From Trichosphaerium sp. ATCC 40318 (lineage: Eukaryota; Protista; Tubulinea): DNA of 64,000 nucleotides. Of the stretch, positions 1 to 64,000 are shown piece by piece; position 1 is the stretch's first letter, and the number at the start of each line of letters is the position of its first letter. Made by a program: the position numbers and the translations under genes. The notes under the pieces were generated by a model, which saw nothing but the letters and a program-made list of their open reading frames with translations, was not told where the DNA came from and did not search any database. The stretch lies in assembly GCA_038496445.1 (NCBI GenBank), contig JALMLS010000149.1, positions 186,001 through 250,000 of the forward strand, in the 5' to 3' direction.

Positions 1-459
1 GTATGGAACAACAAATTGCCGAAAAAGCAGCAAGACAAAAGATGGCTAAAATTGAAGATGAGACATACCTACATAAAGAACAGACCCGCGCAGACGCTGA
101 ATTGTACGTTATTTCGAACAAAAATATGAACAAGAAAATATTTGTGTTCTTTTTTTAGCCAAAATTGTAGTTTCTTTTTACTAACTTTATCTACTAGCTA
201 CTTTGATTCTAAGAGATCTGAGGCTAATAAAAAGATACTCACACCTGAGTACTTAATGTTAGAAGCAATTAAAGGGCTAAGTAATAACACAAAAGTTTAT
301 TTTGGCAAATCCGTTGGACAGGTAATTTTAAACTCCTCATTGTGTATCCCTGCTGTATTAATACGCGATTAGATGTACCTCGACTTTTTTGAGGAGTTAA
401 AGAAATCAATGACCTCAATTGGACCATTTGGCGGTGTAACAACGAAGAAGCAAGGTTAA
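1..459 (+). CDS. ERLIN: Erlin (SPFH/Band 7 family), 3' end only, 3 exons
   Basis: Spliced translation ...KMAKIEDETYLHKEQTRADAE / YFDSKRSEANKKILTPEYLMLEAIKGLSNNTKVYFG matches the Erlin C-terminal pattern (IED..AKADAEYY..NK.KLTPEYL..N.KIYFG). GT-AG introns; TAA at 457-459. Confidence 0.8.
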
Positions 460-1056
460 ACAAGGCAACCTGGCCAGAAGGGAAAGAACCAAAATTACGA
501 ATAACAAATTATGTAAACGTCATTTTCCGTCTATGCAGTTATAATAAACTAACCCTTTCGGATTTTATTGATTGGATGGCTTACAATTCAGATTTGAGAT
601 GATGTTTGGTTTTACGGTTTTTTTATTTTAGTACTCGTGTCAAGTGAAATCCCGCTGTTTTATCGTTTGAGGAGTAGCGTATTAATCACAAGAAGCGTAA
701 GAGCCGAAAAGAGAAGTTATTCTCAGCCTTTTTTAATAGTGAAATTTGTCATTTCGGCGTTTATATCGCTTGTTAATGTAGTATATATAACATAGAAGAG
801 TATGTGAATAGATTTTATGTATTTACTACAAGTACAGGAGGGCTATTTACAATGCGGGGTTTAAAAAAAAATGTAAGGCCTTACAGCGCAGGCTAGACGC
901 TTGATATAAATTATATGGGTAATGTTTAGCAAACTTTGCGGGTTTGTAGTGAGTCGTTCGTAAAAACGTCATTGGCAACTAACTGTGTTTGCCATAGCTG
1001 CTTTACCTTGCGTACTCTGTACGGCCAGGACTTTAAAGATCGATACTATCCAAATG

Positions 1057-1248
1057 TTAGTGAGAAATTGAGTAAAAAGGAAAAACGGTTCTAAATTTGT
1101 TTCTACTGTGTACCTTTTGTATGCCAACAGGGTACTTTACTGTTGAATTCTGTTGTTTCGTCAGTCTTCGCTTCTTGATTGGCAAATAGTTGTCTGGGAT
1201 GTTATTCATGGTGTATTGGATGTTATTTGAGAGATGTGATGTGCTCAT
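1057..1248 (-). CDS. Possible small intronless basic protein (63 aa)
   Basis: ORF with a YLPIKKRRL (NLS-like) motif in an otherwise gene-free 2.3-kb interval. No recognisable domain. Confidence 0.25.
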   Translation of the reverse strand: MSTSHLSNNIQYTMNNIPDNYLPIKKRRLTKQQNSTVKYPVGIQKVHSRNKFRTVFPFYSISH

Positions 1249-2369
1249 TCAGGTGTTAGTTGGCAGTTAAGAGAAAAGTCTGGTAGAAATGAAATAAAAT
1301 GGAAATTAGCGAAAAACTACCCAAATTTCTGTCTTTGGTAAACATACTGCTGACCATTTGAATAAACTAAAGGTCGCTGCTTCTTTATATTTACTTCGTT
1401 TGCGAGCCTTGTTACTTTTGCGGAGTGCTACTATACCAAAAGCATAGAACGTTGCAACACAAAAAAACCTCAGTTTGACAGGAACTTGTGGTTGCAGTGA
1501 ATATTTATTGAAAACGAACATAAAACTAGGAAAGTACTATGCTTAGATTGCACCCCAAGAAGCTTCCAAGTCAGGTTTTTTACCAGAAAATCCAAAGTTA
1601 GTTTAGGGAACAAAGTCTGGTGTAAAACACAACGTTTCTGCTTTAACATTGCTATGTAATGCAGGTTTCGTGCAGTCTGGGCTATGCGTTGAGGTCGCCT
1701 TGATAACATTCCTTCATATCCTTCAATTGTGCATCACATTGCCCGTGGCAGTACCAAAGCGACTTCTTTCCCATCATCAACGCACCCCAGCGGCTCGAGA
1801 ATTTCGGATTGTACAGCTATAGATAGCTATTCGGTTTCTACACGATTACGAGACAATATCAGTTAATTGGTAGTACCGCACCTTGCACAGGGAAGTAGTG
1901 TTTATAATTTTAGACATTCTTCGGTTGAAGAAAAGATGGCTTGAAACTAGAATAAAATGTAGCAGAATTTGCGAATACCCCTTTGTGCATTCGACTGTGA
2001 ATAGAGCAACACTTGACGCATTTCCGGAGGTAACGGTCAACACATCCAAAAAAAGAAAACTGCTAATGATGGATCACCACAACATCGAGAATTTGTTTCG
2101 AATTCACTTAGGTGATTAGCGGATAATTGCCAAACAATTAATCAATGCCAAAGAGTTCTACTGAAAAAAACCAAAGGCTTACTATAATTTTCCGTGCTTT
2201 GGCTTCCATATTATACTGCGCAGCTATTTTGCTTTTCCTTTATTTTTGTACAATTACAGACTTTTTTGTTTCTTAATTAGGAAACAATACAAAGCGTCGT
2301 TGTGCCCTGTAAAAAACAAACTACGCTTGTATATAACATAGAACGCATGCACTTGTTTTTTTATGACTG

Positions 2370-2464
2370 TTAAACTGATCTCGATTAAAATCACGTTTCG
2401 GCAACCGAAATACGCCTGAATAAGCCGGAAACGCTATGGTGTTGAATTGAGAACTATCTTCAAT
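2370..2464 (+). promoter_or_regulatory. Conserved non-coding element upstream of the pseudokinase ORF
   Basis: 94/95 nt identical to 51294-51388 while the flanks diverge. A 34-nt core is identical in all three copies. Confidence 0.6.
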
Positions 2465-2747
2465 AGATTTAACGTGCCGCTTGAGTAATTAGCAGACTTG
2501 TTTTTGTTTAGTTTTTTAGTTTTGTTTCTCCCTTTTTCCACAAGACTGAAAAAAACTAAAAATGCAATTCAACTGATGCGCAACAGTCTGTCACGCCACA
2601 TCAAAGGATATCAGTCTTCGCGATGGACTGGTTCGATATGTTTCTCCTACCACTCTACAATGTTAGTTATCGGCTTTAACTGCGCAGTATACGCGTGTAC
2701 GCCAATAATATCTAACTACTAATACCATCGCAACTCTTCCAAACAAA

Positions 2748-3269
2748 ATGCCAATCCTATCATTCCTCAAGAACAAGAAGACCCAACCGACCTCCCAAAG
2801 CCTCGAACAGATTGCGCGTAGAGGACTCAAACACAAAACAGTTCTGAAGGTGCTCAAATCGACGGTGATAGAGCTGGATGTCTTACATCAAGCAGGATAT
2901 GCTTACCAACGCATAAACGGACACAACATCAAAGTCCATCGCAAACAACACTGTTTGATGCTCACAGGTTCTCTCAGCAACAATGGCAACCCTCTAAACA
3001 GCTCTCTGGTACTTGAAATGCAACAAAAAAAGGATATTCACCAACTCGGCTGCTTGGCAACCTGGCTCACCATCGGAGGCGATTTTGAGCGCGTACAAAC
3101 ACTGGACAGGCACCAACAACTTCTTGCTTTGAAAGATGCTCGAGCTTCAGCGACACTCATTAACTTTGTATCTGCGTGCTTTGGTAAAACCACAACTGCG
3201 CGGTACCTTTTTTCCACACTAGAAACTGTACATGTAAAACAGTTAAAAATAAAAAATAGATTTATGTAG
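2748..3269 (+). CDS. Intronless kinase C-lobe-only pseudokinase-like protein, copy A (173 aa)
   Basis: [18 protein letters not shown] resembles subdomain VI (LH..GIVHRDIKPxNILV), [14 protein letters not shown] resembles subdomain IX, and [12 protein letters not shown] resembles XI. The ORF is intact in three paralogs. Confidence 0.75.
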
Positions 3270-3420
3270 ACAACTTTTGTTACTCGCTCGTTCTAAGATT
3301 TTGTTCAAAGTTCATCTTCTATGCCATGTCATTAAAAATGTGCGTCATTGCAATAGTTTCCTTGTTTGTATTTGATAACAGTACTCAGGCAACTTCAAAT
3401 AAGTTCTTTATGGGATTTAG

Positions 3421-3442
3421 TAGAAATTCCACAGAAATTTCG
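3421..3442 (+). promoter_or_regulatory. Imperfect heat-shock-element-like GAA/TTC array upstream of Hsp70
   Basis: TAGAAATTCCACAGAAATTTCG ~90-110 nt before the ATG, identical in the second Hsp70 copy (27350-27371). Only one perfectly spaced GAAnnTTC unit. Confidence 0.35.
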
Positions 3443-3529
3443 CTGATTTTCATACTTCACATAAAACAATCGCTTCAAGACAACACCATTATTTCAAAAA
3501 TCATTCAAACAACACAACAACGTACTAAA

Positions 3530-5425
3530 ATGAGTCAATCAACAAAAATAAGAGGACCATGCATCGGTATTGACCTTGGAACGACATATTCTTGCGTCGG
3601 TCACTACAACAACGGTAAAGTCGATATCATCGCCAACGACAACGGTAACAGAACAACTCCAAGTTATGTTTCGTTTGGAGATACAGAACGTCTTATTGGT
3701 GAAGCGGCAAAGAACCAAGCAGCAATGAATCCAACCAACACTGTTTTCGATGCAAAGAGATTGATTGGACGTAAATTCAACGACCAGTCAGTTCAGAGCG
3801 ATGCCAAACACTGGGCCTTTAAAATTATCAACAAAGACGGAAAGCCACACGTTCAAGTCACTTTCAAAAATGAACTCAAGACTTTCACACCAGAAGAAAT
3901 CAGCGCCATGGTACTTTCAAAGATGAAGCAAACAGCGGAGAACTACCTTGGACAGAAAGTCACAGATGCCGTTGTCACAGTCCCTGCCTATTTTAACGAC
4001 GCCCAGCGTAAGTCTACAAAAGATGCTGGTATCATTGCAGGACTCAATATCAGAAGAATTATCAACGAGCCTACAGCGGCAGCACTTGCTTATGGACTCG
4101 ACACAGCGAACAAGGGCGAGAGAAATGTTCTAGTATTCGATTTGGGCGGTGGTACTTTTGATGTCAGTCTTTTGACCCTCGATGAAGGTGTCACTGAGGT
4201 ACGCGCCACAGCTGGCAACACTCATTTGGGTGGAGAAGATTTTGACAACAGAGTCGTGGATCATTTCATCAAAGAGTTCAAACGCAAACACAACCTCGAT
4301 ATTTCCAACAACGACCGTGCTCTAAGACGTCTCCGTACAGCTTGTGAACGTGCAAAGAGGACTCTTTCAAACGCTACAATGGCATCTATCGAAATTGATG
4401 CTCTATATCAAGGCACAGACTTTTTCACAAAACTATCAAGAGCACGTTTTGAAGAGCTCAATATGGATCTTTTCAAGCAAACTCTTCAACCAGTTGAACA
4501 AGTTCTCAGAGATGCCAAGATGGACAAACATACTATTCACGAAATCATTCTGGTTGGTGGATCTACACGTATTCCAAGAATACAGAAGATGCTCTCTGAT
4601 TATTTCAATGGAAAGAAACTCAACAAATCCATCAATCCAGATGAAGCTGTTGCTTATGGTGCCGCTGTTCAAGCAGCGATCATTGCTGGGAAAAAAGATA
4701 AAATATTGGACGACATTGTACTCATCGATGTTGCTCCTTTGAGTATGGGATTGGAGACTGCAGGTGGTATCATGACGACTCTAATTCCAAGAAACACAAA
4801 GATTCCAACGACAAAAGAACAATATTTCTCGACAGCTGCTGATAATCAAACTGCAGTTACAATTCAAGTGTTTGAAGGAGAAAGGCGATTCACAAAAGAC
4901 AACAGAGCACTTGGCCAATTCAATTTGACGAATATTCCTCCAGCTCCTCGTGGTGTACCTAAGATAACGGTGGTATACGCTATAGACTCAAACGGTATCC
5001 TTACAGTGAGCGCCAAAGACGAAGCGAATGGTAACTCAAAGAGTATCGAGATTCAAGCGCAAACAGGCAATCTCACAAAAGAAGATATCGATCGAATGGT
5101 AGCAGAGTCTGAGAAATTCAAAGAAGATGACGAGAAAGCATTACAACGTGTTGAAGCAAAGAATAACTTGGAGAATTACGCCTTCCATGTGCGTTCTACA
5201 CTTGAAGAAAAGAATATGAAGGAGAAACTTGCGCCTGAGGAGTTATCAACACTTGAAGAACAAGTCATGGATTCAATTCGATTTACAGAAAACAACCCAA
5301 ATGAAAGTGCTGACACATACAATACAAGGCGTAGTCAACTTGAAGAGAAGGTCAACAAATTAATGGCAAAGATTCATCAGTCAGGAAGTCCACCAACACA
5401 ACCAAGTGTAGAAGAAGTTGAATAA
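3530..5425 (+). CDS. HSP70: Hsp70 chaperone, intronless, copy 1 (631 aa)
   Basis: [40 protein letters not shown]; C-terminus VEEVE. True start is probably MSQSTK at 3530 rather than the longer ORF start. Confidence 0.97.
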
Positions 5426-5590
5426 ATGTAATATATGAAATAATGTCTTGTTTTTTTTTGCACATAAATTTCACGTGATTTTTTTATGACTCCATTTGAC
5501 TTAGTAAACTACCCAAACTCAAGAAGCCTAAAATAAGCACAAAACTTCCTATTTAGTTAGCTACTGTTTGAGGACTGCAACGCGGGAACA

Positions 5591-6522
5591 ATGAGTCGCC
5601 TTGGTGCTTGTGTAGTAGATTTTGACAAAACTATAACAAAACATGACACATCGCGTGTTTTAATGAATTGCGGTATATGGCTTGCTTTTAAAACGAAAAC
5701 TTACACTATTAGTTGTCAAAACACGCCCAGACGTTAAAGATGAATGGGTAGCGTTTGAGAAGGCGTACTATCAGTCATATAAAACATATCATGCTCAAAT
5801 AGACAAACACCCGTCATTTGACGCTTTTATTGCAGCTATGGACGAGTTTGAGCTCAAGTGGATTAAAAGTACGCAATATGAGCATAACTACCTTTGCTCT
5901 AACTCTTCCAGAGATTGTAGATAAAGATTTTCTCAAAGGAGCAAGGTTGACAGATATTGAAAATGCTGCCAAAGATATAGAGACGCGCGAGCATGCCCTA
6001 GAAACCCTCAAATGGCTTCATGAGAATAACGTACCTGTGGTGGTGCTAAGCTTGTGCTGGAGTAAGTCAATGATTGCTTCTGTATTCAAAAACCAAGGTG
6101 GATTTTCAGGTACAAAATTAATACGTTTCTTTCCTTTTCTTGACATATTTTTAGTGCGGCTTGTCACGAATTCTTTAACGATGAAAGATGGTGTATCTAC
6201 AGGAGAGATTGAGGGTCATGTCCATACAGCTCAATCAAAGTTAGATATCATAAAGGAACTGCGTGCCGAGTACGCAAAGAAGGGTCAAAAAGTAGCGTAC
6301 ATTGGAGATTCAGCATGGGACGTTCCAGCGCTACTACACGCTGATATACCGCTTGTTGTTGGCAAGTCTCAATCACTAGCAGAAGTCTGCGAGAAATTCA
6401 ATATTAAGAGATACAAACCTGACACTTGGAATGATTCTTGTAGTAACGACGAAAAACGAGTTGTTAATATGCCTTCATGGCAAGCAATAAGAGAGTTATT
6501 GTCAAAAGACGTTAAGGCATAA
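5591..6522 (+). CDS. HAD-superfamily phosphatase (TH2/thiamine-phosphate-phosphatase-like HAD domain)
   Basis: N-terminal VVDFDKTIT (DxDxT), LSLCWS motif II, YIGDSAWD motif IV; three short GT-AG introns. Confidence 0.8.
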
Positions 6523-6621
6523 TAAAAGAGAAATTAAGCGCACTTCGAAATAACTTTGCTAAAAGTAGAAATTAGTTGGTGAATTTTGCTGTTTGAATGA
6601 CATTACAGCTTGTATAATACT

Positions 6622-9211
6622 ATGGCAGAGGATACATTACATATTGCTAGTTATCAAGACCTTGTAGTGGTATAATTGTTTACAATTTGTTGAAATTGTA
6701 TCCAACACGCTTTAGGATGGCTTTGATAAGGTATCGAATAAAATTCTACGCGGTACACAGATAACTGGGTTTTTGGTCGATTTTTGGGAAGGCTACGCTC
6801 AAGTACAGGAGAATTATGGTAATTTAGCCTAGTTGACACTTATTGTTAATAAGTTTTTCAAAAGCAAAGGGTTTATCACGATTACTAGCCTCTCCAGCTG
6901 CGAATTTCAAACCTTCTGTGTTCGGGCGGTTTTTTAAAAGCGAGAAAATCGCTGATTATGGGTACGAGCAGTTCTTTTTTTTTGAAATGAAATACGTACT
7001 GAATGAGCGAAGTGTGGTCGTTGTTTTCGTTGTATTGACGTATCTTAGAACAGTCCAGGAAGCATGGGACACGTTTTTAAAAACAATGAAAGAAATAGCA
7101 ACAATGCAAGCAAGCGTTGCTAGCTTGGTTCGTAAAGATATACATAAGCCTTTGATGGAATATAAGATAGTGACAGATGTTACAAATCGCATGGTACACT
7201 TTTTTTTCAATCGATCGAAAAGCCAGATCTGTGCTTTTTTTTGTCAAGTCACGTGATTTGACAAAGAGACAACTTATTTGGGTAGACGATTTCTGAAGGA
7301 AAGAAACAACTTGAGGAACTGAGAAGAAACCTTTCCTTGGCATCTAGGGTAAGTTATTAATCACGTGATATACTTTCACTTTTAGCTAATACCTAATTTC
7401 AACAAGGCAAAACAAAAATATGTTAGACAACATAAAGATGCAGAAAGGGCAATGAATGACTTAGAAAAAATAAAGTCTGCATCAAACCCAAATTTTGATA
7501 GAATAAAAAAGGTACAGCACTGAAAACGAGATTACTAAGGCAAGCAGTTTTGACTTACTTTTTTGCCCTCCTGTGATAGATGGACGCCGATAAAACGTTT
7601 AAGTGTACTGCGGTGACTGTTGCTGAAAGCGATTATAAAAAAGCAATACAACAAGCGAACGCAGTACAACAAGAGCACTATGAAAATAAAATGCCAAGGA
7701 TTTTTGATGGTGCGTTATATATTTTTTATTTGACATTGTACTTTTCAAATGTTGAAATCTTTGTTTATTGGTCTTAGCATTACAAGAGCTTGAAGAAGAA
7801 CGAATTAATAAATTCACTGGTTCGATGAGAACATTTCTTAACTTACATCTAAATCTGATTGATCAGTCTCAGCAGAGTTTTATCCCTGTAGCAAAATTAG
7901 GTAATAATTTGTGATCTTTTACATTTTTGACAAGGTTCTTTGTATAGGTATCGACAAGGAATCAGACGTTATAAATTACGTTAAAGAAAACCTCGGTGAT
8001 ACAGAGCCACCTGAATTACTCGTATTCGAACCACTTGGACCTCCCACACTCGCAAAAAATAAGAAAGCTATCGAAGAACCTAAAATTGAAGAAATTTCTA
8101 AACCAAAACGAGATAATGGAACAGAACCACAAGAGAAGGATTCTCAGGTATATCAAAACCATATTTCAGAAATAATTCATTCTAATCACTTTCTAAAGAA
8201 CGAGGATGATCTCGAAAGCGAGGAACCAAAGCGAAAAAAGAGTCGTGTTTCAAACAAGAGTGTTAAAAAGGAAAATACCTCATCAAATAGTAATGGTAAA
8301 GAAGAAGTAAAGACGCCTAATCGTAGGCGGAAACAATCATCATTCGGGTGCGTTTCACTTGAACCTTTATAATTGTCAAATGGCTTTACTTACTGGCAGA
8401 ACGTGATAGATTCAATGACACAGAGGTAGAAGGCATTTTTGGTGCAGAACAAAAGGTAGCTACTTTTTCTTGATTGTTGACTTGCTTAGTTTTCTGTTTT
8501 ATAGCGTGCAGAGGCACCTAAGCAACAAGAAAAAAAGCCAGAGCCCCCAGATACAAATATTGATACATTGCTACGTCTAGCAAAACAAAATGATTTTTAT
8601 GCCTTCTTTGGTACCTTTAATCACATCTAATAATGATGCTAAGTTTATCAAGGTGTACCACCAGAGGCTGAATTATCAGCCATCTCAAAGAAACGACGAG
8701 AACTCACACAAAAACTACATCCAGACAAGTTTGCTGATAATGATGAAGAACGCGTGGTGGCAAGTGAGAAGTTGTCAAAAATTAATGAAATATACACAAA
8801 CGTATTCCGTCGGGGTAAGAGTTTGAAATGAAGTTTTGCTTTACTAAAACAAGCTGCTTTGAGCGTAGATGAAACCCGAAACTTGTACAATACAATATGT
8901 CAATATAGGGGTTATTATAAACAATTTGAAGGAAAGGACGCTAAGCAACTGTACGTGGAATAGAGATTTTCAGTCTTTTTTTTGAAGACAAGAAAATTTG
9001 TGCTCACCTTTTTTTGTAAAGTTTGGGTGCGTACTCAAGGCTGGATGGGCTTCGTAAGACAATGAAAAGAGCGAATATGCCAAGTAAGCTTTTACTTTTG
9101 TGTTAAATAATTAGCGCTAACTTTGTGGTTTTAGATGACCTTAATGAAGAGCTAAAGGAAGCTGCTAGAATTTTATCTGCGTTACGTACAAAAGCAGAAC
9201 AAAACCAATAA
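6622..9211 (+). CDS. F-BAR domain protein with C-terminal J-domain (DnaJ)
   Basis: F-BAR-type exons (DGFDKV...ENYAKGLSRL; TVQEAWD; YENKMPRIFDALQELEEERI; IDKESDV), a low-complexity linker, then NDFYAFFGVPPEAELSAISKKRRELTQKLHPDKF (HPD motif). Confidence 0.8.
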
Positions 9212-9547
9212 AAATACATTAAACCTCTGGAAAATCTTCAAGTCAGCGCACCCTGTGACAAGACATTTCGCACTGTAGTGTTATTTCACGTAACACTAGT
9301 TTGTCCAAAAAAAAACATTCTTGGATCTTGATAGATAAGTTGCTATGTAATGTTGTTGCATAATTTGAGGTATCCACCAAGACGCTGGTTTTGCATAAGC
9401 ACAACTAGGACATACGTTTCACCACTGAAATGTGTTCCAAAACACGTTGGGAAGAAATTGCCAACGAGTTAGCAACTTGTCAACAGTGGTAAATTGCAGT
9501 TAAGTGAAATTACTTGCGCAAAATGAACCTACGAACGTGAGGTGCGC

Positions 9548-12500
9548 ATGTACAGGCAGCTTTTTGCGTATTCTAGAGCGCCTACGCACTATGCGTCATC
9601 TGTGCAGGTTTGAAAGGTAAATTATATCCTGCTACTGTTAACGTGCTACAGGGCGTTGATGTTCGCGTGAGAATGGCATGCCGTGCCTATAACAGGCCAT
9701 CTATTTTACTTAGCCAAAAACCTCGTCCTCACATTGCTAGAGCGAACGCGTTCGCTAAAAAGCTTCTCAGGGCGCGTAAGATCGCGTTGGGGCTGGTATG
9801 ACTTCAGAAAAATTACTTTTGAACTAACATAGCTGACAGGAGAAACAAGCTAGTAAAAGTGAGGTGGATAAGATAAAGGAAGAGCCCGAGGCTAAACGGG
9901 CCGAATTAACAATTTCTAAAACATCCGCCGAAGATTTGCGTCCTAAGCTCTCGGTTCGTTCATTTCTATGCGTAAAAACCAATTATATTACAGTTTAAAG
10001 TCTCTGAAGAATGGACAAATACAAAGCTTGTAACACCTATCCTACGAGCTGTAAGCGAGCTAGAATTTGAGAAACCAACAGGTATGTCAATTCTCGAGTT
10101 AGTACAAGAAAAACGACAAACAAAATTGTAGAGATACAAGAGAGGACAGTTCGTATGGCGCTGAAAGGTCAAAGTGTACTGACTATACGATATGTTTGTA
10201 GTTGTTTTGTTTTCTCACTTTTACTAGATCGTTGCTGGCGCAAAAACCGGTACAGGCAAGACCGCTGCCTTTGGACTACCATTGTTGCACCGCGTGTATC
10301 AAATAATCAAAAAGGAACGCGGAGGTACCAAGATTACATTTCTTACTGATTCTCTTTGATATTTTGTTTTTAATCACCTTTATGTTGTAGACAATGATGA
10401 ACCTAGGGTTGCTGCACCTTTGGCACTAGTCCTTTGTCCTACTCGTGAGTTGGCAGATCAAGTTATGAATCACTTGGCGAGCTACTCTAAATATCTCAAA
10501 AAAATAAAGATAGTTGGTATTTATGGTGCAATGAAGAACATGGACGCTCAGGTAATGCTTCGCATGTCTTTCTTTGTTATTGACCATAAATGATATAGGC
10601 TAAAGAGCTCAAAAAGGGTGTAGATATTGTTGTATCAACAGCAGGAAGGCTAATGTCTTTGGTTGATCAAGACTACTTTGAACGTTTGAGTAAAATGAAT
10701 AAAAAAAGTAACTTGAAATCAAAACAAGAAAAACAAGATACCATTGATCAATACTTTGAAAGCTGGGAGACTGGCGTGGTACATGAAAAAATGGAAGAGC
10801 TATTGAAACAAGAAAACGCTTCTAAACCTTCAAAAACACCACACCAAGAGCCAGGATGGGGTACGTCATTTTTCATATTTTGGTGACTCGGAAACCTGCT
10901 TAACTTTTTTTTTCTCAATAGCTATTGACCTGCGGCGAATAAAGTTCTTGGTTATTGATGAAGTTGATCGTATGCTTGATATGGGTATGCTTCCTGAGAT
11001 GAAAGCAATATCTTCTCATCTACCAAGACCAAGAAATAGGAAACATACACAAGGGAGGATGCAAGTGCGTCAACTTTTTTTGTAATGATTAATTCTTTGC
11101 TCACATTTTTCTTCTTCAAAAAAAAGGTTATGATGTTTTCTGCCACATTAATGCCACGTGCTGAGGATCTCATACGCCGTTTTGCACCTTATGGACACAG
11201 AGTTGATCTTAACAATACACTTGAGGTTGCTGATACAGGTAATAAAATAACTTGGCTTTTGACTTCTCAACGTTACTTCTAGTCGATTCAGTAGTTTACT
11301 ACGTCAATGGCCAAAAGAAACTATCTTTGTTACGCTACCTGTTCAGACGTAAAACAATGAAGGTATGTTTCTTTACCTCACTGCAACGATATTTAATTCA
11401 TATAGGACAAACAAGCAATTGTTTTTTGCAGGACGAGGCAAAGAGCACTAAGAAACGCAGAGCGTTTAAAAGAGACTGGATTCAAAGCTGAAGCAGTTTG
11501 TAAGGGTATGCCGCTCCAGAAGCGCCATCGCATAGTTGAAGATTTTCATAATGGAGATATTCAATTACTGATGTGTACTGATGTTATGGCAAGAGGAATA
11601 GGTACAAATTAATCAATATTTTTTATCAAAAATTTCCTTCTTGTGACACGTGTCACATTACAAAATGTCGTACTTTACTTTGACAATTTTTAACGTAAAA
11701 TCTATTGAAGCAATGCATTGTTCTATGTTAATTTCCTATTCTATTGGATAAAGGAGTTGGATAAACATTACCCCTTTTATTTCGAGCTTACCTTTTTTTG
11801 TTTTGCTTGATTTAATTGGAGTTTTAGATATTCCGGATCTTCCTTTCGTAGTAAACTTTGATATGCCTCATTTACCTGAGAATTATATTCATCGTGTTGG
11901 ACGTACTGGTCGTGCAGGAAAGAAAGGAAAAGCTCTAAACTTTGTTGGTCTTCAGCCTCAAGCTATTAAGATTGGTAACAGAGTTGCTGTTCTTGATGAT
12001 AGAACTTTTTTAAGTGGTATTGAGAGGTTCCTTAAAAAGAAAATACGTGTTGATAAAGTACCTGGAACTTGGCGTGCTTGTGCAGTTGATGACGTAAGGA
12101 ATACCCTATTAGTTCATACAACTTATTTTTATTAGAAGATAGAGCCTGCTGCACCAAGTAAAAAAGTCGCTGATGAGTTGGGTGAAGTACGTTTACCCTT
12201 TTTTCTTGTTTTTTTCTTGCTTTTTTTTCTCTTGACCGCAGTTGCCATGGCTGGTTTTGGTTATTTTTATGCTCCTGTTTTTTGCACTACTGATGTTGGT
12301 ATAATTTTTTAGCGTTTGGAGTATCTTACAGAGAAGCAAAAGGTTGTAGCTGAAGCGATTGAACGGAAGCCGAAAACGTTTTCTGAGAAGCAAGCTGTTG
12401 CTATTGTTAAAAAACTTTCTGTTGATAAGAAACGTGGTAAAAAGGCTGTAATACAACCTAGAGACTTTAAGGAGATACGTTATGAGGACATAATAAAGGA

Positions 12501-12725
12501 TTTTGAAAGGAACAGAGCGACAAAATTAGGTACGAATAAACGCAATCCGAAAAAATTCTTATTGATTATTGTTTAGGAGTCAAGGTGCCAGTTGATCTCA
12601 GTGAAGATAAAAAGACTCCAAAAGAGCGTAAGAAGATTGACAGACAGAAGCGTATACGTAGAAAATACAGAAGGCTTAATCAAGAACATTTTAACACTGG
12701 TCCTATACCCAAGAAGAAAAGGTAA
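9548..12725 (+). CDS. DEAD-box RNA helicase, probably organelle-targeted
   Basis: [50 protein letters not shown]; basic N- and C-terminal extensions; multi-exon. Start approximate. Confidence 0.9.
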
Positions 12726-13002
12726 ACGAAAAATATGACAAAATGCTCCCTTTGTGTATTTCACCTCGCAAAACCTATCAAGGCTGAGACGTACATATAC
12801 TGCTCACCCAATTTTTTGTACAAACGAATTAAAAAGAACTAACTGGATCCAAGACTTTTTGGTTTTTTTTTTTGAATAAGATTGTATTTACAATACACGC
12901 TTTACAATTTGCTTTGCAAAGGCAACTTGGTTGGGTTTTTTTGTTGTTGTTTTTTGGTTTTTTTTCATTACAGTGAGGACCGTCAGGAGTACCACTTAAT
13001 CA

Positions 13003-15857
13003 TTATTTCTTGGTTGTTGTTGCTACCATTATTTTGTTACCTCGTTTTCCAACTTTTACATTTGTTGGTAAACGCCTACCATAACCACCATTTGCTTCTG
13101 CTCTTGTTAAATTAGTACTTGCGTATCTTCCTGTTGTATTTGCTACTACATTCTCTTGTGCTACACCAAACACACCCTTACGTCTTCCACGTTGTTTAGC
13201 ACGACGTAATCTCCTTTTTGTACTTTGTTTTGTATTGATTTTTCTGTTTTGTTGGTTTGGAAGTGGATGTTTGTAATAAGCTGTGTTTTCTGATGTATCA
13301 ATACCTTTTTCGTTTACTTCCTTTACAGCTGCTGGAAGACTCGGATTAACCTTTATAGGATCTTTAAGTGTAAAAACAGTCCATCCACCTGCTAAGTCAC
13401 TAGAAGAAAAAACGAAATAAGAAGACTGAATAAGACTTCATGAGTTTTTTGAATAACAAACACAAAAGCGTTCGACTGAAAATCGAAATCATGTGATAAT
13501 AAGAAGAGACTTGTTTTTGGAAAAAAAAATTCTGTAAGTGGCGTACCGGTATTCTCTTATTGAGTGACTCATTGGTGGAGCTGAATATAAGAGTTTACCA
13601 TTAATATAATCTTTTACTAGTATACGAGAAACTTGGTTCACATTTACTTGGTTGAATCTACCCATACAACCACGCATAGAACCCAATACGTGAAGCAATT
13701 GCCTTGGATGTACTTGGCCTTCACCAGGAAGATTTATACCATAAGTCCTAAACACGAAGGTAAGAAGAAATACAAAGTCCAAGAACAAGATATGGTTTAG
13801 GTCTTAAGCGGCGGCATGCGTCCTTACCTTTCAAGGATATCACGTTCTACACGAGAAGCAATTAAAGCAGCTGGTTCAAAAGCATCTCTCATTTCATCAG
13901 ATCGCATTAGTCCATTGATAACCATATCAGCTAGTAGACAAGTGAGAAGCTGTCGGTTTTTTTTTGAATATATAAAATCAACAAAAGAACAGCCGTCGGT
14001 CAGTACTGGTGGTTTTTAAAAAAATCTTCGCTATGTTTTACGTACCCTTGGAGGCCATAAAATTTGCAAATACTAATCCAGGACAATCACAAAGCTCAAG
14101 TGTGTCATCAATTATTAAAGTTTGAAAATGTTTTGTTTTAGCTGGTGTTGCACTGACTGCCACTTTCTTACTACCATACAATACATTGATTGTAGAAGAC
14201 TAAAATTTATGTTAGACAAAAGAACGTATGAAATAAATTACTAATGTACCTTTCCGACATTAGGGTATCCTACCATACCAACACAATACCGTGTATTTTT
14301 TGTTTTTTCTATCAATTTCGTCAGCTTGGTTTGTTGGATTGTAACTTCACCGTACGTGGTTTAAATGCCTTTAAAGCACTCCATAATTGAGGTGTTGTTA
14401 ATACAGCATCTGTACATAACCTATATTCGACATTTGGTTCCATTGTTTCCTAGATAAAGTCAAATTACCACCAAACGTTTTGTTATAAAATAAATGTGTA
14501 CCTCGAGTTTTTCCTCTTTGGGTTCTCCTTCTACTGCTTCTACTGTTGGTACTTTACCTTCCAGACCCTCTAAACGTTCTTCTTCAATCCTTGCAAGTTC
14601 TAATAGCCTTTCTGTTTCCTTAAATGCAGAGAAAAACGCAAACTGAATATTATTCTCATTAAGGTATTTTGCCCATGCCTTTACAATTGTTAGCCATTAT
14701 CACAAACGTTATATATTTCCTATAACGTACAATACGTTGGTTTGCATGTAAAAAATCAGCTTTGTTAAATAGTAATACTGGTTTAGCGCCGTTTTCTACT
14801 ACATAGTCTTCGAGATCTAGAAAAAAATAAACGAAGGAAACAAGCTATGTTTTTTATTGTTTTATAAAAACCTACCTAGACATCTGAATAATGTTGGATT
14901 TCTAGAGTCGATAATTTGAACAAGAACATCTGATCTATACGTATAAACTATTAGATATATAACACCATTTCTTTGATGCAGTACCTCTCTACAACACGCC
15001 ATAATTGACGCCATACTTCAAGATTTTTTTCGTAAGGAGTAACAGCTAGATTTTCTTCTGCATCCAACAAATCACGAAGATTGTGACGCCATCTTAACAA
15101 GCAAGCACGTTCCCTATCATACAATTGTGCTTTTGTAGTGCTTTCATCCCATTTTGGTCTTTAACAATAACATATAAGAAACAGAAATACAAAAACGTCA
15201 AAAGAAAGACAGAGACGTCAACTGAAAAGAAAAAAAAAAATTGAGAAACAAAAATGGAAAATGCCTCTTCCTTTCTGTGACTCAAAGGTAACTGTTTTCT
15301 TTTTTTTTTTTATTACCTCTTAGGTATTGGTAGATCATTCCATCGCTTTGTGAGAGCCTATAACGCCGTTTTGGTTAAAATAAAATAAAAGAAAAAAATA
15401 ATTCCGCCAGTAACGCCGCTTTTTGTTTAATAGTCGTACCTCCATAGCTTCGATAGTCTTTTGTTTCTCTAGAGCTATTGCGTTACTGTCCAGTACAATT
15501 GTGTGACCTGAAGAAGTTAGTATACGCTGGTATAGTGTATTTTACCTCTTTCAGCTTGGAATGAGCGTTGTTCAAGTTCAGCATTAAATATAAATTCTAA
15601 AAACGTTAGAAAAACATTCTGTACGCTAACGTGAAGATACCTTGTAGATCACTCTGCTCAATTTGTGACTCTAGTTTCACAGCGTCTTTTGCTCGTAATT
15701 CTTTCATTGTAGCTTCCCATACTGGCGCATCACCCAAACCTTCCTTTCTACGCTGTCGTACAGTTTTATGTTCATTACGGCTTTGATTAAGAAGAGATTT
15801 GCCCAAACCGCCTTTCTTCTTTTTCTTACAAGCCAAATATGCACCTCTCTTCGACAT
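13003..15857 (-). CDS. LSG1: Large-subunit GTPase 1 (circularly permuted GTPase)
   Basis: GGLGKSL N-terminus, TPYEKNLEVWRQLWRVVERSD, NKADF, VGYPNVGKSSTIN, TKHFQT, LCDCPGLVF, KDYINGKLLY. Confidence 0.92.
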
Positions 15858-16104
15858 TACAGTTGTTGAGAAAATACAAGTAAAAAATTGCTGGTGGCGA
15901 ATTCCACAAAAGTCGCGGACATTCAAACCAATTTAAAGAATAACAGTGTAAAAAAACATTATAATTATTGGTTAGGCTTTAGGCCGTGTGGGTGCAGTTA
16001 CAAGTTTGGCTATGTACAATATTTTAAAAACGCCCACTGCTTTGTTTTGTAGAGTTAAAAGTCAACGTCAAACTCGATAAACCCAGCACCTTCGAAGGCG
16101 CGCC

Positions 16105-16858
16105 CTAACTGAGGAAGAGGCCCTTTATCAAGTTCTTTCTGTTTCTCTACGTATGCTTTATCATGTTCTGCAAGGGCAGCGCAAGAGGCCTGTAAGAAAG
16201 TGTACATTAGTATGACGCTACAGTTAGTGGTTTAAATGATAACGAACCTTGTAGAGAATCTGAAGGCTGTTTAGGTCTTCTTGTAAACTAGCTATTTTTT
16301 CGTCCTTTTCTTTTATGATCTCTTTCGACCCACGCAACTGCTCTAGTATCTGGGCCTTCATTAGTCGCGCTGGGTATTTAAAAGAAAACTAAGCATGACA
16401 TACATTCGCAAATTCTTTAATTTGGCGTTCCATGCCTGCAACGAGCTGACCTTGGCTGAATGCAAGTGTTTCTAACTCTGTAATCCTTTTCTGTGCTATT
16501 GTGTATTTTTCTTCTTGAGCTTTAAGATCAGCAAGGGCTTTCTTTTCGGTTGCTGAGGCAATCTGAGCACAGTATTATTTAAAAAATGTACGTAACCGTT
16601 AAAAAAGGTACCTGTTTTACTACTACATCCTTATATACGCGTATGGAAGGTTTTTTAGATTTGGTTGACCGCCTTGGCGCTTTTTTAACGCCCTGTTGTT
16701 TTGGCTTCTAGTTAACAGTGTAAGCGCCAAATTTTTGTATTTGTAACTAGTACCAGTCCCCGTGCTGTTTTTCCACGCTTTCCAACAAGAGTATTGCGTA
16801 TGTTTGCTTGATTTCTGAGACTAGCTAGAGGGAGTCTTTGGTTGTGTTCGAAGTGCAT
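16105..16858 (-). CDS. Small coiled-coil protein with N-terminal D-box-like motif
   Basis: Five exons joined by GT-AG introns: MHFEHNQRLPLASLRN..., basic region, coiled coil ...EIIKEKDEKIASLQEDLNSLQ. Confidence 0.6.
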
Positions 16859-16949
16859 TATTGCGGCGGGAAAGATGTTGGTTTGAATTTCAAGTTACCC
16901 GTCAAGGCAGGTCACAGCCTTAGCGTCTAATTTTATAATTAACGAAAGC

Positions 16950-18482
16950 ATGTCAAAAAAACCGCTCAGTGGCGACACTACAAGCAATTTGGGTTCGTAT
17001 TATATATTTATCAGTTGATAACGCCTCTTTTGCAGAAGGTACGCCAGTGATCATCGTATTGGGCTCTAGCCAAGTGATGGCGGGGTTTTCAGGCTCAAGT
17101 GCTCCAAGGACCATATTTCCTACTGTAATAGGCACACCTAAGTACCCTTGCTTCTCTGGAGCATTTGCAAACGCATCTCGTACGTTATGGCTTGTTGTTG
17201 AAAGCCATTCAGATAATTTAGTTCAAAAAGTTCTCTTTACGCTTACATACAAAGTTAATAGGCAAGTACATTGGTGAGGAGGCAATGACAAACAGGGGTC
17301 TGTTAAATTTACACTTTCCTATCACAAACGGAAATGTGACACATCTTGACTACTTTGAGGACATCCTGTTCCACACATTTAAGAATGAACTGCGAATAGA
17401 CCAAACTGAGCATCCTGTCATGCTCACTGACTCACCGCTTGGATCTAATAGGTAAATGAAATGCACTTGCAAGTCATTTTTTGGTTTAATTTTTTCTATT
17501 GTAGAGATAGATACATTCAAATGTTGTTTGAAACCTTTGAAGTGCCCGCCAGCTATATTGCTCTAGACAGTGAATTAATATTGAATGCGTCCGGTAGATC
17601 CACTGGCATGGTTGTTTCGTCTGGAGGAGGTGTTACAACTTATACGCCTCAGCATGAAGGCAAAGCGATTGCACATGCGATTGAACGAACGCCGATTGGT
17701 GGTAAAGATGTCACTAAGTATTTAGCCAGGATTCTATGCGAACAAGGCCTCGATCTCCGCAGCCCTTCAGCTCTTGAAACCATTCGTGATATGAAGGAAA
17801 AATTTGCATACGTTACACAAGATTATGATGCCGATATAAAAGAGTGTTCAATGACTTCATCCCTTACGAAAACTTACCTTCTTCCTGATGCCTCTAAGGT
17901 TTGGATTTCTACAGCAAGATTTAGATGTACTGAAGCACTATTTAATCCACATTTGGTGGGCGTCGACAGTCCTGGGATCCCTCAGAGTATCTACGACTCA
18001 GTAATGAAATGTGATACTAAAATAAGAAAGGTACCTTTACAGTTCTTTGCGTTCAAATTCTTCGCTGTTTTTCGCCATGCCATGAAGCTACTGCTTGAAT
18101 AAGCGAGATAAAAACCTAACGCTCTGTGGAGAAAAAATAGGATTTGAACGCAAAGAAATGTCACGACGTTCCGTTGTTTTTTTTTCTCATTTCGTGATGT
18201 TAGGATTTACTATCAAATATCATCATTGCTGGTGGCAACACATTGCTAAAGGGTTTTGAAGATCGTATTACCAAGGAACTTAAGTTATTACTACCAGAGT
18301 CATCTGTAGTCAAGGTAGTTGCTGCTCCTGCGCGTAAGTATTCAGTGTGGAATGGCGGATCCATTTTGGCATCTCAAGCTACTTTTGACTCTCAGTGGAT
18401 GTCGAAGGAAGAATATGACGAAAGTGGACCTGGGGCACGTGAGTGATGTGCATACTTGTAGTAACTGCCAGTAGTACAATAA
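16950..18482 (+). CDS. Divergent actin / actin-related protein
   Basis: APRTIFPTVIG, EHPVMLTD, MLFETFEVPA, ASGRSTGMVV, RDMKEK, RFRCTEALFNP, GGNTLLKGFEDRI, RKYSVWNGGSILAS, SKEEYDESGP. 3' end uncertain. Confidence 0.9.
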
Positions 18483-19001
18483 ACGTCCCAAACGTGGTGG
18501 TGGATTTTGAAGGAGGATTATTACAAAATGGGCCTTGGTACGTAGTGATGTGCATACTTCTTGCAATTGCCATAAGAGACTAATGTGTCACATAAAGGTT
18601 CCAAGTTTATTCTGCTCTAAGTGACCTCTTGTACAGTAAGTTACAATACATCAGTTGGCACTGTTCACAAGTAATCAATAGCTAAAGAGTACTAAAACAA
18701 CTAAGCCATGCGCGCTCCTAAATATTTGTTTCTATTGTTATCCTCCCTCGCTATGTAATGGTTCATGAAGTACCCGAGAGCTTGAACAAGTGAAATAAAC
18801 AAACTTTTTGTAAGTTGAAACGTTCTTTGACAAATACATGTATACTATCAGCGCCATTAAAATGTCAAAGCAATGCTACACGTACAACAACACTTTGCTC
18901 ACACGGTACAATATTGTCACATGTTCACAGAAAATGAGCTCTGTTCTAGTCCACTTTCGTCAATTTAGGTTTTTCAAATTCGGATGGCTACAATGCACAG
19001 C

Positions 19002-20844
19002 ATGTTAGCGTATTGTGCTTTTGTTGCTCTGATATTTTTGGTCTCTGCAGCACCTGAAACTAAAACAGTTACAGTACCTGTACGTTTCTTATTTTCTGTT
19101 TAACTGACACGTGCGAATACGACTAATCGGTTTCTTTTGACTAGATCTACGACGGGGTCACAGGCGCCCTTCAAAATGGATTCGCTACTTGGGGTTGGGG
19201 AAAGTTCAACTTAAAAGACCAGACAATGGTTCGTCCAGGTAGTAATTACGATATATCGTTCATATGCCAGGGATACACGGCCATTTACATTGCTGGGGAT
19301 CTTGGTTATGATGCACAGTATATTGACCACATTTCCTTCTATATTAACGGTGGTACTACTCCTGGCGCTAAAGTACGCCATGGCTATATTCTAAAGCGGT
19401 TTTACAGAGAAAAACATTTTCATGAACTGTTTTCGCTAAAAGCTACGTTGTTGGAATACAAACACCTTTGTTTTTTAGGTGGCGTTGAAGGTAGAACAAG
19501 GGTTTACATTATCAGGCAGTGCAGTTGATATTTCAGATCAGTTGAAAACGAATACATGGACAAAAGTAACAGTTGACTTTTCTAAGTTCAATATCCAAGG
19601 AGAAAACTTGACAAGAGCTGTTGACGCTATATGGTTTCAAGCAATGTCACAGGAAGATTCTGGAACGATTTATATAGACAATATTACAGTTCAGGCAACT
19701 AGAAAATGGAATCTTGTTTGGTACGTGATAGATCGTGAGGTTGAGTAGTGCGCTTGTAGTGTAACTGTTTGTTTGTTTCTTTAGGATGGATGACTTCAAT
19801 AGTTTTGACGAAAAAGTAAGTAATGTTTTTTTGGGCCAAGTTTCTGACTTTATTAGACGTGGACGCCTCTTACAGGTACTCATGGACCTTCTTCAAACGA
19901 AAAGGAGTACTATATACCAGAGGAAGTTAGTGTTGCGAATGGTAACCTGGTCATAAGGCAAGCCGGATAAATATAATATCCTGAAAGTTTTTTTAACTTT
20001 TTCCCACAGAACACGTGCCAATGTGCCATCCCAAAACAAGATATACAACTACACTTCTGGTTGGGTAGACACTAAATCTAAATTCAGTCATCTCTATGGT
20101 CGTTGGGAAGTTTACGCTAAACTACCAGGTGAAACCCCAAATCAAATGAAAACACAAAGTTTTTCTCATCAATTCTGTAGGTACTTGGGCCATATGGCCT
20201 GCACATTGGCTAATGCCGGAAGATGGCGTACGCATTACCATTTAATTAATTGCTTCTTTCTTAAAATTAAGCTGCAAATTAGGTGTGTTGGCCTAGGCAT
20301 GGAGAAATAGGTGAGGAAAATTCTGTTCTTTTTATTATTTTTTTCCTTCGTAATTTTAACACGTGATAGATATAATGGAAATGATTGGAAAAGATATGAC
20401 GGCTACACATGGCTCTTATCATTGGACAGCAGATAACGATACATGCTATAAAGCTACCTTGAACACTGGGAGAGAGCTAAAAACTGGTGAGTTCTCCCGT
20501 TTTAAAAACAATCTAAAACATTGTCAGGTAAAAACCTCTCACAGGCGTACCATCTCTACACTGTTGAGTGGAATAAAGACAGCATGGTATACCTATTTGA
20601 TGACACGAGTTTCTCTGTTCTGCGCGATGGTGGTAACCCAAACTACCACTTCCCAACAAATGCAATACCTCAAAGTACGTTGTCTAAACAAAACAGTTTG
20701 GTGTTCACTTTTATTGTAGCACCAATGTATTGGATATTAAATACAGCTCTTGGCGGAAGTTGGCCTGGGTATCCAGATCATAGGACGGTTCTACCAGTGT
20801 ACCACTACATAGATTATGTAAAGGTTTACGATGCAGCAGATTAA
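19002..20844 (+). CDS. Secreted GH16 beta-glucanase with N-terminal carbohydrate-binding-like module
   Basis: Signal peptide; YTSGWVDT, YGRWEVYAKLP, TWPAHWLMP, WPRHGEIDIMEM (catalytic ExDxxE), MYWILNTALGGSWPG, IDYVKVY. Contains a GC-AG intron at 19958-20009. Confidence 0.9.
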
Positions 20845-21093
20845 TAAACGAGTAATTCCACCCTACTGTAAAGTTTGATAACAGCGCCTGTTTTTAGTAA
20901 AACTTCCGACAAGAATGAGGAACCCATCAACTACATAGAACTGCGTGCTAGTACGGAGTTTCTTATTTGGTCGTTTTGTGTTCGGAGGGCACAAATGCCA
21001 AAAGAGTAAGTAATTGTTAAGTTCGCTGCCCGCGGGCCAAAGCACATTGAGTTTTTTTATCCCAGTTGGAGTCCAATCTATCCATATTCCGTT

Positions 21094-23464
21094 ATGCCTT
21101 CTATTGCTTTGCAAGTATTCGAACTGGTTATAGTGGTATGCTTGTTTCAAATCGGAGTTGCCATTAATAATACACCACAAGACTTTAAAATAGGTATGTA
21201 CAAATGATATCTTAAAAGGGGTTAATTCTTTTACTTTTTATAGGTATTTTAAATTTCAGGGGCGCGGAGGTAGCACACAATCAATGGAATGCAACAGCTA
21301 AGTATATCCAAGATCATTCTGTTGAGTTTTTTGGAGTTCAACATACATTTTCCACAATCGCTTTAACTTTGGCAGAAATCGATATCGCTGTAGCAGAAGA
21401 ATCTGTAGACTTTGTTATAACGACCCCTAGCCAGTATGTTCTACTTGAGGTAAAAGACACGTGATACATGAACTATTTTTAGATGTAGAAAAAAACTAAT
21501 TTCGATTTTTCGAAAATAGGTCAAATTCGCTATCTATCGTATTGCCACCCTTGTGAATCTCCGTCAGAACCACCGTCTGACGAAGTTTGGTGGTGTAATA
21601 TTTTCCATGAAGGAGAGTAATATATCAACCTTGCAAGATATCGAAAAGGCGAAAATACATGCATCTAGTCCAGTAGGATTTGGCGCCTATCTTATGCAAA
21701 TTGGTTACCTCGATGACATGGGCGTTGATACATCCAAGCTGAATATTTCCTTTCTATTCAATCAGAATAAAATAGTATCGAATATATTGGATGGTGTAGC
21801 AGACGTTGGGTTTGTACGAACTGATCAGCTTGAGAGATTTGTTGCAGCGAACCCAGAATACGAAGAGAAATACAAAAGAGTTTCAATATTTAAACCGGTT
21901 TCATCGTCTGCTTTCCCTTTCCCTCATACGACAGAATTATACCCTGAGTGGCCATTTTCTTTGACATCTTCTGTAGAGACTAGGATAGACGTAAGGTACA
22001 ACTTTTTTTAAATCACGTGACGTCAAACCCTTAAAAGACTGACCAAACTTTTGTTTTCAGGCGTATGATTACTTTACTTTTCTCAATTCCTTCAAATTCG
22101 ACGGCTGCGATTAAAGGACAATATGATCGTTGGACGTATCCGCTTAACTACATAAGTATATTTACGCTGTTGAGTAAATTTGACTTCTTTGATGACGAAT
22201 ACGAGACATGCCTAAAAAAATGCAATGCTGGCACGTGTGAAGAAATAAATAACTCTACACTTTGTAACTGCGATGTCGGATGGCAAGGAGAATTTTGTGA
22301 AATAATTAGTCCAAAAATTGAGGTGCGTCATTGCTAATACAGTCTGTTTTCTTTGAGCCATTTTGCTCGTATGTTTTTTGTTTGCTTTGACCTTACACTG
22401 ATACTTAGACCTGGGTGACTTTTGATGATTACGGAACATACGTTGTTGTTATATTATGTGCCATTGAGATTCTGTTAATATTAGTTCTAATGACACATAT
22501 TGTTATACACAGAAATTCAAAAAGAATCAAAAAAACAGGATTTTGGTTCACCACTTTATCACTTATCGGTTACTTATTGATGCTCTTTTCTATTTTTCTA
22601 TGGGTTGGTAAACCTTACGATATAACCTGCTCGCTCAGGGTTTGGTTGGCAGATATTGGATTTACCTTGGTACGTAGAAACCAAAACATGTTTTCATTTT
22701 CTGCAATTTTCGAAAAAAACAATTAAATTGTATCTCACAACGTGTTTTAGGCTTTTGTCGGACCAGTGGTGAAAATGGTGAGGTTGTCAATTTTGTATAG
22801 AAGTGAATTATTCACTATTAATGATATCACACTGGCCAAAATTGTTGTTGTAGTAATTTTCTTTAAACTCTGTTTTTTAGCTTGTTGGCAAATTGTAGCA
22901 CCTTCTGTTGTCTCAAAGGTGCAAGTTAAAACAAGGTACCTAATATATATATATACGTTATTTTCTTTAACATAGAATCATTTAGTTTTGACACAGTCGA
23001 TGCTGTATGCAAATTCAATATCTTCTTTGGAGCAATTGCTATATTTGTTAAGATATTCTTCATGATTATATTCGGCTGGCTCACATTTGCTATTCATAAG
23101 ACTAACATACACCACGACTTAAAAGAACAAAAATACATCAATTTATCTGTATACAACTCTATGGTAATAAGTACGAATAGCTCAAAATGGAAGCAAAGAT
23201 TTCATTCTTCTTTTTTTCTTTTTTTTGATGTTTCTTTTAGTTGTTCTCTGCTCTAGCCTTTATTTGGCTATATCAGATAAGAGATATTATCAAGAGTTCT
23301 ACATATTCACATGTGGTTATCTCATTCTTACAGCTTCTGCCATTTTACCGCTACTACCAACGCTTCTTGGGTATGTTCACACAACTGACCGCACAGTTAC
23401 TGTCAACGAAGCTATTCCTCCACCTTCTTCAAGAGATCCTGATGAGACCATCTCAAGACTATAG
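21094..23464 (+). CDS. Receptor-like protein: PhnD/TtrS-like solute-binding domain + EGF-like module + class C GPCR-like TM region
   Basis: Signal peptide; IGILNFRG..QWNAT, VDFVITTPSQYVLLE, FGGVIF, ADVGFVRTDQLE, TTELYPEWPF; CNCDVGWQGEFC; HRNSKRIKK..CSLRVWLADIGFTL..KMVRL..E.KYINLSVYN (7tm_3-like). Confidence 0.8.
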
Positions 23465-23771
23465 CGTATCCAAAATACAATAAATAGTTGGAACTTAATG
23501 TGTTAGTACATATCGTGTTGCACGGTTGTCATAAGGCTACTTTAGAAAAGGTCGCCTGGAGAGTTGGGGAATTAATTGTATTGCCATTTCAACATACGTT
23601 AACTAAGATCTACAAATGGATTCTTCTAGAATCTGTATCATTCTAACCGTAGGTTTGGTTAATCTAGACGTCCAAGACCCTGGAATCTTGATCATACATT
23701 TATCGAGTAGGGTTATTGTCTTAACACAACTTAAACGTTTTCAGCAGTCAACGCCGGAAAACGAGGAAGCA

Positions 23772-24502
23772 ATGCATAAACACTCAATATTACTACTTTT
23801 ATTTGCTTGCTATTGTAGCATTGCTTATAATACTGAGCCCTTCTCATGGAAAAACTGCGGTACGCAACACAATACTTGACAGTAAGATATTAACACACGC
23901 AAAGACCCTGGTTCTCCTATTAACATTACGGGCTTGACATTACAACCTTGTACGTATTTATTACGCTATTTTAAATACAAGCGCAGTTTGGTAAATCAGC
24001 TTGCTAAGCAAAGAAAGCACGTGTCATAAAAATGTTTGTCCGGTATTCGTGAATTATTCGTATAATTTTGCTAATCACCTCCTTCACTCAAGATCCACCA
24101 CAAGTCGGAAAAACCTTACTATATCTACCACGGGTACTTATTCAGTTGCTCTTACTGGTGGAACAGTGACGAACACGATTTCTTACGGAAATATTGTGCT
24201 AAGCTCAAACACTGGTACTAAACTTTAGAAACGGTGGAACTGCTTACTTTCTTTTTAAAGATAACATATGCTCACCACCATTGATACCATCATGCCCTTG
24301 CCCTTGTAAACCTGGTACTTACGAAGGCTCTAAAACATCGCCTGTTCCTCAGTATGCACCTTTGGTAAGTGGTTAAAGAATAGCGGCAATTTTAACACTT
24401 TGCAAGCTTGACTATGTTGGTCAAATTATTATAAAAGATGCAAACGAAACACTGCTTTCGTGTGTAACATACAACTTTTCTCTTGTAGATGTAACAAAGT
24501 AA
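23772..24502 (+). CDS. ML-domain (MD-2/NPC2-like) lipid-binding protein
   Basis: Signal peptide; FSWKNC..INITGLTLQPYPPQVGKNLTI..ICS..CPCKPG..LLSCVTYNF. Confidence 0.85.
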
Positions 24503-25366
24503 AGTTGTAAGCAAATAAAACCTTCTCAGAATAAAGTATAATTGTTTAATTCGCAAATAGCATTTCTCGCCATTCACTCAAAGGAACGTAACATCTGTCT
24601 ACAATGGGTGTATTGTAAATGTGGCTCATTTACATAGCACTTTAGGAATGGACGAGTGTGTTACTTTCTACCTAAGGTCTTTTTTTTCAATTTAATTCTC
24701 GAAACCAGAGGTTTACTTAAGTATGTGCAACTGTTATTCGTTTTACTACCTTTATGAGACATAAGTAAGGTACGAACGAGTAAACCAGTTTGAATGAAAT
24801 TATTTCTGTTCTACTTTGTAGGTATTGAAAGGAATTACTTCCTGCGTATTTGGTTTCGCATCAGTACGATGCATCTAAGAACAAAAACAAAACCAATATT
24901 TATTTGCCCTGCTTTTGTTATGTATAAATAATCTATCGTCCTAGTTCAACTACAACCGTTTTATTAATCTTATACTTTATGCTTTGATAACGGCTCCTGG
25001 GATGTCATTATAATTTTACTGTGAAGGTGGCCTGGCGAAGTTGCTGGAGTGATGAGAGGGCTACCTCCAAGAATTAAAAGCCTGGCATTTTAAAGCCTAC
25101 TTAAGTAGCAAAGCATTTTTTGTGTTATGAACTTCTAGCCACAGGATATGAATATAACCGTACAATTTCAACGCCAACAAAGTTGAATCCAAGAACTGCA
25201 CTTAGTAAATAAATGTTTAAAGGCATACAACGACCTGGTGTCGTGAAGCTTTGTGAACAATCTTTAAAAGTGTAAAATTTAATGTAATTAAAACGCGCTA
25301 TATGCGAAATAACAAAAGGGTTATACTAGCAAAAAAAAACCAAGACATGAAATAATTATACTACAT

Positions 25367-27262
25367 TTATTCAACTTCTTCTACACTTGGTTGTGTTGGT
25401 GGACTTCCTGACTGATGAATCTTTGCCATTAATTTGTTGACCTTCTCTTCAAGTTGACTACGCCTTGTATTGTATGTGTCAGCACTTTCGTTTGGGTTGT
25501 TTTCTGTAAATCGAATTGAATCCATGACTTCTTCTTCAAGTGTTGATAACTCCTCAGGCGCAAGTTTCTCCTTGATATTCTTTTCTTCAAGTGTAGAACG
25601 CACACGGAAGGCGTAATTCTCCAAGTTATTCTTTGCTTCAACACGTTGTAGTGCTTTCTCGTCATCTTCTTTAAATTTCTCAGACTCTGCTACCATTCGA
25701 TCAATATCTTCTTTTGTGAGATTGCCTGTTTGCGCTTGAATCTCGATACTCTTAGAATTACCATTTGCTTCGTCTTTGGCGCTTACTGTAAGGATACCGT
25801 TTGAGTCTATAGCGTATACCACCGTTATCTTAGGTACACCACGAGGAGCTGGAGGAATATTCGTCAAATTAAATTGGCCAAGTGCTCTGTTGTCTTTTGT
25901 GAATCGCCTTTCTCCTTCAAACACTTGAATTGTAACTGCAGTTTGATTATCAGCAGCTGTCGAGAAATATTGTTCTTTTGTCGTTGGAATCTTTGTGTTT
26001 CTTGGAATTAGAGTTGTCATGATACCACCTGCAGTCTCCAATCCCATACTCAAAGGAGCAACATCGATGAGTACAATGTCGTCCAATATTTTATCTTTTT
26101 TGCCAGCAATGATCGCAGCTTGAACAGCGGCACCATAAGCAACAGCTTCATCTGGATTGATGGATTTGTTGAGTTTCTTTCCATTGAAATAATCAGAGAG
26201 CATCTTCTGTATTCTTGGAATACGTGTAGATCCACCAACCAGAATGATTTCGTGAATAGTGTGTTTGTCCATCTTTGCATCTCTGAGAACTTGTTCAACT
26301 GGTTGAAGAGTTTGCTTGAAAAGATCCATATTGAGCTCTTCAAAACGTGCTCTTGAAAGTTTTGTGAAAAAGTCTGTGCCTTGATATAGAGCATCAATTT
26401 CAATAGATGCCATTGTAGCGTTTGAAAGTGTTCTCTTTGCGCGTTCACAAGCTGTACGGAGACGTCTTAGGGCACGGTCGTTGTTTGAAATATTGAGGTT
26501 GTGTTTGCGTTTGAACTCTTTGATGAAATGATCCACGACTCTGTTGTCAAAATCTTCGCCACCCAAATGAGTGTTGCCAGCTGTGGCGCGTACCTCAGTG
26601 ACACCTTCATCGAGGGTCAAAAGACTGACATCAAAAGTACCACCGCCCAAATCAAATACTAGAACATTTCTCTCGCCCTTGTTCGCTGTGTCTAGTCCAT
26701 AAGCAAGTGCTGCCGCTGTAGGTTCGTTGATAATTCTTCGGATATTGAGCCCTGCAATGATACCAGCGTCTTTTGTAGACTTACGCTGGGCGTCGTTAAA
26801 ATAGGCAGGGACTGTGACAACGGCATCTGTGACTTTTTGTCCAAGGTAGTTCTCCGCTGTTTGCTTCATCTTTGAAAGTACCATGGCGCTGATTTCTTCT
26901 GGTGTGAAAGTCTTGAGTTGATTTTTGAAAGTGACTTGAACATGTGGCTTTCCGTCTTTGTTGATAACTTTAAAGGCCCAGTGTTTGGCATCGCTCTGAA
27001 CTGACTGGTCGTTGAATTTGCGCCCAATCAATCTCTTTGCATCGAAAACAGTGTTGGTTGGATTCATTGCTGCTTGGTTCTTTGCCGCTTCACCAATAAG
27101 ACGTTCTGTATCTCCAAACGAAACATAACTCGGTGTTGTTCTGTTACCGTTGTCATTGGCAATGATATCGACTTTACCGTTGTTGTAGTGACCGACGCAA
27201 GAATATGTCGTTCCAAGGTCAATACCGATGCATGGTCCTTTTATTTTTGTTGATTGACTCAT
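25367..27262 (-). CDS. HSP70: Hsp70 chaperone, intronless, copy 2 (631 aa)
   Basis: Near-identical to 3530-5425 (7 aa differences by comparison of the translations), same VEEVE terminus. ~150 nt of 5' flank is shared. Confidence 0.97.
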
Positions 27263-27794
27263 TTTAGTACGTTGTTGTGTTGTTTGAATGATTTTTGAAA
27301 TAATGGTGTTGTCTTGAAGCGATTGTTTTATGTGAAGTATGAAAATCAACGAAATTTCTGTGGAATTTCTACTAAATCCCATAAAGAACTTATTGAAAGT
27401 TGCCACAGTACTGTTTTAGATCTGCCTTGGGCTCATTGATGCACCTGGGTAGTGTAGTTTTACACTCCGCCAGTAGCAAGAGTTACTGGGCTTTTAGGTT
27501 AGTAGTTGAAGATGAACGGCGCACGTTAAGAGTTTAACCTCTTTGTTCCGTTGAGTTACTTCTTCAACAGCGAACCTTGCAAACGGCAAAGGGCTGGTTT
27601 TAAAACCAGTCAAACAATAAAGAAAACAAATCCGGGATTCATTCGGGCTTGCAACTCAGAACCTGTATGCTGCCTCCAAACAAAGTGTTCTCAACATTGA
27701 ATAATAGCAGTTCTTTAGTGTTTATTGCGTAAACAAGCTATGCATTACTGGGTAAATCATTTATTATTAACTAAAACAGAAATACAACCTTCCG

Positions 27795-29066
27795 TTAAAC
27801 ACAACAACTCATTTTTAGCCAATGTAAAACAACAGATTCTTCTGTGAAAAAAAAAGTTACAATCAAGCTTCACAATTCACCAGGCGAATATTCTATGCCT
27901 GAATTGCCGTCATGTGGTGCGTCCTGTTGAATAATTAATTAAAAGGAATATTAACATATTTACTAAGGTACCATTGATACAATACCATTTGTGAGGCCAA
28001 TATAGAGCTTATGATTATGATAAAAAATTGCTGTAATTCTTTTCGTGATATTTGGTCGAAACATTATTTTAAGTTTGTGTACCACGTTTGGGTTGTTTGC
28101 AATGTATATCTTATATAACCCAGTAGTACCACATATATACATCTGTCCTTGTGAATCAAAAGCTATACTATTGATTGTCCTACCAAGTTGAAAAACTGTC
28201 GATACTTTTTTTGTATTCAATGAAACCTTGACAATATCATCACCGTAAGCTAAAAAGACATCTTTTGTTTTTGGATGAGTCACCATAGCTAAACAAGTGA
28301 CACCACTCTGTGTAGTCGTACCTTTTTCAAAAAGTCAATACAGAAGCCAAGGTAAAAGGACGGGAATTTAAGGTAAAAAAAAAAAAAGAGAAAAATGACT
28401 TACCAACGACATTGACATTACCGCTTTTGTCTATTACAATCAGTTTTTGGTCATACTCTTTATGATCAATAACGTTCGCTATAATATCTCCAGCACTGTT
28501 TAAACAAAAGCAGGTAATCTCGAGGTATTCAGGAACATTTTGACTGACTACTGTCGGTTCATCTCCTACTTTAGCCTTTTTGATTTGCTCATCATGAAGA
28601 AAGTACATTCTATCCATAAAACCAACTGTCCAATCGCCACTCTGCATTACTGTATTTCCAGAAAAAGCATTAAAGACTTTATTACAAGTATGATCATGGT
28701 ATATCAACTAAGTGTAGACGTTAACAACGGGTTTGGTGAGCGTTTAGCTCACCTCGTCCTCAAATAAGGAGAAACACGTTATAAAACCTCGGTTTAGGCT
28801 ATCAGTCACCTGAGTATATTTTTGGATGCGCAGAGAGTCCTGTGAAGGCGTTACTGTAATTTTTAACAACAAAGTGCTGATTTACATACTTTGATTACAG
28901 AAATACCTTCAACAATCTTCTTTAGCTTACTACATACGCTACGTACTCTTAGTAAAGCAGGTATTGATGAACGCGACAAAATCTCGTTAAAAAGCTCTGG
29001 CGGCAAATCTGTCCATCTGAAAACAAGCTTCATCGATTCTCTTTTCCGTACTTTAGCTTTATCCAT
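27795..29066 (-). CDS. F-box protein with beta-propeller-like C-terminus
   Basis: WTDLPPELFNEILSR..LLRVRSVCSKLKKIVE F-box; repeated beta-blade motifs (INSIAFDSQGQMYIC, ITAIFYHNHKLYIG); multi-exon. Confidence 0.75.
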
Positions 29067-29304
29067 CAAAAGATGGGAAATGGTACTTAACAACTTGGAA
29101 AAACTGTTTCAGTCCAAAAATAAACCAAAACTTCCTTTTATGACTGCCAGAAAACAATAGTTCGGGCAACCGCTACAATCGAGAAATAAATGCTAAAAAT
29201 TATTCGATAAACAATTCCAAACCAAACACAAACGTTGGTATTTTGATTAGGGTTTTTTGAAGAAATTAATTAACTTGTAATCTTGATATTTTACTTTTAT
29301 GGTC

Positions 29305-32300
29305 TCACGCAAATTGTATCTTTTTTGATTGCTTAAATACGCTTCCATTGGCCATATTCACTTTGATTGTTATAGTGCTGATTTTTTATCCTTTGCCAGA
29401 TCCACAAGTCTTTTGGTCAAACACATATAAGAAGAGTAATAAGATCTGCAAAAAAACTTAGGTTTCTACAGTTAACAATTCATACCTCTGTAGAAATAGG
29501 TCGTCAACAAAAATATCAGTGTATATGTGTCTATCCAAAGAAAATCTAGAAGATTTCCACGACAGAATGCTCTTGTCATTGTCTTCGTTGTAATCCACTT
29601 TCATGTCTTCCAATACATCTTGGTCCTCAACCTAAAAAAGTAATGTTTAGTTTTCGTCAATATCTGTTTGCGTACTGGTTGTTCTTTGATTCTAAGCTCT
29701 CCCAAATACGCACTAAATGATTTACCTCCTTTTGTAACCTTCGGTAGTACATACATCCCAATCACTGAACTTCCAAGTATATTAATAACTGCTGTTTTTT
29801 CAACCCAATCTCCTTTCTTCTCTTGGTTTGTGATATGTTCAGACAAGTCAATAAACTTTTTACTACCATCATTCTGTTGATTCTCAACTTGAATGCAGAG
29901 ATCTAAAACATTTCCTTGATTTTCCCATACCACCCAAGATATCATTAAACCCGTAGATTGTGCAGATTGACAAAAATGAGTTTTATAAAGTAGAATTCTT
30001 TCTTCTCCTCTAGATCAGTATTATTTCGAGAAAACTATCACAGATTACGTACAATGGGTTTCCATCTATTCGAAGGCAGCTTCCCCCTTCATACGCCAAG
30101 TGAGAAGCAACAGATAGCGCGAATGATTCATTATTGCAACCTAGTGTAGGCAGCGAATCAGTCCCTGCAATGTTGAACCAAGGAGCAGCTGACAACAGTT
30201 TGCCTTTACTGTACAAACCCAAGCCCCTTCCACTACGGATTATCAGTTCAAAAAGACCTTGAAGTACCCTTCTAAGTACTTTCTACGTACTTGTTAAATG
30301 ACGAATAAAACGGCAAAACAACTGGTGTTCTTTTGTGTACGGCACTAGAATTAATACCTAAAGATGAATTGTCAGGCATTTGTTTTAGAAAGAAATGACA
30401 AGTCTTGTCTACCTTTTTCTGTATTTTTATGTGTCATCGCTACCACAGGTTTTGATATTGATATTGATTTACCAGTAACCGCCACTGATAACCCAGAAGT
30501 TTTTTGTGTATCGACAAGATAAGTATGATGGAAATGAGACCAAGAATTTCCTAACTTGAAACATGTCTTTTCTGAAGAAGGAAGTACTAATCTATACGTC
30601 TCTCCTATACTTATCTTTAAAACACTTGATTGTGGATCCTCGACATCAGATTTATAAAAAAAACTGCAATGAATAAACTGCTTGTTTTTAGTATCAAGCT
30701 TTGATTTACTTTCCAAATCAATCAATTCATTTAAGGTTTCTGCCTTATCGCCAAAAGAAATACAACTAACATCCTTTCCATATATTTTAGTATCACTGAT
30801 ACTCACAGTATCGGGTATATTACTAAACAGTGGATGAACTAATAATATGATTAGACTGTACTCAACAAAGAAAACAATCTTAAAGACTTTATGAAAAGAG
30901 GTTCTTCGAACCATTGAACTCGTCACCAAGCCACAACTTATTTTCTGCTAAACCCCACAAGAAACTAAGAAAATGTAAGCATACAGCAGTTATGGTACTA
31001 CAATACAAAAAAACAATGGTCGTCTTACTTGTCATTTGGTGCAATGTTTTCGTAAGTCCATGCAGGTGCAAAAATTGCTGCTGATGTTCTTGCTTTGAAA
31101 GCAGCTTCGACACCTTTGAAGCTATCATAACCTCCTCCACCAAATGTATTTCTACCAAAAACATCTGTGCCAGTGTATACATCATATTTTCTAACACCAG
31201 CATGCTTTACACTTATCTCAGGGTATCCCTCTTTCCACGTGTAATTTGTAAAAATAGAATCACAACAATCGAAAAATGCTTTGTTTTTTTCGTTCAAGCA
31301 GTCCTGCCTTTAAAACTCTTTGTTAAACACGGTTCTTAATAGCTTCATCCGTACCATTTTAAATCCCCAGAGACAGTTACACTGTCATACCTGTAGTATA
31401 CTTGTAAGAAAAGTAAAACAAAAGCAATGTTACTTACCACATGACGATTGCATCCGGATTAATTGATTTCACTCTCGCCCGTACATCAGTAAGAAAACCT
31501 ATAAGATTTTCCACATTCTCTGGAAGTACACGACTTTCAAGATTAAAGAACCATCCATCGAAACCATGGTGTTTCATGATACTAATGAACCAATAAACAG
31601 AATAGAAAAACAAAATAAAAAAAATGTCAATTTGACAACAACGTCATTTACTTACTCTACTAATCTGGAAGCGGCCTCATCTATGCATGCTTTGTCGCTG
31701 TAGAGGATTACCAAAACAGCTATGAAACTAAAATGTTTGTAGATAGTACCCGAACAACAAGTCATTCTCAGCTTCTCCAGGACCCCACTCTGTTATAAAC
31801 GTGCCCTTGAAAAAATGCATTAACGTCGTTTGATGAAATTGTGTTTTTAGCTTACCAAGCATTTGACGCCGTTTTTATGACAAGCGTGTATCCAACCGGG
31901 CGGAGGTATGGTTATACGCTCATGAGAAAAGTAAATAAATGTGTCAATGTACTACTCCGCCGTTAATGTTGTTAAACCACTGCCAACGCTCTACAGTACC
32001 TGCCAATAGCGGAAATTGTAGATGTGGTAGCTTTCGCTTCCATATATTAAAGCATCCTCGTTGTAACCTCCTTTTACGCGTCAATAAGCCTACCTGTTTA
32101 CTATTGATGATGTTTTATACCTTGCATGTCATGACTACTCTCAATTAGCACAAAAGTATTTTATAGTACCACTAGTACCATATAAGTAATTTTGGATGAT
32201 CTCCAGCCTGTTGCTGTGTTTTGCGCAGAGTACAAACGTTAACTGCTGCAGAAATAGGTTCCACGCCAGTAAATCAGCAATAGACTTGAGGGGTTGCGCT

Positions 32301-32305
32301 AGCAT
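29305..32305 (-). CDS. ENGASE: Cytosolic endo-beta-N-acetylglucosaminidase (GH85)
   Basis: CHDMQGGY, YIDTFIYFSH, GTFITEW, FDGWFFNLE, WYDSVT, IFTNYTW, DVFGRNTFGGGG, AIFAPAWTYE. Confidence 0.92.
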
Positions 32306-32572
32306 TGTTGTACGTATTGTGACAACGAACTTAACCTGAACTGTTTTTATGTAAGTCTAGTCAATTCCCAAGTGTCTAAACACAGTTTTATTGATTGGCT
32401 GAGATATTAACAGGGTTTTCACATTTAGAAGTATTCTCTAAGTGCTAAATTAAGCATGTCAAGGGAAGAAGATTATCGCTTTTAAAGAAAGAAGGTACAA
32501 GTTTTATTAGTGCACGTGTGTACAAACGTTGGTGTTCGTGATGTTGTAACAGGTAAGCCATTGTTATGATAG

Positions 32573-33403
32573 TTATAAACTTGTAAGCACACCATTAATT
32601 TCGAGCGTTTTTAGAGATTTTGAATGGCTCAAACAATCATGTGAAATGGTGTCACAACGTTTCAGTTTAAGGTGCTCAAGATTGGTCAAATGTTTCATCC
32701 CTGCGTCCGTTAATAGTCCACACTCTTGTAATTCTAAGCGCTTTACATTTTTCAATGCTTTGATTCCGTTGTCTGTGATGCATGAAGCATTGAGAATACG
32801 AACAGTGTGTACATTACCAAGATGTTTAAGCCATTCATTAACATCATTGAAATCAGGAAATAAAATTTGGTTTACTTTTATATCATTTCCAAAGGTTATT
32901 TTGTGGACATTACAGAGTTCTTTCACACCTTCAACAGTTATTCTTTGGCACATAAAGATGCTAATCGTGTGAACCTTTTTGAGTGCTCGTAACGAAACAT
33001 CTGTTATCTCTGTGCATTGTAAATTGATGTCATGAATGCTATGGTTTCCACCTTGAGTCAATGCAAGGATTCCCTCGTCTCTGATTATTGTACCACGCAA
33101 ATCAATAGTGTGAACACCACAAAGGCACGTGAAATCATTCTCTGATAGTGTTATCCAGCATCCAAAGTTAATTACTGTGTTGTTCAGTAGTGGGCTGCCT
33201 CTCAGAACCTCACAATCTGACGATTGTATTAACCACAGGCAATCAAACCCAATATTATAACGAATCACGTCATTGAACATGTGAGAGACGATAGAAGATG
33301 AAATACGTTCTTTTTTGTTTAAATAGCGCAGAATTTGAGTTAATGTTTCTGGTGGCAAGGGTAGTGAGCAAATTCGTTCTGTTTTACAACGCTTCGCTGC
33401 CAT
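32573..33403 (-). CDS. Intronless F-box / leucine-rich-repeat protein (276 aa)
   Basis: LPPETLTQILRYL F-box, then LRRs of type VHTIDLRGTIIRDEGI / VHTISIFMCQRITVEGV / LGNVHTVRI..CITDNGI. Confidence 0.88.
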   Translation of the reverse strand: MAAKRCKTERICSLPLPPETLTQILRYLNKKERISSSIVSHMFNDVIRYNIGFDCLWLIQSSDCEVLRGSPLLNNTVINFGCWITLSENDFTCLCGVHTIDLRGTIIRDEGILALTQGGNHSIHDINLQCTEITDVSLRALKKVHTISIFMCQRITVEGVKELCNVHKITFGNDIKVNQILFPDFNDVNEWLKHLGNVHTVRILNASCITDNGIKALKNVKRLELQECGLLTDAGMKHLTNLEHLKLKRCDTISHDCLSHSKSLKTLEINGVLTSL

Positions 33404-33819
33404 GTTGTTGTAAGGGCTGTCTTTTAAGTACGATAATTGCTTTGTTAAGCCAGTAATCCTAAAGTTGTATTCTCAAGAGGCTTGTAGAAGTCTACGCCAA
33501 AAGGTATTAACACTCGCTACCAGAGTGAGTTGGAACCTTGTGCGACCCTAATACATTAAGAAATGCCTGTTGTCGAGCAATAGATTCTTTTAATCACTAT
33601 TTCGACATTTGTACTTGCAAACTATGATAAAAAAAAAGAGGCAAGCTGCTAAAGGCTTATTTTTAACCTTTTCTGTCACAAATTCGATATCTGAGAACCA
33701 GGTAGTTTTAAGACATTAACAGTAACAGAAAATATCCATTACAGAGTATGTTACCTTAAACATGTGGAAAGAACCAGAGGTTTCATTAATGCACTGTTTT
33801 TGGAAGGGTTTTTTTTTAT

Positions 33820-36711
33820 TTACTGAAAATCGCCAAAAGGATCATCTTCTTCTCTGGCATCTACCTCCTCCTTCAATAATTCAATCTCCTTTCTAGATAG
33901 TTCATATATCTTTGTAGACTCCTAAAACAATACAATTAATAAACTATACCATAGTAGAAGATAAACACAAAACGGAGCAAAGAAAAAACTAGGTTTAGCG
34001 ATGGCGACAGGATTCGAACCTGCGAGCCCAAGGGCACTTGATTTCTAATCAAGCTGCTTTAACCAGCTGGCTACACCATCTTGCATTTGTTTAAACAGCT
34101 AGACGGACGAGATCCGCCACACAGCAAACAGAGTGCAACAACAACGCATAAAATAAAGAACCAAAACAAACAAACAAAAAAAAAAGAGAAAAAAACAAGA
34201 TACGTACTGGTTCAAATCTGAAAGGTATTTTACCAAGGTCACCCGAAAACCTATTTTTAAGAATATCAAGGTATCTGTAATATTTTCCTTTTTGAATAAT
34301 CATAACATTATCAGCTTCCTGTGTAGCTTTTGCTGTACCAAAAATTGAACTCATTTGTAATGCAGTTTTATCATCCTCTTTACGTGGATGTATAATCAAA
34401 GTAACATGTACTTTATTCTTTGTAGCAAAAGCACGGAAAGTCTCAATAGCTTCATCCATTAAATCAAACTTTGAGATACCTCGTCGCTAAACAAACCATC
34501 AGCAACGCAAACAACGAAAAAACAAAAAAAAAAAAAAAAAAAGCAATAATGTCTCATCAAATAATTTCTTTAACGAACCTGTCCTGATGTCATAAACTGT
34601 AGATTATCAATAATAACATGCTCAACATCATGAGCATAGACTGCATAGTCCATAGCATCAATAACACTATCAACATTTGTTGATCCAAAAAATCTCATCC
34701 AATATATAGGTAAGTTATTAAACTCATCAGCAACATCATCAAACTCGTCTAGATAAGCTTCAAGATCTTTAACAGCAAATTGATATAACATTTTCTTAAT
34801 CAATCGGACATTACTAATCTCAAAACTTCCCCATAAAGTTCGCACATTTTGTTGTGCAAGATCAAGACTTATTTGCGATACAATCTACATCATGACAGTT
34901 AATTTACAAGGAATAATAAGAACAAGCTGTATTCAAGAACGTACAGATGTTTTACCTACACCTGTAGGACCTGTAAGAACAGTTAATTCTCCTTTTCTAT
35001 GACCTTTGAGAATCAAGTTGAGAGAAGGAAGTGCTTTAAATTGAACACCAGCCACTAGGTCTCTAGTTAGCACAAATGCGATACACGACTGATCATATGA
35101 AGTATATCATAGTATAGCGTACCTTGAAGTGGATTAGAGAGTTCGTTCTTAATTTCTGAGCGAAGTTCGTTAAAAGTTGTAATTTCTTTATGAGGAATAA
35201 TTTGAGCGGCTTTAAGCATTTCATTTAAATCTTTTCCCTCTCTTATCGCGTCATTAGCATCTTTAGGTCCTGATACATCACCCATCTTAGTATGAACCAA
35301 GAATACTCTTTCTCGACCCAACTTCTGTGCAAACTTTTGTCCACCTTCTTGTCCTTTGTGATCGTCGTCCATCCACAAGTAAATCTTTTCAAACTTTTCC
35401 AACATTTCAATAACACTTGCTGGTAATGATCCAGCACCATTAGGCAATGATACAGCTGGTTTACCAGTAGCTTGATATACAGCCATAGCATCGAATTCGC
35501 CTTCTGTAATAATAATTTCGGTAGCATCTGTTGGCACTAGATGCCAACCAAACAATCCCATAGCACCTCCTACATACAATCAATAAGCGTGAAAAAAGCA
35601 AAAAGTTATTTTTATGTACCAGCAGGATCAAGACGTTGATGGGCTTTATTTTCTATTGATCTCACTTTAAGACGTATTAATCTACTCTTTACAATCCAAG
35701 GAAATGTTACACATGGCATTTGCTTTGCTAGGAGTACGTAAATACGAGTCTATGTGAAAATGATGGTTTTAAGGCTTCAAAAAAACCGAACATAAAAAAC
35801 CGTACCAATAAGCGATCCATCAGTGTCTACCCATCTGAAAGTATATACTGCAGCACCAACCTTGTATGCAGCAAGTGTTTCTTCAGTTAATGCTCTTTTT
35901 TCGAGTAAGTACTGCTTGATACTAACAGCGTATTCTTTCTCAGCATTATTTAAGTTTGCAACAGATAATTGAAGTTTCTCTTCGTTAGGTAATACTGCAG
36001 CATCCTCTGGCTTTCCTTCTGGAAGAGAACGAGCAGCAGATGGTAACAAAGCTTTTTGTAAATCAAACCTAAAAAATAATGTCAAACAACGCATGCATGC
36101 ATGACACAAAGAAAGAGAGAAAATAAACGAAAAAAAAAAAGAAGGTTGACAAATAAATTTCACATTTTGACACTTACCATGATCCCTTAGCTTGACAACG
36201 CTGACAAAAGTATGTACCACTCTGTCTTTGTACATATAGCTTCCATTGGTTATCATGGCGATCCTTAGTATCGTGACAGAAGGGACAATGGAGCAATACA
36301 ATTTCCTACATCTTTTTTAGTTTAATTTCGTATTTCGTGCGTTTTTGTTGGTTTCTCTGTCCCCCACGCGCTTACCTTTCCATCGCTACCCACTTTATCC
36401 TTGTGTATGACATTATGCTTTTTTAAAAAAGAAGGAATCTTTTCTGGGTCGTCTGTGCGGTAGTGCGATGATACAAATGTATCAGAAGTGGCGTTGTTTC
36501 GATATTTTTTTGAGGCGCCGCTGTGTTGCTGAAAATGCCTCAAAGCATTACGTGGTACATATTTATGCGTTAAACAAGCGCTATGGTCGTGCTGGCATTT
36601 AGTTGGTTTTGTAAACGTTTTGTACTCCCTACGCAGTTGTGTACGCGCTCGTGCCTGCGTATGTACGGTATTGAGGACTGAAAAACTTGTATTCAAACGA
36701 AGGAAAGCCAT
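33820..36711 (-). CDS. TWNK: Twinkle-type mitochondrial primase-helicase
   Basis: Zn finger [24 protein letters not shown] / LWMDDD / KDAND, helicase [46 protein letters not shown]; N-terminal mitochondrial-targeting-like sequence. Confidence 0.93.
33999..34080 (-). tRNA. tRNA-Ser (anticodon AGA), within the last intron of Twinkle
   Basis: 82-nt cloverleaf: acceptor GATGGTG/CGCCATC + G73, anticodon arm CTTGA-TTAGAAA-TCAAG, long variable arm GCCC-TT-GGGC, T-loop TTCGAAT. A T6 Pol III terminator follows at 33983-33988. Confidence 0.95.
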
Positions 36712-37045
36712 CAATACAACATTAAACTCACAAAAAAAAAAGACTAAGTCTGTAATAGTAAAACGGCTCGTTCTTTCTCCAAATTCTACTTCTGAACGAA
36801 TAGAGTGCGTTTATGCAATAAACTGTAACTTTGTATCATGTTGAGCCACACCAAGCACTTTGTTACGTGGTAACGAAGATCGTGAGTGTAAAACGCTTTC
36901 CCTTACGCGCAGCAATTCGAAAATGGGTAATTGACAAGCTGTCACTTTTTGACATTTTCACCTTTTAAACTTGTTTACGTCTGAGTTGCGGCACTGTCAC
37001 CTTGTGATTGAGCGAGGTATATACATCTAGATTTTTATTGAATAT

Positions 37046-38908
37046 TTACAACTTCGATACTGGATATGCTCTATCCAATAACATCTTTGCTTGCTTTAAA
37101 TCTATTTGATCAACTGATGTTTTACCATCACAAAGTTGATGAATGATTTTATCGTTTGTTATCCCTTTCGCGTATGCATCTCTATATTTGATATTACTAA
37201 AAGATACCCACTCATATCGTGACCTGAAAGACAAGCATGTTAATTAGAAATATCACAACAAAGAACAAGAAAAAATAATTCAAAAATCATTGAAAAAAAA
37301 ATGACGTACCGGAACTGGTTTGGAAATTTACGACCTAACAAGTCCATGACCTGCTTATGAAAACGGAAAGTATCATCAGCAACCTAAAGTGACGTCAAAA
37401 TATATACACACGTGGTACACAAACCTTATCCCTCATTTCAATATAATTTTCATGAGCCATATCTGCAATTGCATCACAATTTGTCTTTCTCAAATGCTGA
37501 TACTCCAATAGCGCCTCATCAATATTTGCCATACCATACTTTTTAAGTACATCATCAACTACAGTAACATCCTCAAAAGCACAGTTCATGCCTTGACCAA
37601 AGAAAGGTACAATCGCATGAGCAGCATCACCTGAAAAAAAATATTAAATTTCAATAGCGCAATCTCAAACGCTTTAAACAAACAAGAACGCACCCATTAG
37701 AAGGGTTCTAGGAGCTATATTATAAGGAAAGCATCTCACTGTTACCATTGTGCCAACAGGGTTATCTTTATAGTCTTGCAGTAAATCTGGCATGAGAGGA
37801 ACAATATCTGGGTATTGTGTAGTAAAAAAAGACAACACCTAAAAAACATTCAGTGATTACTTTTACACTTTCGAATATACTAACAGCTTTCTCACTATTG
37901 AGCGTATCAAAAGCAACGTCACCATTTCTAGATGAGCGTAAAGGCATAAATAACGTCACAGTAAAGCTTCCATCCATGTTAGGCAACGCAATCATCATAT
38001 AGGTCCCTCTAGGTAACGCGTTAATATTAAGAAGCTTAAGAATATTTATTGCCATCAAGATACCTTGGCCATATATGTAGTGTATTTACAGCTATTTGAT
38101 GTTTTCCATCCTTTCCAGGAGGTATTGTGAGCTCCTTAAAACAAATGTCAGATGAGAAATATTGGTCGTTAAATAAAAAAACTGAGACTAACTTTGTATC
38201 CGTGAGTGCTAAATAACTGAGAATAATTGAACTCAGGAGCGTTTATGAAGGATCCTCTACAAGCAGAAAAAGCGCCTACGTTTGAAGAATTAGAGTGGTA
38301 CTTCATGTAGAGATGAGCTGTACCATCGGCAGCGAAGAGTGTGTTGTATCTGGTGGAATCCTTATTTTTGAAATTTAATGCCTTAGAACGCCTGTCAATG
38401 CCACTCAAGATGCTGTTAAAGTGGAATTTTGCACCGGCACGTTCGGCTTGGTTAATTAGTAACAAATTTAACCCGCCTCGTGAAATACTGTAGATAGCAT
38501 CTGTGTTAGTGGCGGAATAGCTCTGGTACACTGTTGATCCATCTGACAGGTGTTACTCCGATTGTTTACAGAATAGACAGTTGGAAGCCAACTGCTTACG
38601 TACTGAGTTCGTGGATGGTGCGTCCTCTCATTGGTATGCATAACGCTTCAAAGTCTTTTTCAGGGACGCCAGCACGCAACAAAGCCGTTTTTCCGCGTGT
38701 TGAGAGCGCCAAGTTAATAGACCGTCCACCTTCGATGGTTTCTACTCTTGTTAAAGATTGCTTGTCACGTAAGAATTCTAAACCGACGTTACGTGCCTTT
38801 TCTTGGATCCCCACGACGTTCATAGACGTTTACACTGACATTGTATCTATTAGCAAGCAAGGTTGCCAATAGACTGCCACATAATCCAGCGCCAACTATG
38901 CAATCCAT
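37046..38908 (-). CDS. KMO: Kynurenine 3-monooxygenase
   Basis: [86 protein letters not shown]. Confidence 0.93.
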
Positions 38909-39031
38909 GTGTTGTGATTGCGGCGTTAATAGAATGAAATGCAAGTTAAAACTCAAACTTAGACTCGAACTATTGAGACTTTTTACGCAAGAAAAACCAC
39001 ATTTGACTATCGACTTATACCGAGAGTAAAC

Positions 39032-39761
39032 ATGGCAACTCGTGCTTCTGTTCACCTCTCTAAGCTATTGCTTGGTAGAGCGAGCGCTATGGCTAGCAGA
39101 GGAGCTGTTCTTCCTCGCCGCAGCGGCCACAGTGTTTGGGACCACCACATTGATCAACCTGGTTTTGTACGTACTTTAGAGTGTTTTCAATATTTTATAG
39201 CGCTAACTGAAGTAGTCTGCCCCAGTTTACTGGACATCAAAGAAACATGCATTTTGGATCATGTTCAGTACCATTTATTGGTATGCCCTTCCATTCACCT
39301 ACCTCAACTTAATGTTGCGCGAAAAATATCCTACCTGAAACAATTTAAACTCCCACGCCAGTCACAAGTTTTTGTGGTTGGTGAGAATAACAATTTTTTT
39401 ATTTTTTGAACAACGCTTTTGTACCTTTCCTTGACTCTCAAACGTACAAATACGCCAAATGGGAACTCAACGAGGGTGATATGAGACACAGCGCATACCA
39501 AAACAAAGAGTTGGTTTGGCAACAACCTGGTAAGCTAAATAAACGCGTTATTTGGCTCTATGAGACGCTAAATATTATCTAGAATGGGACCCAAGAAACG
39601 CTGTCCTACAAAGAGGTAGTTGCGAAGAGTCTTTTGGTGATATGGAGGTTCCTCAATACAACTTTATGGATTACGAAGATTGTCGCGAAATTGACGCTTT
39701 GATGAAGCGTACACCACCAAAGAAACGCGACTGGTGGCAACCACATCGCCTCGCTTATTAA
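39032..39761 (+). CDS. Small mitochondrial-targeted single-TM protein of unknown function; contains an AT-AC intron
   Basis: Arg/Ser/Ala-rich N-terminus and a hydrophobic segment AFWIMFSTIYWYALPFTYLNLML. The frame stays open only if 39326-39443 is removed. Confidence 0.7.
39326..39443 (+). other. U12-type AT-AC intron
   Basis: 5' ATATCCTA, branch TTTCCTTGAC (39426-39435), 3' AAAC. Splicing gives in-frame GAA AA|G TAC AAA TAC. Confidence 0.8.
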
Positions 39762-40095
39762 ACGGCAAGGAGAGCGCCTCTGTACATTTGCCTAAACAGC
39801 AAATTTCATCACATTTTTTTGCGATGTATTTTCGTTCAATCGACATGTAGAACCTTTATTTTAATGTACATTGTATTCAGGCCCTTTATTCTTTATGTTC
39901 TCACATTCAGTCTCTGTGTTGAGCTCAATACGCTCTTTTTTGTAATTTTTTTCGTTGATTGAGCGTGGTAACGTACACACTATGATTTAGCTCGTGTTGT
40001 GAGCGCATTGATGACTCTGCAGAATTCCTTCAAAAGTCAAACAATGTTTTATTATTTTGTAAACAGCAATTTGCCAATAAAGTTCGCTGCTTGTA

Positions 40096-41362
40096 ATGGA
40101 CAGCGTAACCATAACCTTGAAGAATCCTTCAAACTCAATAGCAGACTTCACAACAGTTCGCCTATTAACGAGCACAGTTGGCGAGCTAAAGGCGGAAATA
40201 CACCAAAACCACCCGCAAAAGCCCGAAGCTTCCCTTCAACGCATCATTTTCTCCGGAAAACTGCTACGAGACAATCAAACGCTCAAAGACATCCTCAAAC
40301 AAGTACGTACCTTGTTGGTGACTCATCAATTACGAAAAAAATTAGCTTACGTGTAATAGCATGATATAACCGGTACACAAGTGTTTCATCTCATTATAAA
40401 GCCAAAACCACAAGCCGCACGCCCTCAAGAAAATAGGTAAATAAAAAACCCAAAAAAAATATGACACTTACGCTTATGGACTCCTTTAGGCCTCTAGAAT
40501 GGAACAACGTTCAGCAGAACAGAAATCCAAACCAAATGTTTAACATGAACGCAAACGCAGCCTTTCCACCAAATCAAGGGTTTGGTGCAGCTGTACCACC
40601 GCCACAATTTAGAAATGGAGCGCAGTATCCCGGATATTGGGCACCTGGTGGTCATCAACAACGGTTTAATCCACCATGGCAATTTCAAGGCCAACGAAAT
40701 CAAATGAACCCTGGCTTTCCTGGACAGCAGAATCCAATGAATCCTGGGTTTCCTGGACAACGACAAGGTATTCCTGGACAACAGCAATTTCCAATGCAAA
40801 GAGGTCAACAACAAAGAAATCCACAACAACAGGCTGGTATCAATTGGTCACTTATTTTTAAATTATTCTTGCTTGTCTATATCTTCCAACAAGGTGGTTC
40901 TACAATGCGCACTCTTCTTTTAGTGGTTGCAGCCGCTTTGATTTACTTGTACGTTTATCACTACCACGTGATAACCTCTCTTACAGCTAAAAACCATTTA
41001 ATCTAATGTTTCTTTTTAGTTATCAGACTGGACGTTTTCAGATGCGATTTGTTGTGTTTAGAGGAGGTGCTCAGGCAATGCCTGCAAGGCCAGCTGATAA
41101 CAGACCTCAACCAGCGCAAAACGATCAACCAGCACAAAATGACGCAGTGCCTGGCGCCCAACCAGCCAACCCTCCCCATCCAATACGACCGGGCGCAGTA
41201 CAACCTACAAGTATTGGTGGAGAAGTTATATCATTTGTTTTAACCTTTTTTCAATCATTGTTTCCTAGCTGGGAACCGCCTCCATTTATACCACCACAGC
41301 AACCACAAAACATTCCTGTGAATGACCAGAATATGGCAGAAGATGACATTCCTGAGCACTAA
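40096..41362 (+). CDS. HERP-like ubiquitin-like-domain membrane protein
   Basis: UBL TVGELKAEIHQNHPQKPEASLQRIIFSGKLLRD, Q/P/G-rich linker, TM LIFKLFLLVYIF, C-terminal TFFQSLFP. Confidence 0.8.
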
Positions 41363-41598
41363 GTTGCATTGTAAAAAAAAAAAACTATATGTACAACTCC
41401 AATAATAAGATTTAACGTAAAAAATCTAAGGTCTTGCTTGAGGAGATTTCATAACGACTAAAAGGTGTACACTGTACTCCAATGCCATGTTAACGCTGTG
41501 AGGGATAGGTCAAGGCGTACAACATCAAACGAGTTTTCAGAAAACGTAAGGAAGTCCGTTGAATTTTTTTTATTCTATTACAGACTAGGCAAGCAACA

Positions 41599-44070
41599 AT
41601 GAGCGAAGATAAAACAATCAAACTTACACTGAGGTCGCCAAAACACGGAGGTAAGCATGAGACTGATGAGAGGTTTTTTGTGTTTATTATTTTAAGATTT
41701 CGAGTGTGATGTCCCTGAAAATATGACTATTACAGATTTCAAGGTGCGTGCGTTCGTCTGCAACGTTTTAAATAACGGTTCTAATTCTATTGCAGCAATT
41801 TCTTGAAAAGAATCATCCACAGACCCCAGATCCTCTAGCGCAGGTATTATCATAACTCATGCGTAACAAAAGCGTCTTTCTTTTCTAACACCAACATAGA
41901 AGATACTATTCATGGGTAAACTGCTTGAGGAGGGAGAAAACAACACTCTAAAGAAAGCCCTAAACGTACGTTGTTTTTACAGGTACAACTATTGACAACC
42001 GCAGTTAGAAGAGAATAAGGAGTTGCCAATACTTCATTTCTGGATCATTCAACAGGTACGAACAAACCTATGCTTTAAAGACACTGACAACTATTTAGTT
42101 GGTCGACTGTCGTCTTGGACGCGCGTACACGCCGCCAAAAGAAGCCAACGACGATGATGAACGTCCAGCTAAATGGTATTGCTAATTTTCGTTTAAAAGC
42201 AATAGGTGTACCTCTGCTAACCTTCTTAATAGGTTAGACGTTGCTTCAAAACAATTAGAACGTAATACAGTTACATCACTGGACATATCAAACAAAAAGG
42301 TAAGTTGAGCACGTGAAGTTACTTTTTTAACGTACCCAAAGGTTGGCCCTGTCCGCATGTTGCGTCTTAGTGTACCTATGGCACTAAACAAAACACTCAC
42401 TCATTTGAATATCATGGCTAATGCGATAGGACCAGAGGGTACCATCAAATTGTTTTAAAACTACTACAAAAATTACTTGAATCTTTTCTAATGCTTTCTT
42501 ATCAGGATGTAAAACTCTTGCTGTAGCAATTGCTAGACATCCTACGCTAAAAGTACTTGACGTTGGATGTAACGGTGTACTTAGTGATGGCTGTGCCGTA
42601 TGTTTATCTTAGTTTCTTGAATAGTGTTGCTCACTTTGCGTTAGTCACTTGCTGTTGGTATTGCCATGAATAACAGTATTAAAGTGTTGTCATTATACAA
42701 CAATAATATAGGCGCTGAAGGAGTGAGGAACTTATCGTACGCACCTGTGTTTGCTTGTTAGTACTCACATAGTGAACAGAGCAGCATTGGCAATAAACAA
42801 TACTATAGAAGAATTGTATCTTGGTGCTAATGCTCTTGGTGACGAAGGAGCTAAAGGTAAAGTAGATTTTACTTTGCAATTATCTTATTTAACATTCTAC
42901 AATAGCTGTCGCGGATATACTCCTTACAAACAAGGGACTACATACTCTATCTCTTGTATCAAACGCCATCACTGATGAAAGCGCACAGAGGTACTAAGAG
43001 ACCTCTTTTATGGTCACAGTCTGTCTAATGAACCCTTAGTTTATTGATAAATTTAACGCGTCATCCAAAGCTAACAACGCTAATGCTTAACTCTAATAAT
43101 GTGAGCCCTGGTATTGTTCAAAGTATAAATGTTATTCTGCAAAATCCTGAAGGTAGAGTTCAACAAACAGCTCTTCCAGCTGTTGTACCAGTTGCATCAG
43201 TGCCTTCAACAGAACCTAAAGTAAAGAGACAACGTGTGAATATTTCTCCATTGGCAACAACAGTCGTGCCTTTGAAAAATATTACACCTACTAGGACTGG
43301 CCCAATAAGTACAAAAATGAAGGCGTTCAGACGTATTTATGATTCTAAGGCAAGAAAACTTTGATTTTGGTGTTCAAATTTGTTAACTCATGCTGTATAG
43401 GTCCGAAAAGAAGTTAACTTGAAAGTCATGACAACACTCATAAGGACGTTGCATGTCATTGTTAAGAATGCTCTTGAACACCCAGATGAGCCAAAATACC
43501 TAAGGTAAATATTTCCTAATGTTTGTATAGTTTTCTCATAACATTCTGTTTTAGGATTCCAGGTGGCGAAGGAAAAAAGTAAAGAAAACTTGAAAAAAAC
43601 CCACGTAGCTTACCTGTTTTTGTAGATTTCACCAAAACGTTATAACTCGTAAAGGTGGATTGGAGTTTGTTATTGCTCTTGGTATACGAAAACGTACTGA
43701 AGTACGTTTGATGATTAAAGTTTGTGCAAAAAAGCTAATTTTTTTTTTTTGAAGAATGGTGCTGTTTTCTGGGTTATTGATCCATCAAAACCTAATAACT
43801 TGCATGCATTGCAAGAAGGACTTTCTTTGTTATCCGAGAAGAAGGGAATCCTGGAAGATAGAGTAAAGGCGTACGATTTTTTTTGTTTTTTTTTTCAACC
43901 TTTTTTTATTTGACTTGGTAATCTTTTGTTATACTTGTGCTAATCATGTTTTATATAGAGCAACTGTTGCGCCACAAAAAAAGAAAATTCAAGATAAGAT
44001 AAGAGCGGAAGTTGCTTTAGCTAGATTTCAAGAGGATAGAGAGGATCGTGCTAGGTTTGACAGCAAGTAG
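41599..44070 (+). CDS. UBL + RI-type LRR + PUB-like domain protein
   Basis: UBL (EKNHPQTPDPLAQKILFMGKLLEE), LRRs (TLTHLNIMANAIGPEG; TIEELYLGANALGDEGA), PUB-like (IVKNALEHPDEPKYLRI..GGLEFVIALG); many short introns. Confidence 0.75.
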
Positions 44071-44173
44071 TATCTTTACGAACAAAAAGTCTAACTCGGC
44101 TGTAAATAAAAAAAATCGCCAAATAATGGTGGTATAACAATGCGTTGTAGTATTCAATTGTTTTGTACTGTTT

Positions 44174-45488
44174 TTAAATATCCAAATCATCATCTGGGTC
44201 GTCCTACAAGTCTTTTAAGAAAAAACGTTTTAGTTTGTTTATGTGTACATCAAATAAATCGTCGTCATCGTCATCTGATGGATAACTGACTTCAGTAGCT
44301 TTTAAAAGAAGTGAGTTAAAAATTGTTATGCTTCTCTTTGAAATGTCTTACTTTGTCCTTGATGAATGTAAGGTAGCTCTACTTTGCTCTTCGCCTCTTT
44401 TTGCTCATCTGTGAGTAATACATTGAATGTTAAGTTTGACGCTGGGTTTGCTTCCTTTTTTGTTGAAGTAGCGAGCTCCTTCTCCATCTGTGGTGTGAGG
44501 AATATGGTTTCTCCGTTTTTTATTTGTGCGTGTACGCGCTACATCAACTCTGAGTTTAGAAAGGTTAACACAATAATTTAACGTACGTTCCTGGTTGCGC
44601 GGCCTGATTTCCTCTTTGTAATAATTTCGTACGCTCCATCTATCCTTGTACCTGCTGACAGGGGCGGTGTAATTACATTAATAATAGTCCTAGAAATACT
44701 CTCCATTGCCTGTAAAGTGTCAAATGAAAAATGTTTAACAGACGGTTTTTCTTTAATCAAAACGGACCTTTATAGTTGCTTCTGTGTGTAGGTCACGATG
44801 AAGTATTGCTATAATAGAAGAATAACCTGGTTGTATAGCTGTTATGGTAGCCAACAATTTCATAACCTCGTGAGTGCTGAATCGCAGCAACAAGTCACTA
44901 AGGGTATTGATAACAAGTGGGTTTTCGGAGCCAACTAGTGTCGTTTAGAACAACCAAACTTCGTTTTTTTCATCATACCCTTGATGGCTTTCACAATAGA
45001 TGATTCTAACTCTTAGGTAGGCGTCAGCGAACATCAAAAGTAAAACGGTTGTACCATCCAAGCTAGACACATTTGTGCACTCTACGCGCCTTACTTTACT
45101 CTCTCGTTTACCTGCTGGTGAGCCCTAGTAATGTGTTACAGCTGTCTGAAAAAAAAAAGTGTACCCATCCTAAAGGATCGCTATTCGCGTCTATGTTTGT
45201 AGTATCCAACAGAGGCGACGAAAAACCCTTCAATGGCCTCGAGAAATTCCAATGGGTACAATGGCTGTCCAGGTATGGTCAATTAACAATTGATCGTGAT
45301 GTTCTTACGTTACAGATACTAGTTCTTGCCATTGCTTGTTGAAGAATTGTAATAAGTCTCCTGACTATAATTTGTGTTAAAAATGAGTACTGTTTGCCAC
45401 GACGTACGCTATGTGTAAAGGTGTCCGTTATTAGAATGAAATTTGAAGCGAACACTTTGCCTTTAGCCAATTGTTTTAAAGTTGTCAT
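44174..45488 (-). CDS. ELP5: Elongator complex subunit 5
   Basis: FILITDTF, DANSDPLGW, PASNLTFNVLLTDEQKEAKSRATLPY, terminal DPDDDLDI*. Confidence 0.8.
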
Positions 45489-45842
45489 ATTTCGCTGTAA
45501 CTATTCCAAAAGGAGGTCGGGAAGTGATTATTGTTTCGCAAAAAGAGTATTTTATCGGTTTTCGTCAACAGTGTTATTTTGCCAAATTAAAAATAGACCC
45601 TAAACGAAGTATCAAGCTCATCAACACTTTTTCCGGTATATACTCGAACAAAAAACCGCAAAATACCGACCCACATCCAAGTTTTACAAAAACGATGAAC
45701 GCAAACGGCAATTCACTGACTTTAGCTTTCCACAACAACAACAGACCAAGTACAGATTTGCGCAACAGGTCAGGCGGTTTTTATTAGCATACAACCTACT
45801 GACAAAGCAAATAATAGGCACGAATTAAACTGTTCAACGGAA

Positions 45843-46605
45843 ATGTACGCACCACATCGTCTCAGTGCAGGCCCGTACGCCGTCTCAGGCGAATCAGAGT
45901 TGAGAGGTGACTCTCGGGATGCATTGGAAGACTCCACGTTAGTTTTCGCTGGAGAGTTCAGCGACACAGAGCTAGAGATGTCTAGTGATGATAGTGTAGA
46001 CGGAGTACCTTCCATCAACCGCGCTCCTGATCAAAACGATTTTGAATGCAGTATTTGTGTAAGGATGCTATACATGCCGGTTACAACGGTTTGTGGTGCG
46101 TAAATAATTTAGGTTTAACTGTAATTCGCCATTTATCTTTTTCTGGAGTTGTAGTGTCTGTAAACGCGCTATGACTCCGCTACATTGCGATTTTAAAGTT
46201 ATTAACTTGAGTAGGGCACACTTTTTGTAAGTATTGCTTGAAAAAGTCGCTAGAATATCAACCAAGCTGCCCGCTGTGCAGACACAAGCTAACATCCGAA
46301 TTTGCGACAAATTATTTGCTACAAGGGTTTATCGGTAAAACCTTTCCAGAAGAAACTGAAGTACTCCGCCGAGAGCACGAGGAGATGTTACTAGAAAGTG
46401 CTAAACCAGACCCACAAGTACGCTATAACTTTATAACGCAATGTGAGTTTCGTTGACGCTTGTTTTAGATAATAGCGGCTGGGCCTCCCGAAGACGAACC
46501 ACCATGCGATTGGCTTACAAACTGTGGATTTTGTGGTATCTACGTGACATAACTTATATAAAAACGCCAAAAGTGACTGCGGTGTGTACCATAGACGCAA
46601 TGTAA
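45843..46605 (+). CDS. RING-finger (C3HC4) E3-ligase-like protein
   Basis: FECSICVRMLYMPVTTVC|GHTFCKYCLKKSL..SCPLCR; 3' end uncertain. Confidence 0.8.
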
Positions 46606-47092
46606 TTAATATATGTAGCTGTTTTAAACTTTTGCGCTCTTGCGACGAGTGATTGCCAATTCATGGTGCAGCAACATTCAATAGGTTCCAGCAGAACATA
46701 TATTCACGTAGAGCGAAAAAACGCGAAGCTTCAACGAAATGCACACGTCGAAAATGCCGATATTCGCCTCAAAGCTTATCATTGCCGTGTGGCAATTGCC
46801 ACTGCCGTAGAAAATGGCGGACAATTTATTTAAGTAAGGTTATCTCAGAAACAGGCTAAGAGTGGTCTTATTGGCGGCTAGGTTGAGAATTTGTAGGTGC
46901 TGCTGTTGATACCATCAGAAACATACTGTTAGTAGGTGCAAGTAGCGGACTCAGTTTTTTAAAAGTTCACGTGCCAAAAATTAGTTGCAACTCGTTTCGG
47001 TGATTGATGCTAGCTCATTTTGAATAGTACGAAAAAACGTGTTGTGTTTTGTTTCAGTGAGAAATTTGTTTACACTATTCACCAAACAAATC

Positions 47093-48177
47093 ATGAGCTC
47101 TAAAATATATGTTACGCCTCCCCTTGATACCACAAATAAGTTTTATATGCTAGAAGCCTTCACCGTTCGTGTATATGTTAAACCAGCTCCAACAAAAGAT
47201 TGCTTAGTGTACATTGTATGTACCAAAGCTTGTCCTGCTAGAAATGGTAGTTAGAGCATTCGTTGATTATTTGTTTTAAAGGTCACCAACATTGTCGATG
47301 AAAGCAACCCAGAGGGAGAGTGGCATAGTGTTATTGTTGATAGGAAGGAAATCGTTAACGGTCAGCTTGAATGTACTAAACCTTACTTCCTACTGCGAAG
47401 GGTAGATTTGAATATACAGGTACGTGATAAAAAGGTGTTTAGCTATTAATAAATCAAACACGTTCAGTAAAGGTTGGCACTGCATCAAATTGGAAATGGG
47501 CAGGTGATTACAAACAAAATGGTATTGTCGTCATTTCAGCGCCTAGCAAGAACGATAAATGGACTCAAGGTTCTTATATTAGCACAGAAACCAAAAAAAA
47601 AACTGCTTTTTTTTTTAGGTCCTCAGTACAAACACTTTGAGGACGACGTTTACGTTGGCAATTTCATTGCTGCCTGCTCTCCAAATCTCGGATTTACGGC
47701 AGTTTTGAATATGGCAGAAGAACTAGGTACATAGTCACTTTTTTTTTCTTCTTCAGCTATTCTCATATTTTTCTGTTTTTCCTTCCAACTTTTTCGTTTG
47801 TAGATGTTCCACCACGTGACGGTATCGAATACATTAAAATTGGTACAATCGATGGAGCCAATCATCCCATAAAATCGCATATTATATCTGACGCTATTGA
47901 ATGGATCATCGAACAAAGAAAAAAGCACAAGAAAGTACTAGTATGTTAATTACACTAAGTATTTTGTATTTAATGGTACTACCAGGTTCATTGTAGAGCT
48001 GGTATAGGCCGCTCAGGGTCTATAGGCGTGGCGTGGCTATATCATCTACATAGAGACTGGTCATATGACAAAGCCACATATGAAGGAAAGAAACGTAAAC
48101 CAGGGATTTACCCGCATGCCAAACTTTGTCAAACTCTTCAAACTTTATACCCAAGAGTAAATAAACAAACAAGATAG
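47093..48177 (+). CDS. Dual-specificity phosphatase with N-terminal beta-rich domain
   Basis: VYVGN, AVLNMAEE, catalytic VHCRAGIGRS. Confidence 0.85.
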
Positions 48178-48420
48178 TTCAGTAGTGAAATTCACAATGT
48201 CATACCTCTAGCTCTGTAGTAGAGGTTGCTGTGATAAAAAACTTGTTTTCACATAACCTACGCAGTGGCAGGTTTGTAGAGTAGCGTAGTCAAAAGTAAG
48301 AAGCTCATCTAAGAAAATGGACTGAAATCTAGAATTTTTTGCGAAATGAACTTACGTCACAAGTTATTTGTACATTTTTTGTAAGCAACTTTATTAACAA
48401 ACTATCTTGTTGTGGCTATA

Positions 48421-49170
48421 TTATTTCTCTGTAATCAATTGTCTAAGCCCACCATTGTACTGAGATAATTTAAGTGATAATAGCAGCCGGATATCACGTT
48501 TTGAAAGTAGTTTAATAAGTTCTGGCTCAAAAACAAGTACTTGGAATATTGCCCACATAGACGTCAAAGCTTTTAGCAGTTCGTTATCATATGTTTCTTT
48601 GTTTAATGACCATAAACCAACAATGACAATTGTTGTTATGAAAGAACCAATAGATAGAATCACACTTCTTCTTGACTGTCTGTAAATATACACGGTGAAG
48701 AGCATTACTGAGCCAGGGAATATCCCATTTTGTGGAATACCAAAAAGATTTGGCATGTATTTAAAACCATTCTTAGCACTTGCAGTCACTATTTTCACTA
48801 CACCAATATAAACAACCAAGAGAGAGTACACGGATATACCCACTAGTAGAATTGTTCTCCGCCTTGCTGGAGATGTACAAAAGTAAAAGTAGCACCAAAG
48901 CCTAAGCGAAAAAGTTATACAGTTTCTATCCAATGATTTTGTATGGGTATAAAAATACGCGTACAAGAGCTGCATAACCACTATACATGACCAAAAGGAA
49001 TCCGCTTGTCTATCTACTACTAGTATGCGTAATAGAAAAGAGAATGCAACCGCTATAGCCACAATGTTCGCTACTGTAACCCAAGCAAGTTCAAGACATG
49101 CCACAGCGCTAATACCAATTTTTGCAAGGTACTTTACAATACCTACAAGTTCAGCTGGAGGTCTATACAT
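48421..49170 (-). CDS. Intronless multi-pass membrane protein (249 aa), unknown function
   Basis: Uninterrupted 750-nt ORF with ~6-7 hydrophobic segments. Confidence 0.6.
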   Translation of the reverse strand: MYRPPAELVGIVKYLAKIGISAVACLELAWVTVANIVAIAVAFSFLLRILVVDRQADSFWSCIVVMQLLYAYFYTHTKSLDRNCITFSLRLWCYFYFCTSPARRRTILLVGISVYSLLVVYIGVVKIVTASAKNGFKYMPNLFGIPQNGIFPGSVMLFTVYIYRQSRRSVILSIGSFITTIVIVGLWSLNKETYDNELLKALTSMWAIFQVLVFEPELIKLLSKRDIRLLLSLKLSQYNGGLRQLITEK

Positions 49171-49541
49171 GATGTTTTGCTGTACAAGACAACGTGGCTA
49201 AAACAAAATCAGGTGAGTCAGCCACATTCTGTGAATGCAACCTAAAAAAGACCGCAGGCGTTTGCTTTTGAATGTTTTCGTTGATAATATTACTGTGTTG
49301 ATTGATTTGAAGCAATTTTTGGGTTTTGAGCGGTTAACGTCTTGGTTAGTTCAAAGATAGACTACCCTCGAACAAAGTTTGTCACCACGTGATAATAGAA
49401 TATGATATTTTGACAAGCTCAAACAAAAAATGGAGGCAAAAAAAAGAGATAAATTCTAGGCAAAAAAAACCCATCGTAAAAAAGACGACCAGCCTTTGCA
49501 TAGAAGTTTTGTCAGAGTTTGAAGCTCGTTTTCGGCGCGTG

Positions 49542-49905
49542 TCAGTTAATTGGTAGTTGGAGACTGTATCATTTTTTACATACAGGTTGTTCGGTTGAGT
49601 TGCAGTGAATAGTTGAGAAAAGATGGATTTATTAGTATGGAAAAACTGGCTGCTATTTTTTGACTTCGAATAAATTACATTACAGCAGAATTTGAGAATA
49701 CCCTTTGTGTATTCGATTGTACATCGAATATCATTGCGCGCAATTCCGGAGGTAACGGTCAATACATTCAAACAAAAGAAAGTGCAAGTGATCCAACACC
49801 ACAATTAAAAATTCCTTCCAAGAATTTTGTTTAGAATCATCTAAGGTATTTTTATCAGCCCAAGAGTTCTACTGAAAAAATCATAGGCAACAAATAATTT
49901 TCCGT
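49542..49905 (+). repeat. Distal upstream block of the cassette (homolog of ~1859-2195)
   Basis: Colinear matches TCAGTTAATTGGTAGT, AGCAGAATTTG.GAATACCC, TTCCGGAGGTAACGGTCAA, AAGAGTTCTACTGAAAAAA, ATAATTTTCCGT. Confidence 0.85.
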
Positions 49906-49997
49906 ACCAATTCAATTATAACGTAAAGATTGAAAGAACTTATTGAAGTGATGCAAAAAAACTATTCTTCCACAAAGTTGTTTACATTAATTTGTTT

Positions 49998-50501
49998 TTA
50001 TTTTATCTTTTTTACATGTACAGTTTCGAGTGCGCTAGAAAGGGTTCGCGTAGTTGTGGATTCGTTAAAGCACGCAGATACAAAGTTGAGGAGTGTGGTT
50101 GATGCTCGAGTTTTTTTCAAAGCAAGAAGTTGTTGGTGCCTGTCCAGTGTTTTTACGCAATCAAATTCGCCTCCAAGGGTGAGCCAGGTAGCCAAGCATC
50201 CGAGTTGGTGAATATCGCTTCTTTGTTGCTCTTCAAGTCCCAGAGGGCTGTAGCCAGTGTTCTTGTCGTCGTTGAGCGAACCAGTGAGCATTAGGCAGTG
50301 TTCTTTTCGGTGGACTTTTATGTTTTGTCCATCAATGTGCGTGTAAGCATATCCTGCTTGATGTAACGCGCCAAGCTGTATCACCGTAGCTTTTAGAACC
50401 ATGAGAACTGTTTTATGCTTTAATCCTTTACGCGCAAATTGCTCGAGGGTTTGGGAGGTAGGTTGTTTCGTCTTGTTGTTGAGGGATGATCGGATAGGCA
50501 T
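49998..50501 (-). CDS. Kinase C-lobe-only pseudokinase-like protein, copy B (167 aa, more diverged)
   Basis: Paralog of 2748-3269: [41 protein letters not shown]; intact ORF. Confidence 0.75.
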   Translation of the reverse strand: MPIRSSLNNKTKQPTSQTLEQFARKGLKHKTVLMVLKATVIQLGALHQAGYAYTHIDGQNIKVHRKEHCLMLTGSLNDDKNTGYSPLGLEEQQRSDIHQLGCLATWLTLGGEFDCVKTLDRHQQLLALKKTRASTTLLNFVSACFNESTTTRTLSSALETVHVKKIK

Positions 50502-51691
50502 TTTGAGTAGAAGAGTTGCGTGTTGTGTTTGTTGTAGATATTATTGGTGCGTACGCATATACTGCGCAGTTTGCAGGCCGATAATGTAGAGTACTCGGAG
50601 AAACATTGTAACGCACTGAACAAATCCTTTTGAAGACATATGTCCTTGGTGGTTGGCGTAACAGCGTGGTTAGAATCGAATTGATTTGCATTTTTAGTTT
50701 GTTTCCATCTTTGGGGAAAAAGGGAGAAACAAAGTCTGGGCAATATTTTACGAACCGTTACTCACTCAACAAACACTTAGATACGTTGAATAGGGTTCTT
50801 AATTCAACGTCACAGCGTTTCCGGCTTATTCAGGCGTATTTCGGTTGAGGAAACGTGATTTAACCGAGATCGGTTTCAGGGTTATGAAACAACAAGTTCA
50901 TGCCTTCTACGCTATATAATAGCGTCGTAGTGTTTTGTGAAAGGTACAATAGTGCTTTGTACCTATTACTGTCTGCAAAATGTACTAAAAAAAGGAATGT
51001 AGAAAGCTGCACAGTAAAATGTTTGCCTGGCTCTGGTTTTCTCCGCAGAATGCTTTGGTAATGATAATGCGTAATGCCATTATCCAGGTTAGATAGTGGT
51101 CGTGAATAATGTTGGGAATTCCCGAACGTTGGTCGATTGTGGTTAACATTTGCAATTTTTTACAATCTTTTTTTTGTACAATTACAGACTATTTGTTAAC
51201 TAAAATAGGACGATATAAAGCGATGTACCCTTTAAAAATCCCTACTACGCTAACATATGGCATAGAACGCATGAATTTCTTTTGTTATCACCATTAAACT
51301 GATCTCGATTAAAATCACGTTTCGGCAACCGAAATACGCCTGAATAAGCCGGAAACGCTATGGCGTTGAATTGAGAACTATCTTCAATTGATTTAACATG
51401 TCGCTTGGGCAGTTAGCGTATTACTTCGTAAGTACTATGGACTTTGTTTTGTTGACTTTTGGGTTTTAGTTCTCCTCTTTTCTCCAGACTGAAAAAAACT
51501 AAAAGTGCAATTCAGTTGATTCTTAACATGCTGTCACACCAACATCAAAGGCTATCAGTCATTACGATGGTATGGTTCGATATGTTTCTCCGAATACTCT
51601 ACAATGTTAGTTATCGGCTTTAACTGCGCAGTATACGCGTGTACGCCAATAATATCTAACTACTAATACCATCGCAACTCTTCCAAACAAA

Positions 51692-52216
51692 ATGCCAATC
51701 CTATCATTCCTCAAGAACAAGAAGAACCAACAACCGACCTCCCAAAGCCTCGAACAGATTGCACGTAGAGGACTCAAACACAAAACAGTTCTGAAGGTGC
51801 TCAAATCGACGGTGATAGAACTGGATGTCCTACATCAAGCAGGATATGCTTACCAACGCATAAACGGACACAACATCAAAGTCCATCGCAAACAACACTG
51901 TTTGATGCTCACAGGTTCTCTCAGCAACAATGGCAACCCTCTAAACAGCTCTCTGGTACTTGAAATGCAACAAAAAAAGGATATTCACCAACTCGGATGC
52001 TTGGCAACCTGGCTCACCATCGGAGGCGATTTTGAGAACGTACAAACACTGGACAGGCACCAACAACTTCTTGCTTTGAAAGATGCTCGAGCTTCGGCGA
52101 CACTCATTAACTTTGTATCTGCGTGCTTTGGTAAAACCACAACTACGCGGTACCTTTTTTCCACACTAGAAACTGTACATGTAAAACAGTTAAAAATAAA
52201 AAACAGATTTATGTAG
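51692..52216 (+). CDS. Kinase C-lobe-only pseudokinase-like protein, copy C (174 aa)
   Basis: Nearly identical to copy A (one codon insertion, a few substitutions). Confidence 0.75.
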   Translation: MPILSFLKNKKNQQPTSQSLEQIARRGLKHKTVLKVLKSTVIELDVLHQAGYAYQRINGHNIKVHRKQHCLMLTGSLSNNGNPLNSSLVLEMQQKKDIHQLGCLATWLTIGGDFENVQTLDRHQQLLALKDARASATLINFVSACFGKTTTTRYLFSTLETVHVKQLKIKNRFM

Positions 52217-52439
52217 ACAACTTTTGTTACGAGTTCTAAGATTTCGCTTTACAAGTTTCTACCGAGTTTTGACGCTAGATTCACGCGCGACGCTACTCAA
52301 TTTCACGAGTAGAGGCAAACTAGTGCTTGATAGAAAAAGAGACCATTGCTCAATATTAATCTGCTCAAATATATTACGGCAGAGACTTGCCTAAGGCGGG
52401 CTACAATAATTTACAAAAAGAGGGCGCCAAAAAATTCAT

Positions 52440-53369
52440 CTATGAGTGTGTAGGTTGTATATACTCTTTAGGTTCTTCTAAGGAACCAAAAAGAATATCT
52501 GGTACAGTATCAACACACCCAAGCGCAAGATTTTTGAAGTATTTTCTGTGGTGCTGATAATGACGTTGTTGTCTTACTTTCCACCATGTTGTATTTGCTA
52601 GCCATTTAGGTGGATTCTGCGTGTGGTATGACTACATCAATATTAGTTAGTTTGTGAGCAAATACGTTTAATCACGTGATGACAGAAAGCAAAACAAAAA
52701 AAATCGAAAAAATAAAAATCTAGCGTTACAAACCGCAACAAACTCAACGGCGTCTTTTCGTTCGATTTTGTCGTAATAATTTTCAACCAAAAAAAAAAAA
52801 CAAACAACGCTTAGTTTACCTGATGTAGCCGTTCAGATACCATTGCGAGTACCACGAGTTCAGTAATAATAAATAAACCTGTTTGTAGACCGACGAAGTA
52901 GCAAAGTGCAGGACAAAACCCAAGTGCAAAAACAGTATACCCAGGCGCTAATACCACGCGTGTTAGTTCTAGAATATGTACGGACACAACACTATCCGTT
53001 TTGTAAAAAAGAACTGTTTTATCGGCTTTTTTACAAAACGACGTTCAAGGCGCGTAAGTGTGACAGCGTGTTTGCGTTGTGCAAGAATATCAGAATAGCT
53101 GGTTTCTCTGTGTTTCGTACCTTTCAACGGAAAGCTTGATCGCTCTTGATATGTTGGTGTGGTTAATCTACTAGGAGGATACTCTTTTATGTGGTGTTCT
53201 AAGTGCATATCGTGTACGGAGCGCGGACAGATGCGTGAGTGTACTACAGCTATTAGACACTTGATAACCAACAGTTATACCAATTTTACGTACTGAATCT
53301 GTGCAAACACCATCCGAGAATTGTGTACGCATAGTAAGTGATAATAGCTACAGATGCGATGTATAGCAT
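52440..53369 (-). CDS. Fatty acid hydroxylase / sterol desaturase superfamily protein
   Basis: Spliced translation has His boxes HRFxH, HLEHH, HQSYH, HYQHH and terminal DILFGS. Confidence 0.8.
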
Positions 53370-53537
53370 AGCTAGTGTGGTAGTGGAAGGAGTGTGAAAT
53401 AAAATGACGTTTATCGTCGAAATTACAAAAGAACCAACTTAAAACGATTAAGTGATGCTCGTATGATCACGTGTAGTTCAACCAAAAAAAGACTAAAAAC
53501 AATAGCGTTAAAAATTATTATTTACAAAGGCCATAGT

Positions 53538-55101
53538 TTAGCCAAAGGCAAAGAACATGCTGTACACATAGACAACCATACACAAAGCAACACCACCAAC
53601 AATGATGACTGGTAGTACAATATCATTATCATGTTCCTCGTCTTCCTTTGTTTTAGTATTAACTTCAGGCTTCTTCTCCTGTTCTTGTGTTTGTGTTACA
53701 GATGTCACAGCTGTAGTAGTTGTGGCAATCTTCTCAGTGGCAGGGTTATTATTGACAACCTCAGTTTGCTTTGCTGGTTTTTCTTCAATGGCAGATTTTT
53801 CTTGCCTTTTGCGCCTTCGCAAGAGACTTCGCTCTTCTCTTTCTCTATCTAGGCGTTCTACATGTTTATCATCCCACTTATTAGTATCTTCTGTATTAGC
53901 AGAAGCGGCAGGTGCTACTATTTTTTCAACCCTTTCAGAAACTTCTGTCATTATTTCATCAAGTTCCATTATTTGAGTTGTAGGTGTTTCATTACTTATA
54001 TCTCTTGGAGTAACTATAGTACTCTCTATATTCATTGGTGATGGTGTAGGTGTATTCTCTTCAGGCATTTCTTCAGTATCAGAATCCATATTAACTTCGA
54101 CCTAGGTGAGTAAGTTAAAAGAGATGTTTTAGGTGACAGCTATATTGAAAAAAAAAGTACCATTATAGTCGGTTCTTCCACTTCACTCGCTGATTTTACA
54201 GGTGCTGAAGCACTACGTAGAACAGATGATGCGTGTTTAACAGGAACAGATATACTCCTTTGAATATCCATCTGCTCAATAGCAGCTGTAGTAAACGAGT
54301 CCTTTAAAAAAAAACAGATAAGTAAGAAGATAAACTTCTTGAAGACTTTCTCAAGGTTTTTTTTTGGCAAACGTATATGTCGACTGAAAGGAGCTGGTAC
54401 GTACGTCTTTTTTGACAGGTGTTTCTACTGGTTTAGGTTGCTCTTGGGCAGATACAAATTGACGCAATTTAGCAAAGACCTTGTCATTGTTAGGCTTGGC
54501 AACCTTAGGTTTTGGAGGTGCATCTTCTCCGTGTGTGATGCCTCCAATACCCCATGATTTCGTGTTTTTAAACTCATGGTATACCTGTAGAAGTGTTTTT
54601 AGCGCAAAGAGCTTATGCAATGTCATTTTTTTTTTGTAGTTTTGGTAGTTCTTTTTAGTGTACTGGGCAATATGGTTGGTTACGTACCATAGATAGATAC
54701 GTCATAATAGAACGAGGTTCTGGGCGCGATAAAAGCATGTCTTCAGGTTCAAGAAGACTAACAATACCCACACTCTCTGCTGCAGCAAACGCTAGCCGGT
54801 AGAGTGAGAAAAAGGAAAAAAAATCTTTAACGTTGAAGCTACGAATGATGTACCTTTTTCTAGGTTGCCCTGCGGGTCATCTGGGCTAAGATCGTCCATA
54901 GAAATGGCGTCAGGCCTATATTTATTCACAATCGCGGCAAACGCTGTCATACAATTATAAACTGCATCATATGACACTGGTAGTACCATAACCATCTTTC
55001 CAAGATGTTGTGAAGTTTGTTATTTTAACATTACTGTACCCAGCGGTAGCAGCTTTACACCAAGCCAACAACCCGTCCTTTCCTGTCTTACGCTTCTTCA
55101 T
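53538..55101 (-). CDS. Calponin-homology-domain protein with C-terminal transmembrane anchor
   Basis: [56 protein letters not shown]; acidic/Thr linker; terminal [27 protein letters not shown]. Confidence 0.85.
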
Positions 55102-55378
55102 ACGTGTTTAAACAACTGAGAACTTAATTGCTTCCGCTTAAAGAAACTCGACTTCACAACCTCGTTTATTCGTTCCGATGACAAGAATGAAAACCATCAC
55201 AATTGCAAACGATTACTGACTTAGCCATTCTCTCAGAGGTATTGTGATGCATCAGCAACCGTATACGTAATAGGCCCTTACAATTTGACATCACATGCAG
55301 AAATCATCTTTTTTTTTAATCAACGTTTTGTATTTTACAGGTTAGTATACTAACTATTATTATCTAAAGGAACACAGT

Positions 55379-58014
55379 CTACGACTGTGCGCTTTGGATA
55401 CACGGATCATCTGTTTGTCCTTCGTCCGATTCTTCCTCGGATTCTTTGCTTGGTTGAACCAGTTCCTCTGGTTCTGATTCTTCTGATTCTTCTCCTGCTT
55501 CTTCTGGTTCTTTTGGTTCTTTTGGTTCTGGCTCTGGTTCTGGTCCTTGTGAATCGATACCAGAAGAGTCATTACGACGACTGTTTATGCCACTACTGCC
55601 GCCTGTAGCACTCGTCACAGTCATTGGTCTAGTAGACCTTTTTGTAGACCCAAAGCTCCTTTGCTGAGGAGTCAACCTCGCTGCTAGATCTAGAAATATT
55701 CGTTAATCATAGTTTAGTTCTTAATGTAAAAACTGCTTACTATGCCATCCAAAACGCTCTGATAATTGCACAAGTGAAAGAAGCAACTCATTATAGAATA
55801 CTTGTATCACTAAAACAAAGATGTCATCGTTAACAGCCACTTGGTTCTATCTTAGTAGTTACCTAAACAAGCAACAGATAATATGGCTGAGCGACAGAAT
55901 ACATTGACTTGATTCCACACTGTTTGCCAGGCAGTTGGCACTAAGTTAAAGTCTACAACAAAGATAAGTCTCTGATTGTTTGCTCTTTTCTTTTAAAACC
56001 ACGTACTACAAGTTCCAGGATTAGCTCTTTCACAATTTAACCAACTATAAAAGCCAGCTACAGCTTTATCATTAGGAATAAATATACGACGGAAAGCCAA
56101 TGACATTGGAACACAGATGAAATACAAGTAGATCACAATCCAAACAACAAGTACTGCTTGACTTCTCCAATAGTTTTTCTGAGTTTTATCCATTCCTCTA
56201 CCTCTACGCTTACCAGCATATCGTCTCATTCTAGCGAACTCCTAAAAGAAAAAAATGAGAATTAAATTCAGTTCAGTTGATGAATCATCGATTTCTCGCA
56301 TACTTTACTTAGATAGAAACCAAAGGCTATAAGACCAACAACGCCAACACCTTGAGTGATGGCAAGGTTAGCCACTAGTACTTTATTTATCTTCGTGTTT
56401 TCCGTTTGTGCTGCAAAAATCATTGAGTTTAAGGTAGATTTTTACACGTATAAGTAACGTACTGACACAGTTTGTAGAAACAAAGTGATTTGGACCAAAG
56501 TAATCACTAACTCCCAGGTATATATCAACGCAAATTTGTACTACCCATGGAGCAGCAACGAAAACAAAACTAAGGAAAAAAGATTAAATCCAACTTTGGT
56601 AAGCAGAGGTTGTTTTGGTCGCCGAAGCGTTTTACTGAAAACACGTACTGCCCAAACAATTTTGGCTTAGACTGTGCTATAAACATGTAAACCATGCCAG
56701 CAACCCATGAAACAAAAGCATAGTCCGAAAGAGTAAGAAAGTGGTACATCCATAACCCTGCAATTAGTTAACAAAATTGAGGAATTGTTCCTTGTTATCG
56801 TGCCTTGGAATGTACAAAATGGCGAGTCCTGTCGTCTTACATAAACTGCTTCATTCTTGCAAAGCAGTTCTTCAGAATTAAGGAATAAACTAGGAAAGTA
56901 ACCCAAGCTATTTAAGAATACATACCTAGATACAAGCAATTAACATTAAAATTTCGTAACCGTGTTTCTTTGTTCCTATGAACAAAAAAAAAAGGTATTG
57001 GATCCTTACCACATGATTAAACAATGGAGTGTCAAAGGAAATCCTCTCTTCAATGCTACTTTTGTAGATATAATAACAGCAATCAACCCCAATATAATTG
57101 AAGTGGGAACAAATACAAACATGAGCTGCGTTTTGAATAATCAGAAAAAAAGCAAGTGAAAAGGGTTCATCAGAAAAAAAAAGGTGCACTTACAATACGT
57201 TCTGTTCCGGAGGCATCGTTTATATAGCGCTTTGGACAACCGAGTGCGCACATTTCTACAAAGCCTTCTTCATGATCGGGGTTGTAAAGTGTAGGATATT
57301 GACAGTCTGATGGTTTTGGCGTCACAGTTTCATTGTTGCAATTTTCATCAGCGTAATCATCTATGGTAGCTAAAGAGGCAAAGTATTAGAATAGAGATAG
57401 TTTCCTAATCTAGAAAGGTAAAACGGGATAAACCTAGTTTGTCTTGCAAAAAGTTTCCTAAACTATATCGCACCGTCTCCAATACCAATAGAAGTGACTG
57501 ATGAGCAATTTGGAGCTAAAGCAGCTGCTTGTTCACCAAATAATGTAAGGAGACAGTGTCGAAGGTCTAGGCACTCACTACGGCATGCAGCGACAGGAAA
57601 GACGAATGCGCCTAGAAGTTGGTTAAGAACACTAGACTTTGTAGCAAACCTAATAAGAGTTGTCGTACCGCTAGAACACTGGCGAAATAACTGTTTGCAA
57701 ACCACCCGTTTAAATATTGTTGCGCATCTATTACCAAATTAATGTACGAAGCTTTCGCCAAGTATTAAAAAAAGACAATGCGATCATCTACTACAAGGTA
57801 CATACTCTTTATTGGCCAAGTATAGATCAGAAATTGGTGAGCGTATTTGCGCGTCATAAATATCTAGCAAGAAAGACGCGTTTTCGTTGGGTGGTACAAT
57901 AAATGTATAATCATCTCTAAAACCGCAAGGGTTGCTCGTTGTATTTGCCATTACGCAACTCTGCGCATTTACAGCAATAATGGCGATTGCTATTAATGCT
58001 AGCGCGCGATACAT
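55379..58014 (-). CDS. Signal peptide + Cys-rich ectodomain + multi-pass (~7 TM) membrane protein with acidic tail
   Basis: MYRALALIAIAIIAVNAQSC..., Cys-rich exons, several hydrophobic exons, EPEPEPKE/E-rich C-terminus. Model approximate. Confidence 0.65.
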
Positions 58015-58240
58015 TGCCAAATAAACTATGTGCCCTATTTCGAGAAAATAGACAACATTTTTGGCTAAACGCACAAACTTGGACCGCAAATAAAAAACCC
58101 CAATGTACCCACGAAAACGTATTCTACGACTTCTAGACGCACCAAAAAAGAAAGTACTGCTTGTTTTGTGACGTGACGAAACAAATCAAACGTTAATCGT
58201 GACCAAATCGTTCTGTGTTGAAAAGGCAGTGCTTTTATTG

Positions 58241-59283
58241 TCATGTATCAACATCCATATCATCAACAGGTTCAGCTTCTTCTTTCCCTGCTTCATTTGT
58301 TTCATTATCTTTATCTCCATTTTCAATTTCATTCTCGTCTTCTTTATGTTCTTCCTCTACTTCACCTGGTATTTTTGCACCTGGAGGCGCCCACCAAGTA
58401 AGTCTACCTAAACCAGACATATCAAAGGTTCCCTTTTTGTTGTCAAGGATTCATAAACAATCAAGTAAATACAAAAACCAAAACGTGTGGATACAAATAC
58501 AAGCATTGGTGCTCGAACAAACCTAGACAAAATTTTAGCCTCAGGGTTTTTATAGGGTTCAACGACTGGAACGTACTCTTCTTCTTTGTTTGAAGTAGGA
58601 TCGTGTTTTGATACAGATGGAGGACTGAACTCGACACGTTCAACTCTTAATCTGACATACTTTCCCATCTCAATAGGTAACTCATGCTCATAACCATTAT
58701 CAAAATATGACCACACCCATTGTCCTAATTTGGCATCGCTGAGCACGTGTTTTAGTCATCAGTGAGGTGAAATTTTTACAAAAAATGGAACGTACTACTT
58801 GCTGTTCTGCATCATGCTACCAGCTTGAATGTACACATTATCAAAAAAATTAAGTGATATTTGTATGCCCTCTTCTGAACAACCAATTGCTTTTCCCACT
58901 AATATTTGTCCTGCAAATGGACGAAATGTAATGAGTCTGTACGTTTGTAAGTGTTTGGAAGCATTTAAAAGCTTGCCTACCTAAATCGTACTCTGACATG
59001 GCTACCACCGTCATTTGGATACACAAAGCCTTCTGTTATATCTAGAACATCGTACATGGAGATGAAAAGCCCAACGCCTTGTGACACCTAAAAACCGCTT
59101 TTGCAAAGGCGCTATTGCTACTAATCGTACTGTATTCATGTATTTTTTATTAATTTCATACTCTATAGCCTCCAGCTGCGTGTCGAACTGAGAAGGCGGA
59201 ATACGCACAATATCTTTGAGCGTTACCAAAATAAACTACATTGCGCGTAAGTAGACGTATATGAGGTATTTTTGTACAGCCAT
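58241..59283 (-). CDS. POLR3H: RNA polymerase III subunit RPC8/RPC25
   Basis: FILVTLKDIVRIPP, FRPFAGQILVGK, ISLNFFDNVYI, WVWSY, GLGRLTWW. Confidence 0.88.
58433..58494 (-). other. Candidate U12-type GT-AG intron
   Basis: 5' GTATCCAC (partial match to GTATCCTT), branch ATCCTTGAC ~10 nt from AAG. Splicing gives in-frame LVF|GTF. Confidence 0.55.
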
Positions 59284-59574
59284 AATGTTTTTTGCTCAAA
59301 TTGCAGCGCCAAATTCAGCGCAAACAACTGAGAAAATTCCCAGCAACGGCAAAGTGCTCTACTTTGTAACGAATGGATGATTGGATCACTTAACCGCAAG
59401 TTACTAAGGTATTCGAACCAGACGTTATTTATTACTCAACTGGTTATTTTTACAGCGCACAAATGCTGACAGCTAGTGTATGCTATCAGAGTACATTTCA
59501 TTCCCATTGGAAAGTATGCTGCCTCATACAAAAAAAAGGTGCGCCTTGCTGAGGATAATAATTAGGGGTTATGG

Positions 59575-60720
59575 TCATTGTATATGTCCCAACGCGGTTA
59601 ATTCATCAACTGTCATTTTTCTCCAATGTCCCATCTTGACATTTTTCATTAGATTTTTTTTAAGCTACGTGTATGCGTACCTCTAAGTCTCCTAAGTGTA
59701 TAGGTCCTACTGATACACGTTGAATTTCTTGTACGTGATTTCCTACAGCAGCTAACATACGACGAACTTGATGGTATCGTCCTTCATATAATGTTATCCT
59801 ACATTTTGTATCAGCCTTCAAAAAGAGAATCCAAAATGATGTACCGGCATAGTTGATTTTCTTTATCTACAATTTCGAACTCTGCAGGTTTACAAGCAAT
59901 CTCTTCACTCTTTAAAAGTAATTTTCCTGTTGACAAGGGAGTGAGTGTAGAGTTCAAGGAGGTTTATTGGTAAATGTATAGTACCTGAAGCAAAAATTTC
60001 TGATTCTTTACCAGAAAATGGTTTTTGCAATTTCACTTGATACGTCTTTCCAAACGTGTGATCTTTCTTTGTTGGCGTTGTAATATTTTTTACTAACTCC
60101 CCTAATATAAACCAGTTAACTTGGGAGATAAAAGACGTTGGTGAAAAAATAAAATAATAGGAAACTTGTTTGTTGTACCATCTTGACTGAGAATTAAAAG
60201 GCCTGAAGCCCATTTATCTAGCCTTCCTGCAACCGCTAATGTAGGCTGACGTTTGAGAAATTGCCTCTTATTATGTCATTAGTGGAGGGTTGCTGTTTCA
60301 ATGAGAAACGCACTGGCAATAGATCATAAACAATTTGTTCCTCTTCGTGCTCTATTACGCGCGAACATACGTAATTGATTGGTTTGTGCATTACCAAGTG
60401 TAACCTGTGAGTACATTAACATGCAAAGTGTCGCAGACTTTTAATGTACTTTTCAATGTGCTCAAGGGGCTTTCCATTCATAGTTACGCGTTGTGGATCA
60501 ATCCTTTCAGAGTAGTGAGCTCTTGTTGGGCTACGACCATCTACTTTCACTTTATTCTCTCTAACGAACCTCTATAGCGTGTGAGAGTTGCTGCGTGATA
60601 AACTGCTCATGAGTTTACAAAATACAGCTATAAGTGTATACATACGGGAACGTTTGATCGTGTGCAATGCCCAAGGTTGGAAATAAGCCTGTCAAATCGG
60701 TGTAGCTTGGAAGCTGCCAT
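59575..60720 (-). CDS. RsuA-family pseudouridine synthase (bacterial-type) with introns
   Basis: S4-like RFDRLISNLG, catalytic AGRLDKWASGLLILSQDG, ITLYEGRYHQVRRMLAAVGNHV. Confidence 0.85.
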
Positions 60721-60858
60721 TTTCCCTTAACAACAGCAAAATCGCTACCTATTCATCAATTCGAGCGTCGGAGGCGCTTGGTTGCTTGTTTTATGCCTGT
60801 TAGCACTGGTCAACAGTATTAAAAAAAAGTCAGTAGGCTTACACCCCACAATGCGTCA

Positions 60859-62089
60859 ATGGAGTTAGGGGTCGCAGACGAGGAGCTCACAAATGTCGTT
60901 GTTGCTGTCGACGACGATTCAGAGGCATAACTAGCAATTACGTACTTGTTTTTAATCTAACGCCTGTTAGGACGGCCTACTTCTTCAAAAACGAACGGAC
61001 AAGAATTGCTACACAAAATACATTAAACCGTACTTAAACAAAGGTGCAACGAATTGTAGATGATTTAATGCTAAAAATGATAACCAGGGCCTATAAGTAA
61101 CGTAATTACGTTCTGTATTATGATTATTGGGTATGACACTCGTTAACGATTTTTTGACAGCTAATTAACTCGTATAGCGCTGTATTCGTTGCTGTCTTCC
61201 CAGACTGTACGTTCGTTAACCTAACACAACACTAAAATCAGTGCAGTCGTTGCAGTGCAGTTTATATTTTCGTTCGGATTGTTTGGCTTCGCAGGTAAAC
61301 CCAACAAACTAAGAGCGTTATCTTACTTGATGATCAGGAGGAGTTACAAACTGGCTGGCTATTAAAATGTTGTTTGACAGAATACCATTGATATATGGAT
61401 CAGGAGTAATACAGAATAGATTTGTTCAAATTAGGAATACTGTCAAAAATGTAATGATGAGGACTTTTTTTGATAAACAATTCCTCTCAAAGTACATGAG
61501 CGCCAAGATTGGACAATTTTTTGGATCACTGGATATTGGTAAGTTTTATAGCTAAGTTGCGCAAATTGACACTGTCGTTAGAATCAAAGATAACTGGTTT
61601 TCTTGAATCTGAGCAAGTAGAAGAAATAATTGACAATAAATTATCGGAATTATCAGCAAGACCAGAAGGCATGTGGTTGTCAATGATGGGTATAGACCCA
61701 GCTAATTTAAAACCAATGATTAAACCGTTCATTGTTGGCATGGGTGCTGATATTGGGCCTACAGTACGTTGTGGTATCCATCTAACATTAATTCGCTTTA
61801 GCTAATGACAAATATTGATCCTATGTCTTTTATAAATGTAGAGAAGATTAGGCAGGAGGTAGATAATTTAATGGTTACTAAACTTCAGGAGCTTAACGCA
61901 GGAAGAGTAAAAAAACTAATGGAAGACGTCATTAGGAAGCATCTAGGGTAATAGAAGAAATTTGAAAAACTTACAAAAAAACCCACTTATTTATGTCGTA
62001 GATGGTTGATAGTGTGGGGAAACGTATTTGGTGGAATTCTCGGTCTCATCACAAAAGGTGTAGAGGTTGCTACTGGCGCTAATTTCTAA
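60859..62089 (+). CDS. DUF445-like membrane protein
   Basis: GGVTNWLAIKMLFDRIPLIYGSGVI; C-terminal RKHLGWLIVWGNVFGGILG. 5' exons approximate. Confidence 0.75.
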
Positions 62090-62390
62090 ATAGCCACCCA
62101 TGTATTGAGCTTCAAAACAAAAAGAGAAGAATGTTTATTTGTAATTTAATTTAAGTTTCATTGTACAGCTAACCATCTTGGTTAACTATATACATAAAAA
62201 CAATGTAAAAGCGAACGCAATTATGGGTTTGTAGTCAAGTGACACAAAAGTGACTTAAGAAAACTGAGAAAAACGAACAAAATAGCAAAACTCTGCTAAA
62301 CTCATCACTTCATTTTCGCTGCAACGCAATTGTTGTACACTGTACAGCTTATTTACACACGTTGGTATTTTTTAGCGTAGTGAAGCAACA

Positions 62391-64000
62391 ATGGCTTTCA
62401 TATTTAAAGGACCAAGAGCGCAACGCGTAGTAAAGCATGCACTAAAAGAGCGAGGTATGTTTTACGTAATTTATGTAACAAATAACACCTCACAAGGCTG
62501 GAAGATGATACCACCAGAAAGCACGGAAGAATGTAACCTTATATGGAGTAGAGGCAAGATTACAATGACAATCCTCAGTTTAGGCTCTATGCGACATGCC
62601 TACGCGTAGAGACGCTTTTAACGAGTAAAATAGGCAGATTCATGAACAAAGCACCACAAAGGAAACAAACTGTATACAATCACTTTAACAGCCCTCAAAC
62701 TGGCAACATCACAAAGAAATCAACAATGATAAACTGGTTCAAGCACCTAAAGCTTAAATTCGGAGATCCATTTTCATTCTTTCCTCGCTCATTCATTTAC
62801 ACCTCAGAGCGCGCTGAAGTCGCCAATGAAGTTAATGATCGATTATGGATACTAAAGGTGCGTGCGATTTCATGCTAGTGCCAAAGTAACCCTCTTAAAA
62901 GCCTGCTGTCATGTCTGGAGGTCGTGGCATCAAAGTACTTGACAGGTTGCCAATCTTAAAAAAGCCAGATCTTTACAATTTCTGCTTGGATAAGACAGAT
63001 ACCTCTGATGTTAAGAATCCAGAATCTTTCAAAAAAGGATTGACATTTGTAGCTCAAGAATATATACCTAACCCGTTACTGGTAAACGGCTACAAATTCG
63101 ACTTACGTCTGTATCCTATTGACAAAAATATTTTGACATTCTTTCAATTTTTGCTTTTTCTTTTTCCTTGACATTCGAAAAGTTATGTTTTGGTAACGAA
63201 TACCTCTCCTACACGCGCATACATTTACACTGATGGCTTTGTGCGTATGATCTCTAAAAAATTGGTCTAACAGTACCTACTAGGCACGATTTTGTATAGA
63301 GGTATAGTAGCGCAATTATTAGTTAAAACCCTTAACATTGTTCAAGCCATACTCAAATGACATACTCACAAACACACGTCATTTGACTAATCACAATTTA
63401 CAAAGTCAAAATATTAAAAAAGCCAACAAAGAAATATTAGAAGCTTTTACAGAAGCTGTTGGTGGTGTTAATATTGATGGTGGATCTGCAAACCCAAAGA
63501 GAAGAGCAAAAGAATTATTTTTGTGGATGAGAGACCAAGGAATGGACTACAAGTTATGCTGGGAAAAGTGCGTAGTGATGAGTTTGTTTTTTTTTGAGCA
63601 AGTTGACGAACTATCACCAATAGGATGAAGGAAATTATTACACTTTCATTGATGCCTTTTGATACATTCTTAAAGGACACTGAGCACCCTCATGCAAATC
63701 AATTTGAGATATTCGGTTATGATATCCTTCTCTTTTATTGTTTTGTTTCTCCACTTTTTTTCCTTCGGCAATAATACCCTTAACCAATGATACATTTTTT
63801 GATCGACGACAATTTTAAGCCATGGCTACTAGAAGTAAATTATGCGCCAAGTTTCGCTGTAGGCTCTCATCTTGACTATATTATAAAGGTAAAACGCATT
63901 AGATCCCTTTTTCTGCTTACACGTTCTAGCATTTTGTTGTTGATGATGCTATTAACTTGATGTTCGAAGAAGGTGTTCCTAGAGATTTTACTCAATGGGC
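62391..64000 (+). CDS. Tubulin-tyrosine-ligase-like (TTLL) protein, runs off the window
   Basis: WILKP..SGGRGI, VAQEYIPNPLLVNGYKFDLRLYVLV, HLTNH, FEIFGYDFLID..PWLLEVNYAPS. Confidence 0.9.
63111..63182 (+). other. U12-type GT-AG intron
   Basis: 5' GTATCCTA, branch TTCCTTGAC (63164-63172) 10 nt before the 3' end. Splicing restores conserved FDLRL|YVLV. Confidence 0.8.
63722..63793 (+). other. U12-type AT-AC intron
   Basis: 5' ATATCCTT (exact consensus), branch CCCTTAAC (63777-63784), 3' TAC. Splicing restores the conserved TTL motif FGY(G|AT)FLIDD. Confidence 0.93.

Follow-up and report, generated by a model that had tools for sequence, protein, structure and literature searches.

Three intronless genes of Trichosphaerium sp. 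ATCC 40318 encode a putative stand-alone derivative of the protein kinase C-lobe

Results and discussion

Three copies of a repeated unit among ordinary nuclear genes

The window analysed here, a stretch of 64,000 nucleotides of Trichosphaerium sp. ATCC 40318 DNA (contig JALMLS010000149.1, positions 186,001 to 250,000), contains three intact, intronless ORFs that belong to one family. They lie where an earlier reading, made from the sequence alone (the sequence-only reading), had placed them: ORF A from 2748 to 3269 on the forward strand, ORF B from 49998 to 50501 on the reverse strand and ORF C from 51692 to 52216 on the forward strand. The predicted products are 173, 167 and 174 amino acids long, respectively, ORF C having one extra codon compared to ORF A, and the protein identity is 98% between A and C and 71% between A and B.

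Self-comparison of the window showed that the repeated unit, at approximately 1 kb, is larger than the ORF, as the three copies also share about 500 nt of non-coding DNA upstream. Unit A, which comprises this upstream sequence and ORF A, extends from 2240 to 3301 on the forward strand and is matched by self-BLAST to 51168-52244 (89.5% identity) and to 50961-49974 (76%). The first of these matches is unit C (51168-52244, forward strand), delimited by self-BLAST and alignment, and the second is the diverged unit B (49974-50961, reverse strand), which is arranged head-to-head with unit C. The start codons of ORFs B and C are 1190 nt apart and both ORFs are located 45 kb from copy A. A diverged short repeat was also detected between 1961-2200, upstream of unit A, and 49684-49930, on the 3' flank of unit B, which is inverted, with about 79% identity over 122 nt and a second patch of similarity. 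A mobile element was considered as the source of the copies and rejected, as the units do not end in terminal inverted repeats and the flank repeat is consistent with a segmental duplication. Together with the inverted B/C pair, the flank repeat thus points to segmental duplication (with inversion) and not to transposition.

The neighbouring genes of the window are ordinary nuclear genes and include those for an actin-related protein, an F-box/LRR protein, a Twinkle-like Toprim protein, a GH16 protein, a helicase, Rpc25 and a tRNA-Ser. The actin-family and Toprim matches are split over neighbouring ORFs, in agreement with the earlier description of this genome as intron-rich. The tRNA-Ser (AGA), from 33998 to 34080 on the reverse strand, is the sole Rfam or ARAGORN match in the window. 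An intronless Hsp70 gene is present in two inverted copies, from 3377 to 5461 on the forward strand and from 25329 to 27415 on the reverse strand, with 97.4% identity. The Hsp70 product ends with EEVE and shares no more than 68% identity with any Hsp70 of the large protein set, animals and fungi mixed. The gene of a HAD-family hydrolase (5803-6519, forward strand), which adjoins Hsp70, had no homolog at E ≤ 1e-5 among 5.8 billion protein clusters, underlining that the host lineage is divergent or unsampled. An ORF from 21520 to 22008 on the forward strand matched the Pfam family Phosphonate-bd (E 7e-14), of the periplasmic binding protein type, which is unusual for a eukaryotic nuclear context.

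Kinase-like motifs and their degeneration

The sequence-only reading had described the three ORFs as kinase-like from about helix D/E, through a degenerate catalytic loop (YQRINGHN or YTHIDGQN) and MLTGS in place of DFG, to subdomain IX (DIHQLGCL) and an end resembling subdomain XI. All the motifs that it quoted were found in the quoted order in the three ORFs, and its alignment register is the same as that of the global profile alignment described below. In ORF A, residues 1 to 16 form an N-terminal extension, residues 17 to 110 align with the kinase region from helix D to helix F, and residues 111 to 173 are collinear with helices G to I and subdomain XI. The equivalent of the end of helix E and the degenerate catalytic loop were located at 2883-2927 (forward strand) by the HMMER and hhalign alignments. 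At the position of the catalytic loop (HRDxKxxN), both the Asp and the Lys are replaced, differently in A/C and in B, and the final Asn is kept. DFG is absent from ORFs A, B and C, and in comparison with the bacterial kinases used below, the activation segment is shorter by approximately 18 to 20 residues.

The conservation between the copies is unevenly distributed over these motifs. The catalytic-loop remnant is the most variable of them, 4 of its 8 positions being different between A/C and B. The equivalents of the end of helix E, of strands 7 and 8, of helix F and of the helix G region are invariant across the copies. The subdomain IX (helix F) equivalent, for instance, at 3033-3053 of the forward strand in ORF A, is identical in all of them, and so is a stretch of twelve residues assigned to the helix G region by global alignment (3099-3134, forward strand), which we infer to be a candidate docking surface.

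Profile comparison with the kinase C-lobe

No kinase gene that could be used as comparator was found in the 64-kb window by Pfam searches of the ORFs, by motif scan or by six-frame profile screening, and bacterial comparators were therefore fetched, using a DNA pattern for HRDxKxxN followed by DFG. This pattern yielded 120 loci from environmental bacteria, three loci from pathogen-containing genera being left out, and 115 Hanks-type kinase domains were cut from them and used to build full-domain, N-lobe and C-lobe profiles.

When the alignment of the three copies was compared to the 115 kinase C-lobes using hhalign, a match of 94 columns was obtained with a probability of 86.7% and a score of 40.4, in which residues 17 to 110 of the ORF are aligned with the region from helix D through helix F. 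The scores of the controls were far lower. One hundred column shuffles gave a mean of 12.6 (sd 2.3) and a maximum of 22.8, the reversed query scored 18.0 (probability 1.5%), the Hsp70 family used as target scored 11.9, and 90 other natural segments of the window used as queries gave a mean of 12.1 and a maximum of 21.6, the three ORFs occupying ranks 1 to 3. Against the kinase N-lobe the score was 9.2 and the probability 0.09%. The match was reproduced over the same columns when the kinase set was split into two disjoint halves (72.8% and 83.0%). Of the single copies, B alone reached 84%, and A or C alone 21 to 22%. Overall, the probabilities for C-lobe homology range from 73 to 87% and the scores from 35 to 40, with null maxima of 18 to 23. 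In the global alignment the whole ORF is collinear with the C-lobe, residue 1 being placed at the hinge, with helices G to I and the conserved Arg of subdomain XI matched by the C-terminal part.

HMMER searches run with all filters switched off (--max) gave 9 to 10 bits for the ORFs against the C-lobe profile, which is above 1000 of 1000 shuffles of the same sequences, and the ORFs were the top three of the 2741 six-frame segments of the window. These scores are nevertheless lower than the noise matches of the ORFs to unrelated NCBIfam models (13 to 15 bits), so that HMMER alone is undecisive and the case rests on hhalign. As judged from the latter, the family is collinear with the kinase C-lobe, as had been claimed, and with nothing else, at 73-87% and far above the shuffled, reversed, unrelated-family and natural controls. 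The query profile contains only three sequences, effectively two, and the kinase hypothesis had been picked by the sequence-only reading from these very motifs, which makes the test not fully independent. Because of this thin profile and post hoc choice, we regard a true kinase ancestry of the ORF family as probable and go no further than that.

Structure prediction and database searches

AlphaFold models based on the three sequences only had pLDDT values of 36.3 and 36.7 (two models) and were unusable. A Foldseek search with the first of these low-pLDDT models returned no match at E ≤ 0.001, and the TM-scores did not exceed 0.28, which is the noise level; some viral PDB entries are among these chance-level rows, and none of them was used as evidence. 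In the low-confidence models (pLDDT 36-37), two predicted helices are followed by a beta hairpin, a loop and then five more helices, an order compatible with that of a C-lobe.

The ORFs matched no Pfam family at E ≤ 10, including the Pkinase and PK_Tyr_Ser-Thr profiles. Nothing was found in the PDB by sequence, and only chance matches to FtsI by profile (E 0.3-1). The NCBIfam matches were at noise level (10 to 15 bits, compared to cut-offs of 100 or more), and nothing meaningful was found in PHROGs. No relative of the ORFs was detected by a word-indexed search of 5.8 billion protein clusters or by a metagenome DNA scan, and exact look-ups in public protein sets showed that neither ORF A nor Hsp70 is on record there. 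An exhaustive HMMER search of 1.84 billion representatives, which was run without length filter and thus covered longer kin and fusions too, gave a single match, P0001 (E 4e-22 against the family profile). This predicted protein of 698 amino acids was rejected as a relative, since it is a translated tandem repeat of 51 residues and its score adds up from 14 weak matches, all to one short segment of the query. It illustrates how tandem repeats inflate the whole-sequence scores of HMMER.

No kinase, KIND, PK2 or eIF2-alpha kinase entry was returned from Pfam, the PDB or the large protein searches. Of the features of the protein kinase superfamily, the ORFs have the collinearity with the C-lobe and lack the N-lobe, the catalytic loop and the DFG motif. 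By the profiles or solved chains of these groups, the ORF family is no detectable member of the Pkinase, KIND or PK2 group. The blank searches are weak evidence of novelty, because the host lineage is barely represented in the databases.

These results bear on the alternative that the ORFs encode a lineage-specific orphan helical protein of non-kinase ancestry, the kinase likeness being a false positive of a thin profile. Such an orphan would agree with the lack of kinase matches in Pfam, the PDB and the large protein searches, with HMMER kinase scores below those to unrelated NCBIfam models, with the uninformative structure models and with the strong divergence of the host lineage, as seen from the 68% ceiling on Hsp70 identity and from the HAD neighbour without homolog. 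It is difficult to reconcile, however, with a hhalign score of 40.4 far outside four types of null (maxima 22.8, 18.0, 11.9 and 21.6), with the reproduction of the match by disjoint kinase subsets, and with the position of the match, which covers the best-conserved motifs of the C-lobe, correctly ordered and spaced, and is extended collinearly to subdomain XI. We therefore consider an orphan protein unlikely, although it is the strongest competitor of a kinase origin.

Coding status and selection

Comparison of A and B gave a dS of 0.41, a dN of 0.175 and a dN/dS ratio of 0.42; the ratio is 0.38 for C and B, and 0.19 for A and C. dN is significantly lower than dS (Fisher p = 2e-4 and 5e-5). 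The coding nucleotides of A and B differ at approximately 19% of the positions without a stop codon and without a single indel in the 501 aligned nucleotides, whereas 12 indel events are found in the adjoining 448 nt upstream, 11 of which are not multiples of three. All copies have in common the ATG, an A at position -3 and an in-frame TAA at position -42, with no AG dinucleotide between this TAA and the ATG, hence no acceptor by which an upstream coding exon could be spliced in before the start. An open upstream frame was sought in every copy, and the three frames were all found to be filled with stop codons. The intact frames, the lower dN, the lack of indels in the coding sequence, the conserved start and the closed upstream region together identify the ORFs as real and complete single-exon coding sequences. 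ORFs A, B and C are thus real coding genes under moderate purifying selection. That the diverged copy is under selection had been suggested from its kept motifs, and the dN/dS of about 0.4, a check that had been proposed along with this suggestion, agrees with it, as do the intact frames and the indel-free coding sequences.

The same data speak to the possibility that the ORFs are decaying, non-functional leftovers from partial kinase gene duplications comprising the 3' part. Segmental duplication and inversion have evidently affected the region (two copies of Hsp70, the inverted B/C pair, the flank repeat), the catalytic motifs are degenerate and no product is recorded in the public protein sets, all of which could be expected of such leftovers. 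Decay would, however, hardly have left three intact frames at a dS of about 0.4, with 0 indels in the coding sequence against 12 upstream, a dN significantly below dS, and a conserved ATG, start context and upstream stop; moreover, a parent kinase was not detectable, either in the 1.84 billion representatives or in the six-frame screen of the window. Leftovers of this kind are therefore improbable.

ORFs A and C are 98% identical in their coding part, and only 85% identical upstream (2471-2747 in unit A). This suggests either gene conversion, with a tract that would be limited to the coding part, or a stronger constraint on the coding sequence.

The Hsp70 neighbourhood

ORF A was reported to lie 260 nt upstream of Hsp70, and the spacing is right: the stop codon of ORF A ends at 3269 and the methionine that opens the Pfam HSP70 match is at 3530. 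The stress-response module that had been deduced from this spacing did not hold. Copy A alone adjoins Hsp70; the second Hsp70 (reverse strand) has no neighbour from the ORF family in the window. Canonical heat-shock elements are not enriched, 22 being found in the window for 24.8 expected, and copies A and B and both Hsp70 genes have none upstream. The lone heat-shock-like site near the family (51119-51131) has one mismatch, is at chance level and separates unit B from unit C, approximately 570 nt upstream of the ATG of copy C. A viral derivation, which had also been envisaged, found no more favour, as the neighbours are cellular and viral matches were absent from the protein searches and from PHROGs.

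A module co-regulated with Hsp70, or an origin from a virus, would make sense of the short distance between the end of copy A and the Hsp70 start on the same strand, and of intronless ORFs within an intron-rich genome. Two of the three copies are nevertheless not beside Hsp70, the second Hsp70 is unpartnered, the heat-shock elements do not exceed expectation, and each copy has a conserved upstream region of its own; the absence of viral matches and the cellular neighbours argue against the viral variant. Either version is very improbable.

Upstream regions and the missing N-lobe

Within the upstream part of the repeated unit, a conserved non-coding block of about 130 nt was identified at 2340-2470 of the forward strand in unit A, 50779-50908 of the reverse strand in unit B and 51264-51394 of the forward strand in unit C. 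Its identity (82% between A and B, 93% between A and C) is as high as that of the coding sequence, but it has stop codons in all frames and a 1-nt indel, and it contains a CGG-N3-CCG palindrome. A non-coding RNA was considered for this block and rejected, as no Rfam match and no covariation were found. Just before the block, the alignment shows a TATA-like element at 2331-2338 (forward strand) in unit A, with equivalents mapped by alignment at 51255-51262 in unit C and at 50917-50910 in unit B, to which a promoter role may be attributed. The block is probably a core promoter or a first 5'UTR exon. It is followed in unit A by a GT...polypyrimidine-AG stretch, from about 2479 to 2541, which was read by eye as a putative intron. 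Since each copy has its own upstream region of approximately 500 nt with a conserved block, each of them is probably expressed from a promoter of its own rather than jointly with Hsp70.

The Gly-loop, VAIK and helix C, and an upstream exon that could supply them, had been described as missing, and they are indeed absent: the upstream frames are closed, the TAA at -42 is followed by no AG, and no N-lobe-like segment was found near any copy when the 2741 six-frame segments of the window were screened by profile. In particular, the sequence up to 17 kb from copy A and the interval that separates B from C contain none. The best-scoring segment of the window, 23 residues that resemble a Gly-loop and are encoded antisense to the GH16 gene, 17 kb from A, was rejected as noise. 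An intron-rich genome, some 500 nt of conserved upstream sequence and a possible intron at about 2479-2541 could have suggested that the ORFs are the last exons of full-length kinase genes with N-lobe exons upstream, but with closed upstream frames, no AG between the TAA at -42 and the ATG, upstream indels that are mostly out of frame, and no N-lobe segment within 17 kb of A or in the 1190 nt between the start codons of B and C, this is hardly credible.

A putative binding protein derived from half a kinase fold

The explanation that accounts best for these observations, and to which we give moderate preference on the basis of the sequence features above, is a small gene family whose product would be a stand-alone, non-catalytic derivative of the kinase fold, consisting of the C-lobe only and acting by binding. 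Its predicted layout would be a 16-residue N-terminal extension followed by the hinge and the helices from D to I, the activation segment being shortened. As there is no N-lobe, no catalytic Asp or Lys and no DFG motif, ATP binding and phosphate transfer in the manner of a kinase are impossible, and the product would act purely through binding. Its most likely mode of action would be regulation in trans through mimicry of a cognate kinase's C-lobe. The product might capture the N-lobe of that kinase, as does baculovirus PK2, or engage those partners whose docking site is the helix G face, similar to the binding of a short peptide motif by KIND. The drift of the catalytic-loop remnant, while the stretches of helices E, F and G remained invariant, fits such a structural and docking role.

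The proposed functions are less certain than the binding protein itself. By analogy with known systems, a decoy or inhibitor role in a kinase pathway, taken in general, is a tentative proposal with somewhat less than an even chance. A PK2-like cellular inhibitor that would act in trans on a kinase, as a multi-copy C-lobe mimic, through lobe capture or through competition for docking partners, appears as a more doubtful special case. If the PK2-like reading is true, lobe mimicry would be a normal regulatory device of cells, beyond a viral trick.

Comparison with known systems

Kinase-derived proteins that consist of the C-lobe only are rare, the documented cases being the viral inhibitor PK2 and the KIND domain inside large animal and holozoan proteins. 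If the proposed interpretation is correct, the present genes, as free-standing C-lobes under selection and in several copies among cellular genes, would represent a third route by which half of the kinase fold is reused, and they would offer a natural system in which to examine whether lobe mimicry serves cells in the control of kinases. The ORF family is invisible to Pfam, PDB and billion-sequence searches, so that the number of similar half-kinases in divergent eukaryotes may be underestimated.

Classical pseudokinases have degraded catalytic motifs (HRDxKxxN, DFG) and keep the fold for scaffolding or allostery (PMC7586955). The ORF family shares such degraded motifs with Tribbles, STRAD and IRAK3. 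Whereas these proteins have a full bilobal domain, the entire N-lobe is missing from the ORF family and the activation segment is shorter. No class of free-standing cellular C-lobe-only proteins turned up when the pseudokinase literature was searched.

KIND is a cellular, non-catalytic domain made of the C-lobe alone, which serves as a protein-protein interaction surface and binds a short formin motif (PMC11231147, PMC2064798). The ORF family resembles it in being cellular, non-catalytic and restricted to the C-lobe. KIND is, however, one domain within multidomain proteins (SPIRE, PTPN13, very-KIND), whereas the ORF is the whole product, with 167 to 174 amino acids. The ORFs also differ from KIND in giving no match to the Pfam KIND family or to the solved SPIRE KIND chains at E ≤ 10, and in having no WH2, FERM or RasGEF context.

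PK2 consists of a 22-residue N-terminal extension and a C-lobe mimic of 193 residues, and captures subdomains III-IV of the N-lobe of an eIF2-alpha kinase (bioRxiv 10.1101/2025.02.05.636571). Like PK2, the ORF product is small and stand-alone and has a short extension followed by a C-lobe (16 + 157 residues in ORF A, compared to 22 + 193 in PK2). As both are devoid of the ATP-binding lobe, any function must go through binding. Unlike the viral PK2, the ORF family is located among cellular genes and has no detectable parent kinase, and the likeness is one to the published layout of PK2, no match to PK2 or to an eIF2-alpha kinase having been obtained in Pfam, PDB or large protein searches. In its layout, a stand-alone product of 173 amino acids with a 16-residue extension and a C-lobe, the family is closest to PK2, and a docking module of the KIND type would also be in keeping with its occurrence among cellular genes and with the invariance of the helix G stretch.
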